Sequence record: LC727701.1
DNA length: 64,000 bases
Strand: one strand, 5' to 3'
Part shown: positions 1 to 64,000 of the stretch, piece by piece
Position numbering within the stretch: position 1 is the stretch's first letter
Layout of the letters: every line of letters begins with the position of its first letter
The notes under the pieces: generated by a model
Told to the model about the DNA's origin: nothing
Seen by the model: the letters and a program-made list of their open reading frames with translations, nothing else
The model's database searches: none
Translations under genes and position numbers: made by a program

Positions 1-129
1 CGACCATTCGTTTTATTTAAAGCAAAAAGTTTTGGTCCATTAGTTTTATCAGGAGCAAACCTAACCATTCAAGAAAAAGAATGGTTTGAAATTGTTTGTG
101 ATGTTATTAAATCAATCAAACAGAGATAA
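1..129 (+). CDS. 3' end of a hypothetical protein gene running in from upstream
   Basis: Frame 1 is open from base 1 to TAA at 127-129 (RPFVLFKAKS...VIKSIKQR), 4 nt before the next ATG. Confidence 0.6.
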   Translation, partial: RPFVLFKAKSFGPLVLSGANLTIQEKEWFEIVCDVIKSIKQR

Positions 130-133
130 CTTA

Positions 134-1060
134 ATGCATACTGAACATAGCCTTAAAATCAGTAAAAAGATTAACTTCCTTGTGCAAGTAGAAGCACGTA
201 TTAATGAACTATATCAGCAAAGACAAAATATGTCAATTGATCAATTCTCAAAAGAATTTTTCAATGAATCACCTGATGTAGTTAAACAAGCTATCACTGA
301 GCTATATACAACATATCCATTCCAAGATGAAACTAATCCAAAACGGCAAAACCTTCGTTTAGCTATATTTATCCACGATAATGATGTTAGTTGGATTAGT
401 TCAATTCTAGGCGTAGATGAATTTAATAATGTTTTAAGGCACGCAGATATTTTTTATAATTATGTTAGTAGTTGCGAGACTGTTGTTCAGCGTAATTATT
501 ATGCGTCTTTACCAGATTACCGTGGCTACATGTATGCTATCTATGAAGAGGCATTCAACCGCGTTGCCCCACTAGTCAATAAGTATTTAGATATTGATGC
601 ACATGACAGTGTTTCATTTTTAGAAACACCCCATGTTCTACCAAAAAAGAGTGTATCTATTAAAGATATTATTGATCCATTTGGTCCATATAAACCTAAT
701 TACTGTATTAGTGATATTTATAGTGCACAAGCTACACAAGTAACAGAAAATACATATATCGCAGTTAATACATTTATCCGTACTGAGGTATATGAAAGAC
801 TATGTGCTGAAGGCGATACTGTAGATAAGATTGTTATTTCAGATAAACAAAGTATTATTAATGATGAGGATTATATTAAACTAGTCCAAGATAAGATTAA
901 TGCATTCCATAAAGAAATGGTAGATAATGATTTTATACTTTATGCGCCGTTTAATATGTCCAGGTTAATTTATGTAATGAAGGCTAAATATCCGATTAAA
1001 GTTACTATTAGTTGTAAGGGATTCAAGCATATTGGAAAATTTATTGCTTATAAAAAATAG
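134..1060 (+). CDS. Hypothetical phage protein (~308 aa)
   Basis: Long ORF; ATG at 134 preferred to the track's TTG at 86, which overlaps the upstream gene; no motif recognised. Confidence 0.75.
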   Translation: MHTEHSLKISKKINFLVQVEARINELYQQRQNMSIDQFSKEFFNESPDVVKQAITELYTTYPFQDETNPKRQNLRLAIFIHDNDVSWISSILGVDEFNNVLRHADIFYNYVSSCETVVQRNYYASLPDYRGYMYAIYEEAFNRVAPLVNKYLDIDAHDSVSFLETPHVLPKKSVSIKDIIDPFGPYKPNYCISDIYSAQATQVTENTYIAVNTFIRTEVYERLCAEGDTVDKIVISDKQSIINDEDYIKLVQDKINAFHKEMVDNDFILYAPFNMSRLIYVMKAKYPIKVTISCKGFKHIGKFIAYKK

Positions 1061-1070
1061 TAGTTTTTAA

Positions 1071-2207
<1,137 letters not shown>

Positions 2208-2210
2208 CAG

Positions 2211-2250
2211 CATAAGCCCTCCCATTACGGGAGGGCATTATGTCTTTTTT
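2211..2250. terminator. Bidirectional intrinsic terminator between convergent genes
   Basis: CATAA-GCCCTCCC-ATTAC-GGGAGGGC-ATTATG then poly-T. Confidence 0.85.
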
Positions 2251-2258
2251 TTTATTTT

Positions 2259-3071
2259 TTAACGCATGAAGCCAGGGCGTCTATGTTTAACTGGTGAAAT
2301 ATCCCAGCCAAGACTTTTTGCTAGATCCGTCACGTTGGTGATGTCAGAACATTCAAAACCCATGTTAATTTGACGTTCACGTTCACGCTGTACCTGATAT
2401 AGAGTATCAGGCGTGATAACCATTAATTGATCTTCATAGTTCTCTAATGCAGGGGAATTCCATTTATTAGCACCGTAAATACCACCTTCCCCAACCATAT
2501 CCCAAGTTGAAATCTCACGGGTATATTTGATACCGCGCATAGGATCATCTTGAGTTATTGACCTTACCGAGCAATAAGTATTCTGAGAAGGATTGGTAAT
2601 AGATGCTTCGAAGTACTTACCAAAAGGACCGTATGGTTTGCATTTGCCAAGTACTAGTTTAATAGGAAGACCTTTCTCATCTGTAGAATCAACCAGAATA
2701 AGTTCCTTAATATGCGCACACACACGATCATCATCGATTTGACGAATTCGCATTAGGTACTCATGTTCATTCATCCGTGTGCCATCTTTACGATAGGGTT
2801 CAGGGTGTTTGTATTCCATGAATAGAACACCCTTTTTAACACGGCGCATTAAAGGTGAGTCTGGATTAAACATAGATACGCCGGATGCCATTTCATAGAA
2901 CATACCAGCTGAATTTCGGGTACCATAAGCTCCTAGTGGAGTTAGATAGTAACCATCCGCATCAGGTACTAATACACCTTTTTTATTAGTACCGGCTAAC
3001 ATATCACTGCCGATAACTACTTGGTTATTAGTACGCTGTTGCAAACCAGAAAAATTAGAATATGGTTGCAT
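2259..3071 (-). CDS. Prohead (head maturation) serine protease, phiKZ gp175-like
   Basis: 270 aa; His89 (EYKHP), Ser168 (CSVRS), and ALE ending at residue 210, matching the recalled gp175 catalytic residues and C-terminal autocleavage site. Confidence 0.93.
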   Translation of the reverse strand: MQPYSNFSGLQQRTNNQVVIGSDMLAGTNKKGVLVPDADGYYLTPLGAYGTRNSAGMFYEMASGVSMFNPDSPLMRRVKKGVLFMEYKHPEPYRKDGTRMNEHEYLMRIRQIDDDRVCAHIKELILVDSTDEKGLPIKLVLGKCKPYGPFGKYFEASITNPSQNTYCSVRSITQDDPMRGIKYTREISTWDMVGEGGIYGANKWNSPALENYEDQLMVITPDTLYQVQRERERQINMGFECSDITNVTDLAKSLGWDISPVKHRRPGFMR

Positions 3072-3082
3072 AACGCAACTCC

Positions 3083-3811
3083 TTAGGTCCTGAGGAGTTC
3101 TTCAATAAGCTCTACTGACTCAGATGGGTTAACAAGTGCTGATGTGATACCTTGATCAAAATAAGCCCCATTGAGTTTTGATGTTGTGTCTGAAGTATTC
3201 CAGATAACTGAACGGAATGGTACGTCGACTGGTGGATTATCCACGATATCACTGTGTCTAGTTAACACATGTCGATATAGTTGTGATATATCATCCGAGG
3301 CACGCTGAGTGGTTGAAATAATAAGTTGTAATGTAGGCCATCCACCAAGGTTAACACCAGCGTGTAAATTAGCTGTCTCAAATAATTTGGCTTTGTCATA
3401 ATAGTTAATATACCAAGGGAAGTTTCCTTTGTTAATTAACTCATCATAGACATAGTAAGTTAATGTATCATTAACAACTAAGTAAGTATTCTGGAAAATC
3501 TTACTACCTTTATCAAAATGAAATTCTAGATAAACTTCACCATTGATGTGGACGCGTTCAGTAGAGATTGGATTTATCCGCATCATTGCAATGGTATTAT
3601 TTACTGCGTAATATTCATCATTAAAAATAATAGGAAATATACCAATAGTGAATACTTCACTACCAATAACAGCTAGATGTCTTCCTGTAAATCTTTCTGG
3701 AATCTGTATTTTACATGGGGCATTAGTTACTACTGAATTATCTTCTAAATCAGTTAGATGACTGTGGACCCGTTCTGGATCCCGTCGAAGAGAACGTACG
3801 TCCATTATCAT
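3083..3811 (-). CDS. phiKZ gp176-like virion protein, proposed accessory (omega-like) vRNAP subunit
   Basis: 242 aa, directly upstream of the protease in the vRNAP operon; role taken from recalled SPN3US gp244 work. Confidence 0.7.
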   Translation of the reverse strand: MIMDVRSLRRDPERVHSHLTDLEDNSVVTNAPCKIQIPERFTGRHLAVIGSEVFTIGIFPIIFNDEYYAVNNTIAMMRINPISTERVHINGEVYLEFHFDKGSKIFQNTYLVVNDTLTYYVYDELINKGNFPWYINYYDKAKLFETANLHAGVNLGGWPTLQLIISTTQRASDDISQLYRHVLTRHSDIVDNPPVDVPFRSVIWNTSDTTSKLNGAYFDQGITSALVNPSESVELIEELLRT

Positions 3812-3958
3812 GTCCTAATTGTTCATTTATGTAAAGATTAAAATACTTAATCAAAATCATGCACCTTTAAATATTCGCTGTATTACTCCGGTATCCTTCC
3901 AAATACCGGAGTTTATCATCGATTGCATGTTTTAATGATTATTAACCATTAAGATAAT

Positions 3959-5518
3959 TTAATTAGAAACTTCTTCTTCGATTTCAACATTATCTAAAGT
4001 TTCAGTGCTATCATCTTCTACAGTTTCAATAACTTCTTTTACTGGTAGTTTTGCATAAGGATCAACAACACCAGTGAACCGCTCAACTTTAATCTGTTGA
4101 GACAGCCATGCTGCCATTAGTGAAATTAGTGATTGTGTATTGAGTTCACGTAGAGTGGCCTCAGGATACATTTGACTAAATTCATCAACTGCTAGCAGAT
4201 ATTGCCAGTAAACATTTTCTGTAAAGAATGTTTTACAGATAAGTTTACCAAAGGTGATATAAGGATTCTTAAGATCTTCAGTCGTCATCGTACTCATTGC
4301 TTCTTTAATACGATATTCGAGTTCATTAACATGGCGATCTTTAAGTTCAGTATTAATGACACCATCCATAAATGATTCATGAATGTCATTGCGTAGTTTA
4401 CGTAAACCTTTATCCATAGCCGATTGTTTAATCAGCGGATATACTGATAGCCAACGTTGAATAAACTGTTCTGAGTTATTAAGAATCTGTTCTAGGTAAA
4501 TGTTATTACTACCTGCTACAGCTGCACCAAGGATAGCTTGGATGTCACCACCGGCTAATTCAAATTGAGGTGCAACATCACCATTAATGATTACTTTGCA
4601 ACGAGAATTAGCAACTACATTATTAGCTTCTGAGGCTAGGATGAGTAGACCTGCATCACGATCAGCTTGACGACGTTCATAAGCACGCTTGAGATAGAAT
4701 CCAAACATCTCATGTAGTTTACGAATAGTTAGTGACCATGTTTCTAGGTCAACATCACTCTCGCCAATAACTTCAACCGGGTTATCGATGTAGTGACCGC
4801 AAATCATGTAAGCCAGAGCTAGTGAATCAACAGTGAATGGGAAGGACCTACCCACAACATATTCAAGTTCACCTGGAATGAGAAGACGACCATCATTGAA
4901 GATAGAATTCCACACACCTTCAATAACAGCGGCACTATTAGGAATAGATAGTAGCCATTCTTCAACTTCAGTTTGATCTAGATGCGGATTACCCATTGAC
5001 ACTAACCGAATAATTTCATTAGCATCAATTGATTCTAGAATAAAGGTACGATACTCAGGTAGCGGCTGTAAATTATTGTATCGTGTACTAACGTGTGCAG
5101 TTAAGCGGGGATCACTATGAACTGCATTATAGTGGTAGAATGTAGCGCTTACATCTGGTTGACAACTAATGCTTTGACGCTCATTAAAAACACGTACCAT
5201 ATATTCAATTGCAGGGCAAATAACATTCTGCGTATTGAATTGGATCTTTTGTAATGATGAGCAGACATGTGCAATCAGAGCTTCTTGCTCTTCTTCTACA
5301 CTAACAGGTTGCTCTTGGTTAGCTTCCTCGAAGAACTCTTCTACAGATGCTTCCAGCTCTTCAGAGAGGGCAACTTTATTAGAGTTGCCATCTACACTGA
5401 AACCATCTGCAAAGACCGCAAGGGGATATGTTTCATTAGGGATAACTAGAACAAGGTTATCCTCAGTTAGACTACGTGCTGAGCCAACAATCGCAGCTTG
5501 GGTTTCTTTACAGAACAT
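3959..5518 (-). CDS. phiKZ gp177-like virion/head protein
   Basis: 519 aa, AAGGAG RBS, acidic N- and C-terminal segments, synteny. Confidence 0.75.
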   Translation of the reverse strand: MFCKETQAAIVGSARSLTEDNLVLVIPNETYPLAVFADGFSVDGNSNKVALSEELEASVEEFFEEANQEQPVSVEEEQEALIAHVCSSLQKIQFNTQNVICPAIEYMVRVFNERQSISCQPDVSATFYHYNAVHSDPRLTAHVSTRYNNLQPLPEYRTFILESIDANEIIRLVSMGNPHLDQTEVEEWLLSIPNSAAVIEGVWNSIFNDGRLLIPGELEYVVGRSFPFTVDSLALAYMICGHYIDNPVEVIGESDVDLETWSLTIRKLHEMFGFYLKRAYERRQADRDAGLLILASEANNVVANSRCKVIINGDVAPQFELAGGDIQAILGAAVAGSNNIYLEQILNNSEQFIQRWLSVYPLIKQSAMDKGLRKLRNDIHESFMDGVINTELKDRHVNELEYRIKEAMSTMTTEDLKNPYITFGKLICKTFFTENVYWQYLLAVDEFSQMYPEATLRELNTQSLISLMAAWLSQQIKVERFTGVVDPYAKLPVKEVIETVEDDSTETLDNVEIEEEVSN

Positions 5519-5529
5519 TTTAACACTCC

Positions 5530-5727
5530 TTAGATATTGAGGTTCTTCATTAAGCGAGCGTTTAAAGCTGCTGCAATATCAGCCTCAGTTAAAAACTCCC
5601 CATTCAGAGATGGGGAGCTGGTGGTGCCACCAAGCGATTGTAGAATTGCTTGAGTACCTAGTTTAACAGCAGCATGAAGAACAGCAATGTTCTGACCATG
5701 TGCTACATTATTACTTAGCTTTTGCAT
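5530..5727 (-). CDS. Small 65-aa protein overlapping the 3' end of the vRNAP beta gene
   Basis: AGAGGA RBS 7 nt before ATG; 17-nt overlap with beta gene; fills the gap to gp177-like. Confidence 0.75.
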   Translation of the reverse strand: MQKLSNNVAHGQNIAVLHAAVKLGTQAILQSLGGTTSSPSLNGEFLTEADIAAALNARLMKNLNI

Positions 5728-8700
5728 TAGTGTTTCCTCTATATACAGCTACAAGATGTTTTCCAGCTGCCCACAAGATACCAGTTGTTGTAGCAATGAT
5801 TTTAGGAGATAGAACCATTCGTTCTTCTACCGATGTATTACCGAATAGTAGATCAATATTACGGCCATCTTCAGTTTCATTACGTCCAGTCATTACACGG
5901 GAGAATACCGTTTTCATCTGGTTAGCTACTACGCCTTTATCTCCAACACCACATGGGATATCATGATCGATATACACTCGAATAATCATGTGGTCATATT
6001 CTAAGGCTCGTCCTTTCACTCGATAGTTAGCATCTACTTGTCCAGTGAAAGTAGGTTCTTTCAATGATTTAGCTCGTTCAGCGCGTTGTTTATCTGACGT
6101 ATTAGCTAATGCTTGTAAACTTGGTGTCATATCGTCTATTTCACCATGATAGAAGCATTCAATCTTTGATACTGTACCTACGAGCTTAGCACGTGGCGAA
6201 TATGCTGATAGTTTGCGTAATGTCTCAATAGATGCCTCGTCATATAGTGAGTGAGCAGCTGTTTCAGGATCTTCAATTATACATAGAATTGAATTTAAGT
6301 CGACATGATCCCCAACTTTCACCATATCTCGAATAGTCTGATCAAACCTAACATCGATATTCTTGATTGCAGTTGTTTGAGTATTTAACCTTTTAGCTAG
6401 GTCTTCAGAAATAACTGAACCGTCTTCTAAAGTGTCAAGGTTATCATCAAATGCTACAACAGCCATACAACCGGCTTTCCATAATACTTGCCCAGGCGTA
6501 TACCTATCTTCAGAGAAATAACGTTTGTTATATGTGATAGTATCTCCACGTTTAAACTTATCACCTTTCTTTAATGAGGTAACAAGAATGTGTGGATAGT
6601 TAACACCAGCTGCTGTGCCATGAACTGTACCTAATTGATATCCAAATACATTACCATCGGCATATTTAACTTGGATACCATATTCATCAATAGCTACAAC
6701 CTCACCATCTTGTTCTGCTGCTACAGCAAAGATAGAACTAGTCCTTTGGGCTATGATTTGTTCATAGCCTGTACGAACTGGTGTAACTGTATACCCATCA
6801 GCATAAATACCTTGCTGCTGCTGAATTGAGATAAAGTTAATTCGCTTAGGGTCATCATGTTCGGTTGCAACACCAAGCAGTGCACTAGTTGAGAGTAGTC
6901 TAGCTGGCCCATCTGTCTTTGGATCAAACATACGCGTAACACCACGCATGTTTACAAAGTTAGCATCAGGTACTAAGTAAGCAATAACACCAACGTCACC
7001 TGAGTCCACAGTTGATTCACTGACCACACCAACATCCGCTTCACCGTAAATACGTGTACGTGCAACCATTGAAGTTGGACCGCGTCCACCATCTCCACGA
7101 TAAGTCATCGCTTCTTGTTCACGGATATTTGCAATGGGGTTAGAATCTTCAATAGTGGCTACTGTCGGATCTTGTACAATCTTGCGCCAGATCACGTGTG
7201 GATCTAACTCGACAGTTTGCACTGACCCACCATTACGCATATTAAATACACGTACCGCTCTATTGAGTTCATTAAAAATAGCCCCTGCCATGCGCTCATA
7301 ACCACGATAGCGCATATATGCACCATCTACTTCTGCTGGACTCCAGTCGTTCGTTAATAACTCGACAGACCGATAAAGCAATCCTTCAAAAGTAGTTGGT
7401 TCACCCATCTCCTTGAGTAGACCCTCAGTGATTGGATCGACCCATGCTGAGAAGAGTGTATCAATATCACGTGTAAATCTATTACTTAATCCAGCTTCTT
7501 CAAGAACCCTGAAGTAAACATCTCGTTTATTGAAATCATAAACAGAATAACGCCGCAGTGATTTATGATAACGTTTGAGTCCACTTAATACAAGCATTGC
7601 TTTATAATCAGCTCGATCAAATACTAGGATCTCATCAGCGAACGCTAATGTATAATCCGTACTATTGACAACAATCCTGGTACCACGCTGATGACGCTGA
7701 TAATTAACATTCAACTTCTTAAGTAGATTGTTTAAGCCATGGTGATATGCTAAAATGAAACCTAATGGTAGCTCTTTACCACCAATTGACATTAGAATAG
7801 CTTCTAACGGCGCTTTGGTTAGATCTAAGCCAAGTATATCTGTAATGGTACCAATAGGTTCTAGCTCATTACCTGTTTTCATGTAAAAGATGGAATTCTT
7901 ATCTAACAAGATAGCATCAGTGCAATTGAACCCCACCATTATCAAATCATCAGTTTCATAATCTACGATATGTAATCCTTGTTTTGCAAAGAATTCATTA
8001 CGATCTTTGAAATTAAAATAGAACACATTACGGTGATTATGGAAGCCTTTAAAAGCTGTTCCTAAAGTAGTGTACACCCTTGGTAGAACATAGTTGGATT
8101 GATCTAATTCAGCATAGGTAACTGAATGTACAGACATATCACTTCCATCTAATGCACGGTTGGTAATCGCTCTGATTAACCAATTATCAAAGTTGTTTTC
8201 AGCACGTTCAGATCTGGTCACAAAGGTCTTATTATAATAAGAGGTCAATGCAACTTTACGTGGATTAACTTTACGAATTGGAATATCAGCACGTTGTAAA
8301 CGTTGGCGATATGTTACCCCATTAGACATGAACCTACCGTCATTATCAATGACAGGGATACGGAACATTACTTGTGAACTTCTACCACGAATAGGCTTTA
8401 ATGTAACTTTGTGGATTTGGTAATGGTTACCAGAATCGCGTACAGTTTCAATTTTGTAATTAGTTACTGATACGCCTTGTTTCTGAACAGATAACACACT
8501 GTTTAAAATATCTTTCTTTAATAAGACCTTGTTGTATTTGCGTTGGATGGCTTTTAACTTACTACCCAACATTGATTTATCAACAATGGTTGGCTTATCT
8601 TCAAAAGTGGTGTCTTCTGGAATCTTAAGATCATCTGGATGATATTCCATCGCCTCAGCGATCGTCATAGGTTCTACTGATTCATCATTAGGATCGGTAA

Positions 8701-10066
8701 ATGGATCAGGTAGACGACGATACATAATCGAATCTTCTTGAGCTTGCTCGAATGTATTCGCAGAAATCATATTCACGCGATACATGTCGTATGCTTTAGC
8801 TCTAATGGCATCGATTAGTTTATCTTCTTCATCAACTTCAGTATTGATGAATAACTCATCTTCTGGTACATCTGTTACAATGAGTTCCTTCTCTTCTTTA
8901 ATTTGGCGAGAAGGTGAAGATTCCAGTGGATCTTTTTCAATGATAAGCTTTGTTACCTCAAGATCACTTTCTGGTGGTGGGGTATATGTTACCTCAATTG
9001 CGCCAATATCAATTAAGTTAGTTAAGTTGGTTGGGTCAAATTGAACATCATCAATAACATCAACTTCAGTTACTTCTTCTTCAACGTTATTAGACTCAAC
9101 ATCCTCAACCTCTTCTGCTTCACCTTCTTCATAACTAACCGGAGTTTCTTCATCAACAATAATATCTTCATTAAAGATAGGCGTATCTTCTTTAATTAAT
9201 GAAGTATTACCTTGGTTATATTCAACCATCGCTGATACTAGTGAAATAAGGCGCCTAGCTATTTGCTGGGTATCATAACCTTTATCATCTTTAATTTCTG
9301 GATCACGACGCCATTGATCAAGCATCCCTAAGTTAATAATAAAGAATGAACTTTGTACACGGAATAAAAGATTAATGTTACCGTAATACTTAGCATCGAT
9401 GACATTCATGAAAGAACTTTCACGATCATCAGAAACCCAGCGAACTAAATCAAATATATTTAGAATATCAGGTGTATTGAATTGATTAGCTAGATCTTGA
9501 GTTAAACCCCCTCGTAGTTTATTAAAAGAAGAAGGAGGTGGAACTAACTCAGGTAAGTGTACATCAATGAACTGGTTCCAACCAGGAAAACGTTCACATG
9601 CAGCCGCTACGCCACTCCAGAATGTACGCATGTCATTTGACCAACGGAACCATGTAGCTTTATAAGAAGCCATATAATTCCATTGAGGGTTAATTAAATT
9701 ATAATTCATTACCAGAATGTTCTGGTTTGATAATTTAAAACCGGTATCACTGCGTAAAGGTTTAAAGAAACGGTTCTGGCGGCGAAACTCTTGAATCATT
9801 GTTGCTGGGATATTTGAAGTCCTACGTGGATTACCTTCAAATGTAAGCATATCAGTAACATGCTCAATATATACTTTACCTTGATGTTTGGAGAATAATG
9901 GGTCTGTTTGACTAGGACCCATTACTGCATTATTACCATCGAAGAACTGATAAATGGATTCGAAAGGTAGATCAAGTTTATTTAGAGCATGCAACTTAGG
10001 TGACTGAAGTTTAGCATATTCGCGTACACTATAATTTTTCAGAAACTGTGTAATATTTAAGCGCAT
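5711..10066 (-). CDS. Virion RNA polymerase beta subunit (phiKZ gp178-like)
   Basis: 1451 aa; beta motifs GDKGVVANQMKT, LDTLEDGSVISEDL, RINFISIQQQQ; long non-bacterial N-terminal region. Confidence 0.92.
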   Translation of the reverse strand: MRLNITQFLKNYSVREYAKLQSPKLHALNKLDLPFESIYQFFDGNNAVMGPSQTDPLFSKHQGKVYIEHVTDMLTFEGNPRRTSNIPATMIQEFRRQNRFFKPLRSDTGFKLSNQNILVMNYNLINPQWNYMASYKATWFRWSNDMRTFWSGVAAACERFPGWNQFIDVHLPELVPPPSSFNKLRGGLTQDLANQFNTPDILNIFDLVRWVSDDRESSFMNVIDAKYYGNINLLFRVQSSFFIINLGMLDQWRRDPEIKDDKGYDTQQIARRLISLVSAMVEYNQGNTSLIKEDTPIFNEDIIVDEETPVSYEEGEAEEVEDVESNNVEEEVTEVDVIDDVQFDPTNLTNLIDIGAIEVTYTPPPESDLEVTKLIIEKDPLESSPSRQIKEEKELIVTDVPEDELFINTEVDEEDKLIDAIRAKAYDMYRVNMISANTFEQAQEDSIMYRRLPDPFTDPNDESVEPMTIAEAMEYHPDDLKIPEDTTFEDKPTIVDKSMLGSKLKAIQRKYNKVLLKKDILNSVLSVQKQGVSVTNYKIETVRDSGNHYQIHKVTLKPIRGRSSQVMFRIPVIDNDGRFMSNGVTYRQRLQRADIPIRKVNPRKVALTSYYNKTFVTRSERAENNFDNWLIRAITNRALDGSDMSVHSVTYAELDQSNYVLPRVYTTLGTAFKGFHNHRNVFYFNFKDRNEFFAKQGLHIVDYETDDLIMVGFNCTDAILLDKNSIFYMKTGNELEPIGTITDILGLDLTKAPLEAILMSIGGKELPLGFILAYHHGLNNLLKKLNVNYQRHQRGTRIVVNSTDYTLAFADEILVFDRADYKAMLVLSGLKRYHKSLRRYSVYDFNKRDVYFRVLEEAGLSNRFTRDIDTLFSAWVDPITEGLLKEMGEPTTFEGLLYRSVELLTNDWSPAEVDGAYMRYRGYERMAGAIFNELNRAVRVFNMRNGGSVQTVELDPHVIWRKIVQDPTVATIEDSNPIANIREQEAMTYRGDGGRGPTSMVARTRIYGEADVGVVSESTVDSGDVGVIAYLVPDANFVNMRGVTRMFDPKTDGPARLLSTSALLGVATEHDDPKRINFISIQQQQGIYADGYTVTPVRTGYEQIIAQRTSSIFAVAAEQDGEVVAIDEYGIQVKYADGNVFGYQLGTVHGTAAGVNYPHILVTSLKKGDKFKRGDTITYNKRYFSEDRYTPGQVLWKAGCMAVVAFDDNLDTLEDGSVISEDLAKRLNTQTTAIKNIDVRFDQTIRDMVKVGDHVDLNSILCIIEDPETAAHSLYDEASIETLRKLSAYSPRAKLVGTVSKIECFYHGEIDDMTPSLQALANTSDKQRAERAKSLKEPTFTGQVDANYRVKGRALEYDHMIIRVYIDHDIPCGVGDKGVVANQMKTVFSRVMTGRNETEDGRNIDLLFGNTSVEERMVLSPKIIATTTGILWAAGKHLVAVYRGNTNAKAK

Positions 10067-10068
10067 GA

Positions 10069-11721
10069 TTAATCCCTTTGTTTGGGTTCCCCAGTCATGT
10101 ACCGAAGAGTTAAATTGAGTGTATGGACACCAACACTAAATGCCAGTCGACCATCGGCATGTATATATGCAATACGTTTCTTAAAGAAAGCATCTGTTTC
10201 AGCGATAGCTTCCTCTGAATAAACTGCGTTAAATGATACAGTGTCCCCGTCGAAATCCGCCCCCAATGGCGCGAGAATAGAAGGAGAGATGGATACTGAG
10301 TCATGCCACTGGGCTGGTTTATTTAATTCAAACACAGGGAATTCTAAGGCTGGTTCCAACGTATCATCACGTTCCCATTGATCATTTAACGGATAACGTA
10401 ATTCACCCACTACGGTTGTTTTAACATACATCTTACAGGGGATAGAGCTATTGTAGTTTTCTACAGGATATCGTGTAACAAACGCTGAGTTTGTTCGCCA
10501 CATACTTAATCCACTAAGGTAAACTAATTCGGCATAAGTAATAGGTCTAACAAATTTCTTATTTAGATTAGTAGGTAACTCATCGATGTTGCGGAATATT
10601 TTAAAATTCTGTTTATCATCAACGTAAATAAGGGCTAGATAATGATCAGCAATTTCAATTGCACGTGAGCGTTTTTCAATGACATCTAGCTCATTGATGA
10701 TTTGTTCTTGCCCTTCAGGAGTTCCCCATAAATCCATATCTTCGTTAGAGATATCGACCCATTCTAAACGTAGTGTTTTCTTATTGATGAGCTGTACAGT
10801 GTTAGTAACTGTATCAAACACTTCACCAACTACACCTTGCCTTAGTGCAAAGATTGTACGCGGTGCAACTGAACGAGCTGCTTGATGTAAGCCAACTACG
10901 GCATCTTTGAATGTTGGTCGATTAGGTGAATCAAGATCAGCAGCATTAGTATCTAGCGAACTAATGACGTTACGTGTACCATTGGCAATACGACGGGATG
11001 CCCATTTAGATTGAATGTATCCACGTTTACCGGATAGCAGTCGTTCATAATGTTCATAAATAGCTAATACGGTGTTTTGCATTGCTACTCGTTTGCGATC
11101 ATAGATACTCAAGTCATCATTTGGTCCAAAGCTATCAGGTACACCAAACGACTGATTTAATAGATACCTATAGTGTTCATTGATCTCATCCATCTCAACA
11201 CGATTATTCTCATCAATCTCTGCATCACGATAAGCGGCTGGTGTTACAAGCATGTCTTTAAAAATACAGTTATCTTTATATTTTTCGATTAATTGTAACC
11301 TTGATAGCCGAACCCCTGACTTAGTGGACCCAAAGTCAATTCGTTTCCAGTTATCAAAAAAGAATGTATAACCAGTTTTACCAGTTAGTTCATCGGCGCG
11401 GATAAAATCTTTAATAGATTCGTCAAATACTGCAAATGCCTTACCAAGAATAATTTCTTCATAGAAAGCTTTTAATTTAATTAAGTTTCGATATACAGCT
11501 GGATGGATAAGTTCTAAACCTAAATGAATATATCCAAATAAACTCTCACGATCAGTTGATCCAACTCTTCCAAAAATGGAAACAGAGAACAAACCATCTT
11601 CATGAAAGTTACCACCTAAACCTTCAAATATCTCATGACTCTTTACTTGACCTAAGAACTTTAATTGTTCTTTAGTGGGAATAAGTAAAGAAATATTAAA
11701 AGGAACTAATGCCTTCTTCAT
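10069..11721 (-). CDS. Virion RNA polymerase beta-prime subunit with catalytic DxDGD (phiKZ gp180-like)
   Basis: 550 aa; LGADFDGDT metal-binding motif, GLFSVSIFG, LLSGKRGYIQ, RNVISS. Confidence 0.93.
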   Translation of the reverse strand: MKKALVPFNISLLIPTKEQLKFLGQVKSHEIFEGLGGNFHEDGLFSVSIFGRVGSTDRESLFGYIHLGLELIHPAVYRNLIKLKAFYEEIILGKAFAVFDESIKDFIRADELTGKTGYTFFFDNWKRIDFGSTKSGVRLSRLQLIEKYKDNCIFKDMLVTPAAYRDAEIDENNRVEMDEINEHYRYLLNQSFGVPDSFGPNDDLSIYDRKRVAMQNTVLAIYEHYERLLSGKRGYIQSKWASRRIANGTRNVISSLDTNAADLDSPNRPTFKDAVVGLHQAARSVAPRTIFALRQGVVGEVFDTVTNTVQLINKKTLRLEWVDISNEDMDLWGTPEGQEQIINELDVIEKRSRAIEIADHYLALIYVDDKQNFKIFRNIDELPTNLNKKFVRPITYAELVYLSGLSMWRTNSAFVTRYPVENYNSSIPCKMYVKTTVVGELRYPLNDQWERDDTLEPALEFPVFELNKPAQWHDSVSISPSILAPLGADFDGDTVSFNAVYSEEAIAETDAFFKKRIAYIHADGRLAFSVGVHTLNLTLRYMTGEPKQRD

Positions 11722-11796
11722 TTTCTATTTTCCTATTTTGGTAATACTAAGTTAAACAACGATATGATACTTTACTAATCGTCAATGGAGTTTAAT

Positions 11797-20560
<8,764 letters not shown>

Positions 20561-20618
20561 ATACTTGGAATAGTTATTTATTGTAACCATTCTTAAACCA
20601 ATGTAATAGGTAATTAAC

Positions 20619-20924
20619 ATGTCTCTACTTAAAAAGATCGGTCTAGCTTTAATTGGATCAGAAGGACGTAAGGAAGTTTTTGAACAAGAATTAACTAAAC
20701 TATCAAATTCTAATGCAGTTATTGATCAAATGGTGATTAATTTACTGGGTAGTAAGAAGAAGTTAGATGACTTCCTAATTAAAGCTGAAGAAATTGATAA
20801 TAAGAAACTAGGCTTCATTAAAAATCGAGCCGAACTTATTAAACTAGTCAAATCTAAATATTCACAAGACCCTCGGGTTGCCGATGTAGTAGTGTCACTT
20901 TACATTGGTGGTTTCATTTATTGA
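20619..20924 (+). CDS. Hypothetical helical protein (101 aa)
   Basis: AGGT RBS; no terminator separates it from the gp182-like gene. Confidence 0.7.
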   Translation: MSLLKKIGLALIGSEGRKEVFEQELTKLSNSNAVIDQMVINLLGSKKKLDDFLIKAEEIDNKKLGFIKNRAELIKLVKSKYSQDPRVADVVVSLYIGGFIY

Positions 20925-20931
20925 GGTAAGT

Positions 20932-21624
20932 ATGTCTAAACCTAATCTTGAGTGGTTAGCTTCCTTAGAAAGTAAAGAAGCTAAGAGTACAGTAGATTCT
21001 TCCGATATGGATAATGATCAAAAGGAAGGTAGCGATAAGTCTCAACAAGATGAAGCTACTGAACCTGAGAAGAAAATTACTGCAACTGATGTACAAATTG
21101 CAATTGAAGAATATGCGCGTATCCGTGCATTAACCACTACTAAAGATCTTCCAACTGACCCTGAACCAGGTGATACTTATCATGTAAATGGGGTAGATTG
21201 GATTTATCAAGAAGATGGTGGATGGGTAACTATGCAAGGTATTTATGGCCATGAACATTTTGATGAAAATGGTCTAAATATTGAAGCAAGTGGTATTGAT
21301 CAGAAATCAGGTGCAACTAAACGTTATGTGGTAACTGGTTATAATGCTCAGACTAACCCAGCTGCTATGCCTGGTGATAATCTGACTGAATGTGTTATCC
21401 TAATGCAGAATGGACTTGTTCCAGAAGTTGGTGTAAATGGCCTAACTGCTGACTGTCTACTTAAAATCGTTAAAGATTTATTTGAAGGTTATCAAGCAGG
21501 CCCATTTGCATGTGAAGAGAATCAGGTAGTGATTAATTCAATGGACCGTGCTCTTAGTGCAATTCATCAACGCCTCGTAAGACGTAAAGAACAAGGTACT
21601 GAAGGTACCTATAGTGGTAATTGA
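20932..21624 (+). CDS. tad1: Tad1-like anti-Thoeris/anti-CBASS nucleotide-sponge protein with acidic N-terminal extension (gp184-like, 230 aa)
   Basis: GAGGT RBS before ATG 20932; C-terminal MQNGLVPEVGVNGL..LLKIVKD..YQAGPFACEEN..ALSAIHQRLVRRKEQGTEGT matches the recalled Tad1 signature (FQxG..NG..DLLxIVxDRLxxFQAGPFxxREN..AL..R...R...GT). Confidence 0.8.
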   Translation: MSKPNLEWLASLESKEAKSTVDSSDMDNDQKEGSDKSQQDEATEPEKKITATDVQIAIEEYARIRALTTTKDLPTDPEPGDTYHVNGVDWIYQEDGGWVTMQGIYGHEHFDENGLNIEASGIDQKSGATKRYVVTGYNAQTNPAAMPGDNLTECVILMQNGLVPEVGVNGLTADCLLKIVKDLFEGYQAGPFACEENQVVINSMDRALSAIHQRLVRRKEQGTEGTYSGN

Positions 21625-21657
21625 CATAAATGCCTCCCTTCGGGGAGGCTTTATTTC
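21624..21657 (+). terminator. Intrinsic terminator, UUCG-loop family
   Basis: ACATAAATGCCTCCC-TTCG-GGGAGGCTTTATTTC; identical 34 bp at 56729-56762. Confidence 0.85.
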
Positions 21658-21659
21658 GT

Positions 21660-21690
21660 ATTAAAAAAAATTTGAGATTTATATTACTAG
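21660..21690 (+). promoter_or_regulatory. phiKZ-type early (vRNAP) promoter
   Basis: AT-rich tract, TTTGAGAT, then TATATTAC at 21680-21687. Confidence 0.8.
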
Positions 21691-21732
21691 TGTGTAATTA
21701 GGAAACCATCTATCTAGTAAAGAGGAATCACA

Positions 21733-22287
21733 ATGAGCGTTGTAATTTTCACTGCCAGACCTATTGGTTATAAAGTTCCTGGCGCTAATTCCACTGTAAA
21801 TAAGTTTGCACTAAATACAGCTAATGCACCTAGTGTATATAGTTCTTCACCAGGATCACCAATTACTGCTCAGGAGAGTAGTTGTATCTATACACTCACT
21901 TCAAATCATGAGTTAATCGCTGGGGACACCGATAAAGATAACTCCCTAATGAGTTTCAAACTAGTGCTTGCGTATAATAACGATACAGCTAATTATCTAA
22001 TTAGTACGCAGGTTATTGATAGTATCGATAAACTAAAAGGAGTGGAAATTATTAGTGAACTCAGTTTCAGTGTAATTGATACTGGTGCACATATGATCCG
22101 TAGAGTGAATTCGATCGGTGTATGTGAGGCTGTCGCCGCTCGATGGTCTCCAGTTGCAATTGAACACGTGGCTAAAGCAACCGAGCGTGAGCACCCTGGT
22201 ACTCCCATCGGTGATGCTCGTGAGATGATCGACTCTGGTGAAGACCTGGGTGACGTATGTACTTCATATATCAAATCGAGTAACTAG
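21733..22287 (+). CDS. Hypothetical early protein (184 aa)
   Basis: AGAGGA RBS; first gene after early promoter. Confidence 0.75.
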   Translation: MSVVIFTARPIGYKVPGANSTVNKFALNTANAPSVYSSSPGSPITAQESSCIYTLTSNHELIAGDTDKDNSLMSFKLVLAYNNDTANYLISTQVIDSIDKLKGVEIISELSFSVIDTGAHMIRRVNSIGVCEAVAARWSPVAIEHVAKATEREHPGTPIGDAREMIDSGEDLGDVCTSYIKSSN

Positions 22288-22288
22288 C

Positions 22289-22531
22289 ATGGTAGATAAA
22301 GACAAAACAATGGTAGATTTGATTAAGTCAGCGCAAGAACTGACTTCACATCTTGGCCCACTGAATAAAGTATTAACTACCATTAATCTAATTGGTATGC
22401 CAGATGCTTTAAAAGAAGTAGTTAAACTCCCCGATGTAAAATGTGTTGTATATAAACGACCATTAACTGATAATCTAATTAAGGTTGTCTTTAATGATGG
22501 TAGTTGCTTTGTGATAAAAGATGTAAATTAA
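22289..22531 (+). CDS. Hypothetical protein (~80 aa)
   Basis: ATG at 22289 directly after the upstream stop, preferred to the track start at 22238. Confidence 0.6.
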   Translation: MVDKDKTMVDLIKSAQELTSHLGPLNKVLTTINLIGMPDALKEVVKLPDVKCVVYKRPLTDNLIKVVFNDGSCFVIKDVN

Positions 22532-22561
22532 ACCACCACCGTAAATAGAGAGAGTACTAAA

Positions 22562-22966
22562 ATGTCCATCGAAACCACCAAGAAGTTTATCGAAACCCAC
22601 AACCTAAATGAAAAAGTAAGCATGTCTGATGCCGGGGTATTTGAGATCCCTGACGGTCTATTTGAAGAAGTTGTTCTTCAACCAGCAGGCGTTACTGCCG
22701 AGCAGTATGCGCAGGTACATGAAGGTGCAGGTCAACTAGCAGCGGCTGTAAGTTATGTATTTGCTGAAAAAGCCGCACCGTACATGAAAGAAAATGAAAG
22801 CATTGCTGAGCTTGGTTATTCTTATAATGCAGGCGGTGCAACTGTTTCTGGTATCATTGATCGCAGTGGTGCTCTTGTAACAGTTGTAGATACCAAATAT
22901 AAGAGTAGCGCTATGACTGACGTTGTTGAAAGTGTAGCCAGCTTCTTTGAAGATGTCAATAGCTAA
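22562..22966 (+). CDS. Hypothetical protein (134 aa)
   Basis: GAGAG RBS; codon usage rich in GGT/GCT/C-ending codons suggests high expression. Confidence 0.8.
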   Translation: MSIETTKKFIETHNLNEKVSMSDAGVFEIPDGLFEEVVLQPAGVTAEQYAQVHEGAGQLAAAVSYVFAEKAAPYMKENESIAELGYSYNAGGATVSGIIDRSGALVTVVDTKYKSSAMTDVVESVASFFEDVNS

Positions 22967-22993
22967 TATATACTAGCTATTTCAATATAATAA

Positions 22994-23027
22994 GATCAGT
23001 GGGTGCATTGCCCACTGGTCATTTTTT
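22994..23027 (+). terminator. Intrinsic terminator
   Basis: GATCAGTGGG..CCCACTGGTC followed by ATTTTTT. Confidence 0.8.
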
Positions 23028-23086
23028 ATATTAAAAAAGTTTAATGGCTAAATAGTACATTTTAATAATTTAAGGAACTGAGTATT

Positions 23087-23416
23087 ATGGCGGATCAGAA
23101 TTTATTTAAAGAAGTTCATGGTGATAATAAAAAATCACATTCTGACAATATCAAATATAATCTAGTTATTGCAATTGTACAAACTGCCCGTCAAAAAGCC
23201 ATTTCTCAAAAAGTATTGATTGATGATGTTTTCACTAAACTAGGCATCTCTGATGAACTTAGTGAGAATATTAAAATGTTTAATTTACCAGCTTTAAGCA
23301 TTGATGTATTAGTTGATGTTCTATATAGCTTAGGTTATAGAGCTTCATTAGAATTATCGCAACAAGATTTAGAAGATAATGTTGAAGCAGTAATTAAACT
23401 TAAGATGAGGGATTAG
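23087..23416 (+). CDS. Possible XRE-family helix-turn-helix protein
   Basis: AAGGA RBS; C-terminal LSIDVLVDVLYSLGYRASLELS resembles the XRE/HigA-type tail pattern. Confidence 0.45.
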   Translation: MADQNLFKEVHGDNKKSHSDNIKYNLVIAIVQTARQKAISQKVLIDDVFTKLGISDELSENIKMFNLPALSIDVLVDVLYSLGYRASLELSQQDLEDNVEAVIKLKMRD

Positions 23417-23418
23417 TA

Positions 23419-24477
23419 ATGAATGGTTTATTTGTATGTATCGAAGGAACTGAAGGTGTTGGTAAAACAACTGTTACAAAGATGGTTGTTGAGGAACTAC
23501 GTAAGCGCAATTACGATGTAGTAGCAATGCGTGAACCAGGTGGTACAGCTACATCGGAAAAGATTCGACAAATGTTAATTTGGCCAGAATTTAAAGATGA
23601 AGTTCGTCCGCCAGAATTCGATGTATTGATGCATAGTGCAGGTAGGATGCTTAATGTAGAAAACATTATTCGACCTGCTTTAAAAGATGATAAAATCGTT
23701 ATCACTGAACGTTTCATTGCATCTACTTATGCTCTTAATGTAGTACCTTTTGAAGAAACTAATCCATACCTATCAAAACTATTTATGGATATTCTTCAAG
23801 GAACACTACATTCTATTCCAGAACCGGCTACTTTCTTTTTAACTGCTCCTGAAGAAGTTCGTAAAAAACGAATTGAAATGCGCGACCGAGGTCTTGACTA
23901 TTATGAGTCTAAGGGTTCCAGTTACTTTAATAAAGTAGATGAAGGTTATGGACGCTTAATTAATCAACCTAGTTCAATTGTTGTAGATACCAATCGCGAT
24001 CTAGACATCATTGTTAATGAGATTGTTGAATCAATTATTTTCCTGCGTGATAAACAGAAAAATAAACAATCATCATTTGATGAACAACTAGCTAAAACTA
24101 CAACTAGTGATCAGTTTGATGATAGTGTAAGTTCTGAAATACCATGGAATGATGAACAGCAAGAAGATACTGTCGCAACAACCGATGACACTATTAATTT
24201 TGATCTAGATGCTGAAATCAGTAAGTATCTTGATGAAAATATTATCCCTCAGTTATTCGAAGGTGATGATCGTTTCCTTGCATCTGGTAAGGTTGTGGCA
24301 CAGAAGTACTGCCAACGAGTTTACGATCAGCTACCTGATAGTGAAAAGCACAAGATGTTCTTAGGTTCAAATAAAGAACGTCTAAATCAACAAATTCATA
24401 GTTTACTTTACTATGGACATCAATTAGATGCATTCATTGCAGAAAATGATCTAATTGGTAAAACACTCTGGAAATAA
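23419..24477 (+). CDS. tmk: Thymidylate kinase with ~140-aa acidic C-terminal extension
   Basis: IEGTEGVGKTT P-loop, REPGGT, ERFIASTYA; AAA ~210 aa kinase core followed by an extra domain. Confidence 0.9.
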   Translation: MNGLFVCIEGTEGVGKTTVTKMVVEELRKRNYDVVAMREPGGTATSEKIRQMLIWPEFKDEVRPPEFDVLMHSAGRMLNVENIIRPALKDDKIVITERFIASTYALNVVPFEETNPYLSKLFMDILQGTLHSIPEPATFFLTAPEEVRKKRIEMRDRGLDYYESKGSSYFNKVDEGYGRLINQPSSIVVDTNRDLDIIVNEIVESIIFLRDKQKNKQSSFDEQLAKTTTSDQFDDSVSSEIPWNDEQQEDTVATTDDTINFDLDAEISKYLDENIIPQLFEGDDRFLASGKVVAQKYCQRVYDQLPDSEKHKMFLGSNKERLNQQIHSLLYYGHQLDAFIAENDLIGKTLWK

Positions 24478-24514
24478 AATTAATTTATTATTTCGTAATT
24501 GGTGAAGAAATTAA

Positions 24515-24766
24515 ATGAGCACTACCCTGACTCTGAAAGAATCTAAATACATCCCTGCAACTAATCTAGATAACCTAGAAGATTATATTGGTCGTACTTT
24601 TCTAGTCGAACGAAATGGCGTGTCTACAGCGCATAAGCTAATTAAACTCTCTCGCCGAGATGTTTATCTTGGTTATCCGGATGGTAGGGAAGATTCATTT
24701 ACATTGTCTATTAATAAATTCCGGAAGTTTTATAAACTAGCACCATCTAATCGCGATAAAAAATAA
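24515..24766 (+). CDS. Hypothetical small basic protein (83 aa)
   Basis: ORF between tmk and a terminator. Confidence 0.7.
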   Translation: MSTTLTLKESKYIPATNLDNLEDYIGRTFLVERNGVSTAHKLIKLSRRDVYLGYPDGREDSFTLSINKFRKFYKLAPSNRDKK

Positions 24767-24779
24767 AATACGATATAAT

Positions 24780-24810
24780 AGAGTCCCCATTACGGGGACT
24801 CTTCTTTATA
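24780..24810 (+). terminator. Intrinsic terminator
   Basis: AGAGTCCCC-ATTAC-GGGGACTCT then TCTTTAT. Confidence 0.8.
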
Positions 24811-24835
24811 ATTTTTTTGTTAAAAGGTATATCAA

Positions 24836-25276
24836 GTGTTCAATAGAATTGTTAGAGCTTTTCACATTATCGATAAAGACCAATCTAAACATGGTGAACT
24901 AGATCTACCACAATGGCCAGCCTATGTATCGGTTACTCCTAAAGTTATCGATATTAGGGATAAAGAATTTAATTATCATGGTTTTATTTCACATATCAAT
25001 GCCCCTTTAAAAGTTATAAAACCAGATGAATATATTAAAGCCAGGTATACTTTATCTTCATACTTTATCCATCAGAATGAAGGAGATGATGATCCAGTTG
25101 ATGCACCAGGTTTTAGTATTGACATTGAATACAGGTTAGTTACTCAAAATACTAAGATATGGCATTTAGATATCAACATCATCACTGATAAATCAATTAG
25201 TTACAATATCGAAAGTATTCTAAATGCGGAATTCATGTGTCAATGTCCATTTAATCTTTATATAAACGGTAAATAG
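24836..25276 (+). CDS. Hypothetical protein (146 aa)
   Basis: GTG start with AAAGGT RBS. Confidence 0.65.
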   Translation: MFNRIVRAFHIIDKDQSKHGELDLPQWPAYVSVTPKVIDIRDKEFNYHGFISHINAPLKVIKPDEYIKARYTLSSYFIHQNEGDDDPVDAPGFSIDIEYRLVTQNTKIWHLDINIITDKSISYNIESILNAEFMCQCPFNLYINGK

Positions 25277-25303
25277 CTAATCATTTATAATAGAGGAAAG
25301 AGT

Positions 25304-26095
25304 ATGTTTAAATCCTTGAACTTTAACTACACCACTCAACCTTCTACTGAAGGTATCTGTTTGTATATCGGTCATGGCGATATTGGACTACTTGAGGGTA
25401 ATAAATTTTCAACTGATATTACTAAGAAATTAGAACAATGTCCTTATTACCTACATGTTACTGTTGGTGAATCAAATACAGCTAACCAATTGACCATTAC
25501 TGGTTATACTAATAACCAACCTAACATCCGTAGTTGGCATGGTCAAGAAGCTATGGACATTCTGCTGAATAATATCAACAGCAATAACAATGTGGTGCAA
25601 CGAGAACTTAACTTTGAAGTACTCATTGAATCAGTTGAACGTAAAGACCCGCGCGTTATTATACTAATGGCGCTAGGTGCACTTCCATCTCAAGATTACC
25701 CTAGTCATTTTAATGATTTAGCATCCGATAAGCAACTATTCAAACGAGAAGGCTCTTTCATTGATTATAATGAAAAAGAATATAGTGATACATACAATAC
25801 CATTACACGCAAATTATTTAACCTGTGTGGCTGTGGTCATCCAGAAGCAGAGTTGCGTTATATTGATGACGTATTGGATATATATCGCCAAGGTTGGAAT
25901 ACTTCTAAACGTAATGAATGTGATAAGAAATATGGATTTGGTCCGACTACATTCATGCTACATTATCTAGATAGTCTTGGATTTGCCGAGCATGGTACAG
26001 GCGCGGCCGGTTGGCTGCTCGATGAAGGTGCATGGGTTAATGTATTAGTAAAATTGGCAATTAAGGAAACCGAGGGTGGATGCACTGATGTTTAA
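25304..26095 (+). CDS. Hypothetical two-domain protein with a C-terminal CGCG..EHG motif
   Basis: AGAGGA RBS; LCGCGHPE and LGFAEHGTG..GWL in the C-terminal half. Confidence 0.7.
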   Translation: MFKSLNFNYTTQPSTEGICLYIGHGDIGLLEGNKFSTDITKKLEQCPYYLHVTVGESNTANQLTITGYTNNQPNIRSWHGQEAMDILLNNINSNNNVVQRELNFEVLIESVERKDPRVIILMALGALPSQDYPSHFNDLASDKQLFKREGSFIDYNEKEYSDTYNTITRKLFNLCGCGHPEAELRYIDDVLDIYRQGWNTSKRNECDKKYGFGPTTFMLHYLDSLGFAEHGTGAAGWLLDEGAWVNVLVKLAIKETEGGCTDV

Positions 26096-26813
26096 ATTAT
26101 CGATGCGTGTATTTTGTGCGGTATTTCTGATTAGTATCGGCATGTGTACTAAAGCTAGTGTTAATTACGAACCACTTGCTTTTTATGGTGTACCACTATT
26201 CTACTCTAATCATACTCCGCGAATTGCTCCATGTAACTTCGACCAACAATCTGGACTTGGTAGTTGCGGATGGACTAGTTATCCAGAATATTCAGTTATT
26301 CCATTAGTTAAACCAAGTGATCCAACTAAACAGATTCTTGTTAATTATTCGATGTATCAAGAAGTCATCTGTAATGATGAACAATGCTTTACTTCTGATT
26401 ATCATGAGCCGTATGGTTTACTTTCAGGATTTAAAGGCACCACATATTGGTCTGTGCCAACTGGTTATTATCTACTAAATGGACCCAATGGTGTACATGG
26501 TGTTAAGTTTGGTAACGGACCATTAAAAGATAATTATCCTATTCGTGATATTTACATGATAAATAATGATAGAGATATTGATGGCGAATACCTCTCTCTA
26601 AAAAATACTAAGGGAATTTATAATGTGATGTGTAGTCCATTGACCCAGATGTGTAAATATTTGGGTAAAGAGTACACTCTATTGGAACTAAACCAATTGA
26701 TTCCTTTTGTAAAGACTACCATTTGTGATGAATACCTTTGTTACATCGATAATAGTAAAGGCAAGGTTGCAGGCATAAATCCAAAACGAAAGGATATTTA
26801 TGAGGGGTTATAA
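26076..26813 (+). CDS. Secreted/periplasmic Cys-rich protein
   Basis: Hydrophobic N-terminal signal-like segment (VFCAVFLISIGMCTKA); several short Cys pairs. Confidence 0.7.
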   Translation: MDALMFKLSMRVFCAVFLISIGMCTKASVNYEPLAFYGVPLFYSNHTPRIAPCNFDQQSGLGSCGWTSYPEYSVIPLVKPSDPTKQILVNYSMYQEVICNDEQCFTSDYHEPYGLLSGFKGTTYWSVPTGYYLLNGPNGVHGVKFGNGPLKDNYPIRDIYMINNDRDIDGEYLSLKNTKGIYNVMCSPLTQMCKYLGKEYTLLELNQLIPFVKTTICDEYLCYIDNSKGKVAGINPKRKDIYEGL

Positions 26814-27175
26814 TGAATATTACCAATATAAAGCTCATCCAAACGATGGATGATGTATTGAAGGAACTCACGAAATATCATGATAACCTCAAGTCTCATG
26901 TAGATATTAAAATAGAGGTTTCACCGTGGGGCGCTAAGTGTACACTCTTGTCTGAGGATACGGTTCGTAAGGTAGTTGTTGAAATCAATATAGATAAACC
27001 ACTAAATATGTGCGTAACCTATTTCTTTGATGAGAAAGTGGTTACTAAGATCAACAAAGATAATTCACATCACCATACTGAATTAGCTAAACAAATAAAT
27101 ACGTTCTTTTCGGATACAAGTATCCCAACACGAACATTCGATTACCATGGGTTCCTAGATTATATTGGATTCTAA
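26813..27175 (+). CDS. Hypothetical protein (120 aa)
   Basis: TAATG overlap with upstream gene; GAGGGG RBS. Confidence 0.75.
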   Translation: MNITNIKLIQTMDDVLKELTKYHDNLKSHVDIKIEVSPWGAKCTLLSEDTVRKVVVEINIDKPLNMCVTYFFDEKVVTKINKDNSHHHTELAKQINTFFSDTSIPTRTFDYHGFLDYIGF

Positions 27176-27187
27176 AAGGAGATTACA

Positions 27188-27544
27188 ATGGGTTCTCTAA
27201 CTCTTGAAACAGGGCGACAGATTGAGCATTATTTGCTGAATGCTATTAGTACCCATATTAATGCATCCCAGATTGACGCTACATTACGTGAAACAGTTAA
27301 TGTCATCGATAACCCTGTAACAAAACGATCTATCGCATATGTGGTTGAAAGGGGCAAGGATATCCGCATTGCAGTTTATGATACTAGTAATGATCATCAT
27401 GCCATGATATCTTATATTGAGTCTGGTGATAGTGAATTTAAAGTTCTTAATATGGCACAGGCTGTTCGGATAACCAAATTCTCATTGAATCAATTTGATG
27501 AAGCAGCAACATGTGCAGTAAACTGGCTTGCCGGGAATCCATAA
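27188..27544 (+). CDS. Hypothetical protein (118 aa)
   Basis: AAGGAG RBS. Confidence 0.8.
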   Translation: MGSLTLETGRQIEHYLLNAISTHINASQIDATLRETVNVIDNPVTKRSIAYVVERGKDIRIAVYDTSNDHHAMISYIESGDSEFKVLNMAQAVRITKFSLNQFDEAATCAVNWLAGNP

Positions 27545-27693
27545 TACGTCATTGATTAAAGTGTCACTACAGCTTAATACTCAATCTCAGTCTAAACACT
27601 GATCTGATTAGATTGAAGACTACTGAGTCAACCCACTATTACCTAATTCTAATTCGATATAGGTAAATTATAAATACTAAATCAGGTAATGTC

Positions 27694-28068
27694 ATGGATT
27701 CATTAAAAATACAAAACATTCTCTTATGCAATAAAGCATTCAAGGCGATTGTCGAACATCCACTTCAGATTAAATCTGATAGGTCTACTAGTATTCAAGT
27801 ATTAAATAATGAATTGAATTATGGGTTGACTTATATCTTTCATGATGCTGATTCCACTAGAACTGTGAAATTAACAGTACGTTACGGTAATGTAGTAATC
27901 TCATTAGTGGATAGTAATAATAGATTAGAAAAAGAATTTATCTTTGATAATGAAACTAGTTATCAATTAATGGGTAAAATAGTTTATTGTTATTTACGTA
28001 AAAATAAAGATGATTATTATCGTGGATTAAGTGATAGTGGATATTTACAATGGCTAGGGATTACTTAA
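27694..28068 (+). CDS. Hypothetical protein (124 aa)
   Basis: AGGT RBS; weak similarity to 26813..27175. Confidence 0.7.
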   Translation: MDSLKIQNILLCNKAFKAIVEHPLQIKSDRSTSIQVLNNELNYGLTYIFHDADSTRTVKLTVRYGNVVISLVDSNNRLEKEFIFDNETSYQLMGKIVYCYLRKNKDDYYRGLSDSGYLQWLGIT

Positions 28069-28069
28069 T

Positions 28070-28432
28070 ATGCTATTTAATAAAGTTATCCGATATTTTA
28101 AAAGAAGGCGGTGTAATACGTCTGAATTAATTGAGATTAATGAACTTATATTAAAAGCAGCTAGACGACAGAATTATGATCTAGGTCATTTAATTAGTTA
28201 TCTTGGCGACGGCAATGATCCAAAATTTATTGATTTTATAAAGAAAGAATATTCTGAGATACATGCTTATTACAATTCCGTATTCAACCCAGCTGACTTC
28301 GGAAAAAACTATAAGACAAAGTTACATTCTGATCTATTAGAAACTGAAACTAAATTAAATAAGTTTAAAGAATTATGTAAAAAACATAATATCGACTATT
28401 CACACATTGTTGAAGATGAAATACCTTTCTAG
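28070..28432 (+). CDS. Hypothetical protein (120 aa)
   Basis: ORF packed between neighbours. Confidence 0.65.
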   Translation: MLFNKVIRYFKRRRCNTSELIEINELILKAARRQNYDLGHLISYLGDGNDPKFIDFIKKEYSEIHAYYNSVFNPADFGKNYKTKLHSDLLETETKLNKFKELCKKHNIDYSHIVEDEIPF

Positions 28433-28443
28433 GCGGAAATAAA

Positions 28444-28806
28444 ATGGAATTAATCAGTGTCAGCTCAATGGCATTATTCTTTGGTTTAATTGTGGCACAC
28501 TTCATCTTTGATTTTTCATTGCAAAATGATTTCATTGCAAAGGCTAAAAATCATACTACTGAACTAGGTTCGCTATACTGGAAATGGGTATTACCCGCGC
28601 ATAGTTTTATGCATGGCGGTGCAGTTTATTTCATCACTGGTTCATTAGTTTTAGGACTTATTGAAGCAATTGCTCATTGCATTATTGATTATTTAAAATG
28701 TGATAATAAAATTACATTTAATCAAGATCAGTGGTTACACATTGGTTTTAAACTGATGTATACTTATCTAATTGTTTACGAAGTACCTTTCGTAATGTAT
28801 GGATAA
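28444..28806 (+). CDS. DUF3307-like membrane protein
   Basis: AHFIFDFSLQ..HSFMH..HCIIDYLK..DQWLH His/Asp pattern with hydrophobic helices. Confidence 0.8.
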   Translation: MELISVSSMALFFGLIVAHFIFDFSLQNDFIAKAKNHTTELGSLYWKWVLPAHSFMHGGAVYFITGSLVLGLIEAIAHCIIDYLKCDNKITFNQDQWLHIGFKLMYTYLIVYEVPFVMYG

Positions 28807-28817
28807 AGTTATATATT

Positions 28818-28846
28818 ACCCTCTCCTTCGGGAGAGGGTTTTATGT
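28818..28846 (+). terminator. Intrinsic terminator, UUCG loop
   Basis: ACCCTCTCC-TTCG-GGAGAGGGT then TTTATG. Confidence 0.85.
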
Positions 28847-28947
28847 TTAATATTTTTTTTGTTAAGTTTTATTACCCAATCTGATAGGGCTATAATGGAG
28901 TTTAGTCTTGTGGAAGTTTATAAAACCCTATTGGGAAGAGAACTACA

Positions 28948-29436
28948 ATGGTTATTACACATCAAACTGTAGACCAGATAGATACACAAGTGAGTTTAGG
29001 TTTACCTATTGGTTACTATGGTGCTAATGATGATCTATCTACATTAATTAGGATGATTGGTGATTGGAACATCAGACCCATTGAAGAGCGTAGGACACCA
29101 GGTACAGGTTATATTGTAGCTGTCCCATCGAATACTCGTACACGAGTGATTTACACTGCTGGTCGTAAGAAATGGCTAGAAGCATTAGATTTTAGCCCCG
29201 AATTAGCTGAGAAGTATATTCGTGCTTGTAGTGCAATAAAACGATGCTGGGACCACGATGTCGCAACCTTTGTCCTGACACATAATAAAATTAGCGACGA
29301 ATTACTTAAAGAATTGATGAGTGTTGAGAATCCTAAAGCTGTACTCAATCACTATAAAATTCCTGTAAAGATTTCTAGAAATAGAATAATTGCAGCTTGT
29401 CAAATAATCTTCAATATTCGTGGACTAAAAGTCTAA
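28948..29436 (+). CDS. Hypothetical protein (162 aa)
   Basis: GAAGAG RBS; followed by terminator. Confidence 0.75.
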   Translation: MVITHQTVDQIDTQVSLGLPIGYYGANDDLSTLIRMIGDWNIRPIEERRTPGTGYIVAVPSNTRTRVIYTAGRKKWLEALDFSPELAEKYIRACSAIKRCWDHDVATFVLTHNKISDELLKELMSVENPKAVLNHYKIPVKISRNRIIAACQIIFNIRGLKV

Positions 29437-29447
29437 TACTTTTATAG

Positions 29448-29475
29448 GAGAGAACCGCCATGGTTCTCTCTTTTT
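29448..29475 (+). terminator. Intrinsic terminator
   Basis: GAGAGAACC-GCCAT-GGTTCTCTC then TTTTT. Confidence 0.8.
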
Positions 29476-29526
29476 GACGTAAGTGCATTATTGTTATGAT
29501 AAGACTTTCGTATAAGGAAAACTACT

Positions 29527-29958
29527 ATGTTACTTTTTGTTGATACAGAATTTGATACGCCTACTGGTACTCTTATTTCACTCGGTATTGTTAGTGAAGA
29601 TCGACGTTGTGAATTCTACGAAGTTCTACCATATGACAATATTGAAGATGAATGGGTTAAAGAAAACGTTATTCCTATTCTTCAAAAAGAACCAATCTCT
29701 TTAGAAGAATTCCATGATAGACTAGCCAAGTTTCTTGGTCAGTTTGCTCGATTACATTTTATAGCTAATCATGTTAACGATATGGTTTACACTGGTAAAG
29801 CTATGGATATGGGTAAAGGTAAACAAGTTGTTGAGTTACCAACTATATTTGAATTAAATCATGAGCTAAGTGGAAAAGGTTCTAAAATGCTTCACAACGC
29901 ACTATTTGATGCTCGTGCAACCCTAGATGACTGGGAGCGTTTAAATGGTGTGAACTAA
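29527..29958 (+). CDS. DEDDh 3'-5' exonuclease (Rv2179c/DUF5051-like)
   Basis: FVDTEF (ExoI), EWVKENVIP, HNALFDAR (ExoIII); AAGGA RBS. Confidence 0.85.
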   Translation: MLLFVDTEFDTPTGTLISLGIVSEDRRCEFYEVLPYDNIEDEWVKENVIPILQKEPISLEEFHDRLAKFLGQFARLHFIANHVNDMVYTGKAMDMGKGKQVVELPTIFELNHELSGKGSKMLHNALFDARATLDDWERLNGVN

Positions 29959-29977
29959 CCTTTTTGGGATAGCCATC

Positions 29978-30637
29978 ATGACTAATACCTTTGAGAAGAT
30001 GTCAGGCGACAAAGATAGAAAAAGTCGTCCAGAAATCGTACTGCGTTTGCTGATCGCAACCAGTTTTCCTCAATCCGTTTTAGCCGATTTGACTTTTGAT
30101 ATTACTAAGCAAGTTGGTATTACTGATAACGATGAATTAGAGAAGATTGCTAATGACATGCGTGATGTTGAACGTAAGTTTGATATGACTGATTTCATTA
30201 GATGTATTGATCTACGTCGTAATGGTAATGACGTAAATATAACTGTTAATTGTTGGGATTTTGATCCACGTGCTAAAACCATCGAGGATCGTGCGGAGAA
30301 CCATGAATTCCTGGCAAACAGTAATATTACCTTACATTCACCAGAAACAGATTTTAATGATCCACGTGAACTAGCTAGTAAATTAGTTGGACTATTTTTT
30401 CGTAGCAAGATAGGTCAAAAGCCGTCAGCTAGTAATTTTACTAAGGGATGGAAAATTCTTAGTAAACCAATTAGTAAATCTAAAAATACAGGTGATATAG
30501 AATCAATCGATCTAGTTGATGCTATTGAACTAGTAGCTCAGAGTCTAGCTAAGCGTAGATTTAACATTAAAATTACCACAAGTGCTATTTTATTACTTGA
30601 TCAGAAAAGACGGTTATTTAATATAACGCGTGGTTAA
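29978..30637 (+). CDS. Hypothetical protein (219 aa, gp200-like)
   Basis: Long ORF convergent with the late block. Confidence 0.75.
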   Translation: MTNTFEKMSGDKDRKSRPEIVLRLLIATSFPQSVLADLTFDITKQVGITDNDELEKIANDMRDVERKFDMTDFIRCIDLRRNGNDVNITVNCWDFDPRAKTIEDRAENHEFLANSNITLHSPETDFNDPRELASKLVGLFFRSKIGQKPSASNFTKGWKILSKPISKSKNTGDIESIDLVDAIELVAQSLAKRRFNIKITTSAILLLDQKRRLFNITRG

Positions 30638-30641
30638 AACA

Positions 30642-30674
30642 ACATAATGCCCTCCCATTGTGGGAGGGCTTATG
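30642..30674. terminator. Bidirectional terminator between convergent genes
   Basis: ACATAATGCCCTCCCA-TTG-TGGGAGGGCTTATG; nearly the reverse complement of the 2211 element. Confidence 0.85.
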
Positions 30675-30677
30675 CCG

Positions 30678-32627
30678 TTAAACTTTTACAAGTTTATCAT
30701 TTTCTATTTTCCAATTAGCATGGAAAGAAATTGGTTGACCAGTGGTCTCATCAAGAATGTCACCAGTCTTTAACCTATTTTTAATAGCTCGATTATTTCC
30801 AAAGAATGGAACTAGTTTAGCTACTGTTACATCAGCTAATCCTGGATCTTTCATTACATACCAGCCAGGCGTTGAAGCCAGTTCATCATACTGGACAACT
30901 TTAGAAGTATCTGCAAAGATAACAATATCACCATGTCGTCCGTTCTGGACACGTTGTGATAGTTTACCCCATGTGGAGTTATTATCATAAACATATACAT
31001 TAGCTGTATTCAATGTCTCACCAAGGAATGTACGACGTAATGCAGTCAATACTATTGGTTTTATATTAATGTTATTCTTATATGCATTCGCTACACGATA
31101 CATATACTTGGTCATGCTAAGATTAATATATTCATAAATTTTAGCTTTACTTATCCCTTTATAATCATCCCATGCCATTGTACCTATAAGGGATGCTTCA
31201 TTATAAAGAGAAGCAGGTTTTGAACTAAGTACCACTTGATGCTGCATTGTGTAAGTATAAGGTACACGTACGTTAATACGTATCTGATCATTATCATGGA
31301 TTAAAAGAGTTGATCCATGAGTTATCAGATCCCACTGAGTAATGCCCTGACTAAATAAGAATGATCCAACTAAATAGCCATTTATTTGAATATCGCCTAG
31401 ATAATCCTGATGGTCAGTGCCATTTGAGTAACCTAGATTAAGATCAAAATAACGCTTAGCTGTTAATATCTGAGTAGTATCAATAGCTTGGCCATTATCA
31501 CGTGCAACAAAGATACCATCATCTACACCAACTTGGAATCTAAATGAAATAGCATACGGTTTATTAGGATTTTCAGATGTCGTACACAGAAAATTGTAAA
31601 TGTACTCGCCAGTATGATCGAAGGTAAATTCAGGAATATCTTCTTTGTTATACGCTGGGAAAGTAACAAGCTTAATCTCACTTTCACTTGAATCACCTTT
31701 GATAACAAAGTCAGTTACTTGACCATTACCAATAGATTTATTCATACCTGTAAACAAACCAGATGATGCAGCTTTTGGTGACCAGCTTAGCATCTGATTT
31801 ACAGTATATTGAACATCTGACCTATCAACAACACCAGAGAAATAAGAACCAAAATTAAAGGCTAGTCTATTAGCGGTAAATGCAAAACTACCATTATTTT
31901 CTTTAGCATCTTCAATATTAGTGTAATCTCTTGAAGCAGAATCAGTTATAACAAAGATACCATTACCCGATTTACGCCAAGTAGCTAGATTATCGATAGT
32001 CGCCTGACTCACTCTTTCAGGAGTTAATGCGCCAGTATTATGATCTTTAGTAGAAAATAGAATACATGCATAATACTTATTAAGATCTGTTAAAGTAAGG
32101 TCTACTGTGCCACCCATCATTTCTGGGTAATAAACATCATAGGTAGAATCTTGTACACGAGCAGCCGTATCTAGTATCTTTTTAAAACCATTACCTGACG
32201 TATTGAGGACTGAATAAGGTTCACTAGGATTACTATCTGTGATTACTAAGAATTTCTTTCCAGTTGATTCGTACTTACTACCATTCCTAATAAACCCAAT
32301 AGCATTATAAAAATATCTTACCCATCCCCATAGATCTTGAGGGTTTGTTGTATTAGCCGGAATTTGGTAAGTATCATAGTTTAAATTATAGAATTTTGGA
32401 AAACTACAATCATAAAGAACATTACCAGTGCCATCTTGCACAACAGCAATAAATGGACTACCACCTGTTGCAGGGTCACCATCATAAGCAATGTATTCAG
32501 AGAGCACCGGAGGTAACTCCGGGCTCACTGTATAATACACCTTCTGAATATCTGAACTAAAGTTAAATTTAACTTTAGAGTTTAGTGCCACAGGACCCGG
32601 CACTTGCGACGGGACAATAGAAGGCAT
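30678..32627 (-). CDS. Virion structural protein (gp201-like, 649 aa)
   Basis: AAGGAG RBS; Thr/Ser/Asn/Tyr-rich composition; in a minus-strand operon with the helicase. Confidence 0.7.
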   Translation of the reverse strand: MPSIVPSQVPGPVALNSKVKFNFSSDIQKVYYTVSPELPPVLSEYIAYDGDPATGGSPFIAVVQDGTGNVLYDCSFPKFYNLNYDTYQIPANTTNPQDLWGWVRYFYNAIGFIRNGSKYESTGKKFLVITDSNPSEPYSVLNTSGNGFKKILDTAARVQDSTYDVYYPEMMGGTVDLTLTDLNKYYACILFSTKDHNTGALTPERVSQATIDNLATWRKSGNGIFVITDSASRDYTNIEDAKENNGSFAFTANRLAFNFGSYFSGVVDRSDVQYTVNQMLSWSPKAASSGLFTGMNKSIGNGQVTDFVIKGDSSESEIKLVTFPAYNKEDIPEFTFDHTGEYIYNFLCTTSENPNKPYAISFRFQVGVDDGIFVARDNGQAIDTTQILTAKRYFDLNLGYSNGTDHQDYLGDIQINGYLVGSFLFSQGITQWDLITHGSTLLIHDNDQIRINVRVPYTYTMQHQVVLSSKPASLYNEASLIGTMAWDDYKGISKAKIYEYINLSMTKYMYRVANAYKNNINIKPIVLTALRRTFLGETLNTANVYVYDNNSTWGKLSQRVQNGRHGDIVIFADTSKVVQYDELASTPGWYVMKDPGLADVTVAKLVPFFGNNRAIKNRLKTGDILDETTGQPISFHANWKIENDKLVKV

Positions 32628-32637
32628 TTCTCACTCC

Positions 32638-33108
32638 TTACGGGGTATACACGGGAATATCAGCCGTCTTAATAGGTGAGTCAACTCGAATATAATAAGT
32701 GATTGGTACAGACAGGCTATACCCACGGATATTTAAAATCCCTGTAGATGAATCGAGATCCCAACCAATACTAGCAGAAGCGCTAATAAGCTTACCACTA
32801 GTAGGACTAGTAGTTTCAGGGTCGATAATCTTGAGATCAACGATGGCTGTAGCCAGAGTATAATCACCCATAGAAGTAATAACTTTGGAAAGATCATAAG
32901 TAACTACATCTCCTGGGTTTAATGTACCAGTTTGAAATAGAATTGGTTTTAAACCAGTACTAGGACCTGGACCAGGGCCACCACCAGATTCTAGGATGGT
33001 TGTTACTTTGTCAACCCACCTTAAAATCGCATTATACATTTCTTCACTGGTGGCTTCAGGCCCAAGAATAAGATCTTCACCAGTATTAGATGAATGTGGA
33101 TCAGACAT
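32638..33108 (-). CDS. Virion structural protein (gp202-like, 156 aa)
   Basis: AAGGAG RBS; GGGPGPGP linker between a helical N-terminus and a beta-rich C-terminus. Confidence 0.7.
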   Translation of the reverse strand: MSDPHSSNTGEDLILGPEATSEEMYNAILRWVDKVTTILESGGGPGPGPSTGLKPILFQTGTLNPGDVVTYDLSKVITSMGDYTLATAIVDLKIIDPETTSPTSGKLISASASIGWDLDSSTGILNIRGYSLSVPITYYIRVDSPIKTADIPVYTP

Positions 33109-33119
33109 TTCTGTCTCCT

Positions 33120-35231
33120 TTAAAACCGCATATATGCGGGCTGATATGGTTTATACATACGTGTATCAAAGTCATTAAAATCAATTGCGATATCATACTT
33201 CTCAAATGATTCTTTTAGCATCTGATAAATGATTTTATTTTCATCAAAATTATTATTTTTATCAACATAACTTTCTAATGACTCTGTGATCTCAAATGGA
33301 GATTTAATACCCATAATAGCTTCAACCATCGCCTGACTCCATTTTAGAATGTCATCTGACCTTGTTGAGATATTCGGTTCATCTTCTGTATCGAGAGTAC
33401 ATTGATATACGACTGTTTGTGAATCCTGACCTTTACGGTAAATTCGAGCAATAGCTTGTTCTAGAATGTAATGCCTAAACGGTGAATTAATTGTCACCAT
33501 AGTATCAGCCATCGTCATACGGACCGCTGTTGAAAGGGAAGCATATGTAGCTACCAATGGATTTAATTTAGGGTCTTTCTCAAATCTACTGATTATTTGA
33601 GGTAAATTGTCATTGGTTTTACCATACACCACCGCCGGATGCATACCTAATTTATTGGTGTACTTATCAACAGTATCAACAACCTCAACAAACGATGTAA
33701 ATGCAATCGTTTTCTTCATAGTTGATTCAGTGATACCAACCCAGTCAATATACGGTACCATGTCCACATGGCACTGAATGCGTTTAGCACCTAAAACCCT
33801 TCCCAAACATTCACCTTGTATCTTTAGCATAACGTATTTTATAACTGATTTAATATCTCTAAAAGCAGCTATTTCATTACGAGGTAAAGTTGGCTCTATA
33901 AACATTTTTTCATATTGGTTAGATTCTTTAATTTCTTCACCAATGTATCGCGGGTCTTGATTCTTCTGAATTATTTTAATCAAATTCTTATAGCGAGCGA
34001 AACCATCTTTCTGCGCCTGGGTCTTAAGAGAGTTCTCGTGTATCGCCATTAGTTTAGCCCAATACTTCTCATCTTCTGGTCGGCGCGCAGCATAGAACTT
34101 TACACGTTCTCTAATAAAAGCTTCACAATCACGTTTAATGGCATTAAGAGTATACTGTGATCCATTTGGTATCTTGATACGATACGCTTTTATCCTCGGT
34201 GGTAAAACCTCAGTATCTTTCTTTTCAATGACGTACGCAATTAACCCAAAGCGATGTTGGACAATATCTAATCCTTTCTGTGTCTCTTTTCCAAATGCTT
34301 TCTTAAAACGTTCTTCAACCTCATTGGTGAAGAGATCGTCTAATACTCTTAATGCACTTACTAATTCAGAACCAAGTGCTTTAACAGGGGTACCTGACGC
34401 TAATAATCTGTTATTAGAGTTAGACATAAAACATATTTGCTGGAACTTAAGAGATTGTGCAGAATTAGGATCGTTCATATTGTGTGATTCATCCAGAATC
34501 ACCGTAATGCTCTTACCTTTGAATATACCGCTTCTTAATAGATCAATTATTTTATCTTGCGCCTGGTAATGGGATATAAGTATTCTTTGACCGTTGTAGG
34601 CTTTATCATCAATGGTCGACCATACTTTTTGTCTTTCCTTATACATCTCAATAATAGATGGCTTCCATATTAGATCAATAGACTTCTTTTCACAAACAAC
34701 TATAATGATATCCGACTCAACCATTTCAGCAATAGCCATCGTCATGAATGTCTTACCAGTACCAGGTTTACCTGCAACAATATCACCACGTAAACCATAC
34801 TGGTCAATTCGATAATTATAATTTTCAAAATAAGCTTTTTGAGACTCATCTGGTGTAAATGTCAATTTGTCTAACATCTTGAAATTGAGTCTACCTGGTA
34901 CAGAGTTGGTATCTACAGGACGAGTATTTTTTAACCAGGTATATTGAAGCATTGCTTCACGGATGGCATTAACAGTTTTAATAGAGATGTATCTACTTCT
35001 ATAATTCTTTACTGCTTCTAGCATGTAATATATTTCAGGAGCAAAGAATTTATAAAATGAAATACTACGACGACTAACCGTGTTAAATAACTGCGTAGCT
35101 AATTTAGTGGTTCGCCAATACTTGTTAATATCTCTAATGAATGCAGCACCATCAAAACCACTGATGATAATTTCTTGATCAGTTTCAGTAATTGATAGCG
35201 AGCCCATTAGCTTCCTAAATGAGTCTATCAT
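33120..35231 (-). CDS. SF2 (SNF2/DEAD-like) helicase, gp203-like
   Basis: GKPGTGKT Walker A, ILDESH Walker B, LASGTP motif III, QAIARIYRKGQ motif VI. Confidence 0.9.
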   Translation of the reverse strand: MIDSFRKLMGSLSITETDQEIIISGFDGAAFIRDINKYWRTTKLATQLFNTVSRRSISFYKFFAPEIYYMLEAVKNYRSRYISIKTVNAIREAMLQYTWLKNTRPVDTNSVPGRLNFKMLDKLTFTPDESQKAYFENYNYRIDQYGLRGDIVAGKPGTGKTFMTMAIAEMVESDIIIVVCEKKSIDLIWKPSIIEMYKERQKVWSTIDDKAYNGQRILISHYQAQDKIIDLLRSGIFKGKSITVILDESHNMNDPNSAQSLKFQQICFMSNSNNRLLASGTPVKALGSELVSALRVLDDLFTNEVEERFKKAFGKETQKGLDIVQHRFGLIAYVIEKKDTEVLPPRIKAYRIKIPNGSQYTLNAIKRDCEAFIRERVKFYAARRPEDEKYWAKLMAIHENSLKTQAQKDGFARYKNLIKIIQKNQDPRYIGEEIKESNQYEKMFIEPTLPRNEIAAFRDIKSVIKYVMLKIQGECLGRVLGAKRIQCHVDMVPYIDWVGITESTMKKTIAFTSFVEVVDTVDKYTNKLGMHPAVVYGKTNDNLPQIISRFEKDPKLNPLVATYASLSTAVRMTMADTMVTINSPFRHYILEQAIARIYRKGQDSQTVVYQCTLDTEDEPNISTRSDDILKWSQAMVEAIMGIKSPFEITESLESYVDKNNNFDENKIIYQMLKESFEKYDIAIDFNDFDTRMYKPYQPAYMRF

Positions 35232-35299
35232 TGCATTTTTCCTTAAGGGGTATGTAAATATAACTCTAAGTCATAAGATTAGCTAACGAATAAAAATAC

Positions 35300-35465
35300 G
35301 CACAGTGCAATGATATAGAGCAAGGCAGTTTGCGTAAAACGCACTGCACTTTAAGGGGGTGATCCAGTCGTAAATCAACCGGGGTACTAAAGTATCGTCA
35401 GGAACGACACGAGCCCCAACTACGGTGCCTTGCTACTTACCGACCTCTAGATAGGGGTCGGACCT
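35300..35465 (+). ncRNA. Candidate structured non-coding RNA or regulatory leader, no family recognised
   Basis: GC-rich non-coding island with a 9-bp long-range helix (35319-35327/35426-35434), nested stems and a 3' hairpin, followed by a terminator. Confidence 0.55.
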
Positions 35466-35472
35466 ATTACAT

Positions 35473-35503
35473 TAAAGGAGCCCACCAGGGGCTCCTTTAT
35501 GTC
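35473..35503 (+). terminator. Intrinsic terminator
   Basis: TAAAGGAGCCC-ACCA-GGGGCTCCTTTATGTC. Confidence 0.8.
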
Positions 35504-35581
35504 ATTCATTATAAATTAATTTAAATCTATATTACAGGATTACCATAAAGATATTTATCCTTTTATAATGAGGAAAAGATT

Positions 35582-35977
35582 ATGTCCGATATTAATAGCA
35601 CCAATGTAACAGATGAATTAGTACCTTATTTTCCATCGGCGGATGCCATTACTAATTCTACTATTAGGGATGAAGTAATTCCTAATATTTTGTTATTCTA
35701 CAAGAATGCTTTTAGTGACTTCCAACACGTTAGTAATATCACAGGTACTAACCAGATTGCATCAGGTTATTTACCAGGTGTAGGTTATTATTTCGAGTAT
35801 AGTGTTACCGGTAATGCTAATCTTATTCCACCTGAAGCAATTAAAGTATTACGTAATGTAATCACTAAAAATGGATATAAAGATGACATTACCATTACAC
35901 CAAAAGGTTTTGGCCTAATCAATTGGTTCATTGTAAGAGTATACGTAGATGAGCAAATTAAGAAGACTACTCAATAA
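35582..35977 (+). CDS. Hypothetical protein (131 aa)
   Basis: GAGGA RBS. Confidence 0.75.
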   Translation: MSDINSTNVTDELVPYFPSADAITNSTIRDEVIPNILLFYKNAFSDFQHVSNITGTNQIASGYLPGVGYYFEYSVTGNANLIPPEAIKVLRNVITKNGYKDDITITPKGFGLINWFIVRVYVDEQIKKTTQ

Positions 35978-36125
35978 AGAATTAGAAAAAGAGTTAGTTA
36001 AAAAACTAGATTTTCTAGAACGTGATTTTAGAGCTATAAAAGAAGTTATCAAAACTGGAAAATATCCTGATCCTGTTAATCCGAATCGCAGACAAAGTGA
36101 TTATGATTTATCTTTTAATAATTAA
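35949..36125 (+). CDS. Small 58-aa protein missing from the ORF track
   Basis: MSKLRRLLNKELEKELVKKLDFLERDFRAIKEVIKTGKYPDPVNPNRRQSDYDLSFNN; fills the gap to the next gene; weak RBS. Confidence 0.55.
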   Translation: MSKLRRLLNKELEKELVKKLDFLERDFRAIKEVIKTGKYPDPVNPNRRQSDYDLSFNN

Positions 36126-36141
36126 CCTATAAGAGGATGCT

Positions 36142-36543
36142 ATGGAAATCACATTTCCATCTGTAAAAGAAGTAATGACAACTGATCCAGCATTTATTGA
36201 TTTGGTTCTGAAAAGTAAATTACTTACTATCCGTAAAGCAATGATTGATGTTATTCGAAACATTGAGAATACATCACTAGCATCTAGTAGGCTTGTTAAA
36301 CAGAAAAGCTATCCATATCAAACTACTTTCGAACTTGTATTTAACCCAAAGGTTTTTAAATGGTTTGATAAAACAGATGCTATCAATATTAAAAATATTC
36401 TTCATGCTGAAGTAGTTAACCAGGATTGGGAGAGTATTGATATTTCTTATAATGGTAGGGATATACATGGTTTTGAAAAAGTGACTATTGTATTAACTCC
36501 TATGAAAGATGAAGCTATTAAATATGATCTTTCAAAAGCATGA
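36142..36543 (+). CDS. Hypothetical protein (133 aa)
   Basis: AGAGGA RBS. Confidence 0.75.
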   Translation: MEITFPSVKEVMTTDPAFIDLVLKSKLLTIRKAMIDVIRNIENTSLASSRLVKQKSYPYQTTFELVFNPKVFKWFDKTDAINIKNILHAEVVNQDWESIDISYNGRDIHGFEKVTIVLTPMKDEAIKYDLSKA

Positions 36544-36559
36544 ATTAAGATAACATATA

Positions 36560-36588
36560 CCCTCCCCTTTATTGGGGAGGGATTATTT
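36560..36588 (+). terminator. Intrinsic terminator
   Basis: CCCTCCCC-TTTATT-GGGGAGGG then ATTATTT. Confidence 0.75.
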
Positions 36589-36785
36589 ACTTATATGTTT
36601 AATAGAATAAGGACTCTACCTTGGAATAATGCTAATGCTCTTCACCAGAGAAAAGAGATATATAGATAGACGTATTACACATTATCAGGTTGAGTAGTAA
36701 ATTAAAACAACCAATAATACGTTATTCAATATTGAAATAGTTGTTATAAAACATTTATATTAATCTAATACAGGAAATAAAGAAA

Positions 36786-37496
36786 ATGGGTGATTATGTA
36801 TATTTAGAAACTCAAGCTAAAGTAAATAATGAATGGATTGGTATCGAAGATATTGAACTAACACAGAATTATGATCTTTATGCATATCTACTTGATATTC
36901 GCAATTATTGGGATGTAAAACCATTTGCTTACCATAATGGTGTTCCTGATGATCTGAAAAAGAAACCAGAATGGTGGAGTAGTTATGATGATGATCCACG
37001 CTGTGATGCATGGATTAGTGGTGAAGCTATTCTAAAAGGTATGAGTGAGCTTAAACCAGTTACTAAAACAGTATATATGAGTCTATATACTTATATGTCC
37101 TGGGATCGTATGTCAGAACCAGATTGTTATTCACGGTATAGCCCACGTCTTGTAACAGATGAACCAAAAATTAATAAAATCTCTCAAAAACAATTACAGT
37201 ATTATAAGAATTTAACTGAAAGTTTTTATTCTCTAAACCTTAAAGCTAATTATGATTGGAAGGTTATCGACGGTCGGTTACAACGAGTCGGGCCTAAATG
37301 TGGTAAGAATCACCTACGTAATCTACGTCGAGTATCGCGTTATCTATCTTTCTGCAATGTTCCTAATGAACCTATCAAAGTAACTTATACACTCACGGCT
37401 GATCAACAGCGAAAAGAATTTAAACCTTTTATTTATCAAGTCCGAAATGCCGTTCTTAAGTACGGTGATATCCGTCTTCTAATGAGGGTTAGATAA
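36786..37496 (+). CDS. Hypothetical phage protein (236 aa)
   Basis: N-terminal MGD..TQNYDLYAYLLDIRNY..GVPDD pattern common in phage proteins of unknown function. Confidence 0.75.
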   Translation: MGDYVYLETQAKVNNEWIGIEDIELTQNYDLYAYLLDIRNYWDVKPFAYHNGVPDDLKKKPEWWSSYDDDPRCDAWISGEAILKGMSELKPVTKTVYMSLYTYMSWDRMSEPDCYSRYSPRLVTDEPKINKISQKQLQYYKNLTESFYSLNLKANYDWKVIDGRLQRVGPKCGKNHLRNLRRVSRYLSFCNVPNEPIKVTYTLTADQQRKEFKPFIYQVRNAVLKYGDIRLLMRVR

Positions 37497-38149
37497 TGGC
37501 AATGACAGCTATTGTCGGTAGTCGCTATGCCCCTACATGGGCCCTAGAATTGATGATACGCGCAGGAAGAACATTTGTTGATCTAGGTATAGGTATTTCA
37601 TCAGGCGATGCATATGGATCAGATAGAGCTGGTTGGTATGGTGCAATTCAGTCTGATAAATGGGATACAGTAGAAAGTCGTATTTACATTATTCGAAATG
37701 GATTTCTTGGAAGACGAATTGAGAATCTAGCGTGGTTTCATGATGCCTCCGTATATACTGATACCATTCCCACAGCTATGGCAATGGCCTGTGCAGCTCG
37801 GGGAAGTTTCAATGGTTTAGGTAGAACAGGTATTGAACTACATACTCGTAATGTATTTCAAATTCATGGCCATACTTTACGTGAACCTGTTTCAACTATT
37901 ATTGCATACGGTGAACAAAAGACACCAACCTCTGTAATTAGTGGTGGTACTAATACAGCGTGGCAGTTGGCATTAGATGCAAATGTGCCAACTATGTATA
38001 ACCTATACTGGTCCGATGATGTAAAGAGACTAGAAGAATGGTTAAATAAAAATGAATCTGATGAGCCATATATGCCAATTGATTGGTCTGAAATCTTAGA
38101 TCCTAGAGATAGCCGTCTACCTGAATTGATGGATGAATATAATAATTAA
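37496..38149 (+). CDS. DprA/SLOG-like Rossmann-fold protein
   Basis: AIVGSR, ISSGDAYGSD, LHTRNVFQIHG, GGTNTAWQLA motifs. Confidence 0.75.
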   Translation: MAMTAIVGSRYAPTWALELMIRAGRTFVDLGIGISSGDAYGSDRAGWYGAIQSDKWDTVESRIYIIRNGFLGRRIENLAWFHDASVYTDTIPTAMAMACAARGSFNGLGRTGIELHTRNVFQIHGHTLREPVSTIIAYGEQKTPTSVISGGTNTAWQLALDANVPTMYNLYWSDDVKRLEEWLNKNESDEPYMPIDWSEILDPRDSRLPELMDEYNN

Positions 38150-38181
38150 TTTTCTCAAATGAATTAGTTATAATAGCCAAA

Positions 38182-38212
38182 ATAAACCCTCCTCTTAGTA
38201 GGAGGGTTTATA
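38182..38212 (+). terminator. Intrinsic terminator
   Basis: ATAAACCCTCCT-CTTAGT-AGGAGGGTTTAT. Confidence 0.8.
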
Positions 38213-38252
38213 TCGTCTCAAATTAGATTATCAATTAGAAAAGGAACATCAA

Positions 38253-39353
38253 ATGAATTATCGTAATAGCAAACTTACGTTAGTCCAGCAGAAGTGGATT
38301 GATCGTTTTATCTCCATTGCTATGGAGGTTGATAATGGCCGTGCAATTTCCAATGCATATCGCTATACTCTTAATGAACAGGGAATTAGTTCAGATAGTG
38401 AAGATCTACGTATTCACTATCCTTTTGGAGTTGATAGAAAAGAATTCATCAAAGAACAAATTTACAAACTATGTGATGAAGTTATAAGCCCTTTAAATCT
38501 GAAAGCATTCAGAATTAGTGGTGGTTTTGCATTACTAGATGATGAAGGAATCATTGGTTTCCTAATGAATGGAATGGAAGGTACCACTAGTCAGAACTTT
38601 AGATTATACTCCAATGAAGAACTGATCAAAGTATTTAAATTACGTTTTGAAGAAGTATTTGATCAGACTCGTCCACCTAGTATTAAAAGAATTCGGGTTA
38701 ACTATCAAAATAATGAACTATATAGCTTTAGTGAAGTTATTTCTGTTCGTAACTACAATCCAAATATGATGGAAATGTATCCATTCCTAGATCGATCTCC
38801 AGCTGAAATCTGGACTGAATTCGCTGCATCTGAATCTAATGTTCTACTATTGATTGGTCCTCCTGGCACTGGTAAGTCTAATTATATCAATGAGATTATT
38901 CGGGCTCGTGGTTATAATGATCGTAATGTGTATCTAGCTGATCAAGATGATGTACTTGGCCACGCCGGTTTGACTAATTTTATTCGTGGTGTTGAGGATA
39001 ATTCACTCATTATTACAGAAGACTCTGATAAAATGGTGGCTAAACGTGTAGATGGTAATAGTAATATGTCAGGGCTATTAAATGCTACAGCTGGTCTAGT
39101 ATCTACTAAGACCAAGATTATCATTTCTACTAATCTTCCGACTCTTCGTGATGTTGATGAAGCTTTAGTTCGACCTGGCCGTGCTTTCGATATTCTTACC
39201 TTCAAAACACTTACTGCTGAACAAGCGATTGCAGCTCGTTTAGCTAATGGTCTAGATCCAGTTGAGTTTGTCGGTAATAATCTTACTTTAGCTGAAGCAT
39301 TGAATACTAGTTCTTGCAGTAGCCCACGCAAAGCAAGTCGTGTAGGTTTCTAA
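38253..39353 (+). CDS. AAA+ ATPase (gp208-like)
   Basis: GPPGTGKS Walker A, IITED Walker B, STN sensor 1, DEALVRPGR arginine finger. Confidence 0.9.
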   Translation: MNYRNSKLTLVQQKWIDRFISIAMEVDNGRAISNAYRYTLNEQGISSDSEDLRIHYPFGVDRKEFIKEQIYKLCDEVISPLNLKAFRISGGFALLDDEGIIGFLMNGMEGTTSQNFRLYSNEELIKVFKLRFEEVFDQTRPPSIKRIRVNYQNNELYSFSEVISVRNYNPNMMEMYPFLDRSPAEIWTEFAASESNVLLLIGPPGTGKSNYINEIIRARGYNDRNVYLADQDDVLGHAGLTNFIRGVEDNSLIITEDSDKMVAKRVDGNSNMSGLLNATAGLVSTKTKIIISTNLPTLRDVDEALVRPGRAFDILTFKTLTAEQAIAARLANGLDPVEFVGNNLTLAEALNTSSCSSPRKASRVGF

Positions 39354-39460
39354 GGAAAAGTAAGCTGCTTTTAAACTAGCGAAGAAACATGAATTCCAAC
39401 GTGTTATTTATAATCCTGATGACCTTAAAGTAAAGCATTATTTCACATACGGAGATCAGC

Positions 39461-40063
39461 ATGCAGCGCAATAATGACCCGCAGCAAGTAATCATGTCGA
39501 TTGAGATGTACAATAGCCTACTGGCTATGGCTAATGATTCACCTCATTACACGACAAAACTTATCCAACGTCACGTGCGAAAGATGAATCCTTTTTTACA
39601 ACCTGCACATCTAAAGAATGTCAGAACTAAGGAAGCTATTCGGTCCCAACGTATTCGTGAAGCTCGGGCTTTCTTCGAAGCCAATCATAGAAAAATTCTG
39701 TACGCAAAGGTTGATATGGGTAACTGTAAAAAAGGAGATGATCCGGTTTACTTCCCATGCATATCTGAACGTATTGCCAAGAATAGACAACTAATCCAAG
39801 TTCGTCATGCCAATGAAGTTGGTTATGGACGGTGCATCCGGTTGGTAGAGGCTAAATATCTCACAACCATTATTCCTGATGGATATATCCAAGGAACTGG
39901 GCCGTATAAAAAATATCTTGTTAAAGAGAATGGTCCTTACGATATCCGTGAACAAGAAGAAAAACGTAAACAAGCTTTTTCGAGTGAGATAGCTAAGAAG
40001 TTTGAGTTCAAACATGATTCTTACGATATGGATAATCTCAAAAAGAATTATTATACACAATGA
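39461..40063 (+). CDS. Hypothetical basic protein (200 aa)
   Basis: GGAG RBS. Confidence 0.75.
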   Translation: MQRNNDPQQVIMSIEMYNSLLAMANDSPHYTTKLIQRHVRKMNPFLQPAHLKNVRTKEAIRSQRIREARAFFEANHRKILYAKVDMGNCKKGDDPVYFPCISERIAKNRQLIQVRHANEVGYGRCIRLVEAKYLTTIIPDGYIQGTGPYKKYLVKENGPYDIREQEEKRKQAFSSEIAKKFEFKHDSYDMDNLKKNYYTQ

Positions 40064-40154
40064 GATTAGTATAAATGGACATTAGTTTATCTCCAGTATG
40101 AGTATTCCAACTTCTTAAATATTACTAAAGAGCAGACTATGAATATATCAGTGT

Positions 40155-40523
40155 TTGCTCTTTGGAGGTAATTACTCTGGAGCATCTAATATGTGTGCAA
40201 TTCCTGTAATACCTGTATCAAATGACATCACTGTTATTAAGCCAGGTGATACAGTTTGGTCAACAGGTGTTCTCGGTATGAAAGCATCCTGTGAGCATCC
40301 ACCAGCGCTATTCTGTATACGGGGTGATGAACTTGAAGTTCTAGAAATTAGCCCTCCCACGGAATATGAGAAAAAAGCAATGTATAAGTGCCGCTTAAAA
40401 AGAGGCACTGGTCATTTCTGGATCTATCGTAGTGGGTTTACTAAAATAAAGCCATTTAATCACAATATGACTGGTTATGAGTTTTGGGATGGTGAGAAAA
40501 TTAGAGAATATGGTGGGCATTAG
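40155..40523 (+). CDS. Hypothetical protein (~110-122 aa)
   Basis: ORF; start uncertain (TTG 40155 or a downstream ATG after GGAG). Confidence 0.65.
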   Translation: MLFGGNYSGASNMCAIPVIPVSNDITVIKPGDTVWSTGVLGMKASCEHPPALFCIRGDELEVLEISPPTEYEKKAMYKCRLKRGTGHFWIYRSGFTKIKPFNHNMTGYEFWDGEKIREYGGH

Positions 40524-40534
40524 AGTAAAAGAAA

Positions 40535-40660
40535 ATGGCTAGCGAAAATAATAAATCAGACATGCAACATGAACAAGAAGAACCACCCATATTCAAAATG
40601 CTTTTTCTAAGTGCAGTTATAGGTGGATCATTATGGGAAATAATTAGACAGTGGTTTTAG
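40535..40660 (+). CDS. 41-aa peptide with a C-terminal hydrophobic helix
   Basis: MASENNKSDMQHEQEEPPIFKMLFLSAVIGGSLWEIIRQWF; below the ORF-track cutoff. Confidence 0.5.
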   Translation: MASENNKSDMQHEQEEPPIFKMLFLSAVIGGSLWEIIRQWF

Positions 40661-40694
40661 CCACTGTCTTTATAATGTATTTTGAGTTATAAAA

Positions 40695-40859
40695 ATGTCC
40701 ATAGAAAAAGCCTATTCCAATTTAATAGCTTCAATTAAAACAGTTAGAAAACATTTTCCTAAATTAATTCAAGAGAAGAATTTAGATGAGGAATTACGAC
40801 GGGAGTTTACGACTCCTATTCAATTCGACCCGACTAAGAAATCGGGAAACTCCTTTTGA
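40695..40859 (+). CDS. 54-aa ORF, possibly the 5' half of a frameshifted gene
   Basis: MSIEKAYSNLIASIKTVRKHFPKLIQEKNLDEELRREFTTPIQFDPTKKSGNSF; ends TTT TGA overlapping the +1 ORF. Confidence 0.5.
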   Translation: MSIEKAYSNLIASIKTVRKHFPKLIQEKNLDEELRREFTTPIQFDPTKKSGNSF

Positions 40860-41043
40860 TAACGAACAGTCAGAAATGGATAAGTTAAAACCAATCGATG
40901 ACTTTTGGAAAACTAAAACAATTAAACCATCAGATGCTTATTTAGAAAGAAAGAATGAGCAACTAAAGATGATTAATCCGCATAAAGTTTATAATCCATT
41001 CAATGAAAAAGATACGGTATTAAAACCTATTTCTAAATTATAA
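40786..41043 (+). CDS. Hypothetical protein or 3' half of a frameshifted gene
   Basis: +1 frame relative to 40695..40859; no good RBS at either ATG. Confidence 0.45.
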   Translation: MRNYDGSLRLLFNSTRLRNRETPFDNEQSEMDKLKPIDDFWKTKTIKPSDAYLERKNEQLKMINPHKVYNPFNEKDTVLKPISKL

Positions 41044-41055
41044 AAAGGATTTACT

Positions 41056-41475
41056 ATGAAACAAGATCATCAATTCTGGCATGATAAACCATTTTCAGAA
41101 AATGAAGTTAGGAAGAAACTTGGCGGATCGTCATTATCCAAACTAAGTACAGAACAGATTTTAGAAGAGTGGCGAACAGAACATATTGAACGTAATACTC
41201 CTTTAAGTAAAAGGCTATATGACATTCGTAATAAAGCCATCAATGATTACTCACTTACTGATAATCAACAAGTTAATAATTTGTTGCAATGTGCAGTGGA
41301 TCAAGTCTTAGCAGATGTGATCGTTATGTTAGATGGTTCAGTGCCACATAAGCAATTTCAAATTTCTGAATATGAAATTGAAATGGACAGTAAGGAATTA
41401 TCGATTAAAGAACATACTCGTCCAATAACTGAAGATCTACTAAAAAATTATTTTGAATTGGTGAATGGCAAATGA
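41056..41475 (+). CDS. Hypothetical protein (139 aa)
   Basis: AAGGA RBS. Confidence 0.75.
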   Translation: MKQDHQFWHDKPFSENEVRKKLGGSSLSKLSTEQILEEWRTEHIERNTPLSKRLYDIRNKAINDYSLTDNQQVNNLLQCAVDQVLADVIVMLDGSVPHKQFQISEYEIEMDSKELSIKEHTRPITEDLLKNYFELVNGK

Positions 41476-41816
41476 CTGAACGTATTCATTACTCAGATCG
41501 TAAGTTACCGCTGTGTTTTAAAGGTGTTTATGACATTCCAGTTGTAACCATCGAAAACTATTGTAAGTGGTATGGTCTTAATATTGTCTATCCAGATGGG
41601 CGTGTTGAATGGGTTGACACTGATTTACTTGCTGAAATAGAACGGGAAAGCAAGTTCTCAGTAATGGGTGATCACAACTATCATCCAATTCTGCTGGACA
41701 AAGTAGCTGAGAAGATTGGCGGGGTGGCATGTGAGGTTGCACGTGAGTTGATGACTGGTCGTTGGGTACTAGAGGTTATGGACGGTAAAATCCCTGGTCA
41801 AGAAAAATTCTGTTAA
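41472..41816 (+). CDS. Hypothetical protein (114 aa)
   Basis: ATGA overlap with upstream gene. Confidence 0.75.
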   Translation: MTERIHYSDRKLPLCFKGVYDIPVVTIENYCKWYGLNIVYPDGRVEWVDTDLLAEIERESKFSVMGDHNYHPILLDKVAEKIGGVACEVARELMTGRWVLEVMDGKIPGQEKFC

Positions 41817-41820
41817 ATGG

Positions 41821-42369
41821 ATGATTAAAATGGGTATTGATGTTTTCCCTGTAGTTACCAAACGTTCCACACGTTCTTCAGATGGTGCACGTGTACTTAA
41901 ATTCATTGACATGCATACATGCGAGGCTCTTAACTTTAGCCGTTGCTATTATCTTTGGGATTGGTTAACCGATAATAATGAGTATACCAACCGATTCTGT
42001 CGACCGACTCTTAAAGGCTGTGGATTTGGTACACTCGTCAGTGATGACTCGCATCCAGTATGGAACAACTTTGAAGGTCGCCTTTCACAAATTGTCAATT
42101 CCAAACAGGACAATCTAACACCGTACGCCTATTATAGTGAAGATGGTTGGTACCCACTTACAATGATCTTCAATATGGAAGACCTCTGGAACTTCGATTA
42201 TGATCAGAAGCCAACGATGTTCGATCAAGATGTTAATGGTGAAGTCATTTCGGAAAAAACCTATCGCCAGCTATTTTTGAGCAATGGTGTGGATGATGGT
42301 TATTTCAAGTTCCTGGAAGAAACTAAAAAGATGGAGTGTGTTCACTTCATCGCCCGATTCTGGGGATGA
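41821..42369 (+). CDS. Hypothetical protein (~180 aa)
   Basis: Operon packing; MGID N-terminus. Confidence 0.75.
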   Translation: MIKMGIDVFPVVTKRSTRSSDGARVLKFIDMHTCEALNFSRCYYLWDWLTDNNEYTNRFCRPTLKGCGFGTLVSDDSHPVWNNFEGRLSQIVNSKQDNLTPYAYYSEDGWYPLTMIFNMEDLWNFDYDQKPTMFDQDVNGEVISEKTYRQLFLSNGVDDGYFKFLEETKKMECVHFIARFWG

Positions 42370-42392
42370 TTACTTAACAGGAAAAGTTAAAA

Positions 42393-42962
42393 ATGGCTAT
42401 TCTATCTGATAAAACAATCACTGACTTATCTAAAGGTCGTGAACCAATGATTACGGATTTCATTGGTCACCAGGTCCGTGAAAAAGATGGTAAAAAGATT
42501 ATTAGTTATGGGCTTAGTTCATATGGGTACGATGTAAGGCTAGCCCGTAATTTTAAGATCTTTTCTAATGTAACAAGTGCAGTTATTGACCCATTAGACC
42601 CTAGTGATGGATTCTTAGTAGATTGGACTGGTGATTATTGTATTATTCCACCTAACAGTTATATTCTTGGTCATACTGTAGAATCGTTTAATATTCCAGA
42701 TGATGTCCTAGCTATTTGCACAGGTAAATCAACCTATGCACGACTAGGTGCAATTGTTAATGTCACTCCTATTGAACCAGGTTTCAAAGGACAAGTCGTT
42801 ATTGAGATTGCAAACTGCACTACACTACCTCTAAAAATTTATGCTGATATGGGTATTGCTCAGTTTATGTTCTTTAGAGGTGATGCCCCATGTGAAGTTA
42901 GTTATGCAAAACGTAATGGTAAATATCAAAATCAAATTGGTATCACAACAGCGAGACTTTAA
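42393..42962 (+). CDS. dcd: dCTP deaminase (gp214-like)
   Basis: SYGLSSYGYDVRL, GKSTYARLG, TPIEPGFKGQVVIEI, Y..RNGKYQNQ. Confidence 0.95.
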   Translation: MAILSDKTITDLSKGREPMITDFIGHQVREKDGKKIISYGLSSYGYDVRLARNFKIFSNVTSAVIDPLDPSDGFLVDWTGDYCIIPPNSYILGHTVESFNIPDDVLAICTGKSTYARLGAIVNVTPIEPGFKGQVVIEIANCTTLPLKIYADMGIAQFMFFRGDAPCEVSYAKRNGKYQNQIGITTARL

Positions 42963-42964
42963 TA

Positions 42965-43201
42965 ATGCTTAGTCCTAACCAAGAAAAGTTTGTCAGTCGG
43001 CTAACTGAAATTACAAAGGCATCTGATTCAGAACTTTGTGCAGTTAATGATACAATCTCATTTGATATTTCAACTGATAACATGCATGCTGAATTCTTTA
43101 ATTTGGTTGCTGAACTGCATTTTAAGATTGTTCATATGTTTCCAATTAACCAATATAACACTCGTTATCGGGTTGTTATTCATGAACCATTCTATCTATG
43201 A
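42965..43201 (+). CDS. Hypothetical protein (78 aa)
   Basis: Directly follows dcd. Confidence 0.65.
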   Translation: MLSPNQEKFVSRLTEITKASDSELCAVNDTISFDISTDNMHAEFFNLVAELHFKIVHMFPINQYNTRYRVVIHEPFYL

Positions 43202-43217
43202 TTGACCAACATAGTGG

Positions 43218-43262
43218 TTTATACATTCAAAGCATTTTAAACAGTATATCACAAATGTGATA
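43218..43262 (+). promoter_or_regulatory. Early promoter variant (class B context)
   Basis: TTTAAACAG-TATATCAC at 43245-43252, same context as 59566 and 63069. Confidence 0.65.
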
Positions 43263-43291
43263 TAATCAACATATATAGGAGATTCTAATAC

Positions 43292-43768
43292 ATGTCACGC
43301 AATACTATTTCTTCCTGGAGTGAACTTGGTTCAATGCTGGGTGTACAGCCGAAGCCGGTTCAGAAGAAACAGAAAAATCGAGCTAAAAAGAATCATGAAG
43401 CTGCGGTTCGTAAAAATTCTAGGGAAACCTTTATGGACATTGCTGCAAAACAAACTAAATCAAGTCCTAACTTCCGTAAGAACAAACAAAAAGATGTTCG
43501 TCATTGCAGTGTATGTGATAATATTAAACTAAAAGAAAATGGTATCGAAGAAGGGCGGGCCAAACCAATTGGTATGACCGAATTAGCTAAGTTCAAAGTT
43601 GAGCTAGCAAAAAATGGTCTTGAGCTATTCGGTTGTGAAGTACGTAAGCAAGAATCTTTTGCAGATGCATTTTATGGTAATAATACCATTTGTGAAGAAA
43701 CTGCAAAGCTGATTAAAGCATACCAGGAAGAGTTTGATTCAGTCTTCCGCCGCGCTATTACTGCCTAA
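43292..43768 (+). CDS. Basic hypothetical early protein with CxxC (158 aa)
   Basis: AGGAG RBS; Lys-rich N-terminus, HCSVC. Confidence 0.8.
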   Translation: MSRNTISSWSELGSMLGVQPKPVQKKQKNRAKKNHEAAVRKNSRETFMDIAAKQTKSSPNFRKNKQKDVRHCSVCDNIKLKENGIEEGRAKPIGMTELAKFKVELAKNGLELFGCEVRKQESFADAFYGNNTICEETAKLIKAYQEEFDSVFRRAITA

Positions 43769-43774
43769 CGATAT

Positions 43775-43815
43775 AGGGGACCTTCTGGTCCCCTTAGTCA
43801 TTATTATTTTTTTTT
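43775..43815 (+). terminator. Intrinsic terminator
   Basis: AGGGGACC-TTCT-GGTCCCCT followed by a T-rich tract. Confidence 0.7.
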
Positions 43816-43826
43816 GGATTTTAGCT

Positions 43827-44018
43827 ATGGATGATATTGAAAAGAAAATAGCCAAAATGGAAGCTCTATTTAGGTACCATGGTATTACCGTTGATATTAA
43901 CCATAAGTTGAAACCTAATGCTAAGACAAAATTAACTCGTGCGGAAATTAACCGATTACAAATACAATATGATAAGCTTTTAGCTGAACGCGAAGAAGCT
44001 TTAAAAGCAATTCCTTAA
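43827..44018 (+). CDS. Hypothetical protein (63 aa)
   Basis: Start moved to ATG 43827; the track's extension reads through the terminator. Confidence 0.55.
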   Translation: MDDIEKKIAKMEALFRYHGITVDINHKLKPNAKTKLTRAEINRLQIQYDKLLAEREEALKAIP

Positions 44019-44022
44019 ATTA

Positions 44023-44253
44023 TTGAGGATTTATAAAATGTTCAAGCGCGTTATGAGATATATTCGTGTTTTGAAATTAATTGTTATTTTCTATGTTAGG
44101 CGACAACTGGGTTTACACGATTATTGTACACGAAAAAATACAATTGCATTAGATCGTGAAAATAATAAACGTGTTCAAATAAATGCTATTTCTCGTAAAG
44201 TCGAAGAAGCATTATTTAAAGTTGAACTAGTTGCGATAATGAGTAAGCGGTAA
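44023..44253 (+). CDS. Hypothetical protein (~71-76 aa)
   Basis: GAGGA RBS favours ATG at 44038. Confidence 0.6.
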   Translation: MRIYKMFKRVMRYIRVLKLIVIFYVRRQLGLHDYCTRKNTIALDRENNKRVQINAISRKVEEALFKVELVAIMSKR

Positions 44254-44265
44254 TGTTGTCATAAA

Positions 44266-44320
44266 GCCCTCCCTTCGGGGAGGGCTATTGCACTAAATTT
44301 TATTTGAGATCTACATTATA
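44266..44320 (+). repeat. Terminator plus early-promoter cassette, copy 1
   Basis: 45 bp identical to 59952-59996 (GCCCTCCCTTCGGGGAGGGCTATTGCACTAAATTTTATTTGAGAT), followed by the variant TACATTAT. Confidence 0.9.
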
Positions 44321-44363
44321 GATTAGCATATACTAATGGAAACATCTACATGAGGTAATTATC

Positions 44364-44663
44364 GTGAACGAAGCTATTATTTCACTGGACCGCAGAGGAG
44401 CCCATCATTTAGGATCTCGCGGTTATCCAATTAGATCAATTGGAGATGTTACAGTATTTGATTTGAATCATAATCAACTATATCCCAAAATCCATTCTCT
44501 TAAAGATCAAAATCATGATGGATGGCACTCCATTAGTGTTGATGATGAAAATGGAGTAACAGCGTATACGTTTGTTTTGAATATGGATCTTAATCTAGGA
44601 TGGCTAAGACCTAAGCAGCCTAATGTTGGTGGTGGATATATCAAAATCAAATTTGAACAATAA
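44364..44663 (+). CDS. Hypothetical early protein (99 aa)
   Basis: GAGGT RBS, GTG start, followed by hairpin 44662-44681. Confidence 0.7.
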   Translation: MNEAIISLDRRGAHHLGSRGYPIRSIGDVTVFDLNHNQLYPKIHSLKDQNHDGWHSISVDDENGVTAYTFVLNMDLNLGWLRPKQPNVGGGYIKIKFEQ

Positions 44664-44690
44664 GCGGTGTGTACACCGCTTTTATTCCGT
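44662..44690 (+). terminator. Intrinsic terminator
   Basis: AAGCGGTG-TGTA-CACCGCTT then TTATT. Confidence 0.7.
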
Positions 44691-44712
44691 GTTTATACTC
44701 AAAAGGTAATTT

Positions 44713-45846
44713 ATGATTATGTTTAAGTACTTAAAAAATGTTATTGATAGTTTTAACAAACCAAAAAAGGTAGATACATTAGAACAAAAGATAGCTGATC
44801 TAAATGATAAATACATCAGAGAAAATGTAGATGTTGATAAAATTGATATTTTGTCAGGTTACTTCACAGGAATGCTATCTGGTAAATTACATGATCGAAG
44901 TTTAGCATGGGGTTATTATACCAAAGAAACTAAGACATGGATGATTTATTTTGTTGAACAAAATTTTGATTCATTCATGTATAAAGTAACTAATAATTCA
45001 TTAGATATTATTAATCTAACTGATATAGAAGATCTTAAATTATTCTATTTTTCTAATGAACAATACTTACCTTTAAATACACCAATCAATAGTGATCTAA
45101 ATGTGGCTGTAATTTTCACATCAAAATCACTCACTAAGGATTTCATTGATCCATCTTTAATAGATCAAGTTAAATCAGTTAATAGTAATTACAAGATTGT
45201 GATGGATGGGTTATCTGATAATTCCAAATTTGATAGTAACCCAATAACTCTAATTGTAGAGTCTTATGAAGCAGATGGTGATATCGTCGTAGTTGAACTA
45301 ACTAATGGTACAACTGTGGCCATCAATAGAAAACTACTTAATATGTTTATGTATCAGTCAAGAATAGTTGATACATGTAATAACTCAAAAGTGCTTATAG
45401 ATTTCAATGGACGGCTAAAGTTCACACCTATGGAGAATCATCTAGGTGGCATCAATAGTGCAATGCATTATTGGTCAAGTAATGGAATTATCAAAATTAG
45501 GTGTGACTATAGCATCACATTAAATCTAGATAAGTTTCCAGAGATTGTTAATCATATTGGAAACTGGATACATATTGAAGCTAAAACAATTGCAAAAGTA
45601 ATTGACTCGGTTGTGGTACCATACTTAACAAATGGGGAGCTTAGTACGCTCATTGTTGATTTAGATAATGTCGATATTCAGTATCGTGGTTTAACATTAT
45701 CTGGTAATATCAGCTTGCGTGATCGTTTAGATAAATGCAAAATCAAACTGATAAATCCATCAACTGATCCATATGAGATACCTAGTCTAAATGGTAAACG
45801 TGATGTCCATGGTTTTTATAGGGTAGATGGAAGTTTATTAAAATGA
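44713..45846 (+). CDS. Hypothetical protein (377 aa)
   Basis: AAGGT RBS; no motif recognised. Confidence 0.75.
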   Translation: MIMFKYLKNVIDSFNKPKKVDTLEQKIADLNDKYIRENVDVDKIDILSGYFTGMLSGKLHDRSLAWGYYTKETKTWMIYFVEQNFDSFMYKVTNNSLDIINLTDIEDLKLFYFSNEQYLPLNTPINSDLNVAVIFTSKSLTKDFIDPSLIDQVKSVNSNYKIVMDGLSDNSKFDSNPITLIVESYEADGDIVVVELTNGTTVAINRKLLNMFMYQSRIVDTCNNSKVLIDFNGRLKFTPMENHLGGINSAMHYWSSNGIIKIRCDYSITLNLDKFPEIVNHIGNWIHIEAKTIAKVIDSVVVPYLTNGELSTLIVDLDNVDIQYRGLTLSGNISLRDRLDKCKIKLINPSTDPYEIPSLNGKRDVHGFYRVDGSLLK

Positions 45847-46313
45847 TTAAATTAGTGATTAGTCTTTTTTATAAAATAGTTAATGAAAAGATGTCACCCA
45901 CATATAAGAAATTAGTTACATTAGATAGAAATGGGTACATTTTCAATAATAAACAAGACCTGTATTCAATTAATCTTTCACTCTATCTTGAACTCATTCA
46001 TTCAGTGACGAATGACTATATTGTTCAAGAAATTATAATGTGTCTAAGTTCTAAGCCACAAGCAGTGAAAGAACTATTCCTTGAAGACCTAAGTACTAAT
46101 AATCAACTACATTATTCATTGTTAGCTTGTAAAATAATGAATGAGAGGAAAATCATTAATAAGAATATTAATAAAGCGTGTGCTAAAAATATGGCTACTT
46201 TTTTAAAGGGCTATTTCCCAAGAGACTACTTCACTTGGTATAGTTGTCTCTATTTAGCGCTATCGGCTAAAAGTAAAGCTGAGAATAACAAAGTATCTGT
46301 TATTAATGAGTAA
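45843..46313 (+). CDS. Hypothetical protein (156 aa)
   Basis: ATGA overlap with upstream gene. Confidence 0.65.
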   Translation: MIKLVISLFYKIVNEKMSPTYKKLVTLDRNGYIFNNKQDLYSINLSLYLELIHSVTNDYIVQEIIMCLSSKPQAVKELFLEDLSTNNQLHYSLLACKIMNERKIINKNINKACAKNMATFLKGYFPRDYFTWYSCLYLALSAKSKAENNKVSVINE

Positions 46314-46415
46314 ATACAATACTATGTAGTAGTATTTCTATTACGTACCTTTCGAGGCATATACTCCATGACTTATGTTGTGGGGTATATGTGTTATAAT
46401 GTTTAAGAGGTTAAA

Positions 46416-46763
46416 ATGCAAAAGCAACTAAATTCTGATGATCTAGATGTTCTTGACTCCTTTAATGCAGCATGGGAAATTGTTAAGGAAGAACATACTG
46501 ATCTATTCTCACGTATAGCGATGATGGCTATTAATAAGTTAACTGATGATGATATCTCAGTCAATGATACTAAAGTAAGTATTCAGCAAGTAGTTAATTT
46601 CCATGAGAGAATTCGAGATATCATTCCTAGCTCTGAGATTGTTAATCTTACGATTGTTAAAACTATCTTAGGTGAAATGAATGGTTGGTTAGAATTTGAT
46701 GAACTTAATGAAGAACTATTTACAGCATTAGGTAAAGCTTATAGCACTGTTAACTTTAATTGA
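46416..46763 (+). CDS. Hypothetical acidic protein (115 aa)
   Basis: AGAGGT RBS. Confidence 0.8.
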   Translation: MQKQLNSDDLDVLDSFNAAWEIVKEEHTDLFSRIAMMAINKLTDDDISVNDTKVSIQQVVNFHERIRDIIPSSEIVNLTIVKTILGEMNGWLEFDELNEELFTALGKAYSTVNFN

Positions 46764-46831
46764 TCATTAATATGAAAATTAAAACAATATAAGTGAGGCA
46801 TGTGCCTCACTACATAGTAGAGGACTAACAC

Positions 46832-47164
46832 ATGCAGATTCAATTAGATCCATTAATGGTTTACCATGGTAGCACTAGATCTTTATTTAATGAAGATTCT
46901 AGTTTAAATGTTGTTGATGTAAGGGGCATTCAATTAAATGCTGAAGGGATAGCTGATAACAAAAATTACTATTTTGATTATGGACGTAAGAAAGATGATG
47001 ATGGTGAAATACTCACTATTTACGTACATGATCGAAATGTAGCTAAAGATTTTATTGTACTGTACGTTGAATTCCATTTAGGCACACATAAATTTCATAC
47101 GTATGTACATCCACAATATCGGCATAAATTTCCAGTATTAGTACTGGAGTTATTATTCGTTTAA
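46832..47164 (+). CDS. Hypothetical protein (110 aa)
   Basis: AGAGGA RBS; followed by terminator 47170-47192. Confidence 0.75.
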   Translation: MQIQLDPLMVYHGSTRSLFNEDSSLNVVDVRGIQLNAEGIADNKNYYFDYGRKKDDDGEILTIYVHDRNVAKDFIVLYVEFHLGTHKFHTYVHPQYRHKFPVLVLELLFV

Positions 47165-47169
47165 CATTA

Positions 47170-47202
47170 AGGGACTCTCATTAAGAGTCCCTATTTATTT
47201 TG
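47170..47202 (+). terminator. Intrinsic terminator
   Basis: AGGGACTCT-CATTA-AGAGTCCCT then ATTTATTTT. Confidence 0.8.
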
Positions 47203-47352
47203 CGTAAATACATGTATGAAAAAGAAAGCATTTATTGAAACTAGCCTAAAATATTCAAACACCAAATATAACAAAGCGATTATCTGTAATGAAATAAAAT
47301 TCAAACAGTACTAAACATACTAACCCTATGAATTAAAACGCATGGTGGTTGT

Positions 47353-47751
47353 ATGAAAATTTATGGTTCTTCTTTTCATGAAGTCACACTAGAATATGGA
47401 AAACCCTTTATACGCAATGGGGTTTTAAAACATTTACCTGATCTAGGTACACCAGACTTAGGATGGACTGATTTTAATATCCTTGAAATTATTCCAGGAC
47501 CAGGTTATATCGATAAGAATACTCTAAACTTTTATAAAGAAAGAGATTGCTTATTTCCAGCAATCGTCAGGTTTACTGTATTTGAAGAAGAGCGTAATCG
47601 TATTATATCAACAATTAATGTTGATCTGGCGAAAAAGGAATTAGAGTGGAATAAGACTGATCGTTTTTGGGAAATCGAAAACTTTGCAATTAGATTCCAA
47701 TTAACTCAAAATCCTTATTCAGTTTTATGGGCATCCAATGGATCACTATAG
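47353..47751 (+). CDS. Hypothetical protein (132 aa)
   Basis: GGTGG RBS. Confidence 0.7.
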   Translation: MKIYGSSFHEVTLEYGKPFIRNGVLKHLPDLGTPDLGWTDFNILEIIPGPGYIDKNTLNFYKERDCLFPAIVRFTVFEEERNRIISTINVDLAKKELEWNKTDRFWEIENFAIRFQLTQNPYSVLWASNGSL

Positions 47752-48172
47752 GTGTCATATGCTTACAATGGTTCCGTTATACCCTGGTGTGAGAGGATAT
47801 CTTGAAGACTCGGTATTTTCAAAGAATGGGATTAATGATATTGGTTATCATAAATGGCTATCCCCTAAACGAATGGTAGGTCCAGATGGACTAATCATTA
47901 GTGAGGTAAAGATAACTCCACGTATAGCCAGAATGGAAGGCGAAGTAATTCTTAAAGTATGGGATAAATGGCGAAGAGCCCAGCCTAAGCTAGTTGCTAC
48001 TGTGTATATTGATCCTAAAGATAATTCATACAGGGTAGAAGTAGAGCCTTTTTATGCATGTCGTCGGATATTACTTGAGGTGGATTTATGGGCTCAAGTA
48101 ATACCTGGTGACCGTGCACCATTTGTAAATGACTCTGTAGATGGTACATGGGCATCAAGAGATATTATTTAA
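47738..48172 (+). CDS. Hypothetical protein (144 aa)
   Basis: Overlapping operon packing. Confidence 0.7.
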   Translation: MDHYRCHMLTMVPLYPGVRGYLEDSVFSKNGINDIGYHKWLSPKRMVGPDGLIISEVKITPRIARMEGEVILKVWDKWRRAQPKLVATVYIDPKDNSYRVEVEPFYACRRILLEVDLWAQVIPGDRAPFVNDSVDGTWASRDII

Positions 48173-48468
48173 TGCTTATACCAATTAAACTTCGTAAGAC
48201 ATTTAAAAGACTGGGCAAAAGACATTCTAAAAGAGTGTTGGCTGCTCAGTCATCTTTTCTGCCGTTCGGTGAATTAACGTTGAGGAAGCAAAGAATGCCT
48301 AAGAAAAATAAAGAATATATTCTTGATGTTATTGATACTAATACTAAAGAACTACAGGCACAGATTAATACGTTAAGTGAACTTGTATGTGAGCAACAGA
48401 AACAAATTAGTTTACTAAACAGAACACTAGTTGAGTTACAAGATAATTTGAAAAAAGATAGGGATTAA
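48148..48468 (+). CDS. Hypothetical coiled-coil protein
   Basis: Heptad-like C-terminus; start uncertain. Confidence 0.55.
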   Translation: MGIKRYYLMLIPIKLRKTFKRLGKRHSKRVLAAQSSFLPFGELTLRKQRMPKKNKEYILDVIDTNTKELQAQINTLSELVCEQQKQISLLNRTLVELQDNLKKDRD

Positions 48469-48470
48469 AA

Positions 48471-48800
48471 ATGAATGTAGATTATGTGTACCTACTTTTG
48501 ACCTTATTCTGGATAGTTGTTTTATTTTCATTTAGCTATGTATCTCAACGTTATAAACGAATTAAAGAAAAACGAAGAGCTGATTTTCTAGTTAAAAGAA
48601 AATTAGTATATAATTATTTCAAAGTAACAGATCCTTCTGAATTAACTAATGATTCTATAGAAAGTATCATACTTAAATTAATTGGTGATAATTATAGAAA
48701 ATTAACAGATATACAGAAAGTAGTAATTAGGGCAGCAGCAGCTCGTGGTTATATGAATAACCCTAATAAACCAATTGGCAAACATTTGAAATATATGTGA
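48471..48800 (+). CDS. Small membrane-anchored protein (109 aa)
   Basis: N-terminal YVYLLLTLFWIVVLFSFSYV followed by a basic stretch. Confidence 0.7.
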   Translation: MNVDYVYLLLTLFWIVVLFSFSYVSQRYKRIKEKRRADFLVKRKLVYNYFKVTDPSELTNDSIESIILKLIGDNYRKLTDIQKVVIRAAAARGYMNNPNKPIGKHLKYM

Positions 48801-48810
48801 GTTATAAAAA

Positions 48811-49326
48811 ATGTCAGAAAACTGCCCGTTATATATAGCTGCTATTAAAAAAGATCTTTTAAAAACAACAGGTTTGTATAAACCTTATAATGATTCACCA
48901 ATAGCTGTGGTTAGTAATGAAACCAGTAAGTGGCATGTAATGCTAAATATATTACGACATGGTTGGGAATGGATTGAAATACCTGAAGGTGAGATTAAAC
49001 AACCGGAAAGTTACCATGACTATGTTATTCTAGCATTAACCACTGTATTAACTGATACTTTAGATTATAAAAATGATCCAAACTCTGATAAATATATCAA
49101 GCAAATAATCTGTACTGATATAGCACTAAAAGTTGAATATGATAAATTAATCAATGTGCTAGAGACAAGTAACGAGTTAGATTTAGCTGATGAATACACC
49201 TTTACTAAACAAGGTAATCTCAGAGGATATTTCCATTATGATGAGTATTATGGTTTAGATGTACTGGCATGTGCATCTTATGTGATCTGTTCACATATCG
49301 AACTAACACCTAGAAATGTTAAATAA
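48811..49326 (+). CDS. Hypothetical protein (171 aa)
   Basis: Operon packing. Confidence 0.7.
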   Translation: MSENCPLYIAAIKKDLLKTTGLYKPYNDSPIAVVSNETSKWHVMLNILRHGWEWIEIPEGEIKQPESYHDYVILALTTVLTDTLDYKNDPNSDKYIKQIICTDIALKVEYDKLINVLETSNELDLADEYTFTKQGNLRGYFHYDEYYGLDVLACASYVICSHIELTPRNVK

Positions 49327-49338
49327 TAGGAACTACTG

Positions 49339-49938
49339 ATGAAAAAACGTACCGCTTATATCGATCGTGCTAAATTCCGAGATTTTCTAGCCGAGAAAAA
49401 AATTAGCGTAAGTAGCCGACAGTGGATTGAAAAGAGCCACCCAGATCATAAAGAATATTACAAGGCAATCCTAGATTACGTCGTATCTAATGTAAAATTC
49501 AAAGAAGAACGTTATATTGAAAAGGCAAATGAGGTTATTATTAATGGGTGTATTCGATATCATCTACCCATTCACGCTCAACGTGCACTAACTGTAGTTG
49601 AAGAAGAATTCATTAATAATGCTAGTCTTCAATTTACTTATCTGAATGATAATGATACTAATATCGCCAATATTAACTTTGAAGAAGTTCTTGATGCACA
49701 AGTAACTGAGAATGAAACTGAACTAAGACAAAGTTGGGAATATGTCAATTGTGATATCAACCCATCAGAATACTTTATTGATGTTGTTGATGTACCAGAA
49801 GAACTAATTCTTCGTCTATCTGTATTCCGTTTTGTACACAGTATCAAGAAACTGGAAGTAAAGGATAAGTTAGATCTTGCCGATGTTGTAGGTAAAGATC
49901 TAGTTATTGAAGATGGTAACGTTAAGGTTGTAGAATGA
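49339..49938 (+). CDS. Hypothetical protein (199 aa)
   Basis: AGGA RBS. Confidence 0.8.
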   Translation: MKKRTAYIDRAKFRDFLAEKKISVSSRQWIEKSHPDHKEYYKAILDYVVSNVKFKEERYIEKANEVIINGCIRYHLPIHAQRALTVVEEEFINNASLQFTYLNDNDTNIANINFEEVLDAQVTENETELRQSWEYVNCDINPSEYFIDVVDVPEELILRLSVFRFVHSIKKLEVKDKLDLADVVGKDLVIEDGNVKVVE

Positions 49939-49991
49939 TTTAAGGCTATTTTAGTAGCTTTATATTCTGATCTTAGCAACCTAGGTACAAC

Positions 49992-50360
49992 GTGATGCAA
50001 TGTTTAACACACGTAATGAAGTTAGTGGCCGTATTAAGTACGTTGTTATACTTATCAAACCCACTAGCTGCATCGTTGGTAGTTGACGAGAATTACTGTA
50101 ATGGTGTTGCACTTATAGCACATGCCACAGCAGAAGCACGTCAGCGTAAAACACCCATTTTACAATGGGAAGAAAACCTACGATCCCTAAAAGGGTACGG
50201 CGTGAAGAACAAAGATAACGTTCTTTACAATGTTCTCCCAGCAGCAATTAAAGAGGTGCACGTTGTGTATTCACGTAGACAAAGCCCACGTGATGCATAC
50301 GTTACATCATTTAAAACCTGTATGGATAACAACTACGGTAAAGCTGTGGTTGTAAAATAA
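49992..50360 (+). CDS. Secreted helical protein with two Cys
   Basis: Signal-like KLVAVLSTLLYLSNPLAA; YCNG..AEARQRKTP..FKTCM. Confidence 0.7.
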   Translation: MMQCLTHVMKLVAVLSTLLYLSNPLAASLVVDENYCNGVALIAHATAEARQRKTPILQWEENLRSLKGYGVKNKDNVLYNVLPAAIKEVHVVYSRRQSPRDAYVTSFKTCMDNNYGKAVVVK

Positions 50361-50362
50361 AT

Positions 50363-50392
50363 ACCAGCCCTTCGGGGCTGGTTTATTTCATC
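50363..50392 (+). terminator. Intrinsic terminator, UUCG loop
   Basis: ACCAGCCC-TTCG-GGGCTGGT then TTATTT. Confidence 0.85.
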
Positions 50393-50395
50393 TAG

Positions 50396-50713
50396 ATGAG
50401 AATCTGTGGGTTGCAAATGTATAAAGTATTTGTTATATCAATGATAACACTAACAGCTATATCAACATGTGTAACTTTCATTATTAATATAAAAAATCAT
50501 TATATTCACTGGATGGGTGTTTATAAGGTTAGATATGTATTAGATAAAATGCCCAATGGCATAAGTTATTTTTTCTATCAAAATGCTGTCCAAGACATTA
50601 TAGATAAAGAATCATCTAAAATAACAAATCAACATATTTTTACATCTTTTATTTACGATATCAACTCATTGATTATATTAAAATGTAATAATAGGGAAAC
50701 AGCAAATGAATGA
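50396..50713 (+). CDS. Small membrane protein (~98-105 aa)
   Basis: Hydrophobic VFVISMITLTAISTCVTFII segment. Confidence 0.55.
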   Translation: MRICGLQMYKVFVISMITLTAISTCVTFIINIKNHYIHWMGVYKVRYVLDKMPNGISYFFYQNAVQDIIDKESSKITNQHIFTSFIYDINSLIILKCNNRETANE

Positions 50714-50996
50714 TATCATGACAGTAATTATAGGTATTTTGTTTCTGATTATAATGATGGCTTTAATTAACTGGGGTTATTATGCCATCAAACACACGAT
50801 AAAGTGTAACAGGCTTTATAAAGAAGCACTATCAATTATTGACAATATGAGTGATGGTTTATCTGAATACCAGTATACAGTAGCTATTGGACGTTTACGT
50901 AAAAAGGCATACTCTATCGACCATTTAACTGCTGTTAAAATGTTTGAAGCATTAGACTTAGTTATTAAAGATAAGTCAAGAAAGAAAAATAAATAA
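50706..50996 (+). CDS. Small membrane-anchored protein (96 aa)
   Basis: N-terminal IMTVIIGILFLIIMMALINWGYY; AGGG RBS. Confidence 0.7.
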   Translation: MNDIMTVIIGILFLIIMMALINWGYYAIKHTIKCNRLYKEALSIIDNMSDGLSEYQYTVAIGRLRKKAYSIDHLTAVKMFEALDLVIKDKSRKKNK

Positions 50997-51004
50997 GCAT
51001 AAAT

Positions 51005-51065
51005 AGGAGAGCTATTTAGCTCTCCTTTATTGCATTAAATTTTTTTTGAAATCTATATTACATAT
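51005..51065 (+). promoter_or_regulatory. Terminator followed by early promoter
   Basis: AGGAGAGCTA-TT-TAGCTCTCCT hairpin, then ATTGCATTAAATTT..TTTGAAATC-TATATTAC at 51054-51061. Confidence 0.8.
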
Positions 51066-51097
51066 TTGGTCAAGTCATATCAAAATAGGTAGTTATA

Positions 51098-51271
51098 ATG
51101 CTAGCATTACATTCACTACTATTATTAGTTATAGTGATTTGTTATATAATTCATAAGTGGTTGTGGTATACTTTCAATATGTTTAAACTAAAAGACATTA
51201 TTAAAAATAAAGACAATTTAACTAATGATGAACTATTAAAATTACTCATTGATAAAATAAAGGCAACCTAA
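51098..51271 (+). CDS. 57-aa early membrane-anchored protein missing from the ORF track
   Basis: MLALHSLLLLVIVICYIIHKWLWYTFNMFKLKDIIKNKDNLTNDELLKLLIDKIKAT; AGGT RBS; TAATG coupling to the next gene. Confidence 0.7.
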   Translation: MLALHSLLLLVIVICYIIHKWLWYTFNMFKLKDIIKNKDNLTNDELLKLLIDKIKAT

Positions 51272-51738
51272 TGTATCCATTCTTTACAGGTAATGAGAAA
51301 GTTACTGTAGATGTTCTTGATGATAAACATAATCTACATAGAAGTTGGACTGATTATAAACATCCCATCACGACGCGTGTGGATGGTAAACTAACCAATG
51401 TGTGGTATAAAGTTGAACCACCGATGAGTGCTAAGGATATTGAAAATAACTTTACAATTGACAAAGATAAAGTTAAATTATCTAATCGTTTGCACCAGGC
51501 TTTAGATGCATCGTTGATTAAAAATGAATTAGAAGAGTTTAACAAATTAATTGATCTATGCGTAAAACATGTTAATTCAGTTAGTATTCATCTAGGTCTT
51601 ACTATTTGGAAATTAGCAGATACTGTAAAATATGAAAAAGCAGATTTAAAGAAATTATTTAATGTGCATTATACCAAATCTACTGAACTTGTAAAAGAAA
51701 AGAATATAGTGCCCTCAGTAGAAGATATCTTCCTATAA
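51271..51738 (+). CDS. Hypothetical protein (155 aa)
   Basis: Translationally coupled to the upstream small ORF. Confidence 0.75.
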   Translation: MYPFFTGNEKVTVDVLDDKHNLHRSWTDYKHPITTRVDGKLTNVWYKVEPPMSAKDIENNFTIDKDKVKLSNRLHQALDASLIKNELEEFNKLIDLCVKHVNSVSIHLGLTIWKLADTVKYEKADLKKLFNVHYTKSTELVKEKNIVPSVEDIFL

Positions 51739-51760
51739 TTTATTTAAAGGTAATACAAAT

Positions 51761-52669
51761 ATGCTTAAGGTAAAATCATTACTCACTGGCCATATTCTTC
51801 GAGCTACCTATGATTGGTTTCTTGAGAATAACTTCAGAGATATTCTAATTGTAGCACATACTCAATTAGTACCTGATTTATCTGAGGTAGCTCTAAAGCA
51901 TGCGAAAGAAGATCACACTATCACTTTCAATATCCATCCACGCTGTGCAAAGAATTTTTATATCAGTGACGAATATATCTCTTTCAATGTAACAGTAAAT
52001 GGAGTTGGGGTCAGTATTAAACTTCCTCTTTATGCAGTATTGGGTGTAGTTACACCTATTGATGATAATTCTAACGCATTCTTTGAAATGCCGCTAGTAG
52101 ATAGATATCTCAATGCAGATACTATTCGTGCAACATTAGAAGGAACTGTTAATAATGCAGTTGACAAAAACCCAGTATTAACTACCGTAGGTAATGTCAC
52201 TGAGGTTAATTTTAAAAATAAAGCCGATACCGCTAATGGTAAGTTAGTTGTAAGGAATACATCTGAGAATGAGCATGATCAGATGATTGAAAGCGCCATT
52301 AACAAAGTAACTGAATTTAGTAATCCAGAATTAGATGCACATATTAGAGTAGCGGTAACTGCAATTAAACAGAATGCACCAGAATTGATTATGGATTGGT
52401 GTGAGCGGGTTATTAATTGTACACGTAATGAAAACTATCAGGATAACATCAATGTACTTATGATGGAACTTCTCAGTTACCCTATTTCAAATGTGGTCAG
52501 TGAATCAACTGTTGACTCGGGCGACGATACATCTAATTCATTTGACAATGATGTAAATAAGATGGTTGAGGATTTCAATAATTCTTCCAATTCGCAGGTT
52601 ATTATTAATAAACCTTCTCGTCCTACCGGTCCACCAAAACTCACTGTTATTAAAGGTGGTAAGAAATGA
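51761..52669 (+). CDS. sspB: SspB-like ClpXP adaptor with a long linker and ClpX-binding tail
   Basis: ILRATYDWFLEN..ITFNIHPRCAKN..ISFNVTVNG..LPLYAVLG matches the SspB core; C-terminal RPTGPPKLTVIKGG resembles the XB motif (RPALRVVK). Confidence 0.85.
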   Translation: MLKVKSLLTGHILRATYDWFLENNFRDILIVAHTQLVPDLSEVALKHAKEDHTITFNIHPRCAKNFYISDEYISFNVTVNGVGVSIKLPLYAVLGVVTPIDDNSNAFFEMPLVDRYLNADTIRATLEGTVNNAVDKNPVLTTVGNVTEVNFKNKADTANGKLVVRNTSENEHDQMIESAINKVTEFSNPELDAHIRVAVTAIKQNAPELIMDWCERVINCTRNENYQDNINVLMMELLSYPISNVVSESTVDSGDDTSNSFDNDVNKMVEDFNNSSNSQVIINKPSRPTGPPKLTVIKGGKK

Positions 52670-52923
52670 ATGCAACTTTAGCAATTCTTTTTAGTAGTAT
52701 CAGTATCGCTGGTTATCAAGCCAATGGTGCATCGCAGTCAACCGCTGAGTTCTCTGACATGGCTACTTGTTTTAGCGCGATTGAGCGCATTCAAAAACTA
52801 GCTAAAGCAAGTGCTATTCGTAATAATGTAGAGACTGTAAAAATCAGTGATGGTGTTCTATTACGTTATTTTTCTTCTAGTACTAGTAAAGTAGAACATA
52901 CTCTAATCTGTGTAAATAAATAG
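52666..52923 (+). CDS. Small secreted protein with two Cys (85 aa)
   Basis: Signal-like N-terminus; EFSDMATC..LICV. Confidence 0.7.
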   Translation: MNATLAILFSSISIAGYQANGASQSTAEFSDMATCFSAIERIQKLAKASAIRNNVETVKISDGVLLRYFSSSTSKVEHTLICVNK

Positions 52924-52931
52924 GTACGGAT

Positions 52932-53639
52932 ATGTCTGAGAAAATGTATTTATCTTTTTCTGGAATTGGACACAATGACGTAATCAAACAAGATCTTAAT
53001 GGATTCGTTCCAATGGATGTATCAACTATTGATAATGAAGTAGCTAATCGATTATTTTACACTCCATTCAATAGTTCTGAACCAGGTACCTCATTACCTA
53101 ATGTTGCTAATGTGGTATTCAAGGTATTACCTATCCATATCGAGGATAACACTATCTGTGTTTTAGATAGTTGTTCTAGTACCGAATACTCATTGAATGA
53201 CTTAGTTGATACTAGTGTCTCATCATTAGAAACATATGGTCCATTATTAGATTTACGTAGTAGTGATCCAATTGAGACATATGCTAATCAGGCAGTGTAT
53301 ACTTGGTTAAATAAGAATATCTGTAATATCGAATTTGAAGTACATGGCGGGTTGCATTTGCAACTAACTGTTGACCAAGTGCGTTCCAATGTTAATGCAT
53401 TTGTAGCAGGTATTGATCTTGACATCGACGATAAATTGATGGTATATGTGGTGATTAAAATCAATGATCGTTTATACGATGCTTGGTCTAGTCAACATGT
53501 GGTGGAACCATTAACAATGTATCATGTGCAAGGTGGTCATGAGCCTATTGTCTATAGTGAGACCCATATTGAAAATAGCCTATTGCGATATGCTAAAGAG
53601 AAAGGTTGGGCTGAAATTTTGACTCGTATTGGTCTGTAA
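52932..53639 (+). CDS. Hypothetical protein (235 aa)
   Basis: Operon packing. Confidence 0.75.
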   Translation: MSEKMYLSFSGIGHNDVIKQDLNGFVPMDVSTIDNEVANRLFYTPFNSSEPGTSLPNVANVVFKVLPIHIEDNTICVLDSCSSTEYSLNDLVDTSVSSLETYGPLLDLRSSDPIETYANQAVYTWLNKNICNIEFEVHGGLHLQLTVDQVRSNVNAFVAGIDLDIDDKLMVYVVIKINDRLYDAWSSQHVVEPLTMYHVQGGHEPIVYSETHIENSLLRYAKEKGWAEILTRIGL

Positions 53640-53744
53640 TAAAAATACTTCTTATAGACTAATAATATAGGTAAGATACTAGCCGATTGGTTAGTTGCGC
53701 TTAGGGAGTCCTTCGGGACTCCCGTATATCGTCTAGGAGGTTTT

Positions 53745-54038
53745 ATGTATACAGTTACACTTGAACAAGTAGGACACCGTATACCGTCTAGTTTAAGTGC
53801 TTTTGTAATTAGACCGTTTGAAAATACCATTACGCATAATGATACGTCTTATTACTTGATCATGGGTAAAGATGATTTCGATAACATGCACATGGAATGG
53901 CGAGATGTAGCTGTAGTTGATAGTCAAGCCGTTATAGTTGCTACATACACTCCATCGAAAAACTCATTTAATCTTGTAAAAAATGAATTAGGTATACCGG
54001 TTGAAATCAAATACAAACGAATAGAGGTTGATCTGTGA
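53745..54038 (+). CDS. Hypothetical protein (97 aa)
   Basis: AGGAGG RBS. Confidence 0.8.
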   Translation: MYTVTLEQVGHRIPSSLSAFVIRPFENTITHNDTSYYLIMGKDDFDNMHMEWRDVAVVDSQAVIVATYTPSKNSFNLVKNELGIPVEIKYKRIEVDL

Positions 54039-54065
54039 TTACTAGTAAGGTTAAAGGAATGAAGT

Positions 54066-54266
54066 ATGGATCGTCTTGATGAAAGAATCGCATTCAGTGT
54101 AAGATCGTACAAAATTTTCAATGCTCTCGCCAATGGCCGAGTTCGAGCATTGATTATTAACTTTAAAGATGGTAAGGGCACGATCATGTCTATTAGCGAT
54201 GATCGCCGCCATGATAAACATCTCTGGTTCAACTGTGGACTAGTAGACAATCCAAGGATCAAGTAA
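54066..54266 (+). CDS. Hypothetical protein (66 aa)
   Basis: AAGGA RBS; TAATG coupling to thyA. Confidence 0.7.
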   Translation: MDRLDERIAFSVRSYKIFNALANGRVRALIINFKDGKGTIMSISDDRRHDKHLWFNCGLVDNPRIK

Positions 54267-55336
54267 TGGAACAATATCTTAATTCAATTCGTTTAGTTAA
54301 AGAACTCGGTGTACATAAAGGTGATCGTACTGGTACTGGTACTCAGAGCATGTTTGGTCAACAAGAACGTTATAGTTTACGTAACAACGTTCTACCCGTA
54401 GTAACTACTAAGAAAATTCATCTTCCATCTGTTATCCATGAATTATTCTGGATGCTTTCTGGTGATACTCGTGTAGATTATTTAATTGAAAATGGTGTAC
54501 GCATTTGGAATGAATGGGTTAAACCAAATACTGCGGTATATCGTGAGTTAAATCAAGAAGAGCTTGACTCAGCTATTCTAAAGAAAGTTGGTGGTCCATT
54601 TGCCCTTTATTTTCATTGTCTAGATGATGAAGTAATCATTCAGACTAGAGATGAGTTTGAAGCTTCTTTAAGTGGTGCTGAGATATTTAGCTTTTGGAAT
54701 CAATATCCAACCATTAATATCGAAGCTACCCATGTAGTTGGTGTTAACGCCGACCGCTGGAAGTTAGTATCTACTCTAGATTTCGATGAAAGTGTGACAC
54801 CAGAACTAATTAAATATGAATATGGTAAACGACTATATAAATTGCTATTTGGTGTTAAGCCTCTAAAACTCATCGGGGGTGATCTAGGTGCCGTTTACGG
54901 TAAGACATGGCGTGATCTCGAAGATACCCGTGTGATCCCAAAACACGAGTGGGCTGTTTACGAGGCACGTGGCTTTGACTTCGTAGTTGATATTCCAGGT
55001 ACTTACATGGAGAATGATCGGTGTGTTGTAACACGTCGTATTGATCAAATTCAAGACGTGATTGATCAACTTAAGACAAACCCTGATTCCCGTCGAATCA
55101 TCGTTTGTGCGTGGTCACCGCAACTCGTTGATGAACAGGCGCTCCCACCATGTCATAGCTTCTTTCAGTTCTGGACTCGTGAACTGACGCTAGAAGAACG
55201 GTATGACTGGGTCAAACTTAACGACACTGAAGCTCAACGTATTTTCCTTGAAGGTGCGCAACCGGAAACTGATCACGCACTGTGGGATAAACTTGGTGTT
55301 CCTAAACGTGCATTGAGCTGCCAGCTCTACCAGCGT
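54266..55336 (+). CDS. thyA: Thymidylate synthase, exon 1 (357 codons)
   Basis: DRTGTGT, TTKKIH, WNEW, GDLGAVYG, SRRIIV, ALPPCH, LSCQLYQR; ends at CGT before the intron. Confidence 0.95.
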
Positions 55337-56426
55337 TAAATACTAGCGCCTTCTAGGAGCAATCCTAGTCGAATAACCTATCTAAACGGGGAAACTCTCT
55401 ATGAGACAATCCCGTGCTAAATTGACTACGGTCATAAATGCCTAACGACTATCGAAACCACTCTGAGAAGAGGAAGGGAGTAGAGTAGGACCAAGTGGTC
55501 CGAAAAGGTAGGGGTCTCTTTTTAAGAGATCGTGATATAGTCTGTCCTGCATGGAGACATGCAGCGGTTTACTTAATGACTCCGCCAGATAAGGAGGGTG
55601 TTATTAATGACGTAGCTTATGTGTATTGCCTATTCACCAAAGAAGGAAAGGTATATGTCGGAAGTGCGCGAGATTTAGTTAAGCGCGTTCAACGACATTT
55701 CAGAGACCTTAGTAATTCCAAGCACCATAACTACCCATTACAACAAGAATACGATAACGGTGAAAGATTCTCGTTAAAGTACTATCGTTGTGAAAGTCGG
55801 GAATCAGCATTTACACTCGAACAGATGTGGATAACCAAGCATGAAGAAGAAGGTAACCTTCTTAATATTGGTAGACACTCCAAGGGTGGTGATAACTTAA
55901 CCAGGCATAACCTCAAAGAACAAATCATCGAGAAGCGGAGTGATACAATACGTATCAGACTTGATGAGATTGGAGCCGAGGCTCGTCAGGAAAAGTATGG
56001 TCGACCAGGTGAGCAGAATGGGATGTATGGTCGTACTCACACAGAAGAAGTTAAGGTAGCTCTATCCGAGTTACACACGGGTAACACTTACCGTCTTGGC
56101 ATTAAAGCTAGTGATGAGACAAGAGCCAGGATGTCGGAGATAGCTTCTCAGAGAACAGGCGAACGTAATCCATTCTACGGTAAAACACATTCCGAAGAAA
56201 CCAGAAAAAAGTTGGCGGATAACAAACGCGGTATAAAGCCAACTAACTCAAACAAACTTGAAGTGGACGGTGTTGTTTATTTATCCCAGGCCGATGCAGC
56301 TAAGGCTCTCGGAGTATCACAGGGTACAATAACATACCGAATTAACAGCAAGAATCCAAAGTATTCTGGTTATAAAGTCATTTAAGTAAACGGCTCAGGA
56401 TTAACGACCCTGGGTGAACATAAGAG
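55337..56426 (+). mobile_element. Group I (IA2, T4 td-like) self-splicing intron, 1090 nt
   Basis: P1 with U-G at the 5' splice site; P2 CTAGGA-GCAA-TCCTAG; core CTATCTAAACGGGGAA..GACAATCCCGTGCTAAAT; P7 GACTA (55447)/TAGTC (55538); P9 CTGCATG-GAGA-CATGCAG; 3' end GATTAACGAC..GAACATAAGAG; splicing restores LYQR|SVDTFLGKPFN. Confidence 0.95.
55576..56385 (+). CDS. Intron-encoded GIY-YIG homing endonuclease (I-TevI/I-BmoI-like); start codon uncertain
   Basis: AYVY-x9-KVYVGSARDLVKRVQRHF catalytic domain; two NUMOD3-like repeats (GEQNGMYGRTHTEE, GERNPFYGKTHSEE); C-terminal HTH (SQADAAKALGVSQGTI). Confidence 0.9.
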   Translation: MTPPDKEGVINDVAYVYCLFTKEGKVYVGSARDLVKRVQRHFRDLSNSKHHNYPLQQEYDNGERFSLKYYRCESRESAFTLEQMWITKHEEEGNLLNIGRHSKGGDNLTRHNLKEQIIEKRSDTIRIRLDEIGAEARQEKYGRPGEQNGMYGRTHTEEVKVALSELHTGNTYRLGIKASDETRARMSEIASQRTGERNPFYGKTHSEETRKKLADNKRGIKPTNSNKLEVDGVVYLSQADAAKALGVSQGTITYRINSKNPKYSGYKVI

Positions 56427-56729
56427 AGCGTCGATACTTTCTTAGGAAAACCCTTTAATATCACGTTCTACAGTCTGCTGACCCATATGTTAGCTAACCA
56501 AATGAATATGGTAGCTGAAGAGTTTATCTGGACTGGTGGTGATGTACATATTTACTCTAACCACCAAGAACAAACCGATCTTCAATTAACTCGTGAACCG
56601 AAGGTTCTACCTACCATTCGTTTTAAAGAAGAAGCTATTGGTAAAGATATTCGGGAAATTGGTGTAGATGATTTTGTTATCGAGAACTACGAATATCATC
56701 CACACATTGCTGGTAAAGTTGCTGTCTAA
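56427..56729 (+). CDS. thyA: Thymidylate synthase, exon 2 (100 aa)
   Basis: SVDTFLGKPFNITFYSLLTHMLA, GDVHIYSNH, YHPHIAGKVAV; in frame with exon 1 after splicing (457 aa total). Confidence 0.95.
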   Translation, partial: SVDTFLGKPFNITFYSLLTHMLANQMNMVAEEFIWTGGDVHIYSNHQEQTDLQLTREPKVLPTIRFKEEAIGKDIREIGVDDFVIENYEYHPHIAGKVAV

Positions 56730-56762
56730 CATAAATGCCTCCCTTCGGGGAGGCTTTATTTC
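56729..56762 (+). terminator. Intrinsic terminator, UUCG-loop family
   Basis: 34 bp identical to 21624-21657. Confidence 0.85.
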
Positions 56763-56836
56763 CCTTGGAGAAATTCGATGTTCATGTATCTGGATATCGG
56801 TAAAGAAGAGAAATTTCGAATGATTAAGGTGACCAC

Positions 56837-57673
56837 ATGATTGATCCACGACATCCAGTTAGCGATGAGATGCGCGCAATCATCGATGCTGAACTTAATC
56901 GCATCGAAAAGAAATATGGTGTAAAGATTATTTATGCTTGTGAGTCCGGTAGTCGTGGATGGGGCTTTGCTTCAACCAATAGTGACTATGACGTTCGTTT
57001 CATTTACGTTAACCATCCGAGTCATTATGTTCGTGTGGATAATGAAGCACGTGATACTATTGAAGAGATGGTGTCTAAAGAACTAGACCTAGCTGGTTGG
57101 AGTATCACTAAGACTCTTCAGCTTGCTTACAAGTCTAACCCCACTCTCTTGGAATGGCTAAACTCCCCAATCGTTTACCGTAAGGTTGATCGGGACTACA
57201 AGTTAATCCGTGATGCTGCGCTAAAGCACTTCATCCCTGAATCGAGTTACATGCATTATATCTCGATGGCCAAACAAACCAAAATGCGTTGGTTGTCAGA
57301 TGAGAAAGTCCGGATGAAGAAATACTTCTATTCTCTTCGTCCTCTGTTGGCTGCAATGTGGGTCCGTGAAAGTCTGGAACATCCACCGATGGTATTCCAT
57401 GATCTACTGCCTCTTCTAACAGATCCTATCCTTTATAAACGTATCCAAGAACTGGTTAATGATAAGGTTGGGGCTACTGAACAGGATCTGATAGATCGTT
57501 GCCCTATATTAGATCAGTTCATCGATTTTCAATTGAGTCGTGAGAAACCAGACTTCGGTAAATACGAACGTCCGGACATCTATGCACTTACCGATCTAGC
57601 CTGGCATTTTGTTGACCAGTACAAGATCGACACATTCGCGAAACTACAGGGCATCGAACGAAGAAAATATTAG
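56837..57673 (+). CDS. Pol-beta-superfamily nucleotidyltransferase, YcgL/RlaP-like
   Basis: ACESGSRGWGFASTNSDYDVRFIY, DLAGW, KSNPTLLEWLNSPIVY, KKYFYSLRPLLA; AAGGTG RBS. Confidence 0.88.
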   Translation: MIDPRHPVSDEMRAIIDAELNRIEKKYGVKIIYACESGSRGWGFASTNSDYDVRFIYVNHPSHYVRVDNEARDTIEEMVSKELDLAGWSITKTLQLAYKSNPTLLEWLNSPIVYRKVDRDYKLIRDAALKHFIPESSYMHYISMAKQTKMRWLSDEKVRMKKYFYSLRPLLAAMWVRESLEHPPMVFHDLLPLLTDPILYKRIQELVNDKVGATEQDLIDRCPILDQFIDFQLSREKPDFGKYERPDIYALTDLAWHFVDQYKIDTFAKLQGIERRKY

Positions 57674-57722
57674 TCAATAAAGAAAAAAGTTTAATACCAT
57701 CTTATTAAAAGGAAAATATTTT

Positions 57723-58223
57723 ATGCTATTTAAAGATGAACTATGCATCGAAAATATCTTAGTAAAAGAAAAACTATATCTAGTTAAAAATATTGGTCGG
57801 ACTCGTGAGGTATATCCTAATCCAGAAGTAATGTATAAGGATATTAAGAAGTTCACTAAAACGTATGGCGTGATTCCAATGCAGTTCTTAGGGCCACTAC
57901 TTCATGAAATCGTTGAACGAGAAGATTTCGCCCTAAGAGAAAAAGAAGCACAGAAATTCATTGATAATAATCCTTATACTTTAGTTGAACCTATCGGTAA
58001 TATTCATCTTGACTACGTTATTCGTAATTATATTATCCCAACTACTACTGATCCAGATTGTAATAAATTCACTATTAATCTTTATAAGTATAAAGAATTT
58101 TTAGAAGAGGTTACTAATAGGTTAAACATGCGACCTTTTTGGGCTGGCTGGATGCCTAATCGTAATTACTTACTGGCGATGCGTGAACGTCTACTTACCA
58201 TCCAGGATATTGTGGAAAATTAA
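57723..58223 (+). CDS. Hypothetical protein (166 aa)
   Basis: AAGGA RBS. Confidence 0.75.
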   Translation: MLFKDELCIENILVKEKLYLVKNIGRTREVYPNPEVMYKDIKKFTKTYGVIPMQFLGPLLHEIVEREDFALREKEAQKFIDNNPYTLVEPIGNIHLDYVIRNYIIPTTTDPDCNKFTINLYKYKEFLEEVTNRLNMRPFWAGWMPNRNYLLAMRERLLTIQDIVEN

Positions 58224-58322
58224 TGAAGTTTAGAATGTTAAAAGTTAATGTATTCAATTTACTCTACTACATACTTTACCCTACTCCATATTGGGGTAGG
58301 GGTATTAAGGTGGGGTATAAAT

Positions 58323-58616
58323 ATGTCAAGCAACAAACTATCTGCACAACTTAATCGTCATCACAATACTCGTATAGTTAATTATTATGTTTCACTAGCC
58401 GCGAGTCGTTATAATGACACTAATCCTTCAGCAAAGGCTAAAGGTAAATGGCGTAAACATAATCCGTTTAACTGCGGTAGGTCTCGTTGTATGCTATGTG
58501 GTAATCCGCGTAAACATTGGAATAGGATTACTCTTAATGAATTAAAAATAAATATTTCATTAAAAGAGCAACTCAATGATCTTTATGTAGATTATACTAC
58601 GCTGACTGAGGATTAA
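58323..58616 (+). CDS. Small basic protein with a putative Zn-binding H-x4-C-x4-C-x2-C motif (97 aa)
   Basis: GGGGT RBS favours ATG 58323; KHNPFNCGRSRCMLCGNPRK. Confidence 0.7.
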   Translation: MSSNKLSAQLNRHHNTRIVNYYVSLAASRYNDTNPSAKAKGKWRKHNPFNCGRSRCMLCGNPRKHWNRITLNELKINISLKEQLNDLYVDYTTLTED

Positions 58617-58687
58617 ATTATGCATGAAGAATATGAAGCAATTTAATAGTTTAGATTAACCATTTGAAATAAATTTGGAATTAGCAA

Positions 58688-58810
58688 ATGAAAGTTAAAA
58701 ATAAGCAACAGCCTAAGTTTGTCAATCTAGCTACTATGCAAGCTGCTTGGCGGCTTAATAATGCAGAACTCAAAGCTAAACGTGAAGCTAAAGAAAAGCA
58801 AAAAGAATAA
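58688..58810 (+). CDS. 40-aa basic peptide missing from the ORF track
   Basis: MKVKNKQQPKFVNLATMQAAWRLNNAELKAKREAKEKQKE; stop is followed by a terminator. Confidence 0.5.
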   Translation: MKVKNKQQPKFVNLATMQAAWRLNNAELKAKREAKEKQKE

Positions 58811-58824
58811 AACTATTTAGTTGC

Positions 58825-58860
58825 ATAAAGAGAGAGGAATTTATCCTCTCTCTTTTTATG
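58825..58860 (+). terminator. Intrinsic terminator
   Basis: CATAAAGAGAGAGGA-ATTTA-TCCTCTCTCTTTTTATG. Confidence 0.85.
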
Positions 58861-58996
58861 TTGTTTTATAATTTGTATACTACAGGTATATTTCAATATG
58901 GAATCTTACTTACACGTACCATTCTAGATAGAAATATCCTAACTGATATGTTTGTTCTTTATTCTCGGATCACTGAACCTAAAGAGGATTTTTAAG

Positions 58997-59479
58997 ATGG
59001 TTGAGCATTTAAATAAAGATAACTTCTTTTCATGGGGTGCTGTAGTAGGTGGTGCGCTATTACAGTATTTTGAAAATGGTAAACTTGAAGGTGGGTATGA
59101 TATATTTAAATTCAGTGATGATGTCAACGGCCTAGTTATTACAGGTGGTATAACGCATCGAAAAAATATCGGGATCCTGAGTGGTCAAGGTGATGATGAA
59201 GATCTGTTTTTAGTATTTGTCATAAGTAATACCAATAATCCATATGTCGTATGGTATTATGATATTTATAAAGATAATGAAGGTATTTGTTTTACGAATG
59301 CTTCACCTACCAGTGGTCGTATTTTTAAATCAGATACTGATGAAAATAATGACCTGTCGATAAGTCAATTACTTAAAGTAGTTAAATACCTAGTAGATGA
59401 ACGAGTCCGTTTAAATAAAAATATAGTTAATTTACCAGGTTATGAAATCATTGAAGAAGATAAAGACTTTCAACTATAA
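58997..59479 (+). CDS. Hypothetical protein (160 aa)
   Basis: AGAGGA RBS 8 nt before ATG 58997. Confidence 0.75.
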   Translation: MVEHLNKDNFFSWGAVVGGALLQYFENGKLEGGYDIFKFSDDVNGLVITGGITHRKNIGILSGQGDDEDLFLVFVISNTNNPYVVWYYDIYKDNEGICFTNASPTSGRIFKSDTDENNDLSISQLLKVVKYLVDERVRLNKNIVNLPGYEIIEEDKDFQL

Positions 59480-59499
59480 TAAGTCTTTTACAAAGTTAC

Positions 59500-59545
59500 C
59501 ATAAAGGCCTCCCTTCGGGGAGGCCTTTATATTGTGTTTTTTTGT
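59500..59545 (+). terminator. Intrinsic terminator, UUCG loop
   Basis: ATAAAGGCCTCCC-TTCG-GGGAGGCCTTTAT. Confidence 0.9.
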
Positions 59546-59585
59546 ATTCAAACATATTTAAACAGTATATTACTAATATGAATTC
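59540..59585 (+). promoter_or_regulatory. phiKZ-type early promoter (class B context)
   Basis: TTTAAACAG-TATATTAC at 59566-59573. Confidence 0.85.
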
Positions 59586-59609
59586 AATCTTGAAAAAAGG
59601 AGATATATC

Positions 59610-59939
59610 ATGAATGTGTCAACTATTTCCACTGGTGTTCTGGTACTAGGTGGCATCGCATTTGGTTACCATCTCTTTGATGGGGCACGCTCCATTTATA
59701 AAGAATGGTCGATGGAATACATTTACAAAAAGCAAATGGCTAAGGTAAAGGAGCAGCTTACCGAATATGAAAACAAGTATGTTGAGATTCCATCAATAGC
59801 TGAAATAAATATCTATATCGAACCAGTTCTAACTGAAGCTTTAAATAAACTTGATCGGTATAGTTACAACTGCTTCTTACATGATGTCGAACAGTACATC
59901 GAGTTTATTATTGATAATTATCGTGTAGTTAATCGATAA
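59610..59939 (+). CDS. Early membrane-anchored protein (109 aa), possibly phiKZ gp241-like
   Basis: AAGGAG RBS; single-gene early unit; N-terminal GVLVLGGIAFGYHLF helix; gp number by counting from thyA only. Confidence 0.7.
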   Translation: MNVSTISTGVLVLGGIAFGYHLFDGARSIYKEWSMEYIYKKQMAKVKEQLTEYENKYVEIPSIAEINIYIEPVLTEALNKLDRYSYNCFLHDVEQYIEFIIDNYRVVNR

Positions 59940-59951
59940 TAAGAGCATATG

Positions 59952-60006
59952 GCCCTCCCTTCGGGGAGGGCTATTGCACTAAATTTTATTTGAGATATAT
60001 ATTACA
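59952..60006 (+). repeat. Terminator plus early-promoter cassette, copy 2
   Basis: 45 bp identical to 44266-44310; TATATTAC at 59998-60005. Confidence 0.9.
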
Positions 60007-60050
60007 TGTGTGTATTACAAAATCAAATTAATGTGTCGAGGTTTTAATAG

Positions 60051-60488
60051 ATGGACGTAGTTACTAACATTTGGGAGGACGTTCTTACGAACGTGCATCA
60101 CAAACTAAAGGTAATGGCCACTACTGCTGGCGATGTCATTCATATAGTGGAACCCAAATTAAATGAAATGATTAAATCGAATATTAATCAACTACAGACA
60201 GAAAGGTATAGTCTTAGTTTAAACAAAACTAAAGACAATAAATACTACGCAAAATACCATGATAATCATCATGGCTGGGATGTTTATTTATTTGTTGAAC
60301 AAACTAGGTATGGGGCTATTGTTGGTAGTGGGTTACGCCATCGTGCTAAAGAAGCTTGGGGGCTTAATAAATTCAGAGAATATAATCTTATCAAAGTAAG
60401 GTGTACTCGACAAAATAGTGTTGTTGATAGTATTGTCTTCTTCGATGATCCATCTGAATATTTTCTTAGAGCTGTAAATAAATTTTAA
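60051..60488 (+). CDS. Hypothetical early protein (145 aa)
   Basis: GAGGT RBS; first gene after early promoter. Confidence 0.8.
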   Translation: MDVVTNIWEDVLTNVHHKLKVMATTAGDVIHIVEPKLNEMIKSNINQLQTERYSLSLNKTKDNKYYAKYHDNHHGWDVYLFVEQTRYGAIVGSGLRHRAKEAWGLNKFREYNLIKVRCTRQNSVVDSIVFFDDPSEYFLRAVNKF

Positions 60489-60508
60489 ATTAACTAAAAG
60501 GTAAAAAA

Positions 60509-61405
60509 ATGAATAATCTACAAGTTAATACCACTATTAAAGAATTACATAAACTTTTAATCTGTAATATTATTGATGGTAAACTAATTGAATATAATGA
60601 TATTGTGAAAGAACTGAAAATTACTAATGATGAATTAGATAATCTACTAATAGCTATTTCAAAGCTATCTGATACACCAATTAATAATATCTTTAAATCA
60701 CTTTCACTAGCAATTGATCTACGTACAATTACATCCGTCATTGAAAAACTTAGTAATTCTACGAAACTATCTAAAAAAGAAATCCAGCTAGATCTGTTAA
60801 CTAGGTTAGGAATAAAAGATAATTATTTTTCGAATAGTTTTACCAACGTGTATCATGAACTAAGTGATATTATCAAAAAGCTTGAATATAGTGATAAACT
60901 ATATCAATCAGATTATCAAAACTTTATTATTGATAAAGTAACTAGTCATTTTAAAGATGTATTATATTCAGCTGGTTATGCAATCAATGATATTTATAAG
61001 TACACTGATTCTAAAGTAGTTAATGTAGATGAAAATGGACTATTGATAGGTATGAGCATTACCAATTATGACTTCCATAATGAGGACGAACCAATTAGAA
61101 CTATTGGTTTTTCATTAATTGATGAAACTAAGGGTTGTGTTGGAAAATCTGAAACTATTAAAAAGTTTGATGTTGAATATTTTCTTAATGCAATGGATAC
61201 TATCAATATTAACCCTGCTGTTATTATTTTTTCAAATCAGTATCGAGAAAAAGACTTAGCCATTCATAATGCTATCATGAATGAATTTAAGGTGAACAAG
61301 ATTTCAAATAATACACGTGACAATATAGTATCTTATCATACTGTCATGATGGGGCATAACTGTATTATCTCATTTAATCACAATGGGTTCCTATTGAAAA
61401 TTTAA
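60509..61405 (+). CDS. Hypothetical low-GC protein (298 aa)
   Basis: AAGGT RBS; very AT-rich codons. Confidence 0.7.
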
Positions 61406-61462
61406 TAGAATATCAATTAAAAATTATCTTATGTAGTTTATCTAATTAAGGAAACAAAAAGA

Positions 61463-61819
61463 ATGCCAACTTATATTGAATTAATCAATATTGTCAATGA
61501 TGATACTCCTGTAGATGATGCAGTTATTAGTGATCTGATGAGTCAAATGAATGATAAACAAACTGTTCTTGACAGTTGTCGTATCAATCATAAAGGCTAT
61601 GCTTATTTTAAGTTCCATGTTAAGGGATCAATTAGTAAGGATAAACTTAAGGCTCTAAATGAAACTTTAAAAGATTCTAATCTTGTTGTGACTGATGCTA
61701 GTACACAACGTGGTTTCATGCCACCTAATAAGTTTGATGATATCACTTATACTGAAGAGAGTGTTGGTTATAGGGCAATGGTCTGGACAAGCTTCACTAT
61801 TGAAAAGCTACTTGTATAA
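61463..61819 (+). CDS. Hypothetical protein (118 aa), possibly late-expressed
   Basis: AAGGA RBS; TCTTATGT late-promoter-like motif at 61427-61434; own terminator. Confidence 0.75.
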   Translation: MPTYIELINIVNDDTPVDDAVISDLMSQMNDKQTVLDSCRINHKGYAYFKFHVKGSISKDKLKALNETLKDSNLVVTDASTQRGFMPPNKFDDITYTEESVGYRAMVWTSFTIEKLLV

Positions 61820-61820
61820 T

Positions 61821-61850
61821 AAGAGCCCTTCGGGGCTCTTTCTATTTCGT
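61821..61850 (+). terminator. Intrinsic terminator, UUCG loop
   Basis: AAGAGCCC-TTCG-GGGCTCTT then TCTATTT. Confidence 0.85.
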
Positions 61851-61869
61851 AATTAGGTATCTGTATTAA

Positions 61870-62304
61870 ATGGATAAGTATCCTATTCTACACGCCATGT
61901 CTAAAGAAGAGGCATTTAGACTTTTAGACATGCAGGGTGAGTTTAGAAAAACTCAAATGAAGGAAAGGTATTGGAATGAGGAAACTGGTCTATGGTGGTG
62001 GGAACAACATCCTGATGTTAAATTAAGGATAGTTGCTGCATGTAATAGATGGAAGGATGTTTATTTTATTGCGGCGAGACATTCATCAATCCTAATGACA
62101 CAACAACAGCTAATGTATGGTGGTCTTAAGGTATTGCATGAATATGCAGGTGATGATCATGAACAAGGTTTTATTGATCAGTATGAAAACTTCCACTCTA
62201 GGAAAGAAGCAGTAATTATCGCTAAGAATAATAATCAGTTATATCGAGCTGAATTAGAAAATAGGTTAGTAACCAAATATTTATTTAGTGAAGACCTATA
62301 TTAG
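61870..62304 (+). CDS. Widespread phage protein of unknown function (QGF..SRKEA..LFSEDLY family)
   Basis: IVAAC, ARH, EQGFIDQYENFHSRKEAVIIAKNNNQL, LFSEDLY. Confidence 0.75.
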   Translation: MDKYPILHAMSKEEAFRLLDMQGEFRKTQMKERYWNEETGLWWWEQHPDVKLRIVAACNRWKDVYFIAARHSSILMTQQQLMYGGLKVLHEYAGDDHEQGFIDQYENFHSRKEAVIIAKNNNQLYRAELENRLVTKYLFSEDLY

Positions 62305-62334
62305 GTTTCCAATAATTTAAATAGGAATATAGCT

Positions 62335-62991
62335 ATGCTAATGAATGAAATTATCGATATTCTAGAAGGAGGGAAAGAGAATATTCTCTTAACTAACCAT
62401 CTAGGTAATGGCAAATACTCCAATGCAGGTAATGCACTGGCTGCGTCATATGCCATTGCGGCACATACTGCTGTTGGTCAATTGCGGGATGGCTCAGGAA
62501 AACCTTACTGGCATCATTTATTACAAGTAGCTGAGATGGCCCAATTATTCGACCTATCTCACGCTGCTTATAAAGCAGCATGGCTACATGATGTAATTGA
62601 GGATACTGCTGTAACCGCTTCTGATCTAACTAAACTGTTCTCAATTTCTGTTGTTAATCTAGTAACTGAACTAACGAATGTAACTTACGAAGGTAATCGT
62701 AAAACTAGGATTAGTTTACAACATGAAAGACTTTCTCGTATTTCATGGAGTGGACAATCTCTTAAGTTACTAGATTCCATTTCAAACATGTGGTCGATTG
62801 TTAATGATAAACCTGATTTTGCTGAGCTGTATCTGACTGAGAAAGCTCAACTAATCAGTAAGTTAAATAATTGTCACCCCGCTATTAAAGATCTGGCTAT
62901 ATCTGTTCTCTATGGCAGGTGTACTATGGTTGGTGGGGGTGCACTAAAAGAATATAATAAACTATTTTCTGATAATGAAATTGTATGTTAA
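62335..62991 (+). CDS. RelA/SpoT-type HD small alarmone hydrolase (Mesh1/SAH-like)
   Basis: AIAAHTAVGQLRDGSGKPYWHH, AAWLHDVIEDT, LVTELTN, LKLLDSISN. Confidence 0.88.
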   Translation: MLMNEIIDILEGGKENILLTNHLGNGKYSNAGNALAASYAIAAHTAVGQLRDGSGKPYWHHLLQVAEMAQLFDLSHAAYKAAWLHDVIEDTAVTASDLTKLFSISVVNLVTELTNVTYEGNRKTRISLQHERLSRISWSGQSLKLLDSISNMWSIVNDKPDFAELYLTEKAQLISKLNNCHPAIKDLAISVLYGRCTMVGGGALKEYNKLFSDNEIVC

Positions 62992-63009
62992 AATAATTAC
63001 TTAATATAC

Positions 63010-63050
63010 ACCCTCCCTTCGGGGAGGGTTTTATTTATCTTTTTTTGTAT
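63010..63050 (+). terminator. Intrinsic terminator, UUCG loop
   Basis: ACCCTCCC-TTCG-GGGAGGGT then TTTATTT. Confidence 0.9.
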
Positions 63051-63088
63051 TTAAACTATTTAAAAAGCTATATTACAAATATGAATTT
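63040..63088 (+). promoter_or_regulatory. phiKZ-type early promoter (class B context)
   Basis: TTTAAAAAGC-TATATTAC at 63069-63076 then AAATATGAATT. Confidence 0.85.
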
Positions 63089-63109
63089 AATAACCAAGAG
63101 GGCAATACA

Positions 63110-63373
63110 ATGACTGAACGTTTGAAATCCGTATGGTGCGCTTGCAGCTTACTGCGTGAACGCTGGAGACACATCCAAGACATTGCTGTCGGGGATGAAC
63201 ATTATGTCATAGTAAAAAACGATATGCTGATGGTGTTTCGTGGTCAAGTACCGGTAGGTAGCATGTACCGGGGTGACAGTGACCCACTCATCTACGAGGG
63301 TGGTGCACTGGAAGAATTTACTAAAGTTGTATTGGATTTAGAATTCAATACTCGTGGTGAAACCAATAGTTAA
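63110..63373 (+). CDS. Hypothetical early protein (87 aa)
   Basis: AGAGGG RBS; first gene after early promoter. Confidence 0.8.
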   Translation: MTERLKSVWCACSLLRERWRHIQDIAVGDEHYVIVKNDMLMVFRGQVPVGSMYRGDSDPLIYEGGALEEFTKVVLDLEFNTRGETNS

Positions 63374-63399
63374 TAAAATTAATTTTGAGGTAATTCATT

Positions 63400-63807
63400 A
63401 TGAAATATGTAATTGCATTTATGTTGTCTATTGTAACTATCACTGCTAACTCGGCTGTCATGTACACTAATCGTGATTCATGCATCGAGTTTGTAAAACA
63501 GGCAGATGAATTGTTTGTAAAAGGTGCATCTGTAACTGAAGTGCAAATGAAGACTTATGAAAGGATTCATTATATCCTTAATAACACTAAAGATCTAAAG
63601 ACCAACCAGTCTAAAGTTGAAGAACTCACTGGTCTATTTTACCTATGGTCTAAGGTAGATAAAATGGCAATTGAGGCAAGTTTGCCACGTGCAACAAATG
63701 CTGCTAAAGTCTATAAGACCACTCCTGAGAAATTCATCATTGATGGTTATTTCCAGCGTTGTGTAGCGGCAGGTGCGTTTGAAGCAAAACCACTTACTCT
63801 AAAATAA
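63400..63807 (+). CDS. Secreted helical protein with two Cys (135 aa)
   Basis: GAGGT RBS; signal peptide MKYVIAFMLSIVTITANSA. Confidence 0.8.
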   Translation: MKYVIAFMLSIVTITANSAVMYTNRDSCIEFVKQADELFVKGASVTEVQMKTYERIHYILNNTKDLKTNQSKVEELTGLFYLWSKVDKMAIEASLPRATNAAKVYKTTPEKFIIDGYFQRCVAAGAFEAKPLTLK

Positions 63808-63819
63808 TGGAGGTACAAC

Positions 63820-64000
63820 ATGCTTAAGAATTGGCTATTATTCCTTTTCCTGCCAATCCTGTCCATTGCATGTCAGCCTGCCCACGCTGTAGAAGTGGGT
63901 ATTACTAAGAAATCATGTAATGTGGCAGTAAATCTTTCACAAAAAGCAACTGAGCTTTATGATAAGAACCTATCCCAATTTGAGATAATGATGCAGTTAG
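63820..64000 (+). CDS. 5' part of a secreted protein paralogous to 63400..63807, truncated by the window end
   Basis: GGAGGT RBS; MLKNWLLFLFLPILSIACQPAHA signal; SC..QKATELYDKNLSQFEI aligns with SC..KQADELFVKGASVTEV. Confidence 0.75.
   Translation, partial: MLKNWLLFLFLPILSIACQPAHAVEVGITKKSCNVAVNLSQKATELYDKNLSQFEIMMQL

Follow-up and report, generated by a model that had tools for sequence, protein, structure and literature searches.

A Tad1-family domain in the C-terminal part of the phiKZ virion protein gp184 and its predicted ligand range

The closest described relatives of the protein studied here are the Tad1 (Thoeris anti-defence 1) proteins of phage SBSphiJ7, CbTad1 (PDB 7UAV, 7UAW, 8SMD, and 8KBE-8KBH), and CmTad1 (PDB 8KBB-8KBD), the last two of which have solved structures. 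Mutating F82, N92, R109, and R113 of CbTad1 abolished binding of gcADPR and of 2′,3′-cGAMP, and cyclic trinucleotides are held in a pocket at the trimer-of-dimers interface that involves R90/T97 in CbTad1 and R88/T95 in CmTad1 (bioRxiv 10.1101/2023.11.15.567273). The canonical Tad1 hexamer takes up two trinucleotides, in a manner reminiscent of Acb2 (anti-CBASS 2; bioRxiv 10.1101/2023.11.15.567273), and Acb2 works by the same principle as the one considered here for gp184, namely the sequestering of cyclic nucleotide signals. A comparison of a different kind is offered by the injected head proteins of phage phiKZ (for example gp93 and the inner-body set), which like gp184 are partly woven into the capsid's inner face, cleaved by gp175, non-essential, and found in the next host cell (PMC11297242, PMC10449902, bioRxiv 10.1101/2025.11.23.690004). 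The cargo of gp184 differs from theirs in that it is a predicted small-molecule sponge, having a defined ligand pocket, and not a helix-rich inner-body domain.

Several of these properties of gp184 have been published, and its virion location, cleavage, injection, non-essentiality, and Tad1 name are taken here from the literature. In the capsid structure, gp184 lies on the inner capsid surface as part of the vertex-binding complex, where it fills the space that gp86 and one subunit of the major capsid protein leave between them; it is cut by gp175 and is largely unresolved (PMC11297242). Fossati et al., using FLAG-tagged gp184 and western blots of cells in which translation was blocked, validated it as one of the injected proteins (PMC10449902), and Tad1 is the only anti-defence gene that AntiDefenseFinder finds in phiKZ (PMC11724313). 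Chan et al. refer to "Tad1, gp184", show it to be non-essential, and describe a protein with its N-terminus wedged in the capsid and with a C-terminus that the head protease frees and that is injected (bioRxiv 10.1101/2025.11.23.690004), and a 2026 review states that phiKZ injects Tad1, which blocks CBASS and Thoeris (PMC13282480). Binding of gcADPR and rescue from type I Thoeris by phiKZ Tad1 are stated second-hand in Chan et al. and in PMC13282480, both citing Li et al., Nature 2024; the November 2023 preprint of Li et al. (bioRxiv 10.1101/2023.11.15.567273) does not mention phiKZ. That gp184 is a Tad1 is already known and the idea of a virion sponge is already published, and the one point that is possibly new here is the missing cyclic-trinucleotide site. 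What we computed is the family membership of gp184, its fold, the conservation of its pocket, its domain layout, and the location of its capsid-bound part.

The window, by which we mean the whole 64,000-nucleotide stretch of record LC727701.1 that was analysed, is DNA of Pseudomonas phage phiKZ, and its positions 20600-22300 are 100% identical to NC_004629 and AF399011 at 198137-199837. In the list of open reading frames, that of gp184 opens with a TTG at 20905. A start at the ATG at 20932 is preferable because this codon has a GAGG Shine-Dalgarno sequence upstream (20923-20926) and agrees with both the RefSeq CDS PHIKZ184 and the 230-aa PDB chain 8y6v_I; in a search of all PDB chains, the gp184 protein was 100% identical to 8y6v chain I. 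RefSeq labels the protein "structural protein". Neither Pfam nor PHROGs would name it, since Pfam assigns it no family (the sole match, WASH-7_C, has an E-value of 0.22, which is chance level) and the three PHROGs families into which it falls are each labelled "unknown function". Two terminator-like hairpins, one before gp182 and one 8 bases past the gp184 stop codon, appear from the sequence to bracket gp182-gp183-gp184 as one transcription unit (Table 1). Scored on either strand, the hairpin after gp184 (21632-21649) comes out as a terminator, and it is flanked on both sides by T-rich tails. Matches to sigma-70-like promoters near gp184 were no commoner than in shuffled sequence and were ignored. 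PhiPA3 gp217 and 201phi2-1 gp280 are syntenic orthologues of gp184 in the same neighbourhood; the record of gp280 notes its identification by mass spectrometry, and the 201phi2-1 homologue of gp182 was likewise detected by mass spectrometry according to its record's note.

Table 1. Positions in the window of gp184, its parts, and the flanking hairpins
Feature	Position	Strand	Details
Upstream terminator-like hairpin	18518..18545	+	Before gp182
PHIKZ184 (gp184) CDS	20932..21624	+	Intact ORF, 230 aa plus stop; NC_004629 CDS 198469-199161
N-terminal 16 residues with W-x-x-[G/S]-L-E motif (candidate segment for head targeting, or candidate propeptide)	20932..20979	+	Putative function
Acidic disordered linker, residues 17-62	20980..21117	+	pLDDT <50; rich in E, S, K, and D; poorly aligned among relatives
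Small beta module, residues about 63-103, probable capsid anchor	21118..21240	+	pLDDT 85-91 over residues 63-100; four short strands
G106-H107-E108, where anchor and Tad1 domain meet; candidate cleavage site of the head protease gp175	21247..21255	+	S/A/G-x-E in a low-confidence linker
Tad1 domain, residues 109-230	21256..21621	+	Profile, AlphaFold2, Foldseek, tblastn; four-stranded sheet plus two long helices
Predicted pocket span: Y187, N197, R214, R218 and the non-conserved E195, N202, S209, A210	21490..21585	+	Mapping onto CbTad1
Intrinsic-terminator-like hairpin	21632..21656	+	8 bases past the gp184 stop; 7-bp stem with 6 G-C pairs, then a T-rich tail

A preliminary description, made from the letters of the window, had read positions 21241-21624 as a Tad1-like cyclic nucleotide sponge domain and had named an HMM search and a Foldseek search as ways of checking this. 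The peptide that it quoted is real, as these positions are in frame and equal gp184 residues 104-230 plus the stop codon. It overlooked that this peptide makes up no more than the C-terminal domain of a virion protein of 230 aa, and that the identification was already in print. When the single gp184 sequence was compared by phmmer with all PDB chains, six Tad1 sequences were found besides gp184 itself, with E-values of 2e-6 to 4e-6, and tblastn matched gp184 to the founding member of the family, the Tad1 of Bacillus phage SBSphiJ7, with an E-value of 4e-4. An exhaustive search of 1.8 billion representative proteins returned 1,910 relatives of gp184 at E ≤0.001. A profile made from 57 relatives matched the solved Tad1 chains at E-values of 3e-25 to 5e-23 over nearly the whole length, spanning residues 9-124 of the 125 of CbTad1, and matched no PDB chain outside Tad1. 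Judged at the level of sequence, the similarity of gp184 to Tad1 is far beyond chance.

The predicted fold agrees with this. The AlphaFold2 model of residues 104-230 (pLDDT 93) contains four strands and two helices, at domain residues 70-86 and 92-117, and in a Foldseek search of the PDB the best 20 of 264 matches to this model were all CmTad1 or CbTad1 (TM 0.70-0.78, probability 1.00), with the next match at an E-value of 0.036. With this result and a best profile E-value of about 3e-25 in hand, both of the proposed checks bear out the reading of a Tad1-like domain, and the sequence, profile, predicted fold, and pocket residues together support placing gp184 residues about 109-230 in the Tad1 family. 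Acb2 appeared neither among the matches of the sequence searches with gp184 nor among the listed fold matches. The domain has in common with Tad1 an antiparallel sheet with two long helices, a pocket of an aromatic residue, an Asn, and two Arg, the Q-x-G-P-F and E-N motifs, and a C-terminal G-T lid. It differs in sharing only about 25% identity and in forming just the C-terminal domain of a virion protein, encoded among structural genes, whereas the Tad1 homologues of Bacillus and Agrobacterium phages are encoded among replication genes.

The names attached to Tad1 homologues vary. The label "ABC transporter ATPase", given to PDB 7UAV and to some phage homologues, was rejected as a description of gp184; it is carried by proteins of about 125-135 aa with the Tad1 fold, and no ATPase-like protein was found in the sequence searches or among the listed fold matches for gp184. 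Stand-alone phage homologues are annotated either in this way or as "putative structural protein". Those of Bacillus phage Bcp1 (L006:1366-1746) and Agrobacterium phage OLIVR5 (L007:1534-1935) lie among replication and recombination genes. Both labels look like annotation transfer; for "putative structural protein" on the Bacillus phage homologues, whose genes stand alone among replication genes, the source is probably phiKZ gp184. Among 155 aligned family members (P0003-P0151 set), which reach about 460 aa, 47 have an N-terminal extension of more than 60 residues and 29 have a C-terminal extension of more than 15, so fusion of the Tad1 domain to further modules, themselves uncharacterised, is frequent.

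Residues of gp184 were mapped onto CbTad1 through the shared profile, with the numbering checked against the preprint of Li et al. (bioRxiv 10.1101/2023.11.15.567273). The four CbTad1 residues that are needed for binding, F82, N92, R109, and R113, correspond to Y187, N197, R214, and R218 of gp184. In the 155-sequence alignment, which is biased towards gp184's own relatives, the F82 position is aromatic in 149 of 153 sequences, N92 is kept in all 153, R109 in 153 of 154, and R113 in 146 of 150. The C-terminal lid is present as well, with G225-T226 aligned to G120-T121 of CbTad1. The motifs that the preliminary description reported as kept are indeed there (QAGPF at 188-192, EN at 196-197, R214, R218, and G225-T226), and the substitutions that it named, KEQ for IER and GTY for GTN, are correct. 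The two further family motifs that it listed, GAxHxY and FQxG, are present in altered form, as G-A-T-K-R-Y, where His has become Lys130, and M-Q-N-G, where Phe has become Met158.

The N-terminal half of gp184 is organised differently. Its first 16 residues contain S-L-E and S-K-E motifs of the protease type, and the full-length model has a weak helix at residues 7-17. The W-x-x-[G/S]-L-E motif is common to gp184, PhiPA3 gp217 (L002:2273-2839), 201phi2-1 gp280 (L003:2264-2860), and several metagenomic relatives, in which the sequence that follows it is not conserved, and this motif may be a head-targeting or propeptide signal. In the full-length model, the beta module is followed by a dip in confidence at residues 101-110 and then by the Tad1 domain at 111-226. 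In chain I of the phiKZ capsid entry 8y6v only 34 residues of gp184 are modelled, and these fit the full-length model with an rmsd of 1.4 Å at 100% identity, while 8y6v_I is not among the best 50 of 264 Foldseek matches to the model of residues 104-230. We therefore take the capsid-fixed part of gp184 to lie upstream of the sponge domain and to belong most probably to the beta module; it is not the sponge itself.

The beta module is found elsewhere too. It recurs inside PhiPA3 gp096 (L004:3001-3165), a virion protein of the inner-body family, and at the N-terminal end of a metagenomic protein of 881 aa (P0089), with 61% identity over residues 55-112. This recurrence suggests that the module of about 40 residues is a portable capsid anchor on different cargoes.

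The head protease gp175 reportedly cuts after S/A/G-x-E, and gp184 holds seven such motifs, one of which, G-H-E at 106-108, falls in the linker between the beta module and the Tad1 domain. Because this consensus is matched at that place, we propose Glu108 as a candidate release site of the Tad1 domain. Three close relatives of gp184 (P0004, P0005, and P0006) have G-x-E at the alignment position of G106-E108.

Taken with the published work, these results make it very probable that gp184 is a two-part virion protein, consisting of a capsid anchor and an injected Tad1 sponge that acts against signalling defence. The N-terminal beta module would be wedged, close to the vertices, into the inside of the phiKZ capsid, after a gene presumably transcribed with the structural genes late in infection has supplied the protein for building into the prohead. 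Cleavage by gp175, most plausibly after Glu108, would free the Tad1 domain, which would stay in the head and be injected with the DNA at the next infection. The sponge would then already be present when the host TIR enzymes of Thoeris or the cGAS-like enzymes of CBASS begin to make their signals, and the pocket of Y187, N197, R214, and R218 would bind gcADPR, and probably some cyclic dinucleotides, so that the effector would never be switched on. A nucleus-forming phage shields its DNA, yet small signal molecules still let the host raise the alarm; a sponge that the virion carries and that enters the cell together with the DNA can act ahead of all phage gene expression. Our additions to this scheme are modest, namely the location of the 34 capsid-bound residues in the N-terminal half of gp184, the proposal of Glu108 as the release site, and the predicted absence of a trinucleotide site.

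One could also suppose that gp184 is essentially capsid cement. Its Tad1-like domain would then play no part in counter-defence and would be either a remnant or something like a scaffold, shed when the head matures. The position of gp184 in the vertex-binding complex between gp86 and the major capsid protein (PMC11297242) would suit such a role, as would the RefSeq label, and in PAO1 the published insertion mutants of gp184 show about the same competitive success as the other control insertions. We consider this very improbable, as order in the capsid is limited to 34 residues of the N-terminal module, and gp184 is dispensable, unlike the essential gp28, gp91, and gp119, which are the truly structural proteins of the vertex (bioRxiv 10.1101/2025.11.23.690004). 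Moreover, the pocket residues are kept in gp184 and are near-invariant in its 155 relatives, which argues for selection on binding, and gp184 has been detected as an injected protein (PMC10449902).

If gp184 does act as a sponge, its ligands need not be those of CbTad1, and several changes bear on this. The cyclic-trinucleotide contacts R90/T97 of CbTad1 are replaced in gp184 by E195/N202, a difference that also sets gp184 apart from Acb2, and the hexamer-interface pair M104/W105 corresponds to S209/A210; another interface is possible. The trinucleotide pocket is a trait of the characterised Tad1 members and not of the whole family; the Arg, the Thr/Ser, and the interface Trp are all present in 16 of the 155 aligned sequences, including SBSphiJ7 Tad1, and 108 of the 155 have none of the three. 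Since the pocket residues are kept and R90/T97 and M104/W105 are replaced, gp184 is predicted to bind gcADPR and perhaps dinucleotides, to bind trinucleotides weakly or not at all, and possibly not to form the canonical hexamer. The preliminary description had supposed that ligand specificity may differ, which was a reasonable guess; the telling changes are those at the R90/T97 and M104/W105 sites and not the KEQ and GTY substitutions on which it drew.

Four other differences from CbTad1, His29 to Lys130, Phe52 to Met158, Arg57 to Val163, and Leu119 to Glu224, could mean that the pocket has been retuned and that gp184 is a sponge for a non-canonical signal, such as some other messenger, ADPR-derived or a cyclic nucleotide, that Pseudomonas defence systems use. 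In published surveys, sponge families shift specificity among homologues (bioRxiv 10.1101/2025.08.24.671296), and the dinucleotide spectra of CmTad1 and CbTad1 already differ. At two of these sites, however, it is CbTad1 that is the outlier, as in most of the aligned family the R57 position is taken by Val, Ile, or Leu and the L119 position by Glu, so gp184 there follows the family majority. The four residues that are essential for binding gcADPR as well as 2′,3′-cGAMP have all been kept in gp184, and we regard a non-canonical ligand as unlikely.

Returning to a sponge of predicted gcADPR specificity, it is possible, though we would not yet call it probable, that virion-delivered Tad1 proteins of the phiKZ type form a distinct subclass, in which the gcADPR/dinucleotide pocket is kept and the trinucleotide pocket and the canonical hexamer interface are lost. 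Such proteins would be dimeric, Thoeris-focused sponges delivered pre-made, perhaps active against dinucleotide CBASS as well, and phiKZ would counter cAAA/NucC CBASS in different ways, for instance through Nlp1. When an array of 1,500 phiKZ mutants was screened in published work against type III-C (cAAA/NucC) CBASS, only the nlp1 insertion lost replication; a tad1 insertion, if the array contained one, did not score. Furthermore, Δnlp1 phiKZ, which still carries tad1, needed the trinucleotide sponge Acb2 for rescue from cAAA signalling, and we infer that this fits the predicted missing trinucleotide site in gp184.

Chan et al. suggest that the long run of non-essential genes from orf184 onwards may hold further anti-defence genes (bioRxiv 10.1101/2025.11.23.690004). 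In the region with which this run begins (window positions 18566-24477), gp183, gp185, gp185.1, gp186, and gp187 have no matches other than to PHROG families whose function is unknown. The product of gp188 (23419-24477), annotated as a thymidylate kinase, is 352 aa long, far more than the roughly 210 aa that are usual for such enzymes, and its extra C-terminal 140 or so residues, which have no assigned function, start with an acidic low-complexity stretch.

Follow-up and report, generated by a model that had tools for sequence, protein, structure and literature searches.

The gene at positions 20932-21624 of the window (the whole 64,000-nucleotide stretch of DNA analyzed here, from sequence record LC727701.1) encodes a protein in which an acidic N-terminal leader precedes a domain similar to Tad1, and it lies at the end of a run of phage structural genes. 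This arrangement raises the question of whether a nucleotide sponge is made late, packaged in the virion and injected together with the genome, as an earlier note on this DNA had proposed from the nucleotide sequence alone.

Location and Transcriptional Context of the gp184 Gene

Positions 20500-21800 of the window are 100% identical to positions 198037-199337 of Pseudomonas phage phiKZ (AF399011/NC_004629), and window coordinates are converted into phiKZ coordinates by adding 177537. The gene is PHIKZ184, annotated as "structural protein" in the phiKZ record, and its product is designated here as gp184. The features of the locus are as follows:

18518-18545, + strand: intrinsic-terminator-like hairpin after gp181 (12-bp stem, 7 GC pairs, T-run)
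18566-20560, + strand: gp182 (PHIKZ182), 664 aa, baseplate spacer protein opening the run; phrog_3181 and phrog_20401 (virion structural protein)
20619-20924, + strand: gp183, 101 aa; phrog_27341, unknown function
20932-21624, + strand: gp184 (PHIKZ184), 230 codons and a stop; comprises a leader, a module for capsid docking and a Tad1 domain
21632-21649, + strand: intrinsic terminator closing the run (7-bp stem, 6 GC pairs, tetraloop, T-run)
21680-21687, + strand: early-promoter-like 8-mer, the first in the window, within AT-rich sequence and preceding gp185 and the genes after it

The unbroken run described in the earlier note, consisting of a gp182-like gene, a 101-aa gene, gp184 and a terminator, was recovered in full. 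The three genes are all on the + strand, separated by intergenic gaps of 58 nt and then 7 nt, and the terminator scan recognized no terminator-like site between them. GAGG is present 7 nt upstream from the ATG of gp184. The closing terminator has a folding energy of -18.6 kcal/mol (z = -4.75), and none of 200 shuffled sequences folds as well. On the upstream side, the run is limited by the hairpin at 18518-18545, which ends 20 nt upstream from the start codon of gp182. This strong terminator was absent from the earlier note, and it is as strong as the one downstream from gp184.

The protein gp182 forms the baseplate spacer ring (PMC13250141), and its gene is without transposon insertions in phiKZ; the preceding gp181 is a tape-measure-like tail protein. 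For gp183, Pfam gave no match and NCBIfam no meaningful match. PhiPA3, 201phi2-1, Psa21 and metagenomic jumbo-phage contigs have retained the gene order that follows the gp181-like and gp182-like genes. In GC and GC3, the three segments of gp184 are no different from the neighboring genes, and thus there is no sign of a recent acquisition of these segments.

Early promoters of phiKZ are AT-rich conserved motifs near -10 (PMC7598289). An early-promoter-like 8-mer was taken from the window itself, at 21680-21687, and 8 copies of it were found on the + strand of the window against 3.6 expected, 6 of them with the extended AT-rich context. The first copy is located directly downstream from the gp184 terminator and upstream from gp185, and no + strand copy is found in the window 5' of 21680. 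The lack of an early-promoter-like 8-mer upstream of gp184 was thus observed as claimed. Because the 8-mer starts to appear only after the gp184 terminator, gp184 is the last gene of the structural block and adjoins a block of early type. The late motif T-A-T-G (PMC7598289) was sought before gp182, where its sole copy overlaps the gp182 start codon, and therefore no promoter is assignable to the gp182-gp184 run. A scan for sigma-70 promoters found 40 against 42.7 expected in shuffled sequences; these candidates were rejected as irrelevant, since the phage uses its own polymerases and the scan performed no better than shuffles. Judged from the gene context, gp184 is probably made late.

The Tad1 Domain of gp184

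The following segments were assigned in gp184:

20932-20970, + strand: N-terminal signal, residues 1-13, ending in S-L-E13; layout as in gp93, gp95 and gp97
20971-21108, + strand: acidic linker, residues 14-59, predicted to be disordered (pLDDT below 50), with SKE16, ATE44 and AIE59
21109-21255, + strand: small three-stranded beta module, residues 60-108, bracketed by AIE59 and GHE108
21256-21621, + strand: Tad1 domain, residues 109-230, about 13.2 kDa, recognized by profile, AF2/Foldseek and pocket residues

Scans of gp184 with Pfam, NCBIfam and PADLOC gave nothing useful, and therefore the family placement is based on searches against PDB and with profiles. PF24729 (Acb2_Tad1_hairpin) was seen only in precomputed annotations and, just below the cut-off, for P0058. 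As a single sequence, gp184 matches Tad1 crystal chains with e-values of 2 × 10−6 to 4 × 10−6 (phmmer). A Tad1 family profile built from 48 relatives matches the CbTad1 chains with the e-value 4.5 × 10−25, over residues 9-124 of 125, and CmTad1 with 3.6 × 10−23. An exhaustive search at e-values up to 0.001 yielded 1910 family representatives, nearly all of which align only to residues ~105-230.

The Tad1 domain was modeled alone, because the full-length model is weak (pLDDT 55.8) and its matches to Tad1 have an rmsd of ~16 Å. The monomeric AF2 model of residues 105-230 (pLDDT 92.9, pTM 0.81) contains four strands and two helices at 173-189 and 195-220. The top 20 PDB matches of this model in Foldseek are all Tad1 (TM 0.71-0.77), including 7uav, 7uaw, 8smd and 8kbb-8kbf, and the next unrelated match has the e-value 0.25. 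The designation of the gene as Tad1-like is thus confirmed by both the sequence profile and the fold, and the Tad1 membership of residues 109-230 is solid.

In CbTad1, mutational data link F82, N92, R109 and R113 with the binding of gcADPR and cyclic dinucleotides; cA3 binding is assigned to R90 and T97 (Li et al. 2023 preprint). These residues were mapped on gp184 by HMMER alignments. The equivalents of the first set are Y187, N197, R214 and R218. Among the 48 relatives, N197 and R214 are conserved in all, R218 is R in 45, and the column of Y187 contains F or Y in 44; N197, R214 and R218 are kept in all 20 relatives that bear a leader. The C-terminal G-T lid motif of Tad1 is kept in gp184 as well as this pocket.

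In contrast, the trinucleotide-site residues are not kept: E195 and N202 of gp184 stand in place of R90 and T97. R and T are each observed in only 7 of the 48 relatives at these columns, and E is found in 17 of the 20 leader-bearing relatives. Substitutions at the trinucleotide site are reported in 6% of Tad1 orthologues (Li et al. 2023 preprint). Since this site is not universal in Tad1, E195 and N202 bear on the ligand range and not on the family membership. Whether the gp184 branch binds cyclic trinucleotides is uncertain, and its ligand range is possibly narrower than in the crystallized Tad1 proteins.

The solved Tad1 proteins (CbTad1, CmTad1 and SBSphiJ7 Tad1; PDB 7UAV, 7UAW, 8SMD and 8KBB-8KBH) share the fold of gp184 residues 109-230, but with about 125 aa each they stand alone, while gp184 has a 108-residue leader with module and reaches the cell in the virion. 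Translation from an internal start at M101 would yield Tad1 by itself; this possibility was rejected, as the Met is not conserved in relatives.

The Leader and Its Candidate Cleavage Sites

The acidic leader, noted earlier as ~100 aa long, has about 108 residues; residues 1-116 include 26 acidic and 10 basic residues, with pI 4.26. Five S/A/G-x-E sites are present in it. SLE13, ATE44 and AIE59 correspond to the sites already listed in the earlier note, while SKE16 and GHE108 are additional. Shuffled leaders contain 2.56 such sites against the 5 observed (P = 0.08). The raw number of sites is not beyond chance and is weak evidence; it is the positional conservation that carries weight. The SLE13 column is kept in 18 of the 20 leader-bearing relatives, a site at AIE59 is found in essentially all of them (9 and 11 over two adjacent columns), and 15 of the 20 have one directly preceding the Tad1 domain. 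The leader is shared by relatives, including the Tad1 homologues of PhiPA3 and 201phi2-1. From this alignment, E13, E59 and E108 are the conserved candidate cut sites.

The N-terminal sites of gp184 (SLE13 and SKE16) were compared with those of the phiKZ ejection proteins. SLE13 and SIE16 are present in gp93, SLE13 in gp95 and gp97, and SLE11 in gp94; all four proteins are processed by gp175, and gp93 is reported to be cut at SLE-13 (PMC5694885). A scan of 105 ATG-ORFs of the window for S/A/G-L-E near residue 13 recognized, besides gp184, a single unrelated ORF whose N-terminus is different, and thus gp184 is the only true match to the N-terminal signal among these ORFs. The first 16 residues are 38-62% identical in the leader-bearing relatives, versus 16-26% for the linker, and in distant relatives the identity of the linker is 14-30%. 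The signature of residues 1-13 that is common to gp184 and the ejection proteins gp93, gp95 and gp97 is new here.

The Module and the Release Site

The small module that had been suspected in the leader is real; it occupies about residues 71-97 of the bracketed segment and has three predicted strands, at 82-85, 88-92 and 98-100 in the full-length AF2 model. With an overall pLDDT of 55.8, this model has residues 1-69 and 101-114 below 50, and the three-stranded unit 82-100 is the only folded element N-terminal to the Tad1 domain. The linker holding GHE108 is predicted to be disordered.

The capsid structure of phiKZ (PDB 8Y6V) contains "gp184" as its chain I, which is identical to the product of this gene over all 230 residues. 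Only 34 residues of this chain are modeled; superposed on the full-length model, they give a TMt of 0.82 at an rmsd of 2.0 Å. The chain is absent among the listed Foldseek matches of the residues 105-230 model. Because chain I matches the full-length model but not the 105-230 model, the ordered piece bound to the capsid is assigned to the module. This indirect, model-based comparison suggests that the module, within residues 1-104, is the part staying on the inner vertex-binding complex of the capsid, which agrees with Chan et al. Apart from 8Y6V chain I, neither the family scans nor the structure search found a match for the leader.

The claim that the leader is a propeptide stands in part. 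It has a signal with cleavage sites, but it is not only a discarded segment, as its module stays on the capsid.

E108 is invariant in all nine module-bearing proteins, and eight of them have a cleavage motif on both sides of the module, whatever the downstream cargo is. In Psa21, gp249 (91 aa) consists of the leader and the module alone, and its frame ends with the G-H found directly before E108 in gp184; no Tad1 is found within 3.5 kb of it. As Psa21 gp249 naturally ends there, GHE108 is supported as the boundary for release of the sponge. This site, not listed in the earlier note, is likely to be the release site of the sponge, and a fragment released there would be 122 residues long, about 13.2 kDa, the size of a stand-alone Tad1.

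Architectures in Related Phages

Three architectures occupy the slot after the gp181-like and gp182-like genes. The leader, the module and Tad1 are present together in phiKZ and in a 310-kb contig. The leader and Tad1 without the module are present in PhiPA3 (gp217), 201phi2-1 (gp280) and other contigs, and the record of 201phi2-1 gp280 states that it was identified by mass spectrometry. The leader and the module only are found in Psa21 (gp249).

The module is also found in a different context. PhiPA3 gp096 and the internal head proteins of ~880-900 aa in PhiPA3-like phages (P0104 and HHBS36_1 CDS0319) carry a module 54-69% identical to that of gp184 with the same bracketing motifs. PhiPA3 gp096 (54% identity) is a virion structural protein inside a gp92-gp94-like cluster. 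In PhiPA3-like phages and in the metagenomic P0104 (881 aa), the module heads a PF12699 internal head protein. The cargo after the module differs: it is a PF12699 domain in P0104, a short tail in PhiPA3 gp096, and Tad1 in gp184. PhiPA3-like phages encode Tad1 separately and without the module (gp217). In P0107 and P0082, Tad1 domains are fused to major-capsid-protein-like fragments.

The variety of cargoes, namely Tad1 in phiKZ, a PF12699 protein in PhiPA3-like phages and none in Psa21, together with the fusions to capsid fragments, leads to a tentative proposal. The 49-residue module may be a portable capsid-docking cassette, and pre-loading of sponges may have arisen more than once as a general strategy of jumbo phages; at present, this proposal is somewhat less probable than its negation. 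No earlier description of the cassette or of the P0107 and P0082 fusions was found in a limited literature search, and they are modest extensions of what is known.

Published Evidence for Packaging and Injection

The system is not little described, as had been supposed. That phiKZ gp184 is a processed, virion-carried and injected Tad1 is already published, and its loading is treated in Yang 2024, Fossati 2023, Chan 2025 and a 2026 review.

Packaging in the virion, which the earlier note had proposed, is established by the identity of gp184 to 8Y6V chain I and by Yang 2024 (PMC11297242). There, gp184 is assigned to the minor capsid proteins, as a mainly beta-stranded part of the inner vertex-binding complex that occupies the space between gp86 and one of the capsomer subunits; a large part of it is unresolved in the capsid structure. 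Cleavage by the head protease gp175, also part of the proposal, is stated in Yang 2024 (PMC11297242), where Thomas 2012 is cited for the processing of gp184.

The third element, injection with the genome, was reported in Fossati 2023 (PMC10449902) on the basis of a western blot (n = 1). Phage produced from cells expressing gp184-3xFLAG delivered the C-terminal 3xFLAG of gp184 into gentamicin-treated cells. In the same study, gp184 was found as an interactor of inner-body proteins. In Chan 2025 (bioRxiv 2025.11.23.690004), the N-terminus of "gp184/Tad1" is described as wedged in the capsid, with the C-terminus liberated and injected. The same source found the gene dispensable: transposon insertions in it are numerous, and the competitive index is close to neutral. 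According to the 2026 review, too, phiKZ injects Tad1.

Chan 2025 and the 2026 review attribute gcADPR binding and Thoeris inhibition by phiKZ gp184 to Li 2024 (Nature). In the preprint version from 2023, phiKZ is absent.

Proposed Mechanism and Alternative Explanations

Very probably, gp184 is a three-part precursor by which the phiKZ head is supplied with a Tad1 nucleotide sponge. The precursor would be produced along with the tail and baseplate genes and taken up by the prohead, where gp175 would then cut it at the bracketing sites; the choice of these sites is suggested by their conservation. Of the module, about 34 ordered residues would remain on the capsid wall, and the 13-kDa Tad1 domain would be set free inside the head, to exit alongside the DNA and other ejection proteins. 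Tad1 would thereby be in the cell ahead of any phage gene expression. The injected domain would bind gcADPR made by TIR proteins, and cyclic dinucleotides, if the ligand range of gp184 is as its pocket residues suggest.

The amount delivered is small. Yang 2024 (PMC11297242) reported five inner vertex-binding complexes per vertex, from which about 55-60 copies of gp184 per head were computed, corresponding to roughly 90-180 nM in a cell of 0.5-1 fL. This lies close to the affinities of other Tad1 proteins for gcADPR, 210-284 nM; their affinities for cyclic oligonucleotides are 10-50 nM (Li et al. 2023 preprint). With ~55-60 copies, the injected pool would absorb only a few dozen signal molecules, unless the inner body carries more. 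Any effect of the injected pool on immunity is inferred.

This small amount is one reason to consider that the sponge acts chiefly in the cytoplasm, as the newly made and uncut precursor in mid to late infection, with packaging as a side route. The precursor is necessarily cytoplasmic before assembly. Most members of the Tad1 family stand alone, with 125-140 aa and no leader (85 of 165 have 25 or fewer extra N-terminal residues), and the Tad1 genes of Bacillus phages sit among replication genes. However, different genera retain the N-terminal signal, the sites on either side of the module and the synteny of the gene with structural genes, which argues that loading into the head is selected, and injection of gp184 was demonstrated (Fossati 2023, PMC10449902). 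Moreover, no early promoter motif is present upstream, so that cytoplasmic gp184 would appear late, after the signaling systems could have fired. A chiefly cytoplasmic action is thus unlikely, although it is the alternative that survives best.

A still less probable explanation is that gp184 is mainly a structural piece of the vertex, with Tad1 as a passenger that is degraded or too scarce to affect immunity. The ordered capsid part is only the 34-residue piece filling the gap between gp86 and the capsomer subunit, Psa21 retains the leader and the module with no Tad1 nearby, and the low copy number and cellular concentration computed above point in the same direction. On the other hand, the transposon insertions and the near-neutral competitive index indicate that a purely structural role is unimportant under those conditions, and the C-terminal tag was found after infection in cells in which translation was blocked. 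The invariance of N197, R214 and R218 in the leader-bearing relatives, and the presence of the leader and Tad1 without the module in PhiPA3 and 201phi2-1, also speak against this explanation.

That the leader is itself active, as a DNA mimic or a decoy, and is not a segment for targeting and processing, would accord with its strong acidity and the predicted disorder of residues 1-69, but it is highly improbable. Conservation is poor in the linker but holds for the short N-terminal signal and for the positions of the sites, this signal also begins ejection proteins unrelated to gp184, and the leader has no family or structure match.

Comparison with Known Internal Proteins

IPI* of phage T4 is an injected anti-restriction protein. 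The T4 internal proteins and Alt have an N-terminal capsid-targeting segment that is removed after Glu by a related prohead protease (gp21), and their cargo is injected; the capsid-targeting sequence and the prohead cleavage after Glu are documented in PMC5694885 and PMC9026906. T4 differs from phiKZ gp184 in the phage family and in the cargo, and gp184 has an extra module that is retained in the capsid.

Within phiKZ, gp93 follows the same logic as gp184 according to the literature: its N-terminal piece is bound to the capsid and its C-terminal part is ejected. The cargo of gp184 is Tad1, and not the helical PF12699 domain of the phiKZ_IP family; a search for PF12699 gave no match in gp184, versus e-values of 7.3 × 10−58 in gp93 and 8 × 10−27 in P0104. 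The locations also differ, as the gp184 gene lies among tail and baseplate genes, while the inner-body proteins are encoded in the gp89-gp97 head cluster.

Implications for Nucleus-Forming Jumbo Phages

The proposal of a virion-loaded sponge, drawn from the DNA without any database search, was sound, though it was already in the literature. What is refined here is the anatomy of gp184, in which signal, anchor and cargo segments are assigned and a modular reuse of the anchor is suggested. The protein is one of the few documented anti-defense proteins of nucleus-forming jumbo phages. Signaling by Thoeris and CBASS can fire before phage gene expression, and a sponge that arrives with the DNA would close this gap.

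Beta Module of gp184 in Internal Head Proteins

The beta module of gp184 (residues 60–108) is present too in virion or internal head proteins of PhiPA3-like phages, whose genes lie within the inner-body gene cluster. In these proteins, the module is flanked by the same S/A/G-x-E motifs as in gp184. The module-bearing proteins are as follows:

L005:4461-5426, PhiPA3 gp096
L006:4851-7541, HHBS36_1 CDS0319
P0104, a metagenomic protein

The slot syntenic with gp184 in Psa21 is occupied by a shorter gene:

L012:3357-3632, Pseudomonas phage Psa21 gp249, 91 aa

In Psa21 gp249, an N-terminal signal (S-N-E13) is followed by a linker and then by the beta module; the reading frame ends at the G-H that comes before E108 in gp184. 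No Tad1 domain was found within 3.5 kb of gp249, the region searched.

Tad1 Domains Joined to Capsid-Protein-Like Fragments

In two Tad1-family representatives, P0107 (L013:1067-2107) and P0082, the Tad1 domain is C-terminal to a fragment similar to the phiKZ-type major capsid protein. These fragments match PF25620 (2.5e-20 for P0107 and 2e-09 for P0082) and also phrog_3231. A similar fragment is encoded by the ORF adjoining P0107 at locus L013, and by a 373-aa ORF located 1.3 kb downstream of Tad1 at locus L002. The fusion to a capsid-protein-like fragment may be a second means of tethering the sponge to the capsid.

Pfam Placement and Leaderless Homologues

PF24729 (Acb2_Tad1_hairpin) is listed for relatives of gp184 in precomputed tables. 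Direct hmmscan of gp184 and its relatives P0003 and P0009 gave no report even at E-values up to 10; with just 58 positions, PF24729 is a short model, and matches to it drop below the filters.

Leaderless Tad1 homologues of 126–128 aa are encoded by Bacillus phages of Herelleviridae:

L010:2366-2746, Bc431v3 orf166
L011:2342-2728, McCartney gp131

Both are flanked by SSB-like and recombinase genes, and both are annotated as "(putative) structural protein" despite these replication-type neighbours. The label is apparently propagated by similarity.

Transcription Signals Around gp182–gp184

A strong terminator was recognized at 18518-18545, just 20 nt 5' of the gp182 start codon (region 18518-18568). 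No recognizable promoter is present between this terminator and the gp182 ATG, where the sole T-A-T-G overlaps the ATG itself. Read-through and a promoter inside gp181 are both candidates for the origin of transcription of the gp182–gp184 run. The early-promoter-like 8-mer is found at these positions:

21680, 35528, 51054, 59566, 59998 and 63069 (+), six copies with a common extended AT-rich upstream context
28812 (+), 48948 (+) and 35025 (-), without the extended AT-rich context

Several of the six copies with the AT-rich context come after terminator-like T-runs.

Apparently Split Thymidylate Synthase Gene

The thymidylate synthase gene at 54266-56729 (+) appears to be split:

54266-55339 (+), ORF matching only positions 1–156 of the 266 in the Pfam thymidylate synthase model
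55327-55564, RF00028 group I intron after this ORF, full-length match, 69.4 bits
55495-56385 (+), ORF with GIY-YIG, NUMOD3 and I-TevI DNA-binding domains, inside or after the intron
56487-56729 (+), short ORF that could be the second thymidylate synthase exon

The predicted phiKZ introns treated by Putzeys (2024) are others, and this intron is not among them.

Residues at the cA3 Site of gp184

In CbTad1, cA3 is bound by R90 and T97, which correspond to E195 and N202 in gp184 (21514-21537, residues 195–202), and Glu occupies the R90-equivalent column in 17 of the 20 jumbo-phage relatives. The DNA levels of wild-type phiKZ are still modestly reduced by cA3-dependent NucC CBASS (Chan 2025). Speculatively, this modest effect on phiKZ would fit a gp184 sponge that leaves cA3 unbound.

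Follow-up and report, generated by a model that had tools for sequence, protein, structure and literature searches.

To our knowledge, phage control of host translation is known almost solely through proteins, and we are aware of no described sRNA, from bacteria or from phages, with a seed directed against the anti-Shine-Dalgarno (anti-SD) end of 16S rRNA. Ordinary Shine-Dalgarno (SD) pairing spans 4 to 9 bp and lies before a start codon, and STAB-SD-type 5' stabilizers are known from the Bacillus thuringiensis cryIIIA leader. A full-text literature search found no sRNA with a seed to the 16S anti-SD end. Among giant phages, Grad-seq and ONT-cappable-seq have yielded ncRNAs of phiKZ and 201phi2-1, including 5'UTR_gp40, 3'UTR_PHIKZ298, and an sRNA upstream of gp182/gp277 (PMC8545117, PMC10914365, PMC11512511). 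In its text, the Grad-seq paper mentions just two phage ncRNAs by name, neither of which is the element described here. The element is also absent from the published phiKZ ONT-cappable-seq list of ncRNA candidates, only its 3' end (T095) being tabulated.

The element lies in a 64-kb window (the whole stretch of DNA that was analyzed, 64,000 nt) from a phiKZ-type Pseudomonas phage. In sequence comparison, phage NK1 is 100% identical to the window and phiKZ is ~99% identical, and window coordinates are obtained by subtracting 177536 from those of phiKZ (212808 becomes 35272, and 213001 becomes 35465). A previous sequence-only reading had noted an ORF-free gap between divergent genes, here identified as gp203 and gp204, with a GC-rich island inside it (Table 1). 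Both observations were borne out: the sole ORF of at least 30 aa in the spacer is a 31-aa TTG ORF on the - strand, and the GC content is 0.47 to 0.54 at 35300-35499 versus ~0.32 in the flanks. ARAGORN found neither a tRNA nor a tmRNA. When the window was scanned against Rfam at the gathering threshold, the sole match was a group I intron elsewhere, and a cmscan of 35150-35650 against Rfam 15 at E <= 10 returned weak terminator-like matches only and no ribozyme or riboswitch family; the Infernal/Rfam scan that the sequence-only reading had proposed thus leaves the element unmatched at either threshold. The mapped start of the late gp203 transcript belongs to P107, a late promoter of phiKZ (supplement, 10.1101/2023.10.13.562163). 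Because this start falls outside the element, the element is not part of the helicase leader. A helicase-leader reading of the - strand was rejected on this ground, and the orientation to the helicase gene is reversed in PhiPA3.

Table 1. Features of the spacer and its surroundings, in window coordinates
Feature	Position	Strand	Description
gp203 helicase ORF	33120-35231	-	
Spacer	35232-35581		350 nt, between the gp203 helicase gene (-) and gp204 (+)
gp203 late-transcript start	35272	-	phiKZ P107, TSS 212808 (-); context only
Promoter-like motif	35286-35300	+	A-rich tract, then TAC(G); TAC at 35297-35299
TATAG	35314-35318	+	Invariant in all lineages; probable initiator region
P1, 5' strand	35319-35327	+	AGCAAGGCA; partner 35426-35434
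P2 hairpin	35325-35347	+	UGCGU-AAA-ACGCA at 35331-35343, extended by GCAG/CUGC (35325-35328 with 35344-35347)
Linker	35352-35372	+	UAAGGGGGUGAUCCAGUCGUA; complement of the last 21 nt of 16S rRNA
P5	35368-35372 with 35421-35425	+	UCGUA with UACGG; modest support
P3 domain	35381-35417	+	GGGG (35381-35384) with CCCC (35414-35417), enclosing the P3a hairpin (35395-35407)
Second 16S complement	35414-35436	+	CCCCAACUACGGUGCCUUGCUAC; colinear, spans junction J3/1 and the P1 3' strand
P1, 3' strand	35426-35434	+	UGCCUUGCU
P4 hairpin	35440-35461	+	CCGACCUCU-AGAU-AGGGGUCGG
Second hairpin terminator	35474-35501	+	AAAGGAGCCC-ACCAG-GGGCUCCUUU, then AUG
Early-promoter motif of phiKZ	35528-35535	+	TATATTAC; context, outside the RNA; probably serves gp204
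gp204 ORF	35582-35977	+	

Homologues of the element are present in 13 lineages of Pseudomonas-infecting Chimalliviridae. The carriers are phiKZ-like phages, PA1C/HPP-Temi, PhiPA3, Phabio, 201phi2-1/Viktualia, Psa21, and six uncultivated contigs, and in these genomes the element is either unannotated or overlaid only by short, nonconserved CDSs. The first two DNA-pattern scans of viral contigs gave mostly chance matches, and nhmmer was used as a filter. A search for the locus with the helicase protein returned phiKZ itself only, and within 6 kb of the helicase gene no copy of the element was found in OBP, EL, RP12, RTH11, or Goslar. The gene 3' of the element varies among relatives and may be gp204-like, the helicase gene (PhiPA3), or a gene in convergent orientation (PA1C); in most lineages a co-directional gene lies 55 to 255 nt downstream. 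The sequence-only reading had suggested collecting relatives in search of covariation. Those collected show compensatory changes and no conserved coding ORF, the longest + strand ORFs having 6 to 29 codons and differing among lineages in position and frame.

The + strand of the element has a minimum free energy (MFE) of -77.6 kcal/mol (z = -5.35), and none of 200 shuffles folds as well. MAFFT alignments placed bulges inconsistently and RNAalifold recovered the structure only in part; the structure was instead tested by covariance-model re-alignment and by an alignment-free arm-swap test. In the covariance-model alignment, 85.9% of cells are paired, double changes occur in 15 of the 23 pairs, and four helices contain compensatory change. 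The covariation score is 0.417 versus 0.196 in shuffles (0/500 reach it), and partners slid out of register score at most 0.14. When arms were swapped among homologues, cognate arms beat noncognate arms for P1, P2, P3a, P4, and the terminator, with 0/2000 permutations as good in each case. As to strand, 26 G-U pairs on the + strand become A-C mismatches on the opposite one, and a comparison of MFE by strand was mixed, favoring the + strand in 7 of 11 lineages.

All of the pairings quoted in the sequence-only reading are present in the DNA, and the comparison with relatives sorts them. The long helix AGCAAGGCA/TGCCTTGCT, here termed P1, is kept, with double changes in 5 of 10 pairs, 89.7% of cells paired, and no permutation among 2000 reaching the cognate energy. 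The TGCG-TAAAA-CGCA hairpin (P2) is likewise retained on the evidence of arm swapping and of a compensatory C-G to U-A change in the core in 5 sequences. So are the GGGG/CCCC helix (P3), in which all 5 modeled pairs have double changes, and the CGACCTCT-AGAT-AGGGGTCG hairpin (P4), whose cognate arms average -6.9 kcal/mol versus -1.2 for noncognate arms (0/2000 permutations as good). Within the P3 domain, P3a has covarying stems and a GNRA tetraloop in 9 of 11 nonredundant lineages. The TCGTA/TACGG pairing (P5) is also found in relatives but is maintained more weakly than the other helices, with 75% of cells paired and one pair that passes through C-G, U-A, and U-G states. The AGTGCA/TGCACT helix (35304-35309 with 35345-35350) is conserved in no other lineage, and the promoter-like sequence that contains its 5' arm precedes the conserved RNA. 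Because this helix is not conserved, the pseudoknot that it was proposed to form has no counterpart in other lineages and falls as well. The GGTGAT/ATCAACC pairing must also be given up: the second arm reads ATAAACC in reference phiKZ and is absent in other lineages, and GGTGAT belongs to the invariant linker described below. Finally, the GCAG/CUGC extension of P2, which had been read as a possible switch, is 86.5% paired and has 3 nt (35325-35327) in common with P1. It is sequence invariant, and covariation therefore neither supports nor rejects a switch. Psa21-like lineages have an analogous overlap, GGUC/GACC, and the terminators are involved in neither of the two overlapping helices.

The flanks of the element were compared with published phiKZ signals. 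The motif upstream of the element is promoter-like, matching the published description of the phiKZ middle promoter as a TACT ~22 nt upstream of the transcription start site (TSS), preceded by an A-rich run (PMC8244752), as well as the examples P082, P098, and P116 (supplement, 10.1101/2023.10.13.562163). The spacing TAC-N14-TATAG is fixed in 12 of 13 lineages, UViG_L010 having two extra nt, and the pattern has one exact match in the window; hence it is not a general promoter motif of the window. Judging from the spacing of mapped middle promoters, transcription probably starts at ~35318-35320; the published ONT-cappable-seq tables call no TSS for the element RNA. A + strand 3' end is mapped at 35465, just 3' of P4, where the ONT-cappable-seq termination site T095 (phiKZ 213001, +) is tabulated (supplement, 10.1101/2023.10.13.562163). 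Beyond it, the terminator noted in the sequence-only reading is preserved in every lineage, with covarying stems and a cognate energy of -15.7 versus -6.0 kcal/mol for noncognate arms (0/2000 permutations). It has the phiKZ form, a stem-loop and then UUAU, as in the terminator motif described in PMC10914365. A UUAU-type tail follows the hairpin in most lineages, with U-rich variants in UViG_L010 and HPP-Temi. Farther downstream, TATATTAC agrees with early promoters that have been mapped, P091 and P099 among them, and the same tables call no TSS at this motif. The early-promoter motif also lies 3' of the element in Phabio, Psa21, and the contigs L010, L148, and L157, with near-matches in L124 and L126. 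A scan with sigma-70 and intrinsic-terminator consensus sequences, which misses phiKZ-type signals, found nothing beyond chance. Taken together, comparative sequence evidence supports the element as a small RNA gene, structured and conserved among giant Pseudomonas phages, with no Rfam match. Of the identities offered by the sequence-only reading, that of a novel phage sRNA is the one favored by this structure, by the promoter-like motif and terminators, and by the mapped + strand 3' end.

The most striking property of the element, which did not appear in the sequence-only reading, is its complementarity to the 3' end of 16S rRNA. We read this end from 98 of 120 genome loci, mostly from Pseudomonas. 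The linker between P2 and P5 is complementary without interruption to 16S positions ~1522-1542 (E. coli numbering), the anti-SD tail included. RNAduplex runs against full-length 16S with no length limit gave meaningless whole-length duplexes and were replaced by ungapped-run and windowed tests. When the whole 16S is considered, the linker provides the longest unbroken complement in 15/15 homologues, at 14 to 21 bp and ending 0 to 1 nt from the 3' terminus, whereas in shuffles the longest complement is typically 10 to 13 bp. Among ~64,000 segments of the 64 kb, on either strand, the linker is the strongest site for the 16S 3' end, with a duplex energy of -38.2 kcal/mol versus -29.9 for the next best and a mean of -7.7 (sd 3.2). 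It is also more conserved than the helices (0.92 versus 0.73). Of the 15 sequences, 14 can pair with the rRNA at each of the 17 linker positions, and the three polymorphic columns (A/G opposite U, G/A opposite U, and C/U opposite G) vary only among bases compatible with this pairing. No conserved or covarying internal partner of the linker was found in the alignment. In single-sequence folding its unpaired probability is ~0.45, about equal to that of the rest of the RNA.

The second, colinear complement matches 16S sequence immediately 5' of the first site, with a duplex energy of -26.5 kcal/mol versus -12.8 (sd 3.0) in shuffles. This site is the best of 377 windows across 16S in 10 of 15 homologues and is weaker in Phabio, L030, L148, L157, and L126. 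The 5' strand of P5 itself mirrors, in antisense, the lower stem of 16S helix 45. Since Psa21-like lineages maintain the internal P5 to the detriment of the second complement, this second site may be ancestral rather than functional.

PAK_P3-like (Nankokuvirus) and Pakpunavirus phages carry, within their tRNA clusters, a small RNA with the same 15- to 16-nt 16S complement; in PAK_P3 this RNA corresponds to the ncRNA candidate at 85937-86017. Its motif, GAGGAGGUGAUCCAG(C/U), ends 1 to 2 nt from the 16S 3' terminus and is displayed in a hairpin loop. The covariance model of the element does not match this RNA, and hence the two are not homologous. The recurrence of the motif in an unrelated RNA therefore argues for selection on the motif itself.

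The best reading of these data, and one to which we give about an even chance, is that the element acts in trans as an RNA docking on the 3' end of 16S. It would be expressed from a separate small-RNA gene on the + strand, beginning at the predicted start downstream of the middle-promoter-like motif and ending either at the mapped site after P4 or at the second terminator near 35500, for a length of ~148 to 183 nt. The RNA is predicted to form a junction of the long closing stem P1, the 5' hairpin P2, and a P5/P3 arm tipped by the GNRA-capped hairpin, with P4 and the terminator following the junction. In the infected cell, 17 to 21 nt of the invariant linker would pair with the free 3' tail of host 16S, both with the anti-SD and with the adjoining strand of helix 45. 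As the free tail is 13 to 14 nt long, longer pairing would require helix 45 to open. The RNA would thereby dock on 30S subunits or ribosomes like a nontranslatable super-Shine-Dalgarno, and its binding to 30S would depend on GGGGGUGAUCC and on an accessible anti-SD. Once docked, it may occupy or compete for the anti-SD, with a possible effect on translation, or it may anchor the remainder of the RNA on the ribosomal platform. Because phage mRNAs also use SD sequences, general blocking would be harmful to the phage itself, and the RNA would have to be very abundant to titrate tens of thousands of ribosomes. We put forward more tentatively, as somewhat short of an even chance, the general proposal that giant Pseudomonas phages encode a dedicated anti-rRNA sRNA, whose seed on the anti-SD and part of helix 45 occupies, tags, or shields the mRNA-recognition site.

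One alternative is that the element is a real trans-acting or protein-binding phage sRNA whose 16S complementarity is a relic or a by-product. As a relic, the element would have originated through capture of the 3' end of a host rRNA gene in antisense orientation; as a by-product, the purine-rich linker would bind a protein or phage or host mRNAs and never pair with rRNA. Capture fits the - strand, which is colinear with 16S helix 45 and the tail, the loop being replaced by the P3 domain. The covariation within P5 at the cost of the second complement in Psa21-like lineages and the unexceptional predicted accessibility of the linker also agree with this alternative. However, a relic would be expected to erode, whereas conservation across six phage genera is highest in the linker. 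The few changes in it are all of a kind that preserves rRNA pairing, and the unrelated PAK_P3-like family carries the same motif. We regard this alternative as unlikely, at about one-half the weight of docking. Given the position of a co-directional gene within 55 to 255 nt in most lineages, and a motif that is a perfect extended SD sequence, one might instead picture a cis-acting element on read-through transcripts, where a 30S subunit retained at the 5' end would protect the downstream mRNA or raise its translation, much as STAB-SD 5' stabilizers or ribosome standby sites do. We find this improbable: two hairpin terminators precede the next gene and a 3' end is mapped at 35465, an early-promoter motif separates the element from that gene in at least six lineages, the downstream genes are unrelated among phages (the next annotated gene being convergent in PA1C), and such a role has no need of an elaborate conserved junction.

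The suggestion in the sequence-only reading of an attenuating leader for the gene at 35582, gp204, made in this form a riboswitch toggling between P1 and GCAG/CUGC, fares worse, and we consider it very improbable. The 3-nt overlap of the two helices, its GGUC/GACC analogue in Psa21-like lineages, and terminators 3' of the element are what such a leader would have. Because two terminators and TATATTAC intervene, however, the element is not the leader of this gene, which has its own promoter motif beyond the terminators. The downstream gene also differs among relatives, being the helicase gene in PhiPA3; no riboswitch family in Rfam matches; and the overlapping bases are invariant, with no covariation for two states. 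Least credible of all, in our estimate, are the readings as a short coding ORF served by a very strong ribosome-binding site and as an HDV-like ribozyme that cleaves itself. An extended SD could serve a short ORF, but phiKZ has no start codon at a usable distance and the + strand ORFs of 6 to 29 codons are not conserved. The sequence-only reading had noted a loose similarity to HDV-like ribozymes in helix order but did not call the element one; at E <= 10 there is no match to a ribozyme model, HDV-like or otherwise, and the pseudoknot helix is not conserved. We also considered and rejected a CsrA/RsmA sponge of the RsmY/RsmZ type, in that the GGA motifs are not conserved: the P3a loop contains GGA in Phabio and in the phiKZ and PA1C groups but lacks it in 201phi2-1, L030, L010, and the Psa21 group, and the invariant linker has no GGA in most lineages.

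If the docking reading is true, an RNA that binds the anti-SD would establish a new principle by which a phage takes over its host or protects ribosomes. Together with the PAK_P3-like/Pakpunavirus RNA, it would point to a recurrent, previously unrecognized viral action on bacterial ribosomes by RNA rather than by protein. Even if the rRNA is not paired, the element is a well-supported structured RNA family with covarying helices in a spacer that is either blank or spuriously annotated with CDSs. phiKZ is a model jumbo phage that is also in therapeutic use. Public Grad-seq, dRNA-seq, and ONT-cappable-seq data exist for phiKZ-infected PAO1, and knock-down by antisense oligomers is established for phiKZ.

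Among known systems, the published phiKZ and 201phi2-1 ncRNAs resemble the element as short, structured, terminator-ended transcripts of giant phages that are conserved across genera. They differ in locus and sequence, and none has been reported with a long 16S complement. HDV-like ribozymes are loosely similar in having nested helices within a GC-rich ~100 to 150 nt, whereas the element has no Rfam match, conserved pseudoknot helix, or identified catalytic-core nucleotides. The PAK_P3-like/Pakpunavirus RNA shares both the 16S complement and a location in unannotated noncoding DNA of Pseudomonas aeruginosa phages, but it is much smaller (~60 to 80 nt), carries its motif in a hairpin loop, and sits among tRNA genes. 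With SD/anti-SD pairing and STAB-SD stabilizers, the element has in common the 16S 3'-tail partner and the core, GGAGG/GGGGG followed by UGAUCC. Unlike ordinary SD pairing, its complement extends over 17 to 21 bp, is followed by no conserved ORF, and is built into a multihelix RNA with its own terminators. In its architecture, a conserved and putatively single-stranded seed on a structured scaffold that ends in an intrinsic terminator, the element resembles the base-pairing antisense sRNAs of bacteria and phages, but its best and only conserved complementary target is rRNA rather than mRNA.

The window is a stretch of a phiKZ-type jumbo phage of Pseudomonas aeruginosa, with 100% identity to phage NK1 and ~99% identity to phiKZ in the stretches tested (window coordinates plus 177,536 give those of phiKZ, AF399011). 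A 350-nt spacer separates PHIKZ203, which encodes the virion SNF2-type helicase, from PHIKZ204, and no record of the phage collection annotates an RNA there. Among ORFs of at least 30 aa, the spacer holds only a 31-aa TTG ORF on the minus strand. The GC-rich island reported within it is real: GC content is 0.47-0.54 over 35300-35499 versus ~0.32 in the surroundings, and the plus strand has a folding energy of -77.6 kcal/mol (z = -5.35 relative to dinucleotide shuffles; -3.65 for the minus strand). Rfam returned no family at gathering thresholds or even at E <= 10, and no tRNA or tmRNA was found at this position.

Homologs were collected with BLASTN, three DNA-pattern scans of viral contigs, nhmmer, and a covariance model. 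The element is present in 13 lineages, namely the phiKZ group (including SL2, W10-2, and GUMS); PA1C with PS119XW and HPP-Temi; PhiPA3; Phabio; 201phi2-1 with Viktualia; Psa21; and six uncultivated viral contigs (L010, L030, L124, L126, L148, and L157). Where a host is named, it is Pseudomonas in every case. In every relative the element lies no more than about 2 kb from the helicase gene, with its orientation relative to that gene reversed in PhiPA3, and the gene downstream of it varies between phages. No copy was found within 6 kb of the helicase gene in OBP, EL, Ralstonia phage RP12, Xanthomonas phage RTH11, or Escherichia coli phage Goslar. Short hypothetical coding sequences have been automatically annotated over the RNA in HPP-Temi (L074:920-1338) and Viktualia (L073:2515-2604); such ORFs do not recur in the other lineages and are probably not genuine. 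The left flank is also conserved because the block GTCATAAGATTAGC (35272-35290, also in L078, L124, L126, and L157) is the reverse complement of the minus-strand helicase late promoter and start region (...GCTAATCTTATG, start at phiKZ 212808). Within the helicase gene itself, the homologs of gp203 in SL2, PhiPA3, phiHQ, and PS119XW match in two pieces spanning ~0.8-1 kb beyond the gene length, and PA1C has two overlapping helicase coding sequences annotated; this may reflect an insertion in the helicase gene, such as an intron, intein, or homing element.

Features of the spacer RNA and of the PAK_P3-type RNAs (window coordinates unless a locus is named)
Feature	Position	Strand	Remarks
PHIKZ203, virion SNF2-type helicase	35231	-	start codon
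A-rich tract and TAC	35286-35300	+	followed by 14 nt, then TATAG
TATAG	35314-35318	+	invariant
P1	35319-35327 with 35426-35434	+	
P2 hairpin	35331-35343	+	extension GCAG/CUGC, 35325-35328 with 35344-35347
Linker	35348-35372	+	
P5	35368-35372 with 35421-35425	+	
P3	35381-35384 with 35414-35417	+	encloses hairpin P3a, 35395-35407
P4 hairpin	35440-35461	+	
Second hairpin terminator	35474-35498	+	followed by UAUG-type sequence
PHIKZ204	35582	+	ATG
PAK_P3 loop complement	L284:409-424		
JG004 loop complement	L285:404-418		
K8 loop complement	L286:404-418		

A covariance model was built from 15 sequences, which were then realigned to it. Pairing holds in 85.9% of the cells of this alignment, with two-sided changes at 15 of 23 pairs; the covariation score is 0.417, compared with 0.196 for shuffled partners (0 of 500 shuffles reached the observed value) and at most 0.14 when partners were slid by 1 to 3 columns. 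Since MAFFT placed bulges inconsistently, we added an alignment-free arm-swap test that combined each lineage's 5' arm with the 3' arms of all lineages. Duplexes of cognate arms were much more stable than noncognate ones for P1 (-11.7 versus -7.9 kcal/mol), P2 (-8.2 versus -5.8), P3a (-3.7 versus -1.3), P4 (-6.9 versus -1.2), and the terminator (-15.7 versus -6.0), with 0 of 2,000 permutations as good in each case. A GNRA tetraloop caps P3a in 9 of 11 nonredundant lineages, on stems of differing sequence. Support for P5 is modest (75% paired, one pair occurring as C-G, U-A, and U-G). The GCAG/CUGC helix, once read as a switch-like alternative, is an extension of P2 that has 3 nt in common with P1; its bases are invariant and thus carry no covariation signal either way. 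All pairings quoted in the sequence-only reading exist in the sequence, and a conserved structure is indeed present. Two of the helices in that reading fail on comparison, however: the 5' arm of AGTGCA/TGCACT lies in nonconserved, promoter-like sequence, and GGTGAT/ATCAACC is disrupted in reference phiKZ and absent elsewhere. The proposed pseudoknot therefore falls.

In the lineages checked, a U-rich UUAU-type tail follows the terminator hairpins on the plus strand only, and a stem-loop with such a tail is the form of phiKZ terminators (Putzeys et al., PMC10914365). The plus-strand helices include 26 G-U pairs that the opposite strand would turn into A-C mismatches; a comparison of minimum free energies was mixed, favoring the plus strand in 7 of 11 lineages. 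Published ONT-cappable-seq of phiKZ (supplementary tables, 10.1101/2023.10.13.562163) maps a plus-strand termination site, T095, at 213001, which is window position 35465, four nucleotides 3' of P4. T095 thus follows the first hairpin (P4, 35440-35461) and not the stronger second terminator; it is not classed as intrinsic in the published table and is assigned to no transcription unit (10.1101/2023.10.13.562163). Its position could reflect tandem termination or 3' trimming. The same supplement tabulates no plus-strand start site for the RNA, and the element is absent from the 17 phiKZ noncoding RNA candidates of its Table S7. The late start of the helicase transcript, P107 (212808, minus strand; 10.1101/2023.10.13.562163), falls at 35272, outside the element, which is therefore not the helicase leader. 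Middle promoters of phiKZ carry TACT centered ~22 nt upstream of the start and preceded by an A-rich run (PMC8244752). The motif upstream of the element fits this description and also matches mapped examples such as P116, with which it shares AATAAAAATAC; judging from the spacing at mapped promoters, the RNA would start at ~35318-35320.

Apart from the linker, A(A/G)GG(G/A)GGUGAUCCAG(U/C)C, no long stretch combines invariance with the lack of a conserved internal partner. We read the Pseudomonas 16S rRNA 3' end from 120 genome loci, of which 98, mostly Pseudomonas, end in ...GUAGCCGUAGGGGAACCUGCGGCUGGAUCACCUCCUUA. When uninterrupted complements (Watson-Crick plus G-U) were sought over the entire 1,540-nt 16S rRNA, the longest one in all 15 homologs paired the linker with the extreme 3' end, over 14-21 bp ending 0-1 nt from the terminus. 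The phiKZ complement is 21 bp (35352-35372); for shuffled RNAs the typical length was 10-13 bp, located anywhere in the rRNA, and 0 of 300 reached 21 bp. In a scan of every 24-nt segment on either strand of the 64-kb window for pairing with the final 22 nt of 16S, the linker was the top site at -38.2 kcal/mol (next, -29.9; mean, -7.7; standard deviation, 3.2). The second-best site, CUCAUCGGGGGUGAUCUAGGUGCC (54869-54892, plus strand, -29.9 kcal/mol), lies ~450 nt upstream of a full-model match to the group I intron family RF00028 (55327-55564, plus strand; 69.4 bits, E = 1.6e-15). In 14 of 15 sequences, pairing extends to every one of the 17 positions that face 16S 1525-1541 (E. coli numbering, counted from the 3' end), and the three polymorphic linker columns (A/G and G/A opposite U, C/U opposite G) all preserve pairing. 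Mean top-base frequency is 0.92 in the linker versus 0.73 in the helices. As a lead, the complementarity to 16S is strong and easily put to the test.

A second complement (35414-35436 in phiKZ) runs from the P3 3' strand through the junction J3/1 to the P1 3' strand. It matches 16S ~1496-1517, immediately upstream of the linker target and comprising the helix 45 5' strand and the end of helix 44, with a duplex of -26.5 kcal/mol versus -12.8 (standard deviation, 3.0) for shuffles; among 377 windows along the rRNA, it ranks first for 10 of 15 homologs. In phiKZ the RNA is thereby a colinear antisense of 16S over nearly its last 47 nt, with the P3 domain inserted at the place of the helix 45 loop, which in E. 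coli bears the two dimethyl-adenosines. This complement is weaker in Phabio, L030, L148, L157, and L126, and in Psa21-like lineages a weakening change in it reestablishes the internal helix P5; the site may therefore be more a trace of ancestry (e.g., of a captured antisense end of rDNA) than a functional feature.

PAK_P3-like phages offer a parallel. An 80-nt noncoding RNA candidate of PAK_P3 (85937-86017; Table S7 of 10.1101/2023.10.13.562163) contains GAGGAGGUGAUCCAGC. Conservation of this small element, unannotated and inside tRNA clusters, extends to 164 records from PAK_P3-like and Pakpunavirus phages; its hairpin loop, GAGGAGGUGAUCCAG(C/U), is a 15-16-nt complement that stops 1-2 nt short of the 16S terminus. 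The element has no homology to the phiKZ family, and the presence of the motif in two unrelated P. aeruginosa phage RNAs argues that the long 16S-complementary motif is itself under selection. In JG004 (L285:48-459) and K8 (L286:205-459), the gap between tRNA-Asp and tRNA-Cys is annotated as empty and contains sequences resembling tRNA 3' halves (GGTTCGATTCC...CCA), which may be extra unannotated tRNA genes.

At roughly even confidence, we favor a separate small RNA gene whose product would pair with the 16S anti-Shine-Dalgarno tail; of the roles proposed in the sequence-only reading, that of a phage small RNA is the one supported. Transcribed on its own, the RNA would hybridize through the invariant linker with the free tail and dock on 30S subunits or ribosomes as a nontranslatable super-Shine-Dalgarno. 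It might then compete with Shine-Dalgarno-led initiation, bring onto the platform either the P3/GNRA domain or a bound protein, or shield the rRNA 3' end; the data favor none of these. Against docking, the predicted fold does not leave the linker unusually open, phage mRNAs need the anti-Shine-Dalgarno too, ribosomes are numerous, and pairing into helix 45 requires that helix to unwind. A distinctly less probable explanation takes the complementarity for a relic, or for a site directed at another partner.

A cis-acting element that loads ribosomes onto read-through transcripts or stabilizes them is improbable. Less probable still is the attenuator or leader of gp204 proposed earlier: the downstream gene changes identity between phages, and TATATTAC (35528-35535), the core of mapped phiKZ early promoters, lies 3' of the second terminator and ahead of gp204. 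The same core is found 3' of the element in Phabio, Psa21, L010, L148, and L157, with near-matches in L124 and L126. Least probable of all is a short ORF or ribozyme; the homologous regions contain no conserved ORF, no start codon lies at a usable distance from the linker, and the ribozyme suggestion found no support.

Our search, in a literature incompletely covered and thus no proof of novelty, found no description of a bacterial or phage small RNA with a conserved seed targeting the 16S 3' end. The element behaves like the phage small RNAs of phiKZ and 201phi2-1 (PMC8545117, PMC10914365, PMC11512511), but it resides at another locus and is not among their candidates. Its linker shares its pairing partner with Shine-Dalgarno sequences, from which the element differs in pairing length, noncoding context, and structured scaffold. 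It would appear to be a phage-encoded base-pairing small RNA with an apparently unprecedented target.

Follow-up and report, generated by a model that had tools for sequence, protein, structure and literature searches.

The window analysed is a stretch of 64,000 nucleotides from sequence record LC727701.1. Over the region compared (positions 50500–54500) it is 100% identical to Pseudomonas phage NK1, and it shares approximately 98% identity with phiKZ and a further 45 phage records at the phiKZ level. The open reading frame described here (Table 1) matched phrog_25970 over its full length (E 3.7e-210) and lies within a block of small co-directional genes flanked by a virion-protein gene cluster and by thymidylate synthase; its end overlaps the start of the next open reading frame by 4 nt. 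The phiKZ reference record gives the corresponding gene, PHIKZ232, no product name. Comparison with phiKZ gp232 revealed 14 nucleotide differences, 8 synonymous and 6 nonsynonymous, with no amino acid change in residues 1–127. The resulting pN/pS of approximately 0.21, calculated from these 14 differences, suggests purifying selection on the open reading frame. No match was obtained in the PADLOC defence library.

Table 1. Features of the gp232-type open reading frame and its predicted product (positions are those of the window)
Feature	Residues	Position	Strand	Evidence or remark
Shine-Dalgarno-like AAAGG		51746..51750	+	10 nt 5' of ATG, read from sequence
Whole open reading frame, 302 codons plus stop, ATG start	1–302	51761..52669	+	phiKZ gp232 (PHIKZ232) ortholog
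SspB-fold domain: N-terminal helix (8–22), then beta sandwich	1–127	51761..52141	+	phmmer, NCBIfam, Pfam, AlphaFold2, Foldseek
Linker 1, Asn/Thr/Val-rich, mostly predicted disordered	128–168	52142..52264	+	pLDDT 42–55 over ~135–167
Weak internal docking-motif-like stretch, meaning uncertain	136–144	52166..52192	+	0.4 bits, rank 39/26,372
Lineage-specific four-helix domain, ~70 residues	169–238	52265..52474	+	pLDDT 85–94
Linker 2, acidic, Ser/Asp/Asn-rich	239–258	52475..52534	+	pLDDT about 50 over ~240–258
Conserved C-terminal module (~40 residues): helix, then two short strands	259–302	52535..52666	+	common to distant jumbo-phage homologs
ClpX-docking (XB)-type motif	290–298	52628..52654	+	matrix 20.9 bits, rank 1 in window
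Basic extension GGKK, four residues, after docking motif		52655..52666	+	hallmark of jumbo-phage clade

The N-terminal part of the predicted protein is related to SspB, the bacterial protein that passes other proteins on to the protease ClpXP. When searched against the PDB with phmmer, residues 10–113 matched the SspB proteins of E. coli and H. influenzae (E 1.5e-8 to 5e-7), and NCBIfam models of the ClpXP specificity-enhancing factor were matched with E 8.5e-13. The best NCBIfam score of 48.6 bits was far under the equivalog cut-off of 202 bits (NF008762 and relatives), indicating that the protein is a family relative and not an equivalog of cellular SspB; its place in the SspB family, taken broadly, rests on the fold, the arrangement of its parts and the tail motif. 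A score of 24.3 bits against the Pfam SspB model (PF04386) was slightly below the 27-bit threshold, which is passed both by P0002, a co-linear, full-length homolog of 61% identity (29.1 bits), and by the homolog from phage Psa21 (39.7 bits). In an AlphaFold2 model of the full protein, generated from an alignment of 87 sequences, residues 8–127 had pLDDT values >90, and Foldseek matched the predicted SspB domain to 13 SspB chains (TM 0.74–0.83, E<=5e-7; E about 1e-8 for those at TM 0.77–0.83). A preliminary description of this DNA had proposed an SspB-like core within the N-terminal ~115 residues. This was borne out by the phmmer (E 1.5e-8) and NCBIfam matches and by a predicted fold like that of the N-terminal domain of cellular SspB from E. 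coli, Salmonella and H. influenzae (1OX9, 1OU9, 1YFN and 8ET3; TM 0.77–0.83).

Overall identity to cellular SspBs is 20–30%. The near-invariant family positions W19, N57, F75, G81 and P89 are retained, and in an alignment with E. coli SspB conservation is highest in the N-terminal helix. Of 36 conserved core columns, which were defined on the cellular set so that the count is partly circular and in which groove and interface positions are counted together, 16 are kept, whereas cellular-type homologs keep 27.4 on average (sd 5.8); all phage-type proteins keep between 11 and 16. In cellular SspB, conservation is concentrated in the ssrA-binding groove and the dimer interface (PMC9963277). As many core positions conserved in the cellular proteins are changed, the classical ssrA tag is unlikely to be the cargo, and cargo binding may be altered or lost.

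The ~170 additional residues noted in the preliminary description as including a helical segment do contain four predicted helices, but only approximately 70 residues (169–238) are predicted to be folded and the rest are linkers, mostly disordered. Modelled in isolation, the four-helix domain gave a pLDDT of 86.5 and a pTM of 0.74. A flexible linker between the SspB domain and the tail is thus present in the prediction, interrupted by this folded domain, and residues 246–275 carry a net charge of -7. No PDB fold match was found for the four-helix domain, the only hits being generic helical bundles (best E 2.1). A tblastn search gave no match to it outside 47 phiKZ-level phage records, even at E<=5, and no relative beyond P0002 was present among 1.84 billion representative proteins. 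The domain is restricted to phiKZ-level phages and one metagenomic relative. When the phiKZ group was compared with the PA1C/PhiPA3 group by hhalign, residues 1–117 aligned and the middle did not, and homology between the middle regions of the two groups was rejected on this basis. Matches to FUR (Pfam) and to staphylococcal SSL7/exotoxin (PDB and NCBIfam) over residues ~115–198 had E values of 0.003–0.03, or in NCBIfam 3.9e-5 yet with a score of 23 bits where the cut-off is 313. They were judged to be due to chance and were rejected because they are weak and run across a predicted disordered region.

The C-terminal module was modelled with moderate confidence (pLDDT 63–71). The sequence at its core is very similar to the motif that anchors cellular SspB to ClpX, at the N-terminal zinc-binding domain. 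A docking matrix built from 51 cellular SspB C-termini was applied to nine-residue stretches of the six-frame segments of the whole window. Residues 290–298 scored 20.9 bits and ranked first among 26,372 stretches, the 99.9th percentile being 1.6 bits. The second-best match within the open reading frame was the internal stretch at residues 136–144, to which MAFFT had aligned the cellular tails. A strict seven-residue pattern (Pro, any residue, Leu/Phe, Arg/Lys/Thr/Ser, two aliphatic residues, Lys/Gln) occurred once in the 27,820 residues of six-frame segments in the window, inside this open reading frame. At the sequence level a docking-type motif is present far beyond chance, and the ending quoted in the preliminary description, together with its reading as a docking-type tail, is upheld by the rank and by the uniqueness of the strict pattern. 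The tail had also been called intact, a reading to be refined in that the motif, which ends the chain in most cellular SspBs, is here followed by GGKK and lies within a conserved module of approximately 40 residues. A phmmer search of the PDB with the 30-residue tail alone gave chance matches only and was uninformative because the tail is too short for this method.

A search of 1.84 billion representative proteins produced a homolog set of 92 matches, of which P0002, P0003 and P0004 extend past the N-terminal domain and the remaining 89 cover the SspB domain only. The strict pattern was found in 43 of these 89, at the exact C-terminus in 35 of the 43, and the Salmonella SspB reference sequence likewise ends in a classical docking motif. 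Identity to P0002 is 77% in the N-terminal domain, 47–51% in the middle and 93% in residues 276–302.

SspB-like genes are common in large phages, and most of the carriers are chimallin-encoding jumbo phages. They include PhiPA3 (gp270), the PA1C/PS119XW group, Psa21, D6, RVTF4, Noxifer, Phabio and 201phi2-1, and other carriers are Moabite and 2050HW, both phages of Serratia, a Pectobacterium phage and Erwinia, Aeromonas and Vibrio phages. The homologs of D6, Psa21, RVTF4, PhiPA3 (gp270), the PA1C group, Moabite and a 310-kb IMG/VR contig share the SspB domain and the C-terminal module but have a replaced middle. In all 13 phage-type proteins scored, the best docking-motif match lies 4–5 residues from the C-terminus; a Gly-Gly-basic C-terminal extension was present in all phage-type proteins examined, and most have a second conserved stretch approximately 25 residues upstream. 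PhiPA3 gp270 matched the phiKZ family profile through the C-terminal module only. Searching with the phage-type tail pattern retrieved PhiPA3 and a single 310-kb IMG/VR contig and nothing else, and no bacterial SspB relative with this pattern was detected in 185,579 species genomes (one per species). By both its domain and its module the protein fits a jumbo-phage SspB-like clade (phrog_25970; D6, Psa21, RVTF4, PhiPA3 and the PA1C group).

The preliminary description had treated the finding as fresh, but annotation of SspB-like genes in phiKZ-like phages goes back to the PhiPA3 record, which already notes the similarity, PHROG 8945 is named 'SspB-like', and gp039 of Erwinia phage RAY has been discussed as a putative adaptor. 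SspB names also appear in the records of Moabite, RVTF4, Churi and Bobae, the last two for the gp232 ortholog itself.

Cellular SspB has a like order of parts, with a folded domain, a flexible linker and a C-terminal ClpX-docking motif. The gp232 ortholog is larger (302 residues, against approximately 120–180 in cellular SspB), and it has a four-helix domain in the linker, which cellular SspBs lack, and four residues after the motif; it is also phage-borne and differs in keeping only 16 of the 36 conserved core positions. A close likeness is also seen to PhiPA3 gp270, RAY gp039, Psa21 gp299, the D6, RVTF4 and Moabite proteins and PHROG 8945, which have a like SspB-fold domain and C-terminal module. 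The SspB-like genes of Pseudomonas phages occupy a syntenic place upstream of thymidylate synthase, while the middle of other jumbo-phage SspB-like proteins has no detectable homology to that of the phiKZ group. The nearest functional precedent found was Gp53 of Bacillus phage SPO1, proposed to be a phage adaptor-like modulator of a host Clp protease (PMC6873191). Unlike gp232, Gp53 has been characterised experimentally and its target is ClpC (ClpCP) and not ClpX; no sequence or fold relation to gp232 was seen. The ClpS encoded by some jumbo phages likewise copies an adaptor of a host protease and has been proposed to deliver targets to a host Clp protease, but it belongs to a different adaptor family with a different protease partner, ClpAP (PMC7824862).

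The combination of a conserved cargo-type domain, a docking tail and a flexible, variable linker indicates a tethering-adaptor architecture, as of SspB on ClpX. The anatomy given in the preliminary description, of a phage SspB-like protein with an extra domain in its linker and a ClpX-docking-type tail, is supported by sequence, profiles and predicted structure. Host ClpXP resides in the cytoplasm. During infection phiKZ gp232 is made but it is absent from virions, and when a set of six proteins with gp232 among them was tagged, most constructs showed a diffuse distribution outside the phage nucleus and shell (PMC10449902). RAY gp039 is cytoplasmic and has been called a putative ClpXP adaptor. 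The function we consider likeliest, and somewhat favour overall, is that of a cytoplasmic protein tethered to host ClpX that delivers cargo of the phage's choosing. A gp232-type protein would act in the cytoplasm of the host and not inside the phage nucleus, and its tail would tether it, probably in dimeric form, to host ClpX at the N-terminal zinc-binding domain. Peptide or protein cargo would be kept near the ClpX pore by the SspB-fold domain, and perhaps by the helical domain as well, and phage-selected targets would then be degraded by host ClpXP. The preliminary description had suggested that host ClpXP may be redirected through the extra domain to defence proteins or regulators; the helical domain itself offered no hint of a partner. 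No binding or degradation data for any phage SspB homolog were found in the searchable literature.

The main rival to delivery of cargo is that the tail docks and nothing is delivered, the protein being a decoy that blocks the ClpX N-domain and excludes host SspB together with other N-domain-dependent substrates and adaptors, thereby protecting phage proteins or disturbing host regulation. Several points would suit a blocker: conservation is highest in the docking motif (93% identity to P0002, first rank by the matrix), the cellular cargo surface is only partly retained (16 of 36 columns), and a peptide comprising the last 11 residues of E. coli SspB competes both for the N-domain of ClpX and with N-domain-dependent degradation (PMC8808172). 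A blocker needs the tail alone, however, whereas the SspB-fold domain is kept in all jumbo-phage homologs, is predicted with pLDDT >90 and is unchanged relative to phiKZ, and we regard this explanation as unlikely.

It is less probable still that the protein is a true SspB equivalent with which the phage boosts or takes over ClpXP clearance of stalled translation products bearing the ssrA (tmRNA) tag. The fold, the N-terminal helix motif shared with E. coli SspB and the retention of W19, N57, F75, G81 and P89 are consistent with such a role. Against it, the 16 core columns kept lie approximately 2 sd below cellular-type homologs and within the 11–16 range of all phage-type proteins, conservation in cellular SspB sits mainly in the dimer interface and ssrA groove (PMC9963277), and the NCBIfam equivalog cut-offs are widely missed.

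A partner other than ClpX for the SspB fold and C-terminal module, such as a phage AAA+ ATPase or part of the nucleus shell, is given a similarly low probability. In its favour, a BCS1-type AAA ATPase is encoded two genes downstream of the gene in D6, Psa21 and RVTF4, SEC-MS showed phiKZ gp232 eluting together with the shell fraction (PMC10449902), and the C-terminal module, with its second conserved stretch, exceeds a plain docking motif. No AAA ATPase gene is adjacent in phiKZ or PhiPA3, however, and a general link to a phage AAA ATPase was rejected on these grounds; the very strong match of the motif to cellular SspB tails and the mostly diffuse localisation, away from the shell, of the tagged set including gp232 also argue against such a partner. 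An AAA open reading frame is present in the window, 12 kb from that at 51761–52669. Finally, formation of mixed dimers through the N-terminal helix, inactivating or re-aiming host SspB, a possibility raised in the preliminary description as poisoning of native SspB, is very improbable: this helix is the stretch best conserved with E. coli SspB, but overall identity to cellular SspBs is 20–30%, the dimer-interface and groove columns diverge (counted together and not told apart), and SspB dimer specificity can be redesigned, as in the designed heterodimer 1ZSZ found among the matches.

Within the favoured reading of a ClpX-tethered adaptor, a more specific and tentative proposal, on balance doubtful, is that nucleus-building jumbo phages carry a class of ClpX adaptor of their own, in which the conserved C-terminal module is a phage-specific two-part ClpX docking device and the interchangeable middle a lineage-specific module for cargo recognition. 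The device would be made up of the second conserved stretch, a short strand and the docking motif together with the basic residues that follow it. The four-helix middle would select proteins for degradation by ClpXP, either from the host cytoplasm, such as those of defence or regulation, or from among early phage proteins that are no longer needed.

The novelty of the finding is modest, as the SspB likeness was already annotated for PhiPA3 gp270, RAY gp039 and PHROG 8945 and the architecture is a variant of a known one. Three features appear to be undescribed so far: the four-helix insert peculiar to this lineage, the extended C-terminal module, conserved and with four further residues invariably added at its end, and the systematic divergence of the core surface. 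In jumbo phages that form a nucleus the DNA is protected from host nucleases but phage proteins and mRNAs in the cytoplasm stay exposed, and the control of the host cytoplasm by these phages is comparatively poorly understood. The three-part layout of conserved cargo domain, swappable middle and conserved docking tail makes the adaptor idea readily testable. If it is true, an adaptor plugged into host ClpXP would give the phage a direct way to remove chosen host or phage proteins; if ClpX is blocked instead, phage proteins would be protected.

A second stretch resembling the ClpX-docking motif was found within the SspB-like protein itself, although weakly so. It falls in the disordered linker that follows the SspB-fold domain, near the expected end of a cellular-length SspB, and MAFFT placed the tails of cellular SspB proteins on these same residues. 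The resemblance could be due to chance, or the stretch could be either a relic or another, weak docking-type site.

Downstream, the stop codon of the SspB-like gene (ortholog of phiKZ gp232) is overlapped by 4 nt by a short ORF, over the span of which the phiKZ reference record instead carries two short CDSs, 232.1 and 232.2. Further along, the ortholog of phiKZ gp235, encoding thymidylate synthase, is split in the window (54266-56729), with both a group I intron and a homing endonuclease ORF lying between its two parts, whereas the phiKZ gene is an uninterrupted 1467 nt. An ORF orthologous to the phiKZ gp237 nucleotidyltransferase gave a strong match to RlaP, a family of DNA polymerase beta-type nucleotidyltransferases of an RNA repair pathway.

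Two genes downstream of the SspB-like gene, the Pseudomonas jumbo phages D6, Psa21 and RVTF4 carry a gene encoding a BCS1_N and AAA ATPase protein; no such gene adjoins the SspB-like gene in phiKZ or PhiPA3. In the window, approximately 12 kb separate the SspB-like gene from an upstream ORF that contains an AAA ATPase domain and whose product is weakly similar to the D6 BCS1-type ATPase. Nearer to the SspB-like gene, a strong terminator-like hairpin follows the gp229 ortholog; a transcript boundary probably lies at this hairpin, upstream of the block containing the SspB-like gene.

Features in and around the SspB-like gene and in related phage loci (window coordinates unless a phage is named)
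Feature	Position	Details
AAA ATPase domain ORF	38253-39353	366 aa; Pfam PF00004, E 3.6e-8
Bidirectional terminator-like hairpin	50363-50382	8 pairs, 6/8 G-C; T runs on both strands
Docking-motif-like stretch	52166-52192	residues 136-144; 0.4 bits; rank 39 of 26,372 nine-residue stretches (six-frame segments)
Overlapping ORF	52666-52923	85 codons; phrog_32080, function unknown; hydrophobic N-terminus
Thymidylate synthase, first part	54266-55339	Pfam Thymidylat_synt positions 1-156
Group I intron	55327-55564	Rfam RF00028, 69.4 bits
Homing endonuclease ORF	55495-56385	GIY-YIG/NUMOD3/I-TevI-type
Thymidylate synthase, second part	56487-56729	Pfam Thymidylat_synt positions 189-266
RlaP-family ORF	56837-57673	278 aa; E 6.9e-91
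BCS1_N and AAA ATPase gene, D6 (L002)	4352-5731	
BCS1_N and AAA ATPase gene, Psa21 (L003)	4314-5678	
BCS1_N and AAA ATPase gene, RVTF4 (L006)	4909-6285

Follow-up and report, generated by a model that had tools for sequence, protein, structure and literature searches.

We identify the insert that splits the thymidylate synthase gene (thyA) of Pseudomonas phage NK1, a phiKZ-like phage, as a group I intron of the td/nrdD type (IA2) on the basis of its sequence and predicted fold, and we consider it likely, with a probability of about 0.85, that this intron is self-splicing and mobile by homing through its own endonuclease. The window analyzed was a 64,000-nucleotide (64-kb) stretch of NK1 DNA. 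Introns in thyA with GIY-YIG endonucleases, as found in T4 and Bacillus, form the textbook intron-homing system, and the NK1 intron, though genuine, belongs to a familiar kind. It combines insertion site, fold and ORF position in a third way, and does so in very different hosts, the nucleus-forming Pseudomonas jumbo phages.

The anatomy of the locus is given in Table 1. An earlier note on this DNA had proposed the precise junction CGT|TAA...AAGAG|AGC, and this junction holds: CGT ends at 55336, TAA begins at 55337, AAGAG ends at 56426 and AGC begins at 56427, and joining 54266-55336 to 56427-56729 in silico yields a single open frame for a 457-aa ThyA that reads ...LYQR|SVDTFLGKPFN... across the joint. 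The joined protein is colinear with the uninterrupted ThyA of phiKZ (68.5% identity) and, across the junction, with Td of the T4-like phage RB6. The Pfam Thymidylat_synt profile is shared out between the exons, with profile positions 1-156 in exon 1 and 169-266 in exon 2, and the UAA at the intron 5' end places an in-frame stop immediately 3' of exon 1. The insertion falls between the Arg and Ser codons of the YQR|S motif, at the Bacillus-type site (I-BmoI/beta22). As had been claimed, this is 21 nt (7 codons) upstream of the td position, which we located in the RB6/T4-type gene (YQR SVDVFLG|LPFN). The reference phiKZ gene, PHIKZ235, has no interruption, as the note had supposed.

Table 1. Coordinates of the intron-split thyA locus of phage NK1 (positions in the window)
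Feature	Position	Strand	Description	Basis
thyA exon 1	54266-55336	+	357 codons; 3' end ...CAG CGT (Gln-Arg)	ORF list, Pfam
Group I intron	55337-56426	+	1,090 nt; begins UAA, terminal guanosine	Rfam RF00028, frame restoration
P1	55333-55349	+	exon GCGU and intron UA (55333-55338) with guide UAGCGC (55344-55349)	RNAalifold consensus
P2	55353-58/55363-68	+		Rfam model alignment and consensus fold
P3	55377-82/55507-12	+		Rfam model alignment and consensus fold
P4-P5	55387-55415	+		Rfam model alignment and consensus fold
P6/P6a	55416-55441	+		Rfam model alignment and consensus fold
P7	55447-51/55538-42	+	GACUA/UAGUC	homology with td
P7.1/P7.2	55453-55501	+		Rfam model alignment and consensus fold
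P8	55513-18/55526-31	+		Rfam model alignment and consensus fold
P9	55547-53/55558-64	+		Rfam model alignment and consensus fold
P9.1 5' arm	55567-55581	+	GUUUACUUAAUGACU; holds in-frame AUG 55576-55578
Homing-endonuclease ORF (in L9.1)	55576-56385	+	up to 269 aa from AUG 55576; 254 aa from GUG 55621
Shine-Dalgarno hairpin	55580-55598	+	AAGGAGG (55591-55597) paired with upstream CUCC/CCGCC	predicted
P9.1 3' arm	56376-56391	+	AGUCAUUUAAGUAAAC; holds ORF stop codon TAA 56383-56385
P9.2 hairpin	56393-56415	+	GCUCAGG/CCUGGGU; td-like loop AUUAACGAC
3' terminal segment	56416-56426	+	GAACAUAAGAG with terminal G; td counterpart GAACAUAAUG
thyA exon 2	56427-56729	+	100 codons and stop; begins AGC GUC GAU (Ser-Val-Asp)

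The Rfam scan that the earlier note had suggested gave a full-length match to Intron_gpI (RF00028; model positions 1-253) at 55327-55564 on the plus strand, with 69.4 bits against a gathering score of 50 (E = 1.6e-15), the sole Rfam match within the 64-kb window. P2 and the catalytic core together span 55353-55564 (+). The fold was assessed with seven related introns, each in thyA of an uncultured phiKZ-like phage, that we found in Logan/ENA assemblies; a search of IMG/VR with the endonuclease returned only relatives of at most 42% identity, which were left out of the covariation set. Of the 52 pairs in the core consensus fold, 21 show substitution of both bases with pairing maintained. P7 is a pseudoknot and lies outside RNAalifold prediction, so it was placed by homology with td; it is invariant and therefore uninformative on covariation, either way. 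The P7.1/P7.2 insertion between P7 and P3', typical of IA2 introns, aligns with its counterparts in td and nrdD. At the 5' splice site, the consensus for P1, run on six and on eight sequences, includes a U.G wobble (U55336.G55346), and the intron ends in G56426. Exon CAGCGU is identical in all six family members with a 5' junction (NK1, SL2, L014, L097, L099 and L100), L098 and L101 having been left out of this comparison because their 5' ends are cut off. P10 is weak, with 2 bp at best and a one-base offset, and the type of the +1 Ser codon covaries with L1, CUA occurring with AGY and AGA with UCN.

Downstream of the core, an extended P9.1 carries the endonuclease ORF in its loop. The stem postulated for this region, including the ORF stop codon, was recovered as the top-ranked inverted repeat in the insert (15 bp, one bulge). 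Its duplex energy in NK1 is -16.5 kcal/mol versus -4.9 +/- 2.2 for shuffled sequences. Across the relatives, energies range from -14.5 to -21.1 kcal/mol versus shuffle means of -4.0 to -5.9, a gap of about 4 to 8 shuffle standard deviations, with the best of 300 shuffles for L100 (-14.2) almost matching the observed energy. P9.1 is present in 8/8 relatives with compensatory changes (GACU/AGUC in NK1, GACGC/GCGUC in L014, UUGUAU/AUACAA in L101), and a chance repeat is ruled out by these changes together with the shuffle controls. The in-frame ATG within the stem is not mentioned in the earlier note. The P9.2 hairpin that follows keeps all 7 of its pairs unbroken across 8 sequences, with compensatory changes in 6 of them.

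By sequence, the ORF encodes an endonuclease of the GIY-YIG/NUMOD3/HTH type, the I-TevI/I-BmoI class. Pfam assigns it an N-terminal GIY-YIG domain (PF01541), two NUMOD3 motifs (PF07460) and a C-terminal I-TevI_DNA-bd helix-turn-helix (PF20987); it matches TIGR01453 (group I intron endonuclease) with 103.8 bits versus a cut-off of 56, and it matches the I-TevI structures 1I3J and 1MK0. In the alignment with I-TevI, Y17, Y27, E76/E82 and N97 never vary, and R37 and H41 are almost invariant. The roles of these Tyr, Arg, His, Glu and Asn residues in catalysis are taken from published work (PMC3161791). Seven of the closest homologues (50-69% identity: P0002, P0003, P0004, P0006, P0008, P0010 and P0013), which are every homologue whose genomic context was looked up, all lie inside split thyA genes, and the ORF is placed after P9 in the six for which DNA was at hand (all but P0013). 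A hairpin enclosing the Shine-Dalgarno sequence is predicted in 8/8 family members, with the loop AGAUAA in seven and AGUAA in L101; it has an analogue in the T4 intron endonucleases, whose ribosome-binding sites are sequestered (PMC2988022). The start codon of the endonuclease is uncertain: the AUG in the stem is in frame in only 4/8 relatives, and the only AUG at a suitable distance from the Shine-Dalgarno sequence lies in another frame.

Each part of this arrangement has a counterpart among known introns. The T4 td intron, whose features we took from the T4-like phages RB6 and GRNsp7, shares with that of NK1 a thymidylate synthase gene, the IA2 fold with P7.1/P7.2, the P9.2 loop AUUAACGAC, the 3' end GAACAUAA, an in-frame stop directly 3' of the 5' splice site and a core identity of 66-74%; I-TevI is 33% identical to the NK1 endonuclease with the same GIY-YIG, NUMOD3 and HTH layout. 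The T4 td intron differs in its site, 21 nt downstream (FLG|LPFN), in its guide sequence and P1 (GGGU/GCCU), and in the ORF, which lies in P6 rather than P9.1. The thyA intron of the Bastillevirinae phage vB_BceH_LY2 (Bacillus) occupies a site identical to that of NK1 (ATG CGT|TCA), which supports the claimed Bacillus-type site, and the I-BmoI substrate oligonucleotide implies an Arg|Ser junction for the Bacillus mojavensis intron as well, its site being deduced (PMC3664794). LY2 also has the exon GCGU/guide GCGCC pairing and the P3' motif GAAAAGGUAGG in common with NK1, and its endonuclease is 37% identical with the same architecture. It differs in carrying its ORF in P6, and the hosts of the Bacillus introns are Gram-positive bacteria and phages. 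The 5' third of the NK1 intron (P1-P6, guide GCGCC included) is 80.5% identical to the Bacillus-phage thyA intron versus 74.4% to td, so the "td-like" core of the earlier note stands as an assignment to the td/nrdD IA2 type but is a loose label for the 5' third. The T4 nrdD (sunY) intron has its ORF after P9, followed by P9.2, as in NK1; the bases of the ORF stems are alike (GUUUAU...AUAAAC-GG in nrdD, GUUUAC...GUAAAC-GG in NK1), and the cores are 70% identical from J6/7 to P9. Its host gene and P9.2 loop are different, and I-TevII is 21% identical to the NK1 endonuclease and has no I-TevI-type C-terminal domain in the alignment. The folds of td, LY2 and nrdD agree with the earlier placement of the NK1 ORF in P9.1, as in sunY, and of the td ORF in P6. 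Since similar introns at a shared site carry the ORF in different places, its independent invasion, as the note suggested, is a reasonable supposition.

The survey of thyA proposed earlier, which we ran in Phikzvirus, found the intron in 12/47 records (about a quarter) and no intron in the other 35; where present, it is the same 1,090-nt element at one exact site. The introns of NK1, T2P, KEN51, OMKO1 and KoombaW1, the five that were aligned, differ at 0-2 of 1,090 positions, and the thyA exons of the same phages are mosaic, with identity as low as 23-50% in 60-nt windows. The junction is CAGCGT|AGYGTC in the six intron-plus alleles read directly, and the remaining six records with the intron have 96-98% overall identity to the window in matches that cross the junction. 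The intron-less type reads CAAAGA|TCTTGT in three alleles read directly, and 35/35 intron-less records span the junction with this sequence type at no less than 96% identity. The two junction types differ at 9/12 bases from -6 to +6 (10/13 with -7 included); P1 is impossible on the AAGA of the intron-less alleles, and these alleles might be poor endonuclease substrates because so many junction bases differ. From +7 on, the exon-2 sequence in the intron-less alleles is identical. They also keep a G at -2 (AGA), and in the I-BmoI substrate the G at -2, the middle base of the Arg codon, is critical (PMC3664794); the -2 base of the intron-plus allele is A or C in 8/8 and never G, in agreement with what has been reported for the intron-plus allele of I-BmoI. 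The pair KoombaW1 (intron-plus) and KoombaW2 (intron-less) shows how narrow the exchanged flank can be: within the 1,164-nt exon 1 they differ only at -405, -7, -4, -3 and -1, and every position from +1 to +6 differs. An intron-less allele with the intron-plus junction (TAYCARCGTAGYGTCGAYAC), which would represent a cognate homing site or precise loss, had no match in IMG/VR, and three JGI metagenome matches to TAYCARCGTAGYGTCGAYAC were chance hits unrelated to thyA. Its spread among the sequenced phiKZ relatives, about a quarter of which carry it, appears to be recent. Our literature searches returned no description of this intron in phikzviruses, which does not prove it unpublished.

The sequence features suggest how splicing, cleavage and homing, which we infer, would proceed. 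In the thyA pre-mRNA, the guide UAGCGC would pair with the last four exon bases GCGU to form P1 with the U.G wobble at the cleavage site, and free guanosine would attack 3' of U55336. A short P10 (AG with CU of L1) would then align the 3' exon for ligation after the terminal G56426, and the ligated exons would encode an intact 457-aa ThyA. Endonuclease output is probably low or late in infection, because its ribosome-binding site lies in a hairpin and both ORF ends lie in the P9.1 stem; ribosomes on the ORF would compete with the fold required for splicing. By analogy with I-BmoI and I-TevI, the endonuclease would bind thyA exon-2 DNA adjoining the insertion site and cut near the Arg codon. 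With an intron-plus genome as repair template, the intron would be copied in together with some 13 nt of exon on its two sides (-7 to +6), bases that it needs for P1 and P10.

We considered whether the insert might remain unspliced, thyA being a split gene or pseudogene disrupted either by an intron that has degenerated or by a free-standing endonuclease cassette, in which case the phage would depend on two ThyA fragments or on host thyA. The public reads with this sequence (an RNA library from sludge, another from wastewater and a run of unknown type) give unspliced environmental contigs across both splice sites and no spliced joints, and the GenBank annotation of the locus in NK1 and several other records, as two "thymidylate synthase" CDSs or as unrelated hypothetical proteins, fits separate products. 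Moreover, for three other predicted introns of phiKZ a long-read transcriptome study reported no splicing (PMC10914365), so an Rfam match is not proof of activity in this phage group. However, every core helix of the NK1 intron is intact with covariation, the U.G wobble and terminal G are present, and exon bases needed only for P1/P10 are strictly kept in intron-plus alleles. The exons are open and conserved in the six intron-plus phages that we joined and translated and in two-exon metagenomic relatives, and the interruption splits the conserved YQR|S motif, which makes a functional two-fragment ThyA unlikely from what is generally known of ThyA. We therefore regard an unspliced insert as very improbable, and conclude that the NK1 thyA intron very probably self-splices.

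Loss of mobility in an intron that still splices deserves more weight, and we judge it unlikely rather than negligible. Here the endonuclease would be inactive, unexpressed or kept from DNA inside the phage nucleus, and the intron would have been distributed by ordinary homologous recombination among co-infecting phikzviruses. Such recombination must be frequent, since phikzvirus thyA is highly mosaic even away from the intron; the ORF has no conserved canonical start codon and a sequestered ribosome-binding site, and a nuclease needs import to reach its target in nucleus-forming phages (PMC11620839). Yet the ORF is open and its catalytic residues are kept across relatives at only 50-69% identity, which argues for selection on the endonuclease protein, and a near-identical intron in very different exon backgrounds, with transferred tracts down to about 13 nt, is the expected signature of a break at the site and not of random crossovers. 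Homing through the endonuclease is the reading we prefer. A more speculative extension of it, which we hold to be possible though doubtful, is that the element acts as a weapon between co-infecting phiKZ-like phages besides being selfish, and that its endonuclease is throttled by an unusual start arrangement. The endonuclease may be imported into the phage nucleus and cut thyA of intron-less rivals, and the uniform CAAAGA|TCTTGT junction may be either its preferred target or an escape allele. Throttling may reside in the start arrangement that is conserved in 8/8 relatives: the ribosome-binding site is locked in a hairpin, the well-spaced AUG 55607 may open a "start-stop" ORF of two codons in another frame, and the real frame may begin from the near-cognate AUU 55603, 4-5 nt 3' of the Shine-Dalgarno sequence.

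PhiPA3 gp210 offers a parallel in which a competitive effect has been demonstrated experimentally (PMC11620839). Like NK1, PhiPA3 is a nucleus-forming Pseudomonas jumbo phage whose group I intron encodes a homing endonuclease, and this intron, in a virion RNA polymerase gene, is absent from the homologous phiKZ gene; unlike the NK1 element, the PhiPA3 element involves another gene, another intron and an HNH nicking enzyme (PMC11620839). Nucleus-forming phages transcribe within a protein shell and translate outside it (PMC12908238). Two concrete questions arise: whether splicing works uncoupled from translation, and whether the endonuclease is imported into the nucleus. Since a single genus naturally holds both states, with the model phage phiKZ lacking the intron and the isolate OMKO1 carrying it, homing, co-conversion and inter-phage competition are testable with existing isolates. 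The intron reading also allows the GenBank annotation at the thyA locus of NK1 and several other records to be corrected.

The thyA locus of Pseudomonas phage NK1 (LC727701.1, genus Phikzvirus), to which 54266-56732 is 100% identical, is annotated in that record as four hypothetical proteins. Our analysis indicates that it is a single thymidylate synthase gene split by a typical phage group I intron carrying a GIY-YIG homing endonuclease. Joining the two exons (see table; a slash marks the splice junction throughout) at the site proposed in the earlier note restores a 457-codon open frame through ...LYQR/SVDTFLGKPFN..., with positions 1-156 of the Pfam Thymidylat_synt profile in the upstream piece and 169-266 in the downstream piece. 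The spliced product is 68.5% identical to phiKZ ThyA, and no gap opens at the junction when it is aligned with that protein or with spliced Td from the T4-like phage RB6. The Rfam scan suggested in the same note returned Intron_gpI as its sole match in the whole window (69.4 bits against a gathering score of 50, E = 1.6e-15), and the phiKZ reference gene (PHIKZ235, 1,467 nt) is uninterrupted.

Features of the NK1 thyA locus and further group I introns (window positions unless a record is named)
Feature	Coordinates	Details
thyA exon 1	54266-55336	3' end ...CTC TAC CAG CGT; next codon TAA
Group I intron	55337-56426, + strand	3' end ...AACATAAGAG at 56426; exon 2 starts AGC GTC GAT ACT
Rfam Intron_gpI match	55327-55564, + strand	full model
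AUG in P9.1 stem	55576-55578	endonuclease frame
Shine-Dalgarno	55591-55597	AAGGAGG
AUU	55603	endonuclease frame
AUG of two-codon ORF	55607	out of endonuclease frame
GUG	55621	endonuclease frame
Endonuclease ORF stop	56383-56385	within P9.1 stem
YcgL-like nucleotidyltransferase gene	start 56837	
Further NK1 introns	LC727701.1 61057-61378, 75303-75531	Rfam Intron_gpI
phiKZ introns	AF399011.1 50168-50489, 65391-65617, 186396-186717	Rfam Intron_gpI

A consensus fold of the NK1 intron, its relatives, the T4 nrdD intron and a td intron lacking its ORF recovered P1, P2, P3, P4, P5, P6/P6a, P7.2, P8 and P9, with pairing kept through changes on both sides at 21 of the 52 consensus pairs. In this fold P1 pairs GCGU/UA with UAGCGC, places a U.G wobble at the cleavage site and uses four exon bases only. 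P7 (GACUA with UAGUC) is invariant and was assigned by td homology. The Rfam model stops at P9; beyond it the elements follow in the td order, P9.1, then P9.2 with loop AUUAACGAC, then GAACAUAA..G, the difference being that P9.1 is lengthened in NK1 to hold about 790 nt in its loop. The stem of about 15 bp predicted to loop out the ORF is the top-ranked inverted repeat of the insert (15 bp with one bulge; -16.5 kcal/mol versus -4.9 +/- 2.2 for shuffled arms) and does include the ORF stop codon, along with an in-frame ATG that had escaped mention. Metagenomic relatives supplied the covariation for P9.1 and P9.2. Across the eight family introns (NK1, the phikzvirus SL2 and six metagenomic loci), 14-17 bp of P9.1 are retained in every case, with double changes of the types GACU with AGUC, GACGC with GCGUC and GACAC with GUGUC; UUUAC with GUAAA and UUUAU with AUAAA; and UUGUAU with AUACAA. 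None of the seven P9.2 pairs is broken and six show compensatory types. The first Ser codon of exon 2 also covaries with the L1 bases adjoining the guide (CUA/GCGCC with AGY, AGA/GCGCC with UCN), as expected of a short P10.

The insertion site is of the Bacillus type, as the earlier note held. RB6 reads TAT CAA CGA TCA GTA GAT GTT TTC TTG GGT/intron, which puts the NK1 insertion, directly behind the Arg codon, exactly 21 nt upstream of the td position, and the thyA intron of Bacillus phage vB_BceH_LY2 (ATG CGT/intron/TCA AAT GAT) interrupts the same Arg/Ser junction. The printed I-BmoI substrate, a critical G at -2 and nine randomised bases followed by C ATG GCC TTG GGA AAT CCC TTC AAT (PMC3664794), places the B. 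mojavensis insertion at this junction as well. The ORF lies in P6 in td (RB6) and LY2 but in P9.1 in NK1; in T4 nrdD the I-TevII ORF occupies the same place as that of NK1, on a similar stem base (GUUUAU...AUAAAC-GG versus GUUUAC...GUAAAC-GG). Identities to NK1 over the 5' end to P6, J6/7 to P9, and P9.2 to the 3' end are 74%, 66-67% and 71% for td, 67%, 70% and 62% for nrdD, and 80.5%, 62% and 60% for LY2, which places the fold in the td/nrdD family, with a guide region closest to the Bacillus-phage thyA intron. The earlier note was correct in both its observation and its interpretation. The element unites three features that were each known before, the site (Bacillus type), the fold (td/nrdD) and the ORF position (nrdD type), in a host group that is new.

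The ORF product contains GIY-YIG, NUMOD3 repeats and an I-TevI-type C-terminal DNA-binding domain (Pfam), scores 103.8 bits against the cut-off of 56 for TIGR01453 (group I intron endonuclease), and matches the I-TevI structures 1I3J, 1MK0 and 1LN0. Sequence identity to I-TevI is 33%, to the enzyme of the LY2 intron 37% and to I-TevII 21%; in alignment the protein conserves the counterparts of the I-BmoI catalytic Tyr, Tyr, Arg, His, Glu and Asn, whose roles have been described (PMC3161791). In all eight introns a predicted hairpin pairs the Shine-Dalgarno with a CUCC or CUUCC lying upstream, its loop being AGAUAA in seven and AGUAA in the eighth (L101), with wobble or compensating variants such as GGGGG with CCUCC in L097. 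The AUG at ideal spacing is out of the endonuclease frame and opens a two-codon ORF, AUG-ACN-UAG in 7/8 introns (AUG ACG UAG in NK1). Within 55591-55623 and the stem, the only candidate starts in frame are the AUU (4-5 nt past GGAGG in 8/8), the GUG (6/8) and the stem AUG, which is in frame in four introns, absent from one and, through a 1-nt indel between the Shine-Dalgarno and the AUU, frameshifted in three. Codons after the AUU vary at the third position, suggesting that translation has already begun there.

Searching 5.8 billion proteins with the endonuclease returned the phikzvirus enzyme itself and, below it, a run of proteins from Logan, ENA and JGI assemblies that are 50-69% identical. 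The ORF lies between two thyA pieces in all seven relatives looked up (P0002, P0003, P0004, P0006, P0008, P0010, P0013) and after P9 in the six with DNA returned; the 5' junction is CAGCGU/ wherever the contig includes it (L014, L097, L099, L100). The carriers are uncultured phiKZ-like phages, since the best phage-collection matches of the metagenomic ThyA are phikzviruses and the one compared, that of L014, shares about 52% identity with the phikzvirus protein. Six loci (L014, L097, L098, L099, L100, L101), with endonucleases 56-69% identical to the NK1 enzyme, form a thyA-intron family with the same site and P9.1-ORF architecture; the residue following the junction Ser varies among them (SVD, SCD, SGD, SAD).

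We found the 1,090-nt intron in 12 phage records, all Phikzvirus (NK1, T2P, U1B, U5, phi9_PA9, PA02, KEN51, OMKO1, fMGyn-Pae01, KoombaW1 and two records of SL2), and an uninterrupted thyA in 35 others of the genus. Copies of the intron in NK1, T2P, KEN51, OMKO1 and KoombaW1 show 0-2 differences, and that of SL2 shows 23, while the exons of these phages are mosaic, with windows of 23-50% identity. Between KoombaW1 and the intron-less KoombaW2, four of the five differences in the 1,164 nt of exon 1 fall at -7, -4, -3 and -1, and all of +1 to +6 differ in exon 2; the NK1 and OMKO1 exon 2 equal that of KoombaW2 save for +1 to +6 and two or three distant sites. A uniform intron, mosaic exons and differences clustered at the junction indicate that the intron has been carried, along with about 13 nt of exon, into thyA genes of differing background. 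The junction reads CAG CGT/AGY GTC in the six intron-plus alleles read directly and CAA AGA/TCT TGT in the three intron-less ones; for the remaining six intron-plus records the match to the window spans the junction (96-98% overall identity), and 35/35 intron-less records are at least 96% identical to the intron-less sequence over the junction, so that the association is complete within the alleles and records examined. Because an AAGA exon end is unable to form P1, a spliceable allele requires co-conversion of these bases. P1 and P10 explain the changes at -4, -3, -1, +1 and +2, and the rest, among them the Cys-to-Val change at the second codon of exon 2, seem to have hitch-hiked. Intron-less alleles keep G at -2, the middle base of the Arg codon, which is critical for I-BmoI cleavage (PMC3664794, PMC3161791); the intron-plus allele has A or C at -2 in all eight family members, which by analogy would match the discrimination of I-BmoI against its own intron-plus allele. 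Together, these patterns indicate that the intron is, or recently was, mobile.

The main value of the element lies in a natural system for homing and intron biology of nucleus-forming phages, and in the annotation correction. Our literature search found no description of a thyA intron in phikzviruses; some GenBank records do carry the labels "homing endonuclease" for the ORF and thyA_1 and thyA_2 for the exon pieces. Public runs with the sequence come from environmental samples, with contigs that span both splice sites unspliced. Sludge and wastewater libraries (runs X1, X2 and X3) contain the intron-plus allele, and X2 carries the SL2-type 3' end (A56423G, C56429T), implying that both intron variants circulate in the environment.

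The usual name of the non-virion RNA polymerase subunit of phiKZ, gp71-73, would imply splicing of the intron around gene 72. In a long-read phiKZ transcriptome, three other introns predicted in phiKZ showed no splicing (PMC10914365). Outside the window, Intron_gpI detects two further group I introns in NK1, three in phiKZ and three further in SL2 (75-92 bits), their count varying between phages; these probably represent the predicted introns near PHIKZ056, 072 and 179, at which that study reported no splicing.

Two further observations concern the thyA neighborhood. At 457-488 aa, phikzvirus ThyA is unusually long and carries inserts relative to the standard ThyA fold (exon 1, 54500-55330); these inserts are hypervariable between otherwise near-identical phages (23-50% identity per 60-nt window, 6- to 93-nt indels, flanks >95%), which suggests cassette-like recombination or diversifying selection. 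PHIKZ236 (408 nt) follows thyA in phiKZ, KEN51 and KoombaW2 (window 56730-56840; compare L002:2968-3510) and is absent from NK1, OMKO1, SL2, T2P, KoombaW1 and Churi, where thyA is directly followed by the YcgL-like nucleotidyltransferase gene.
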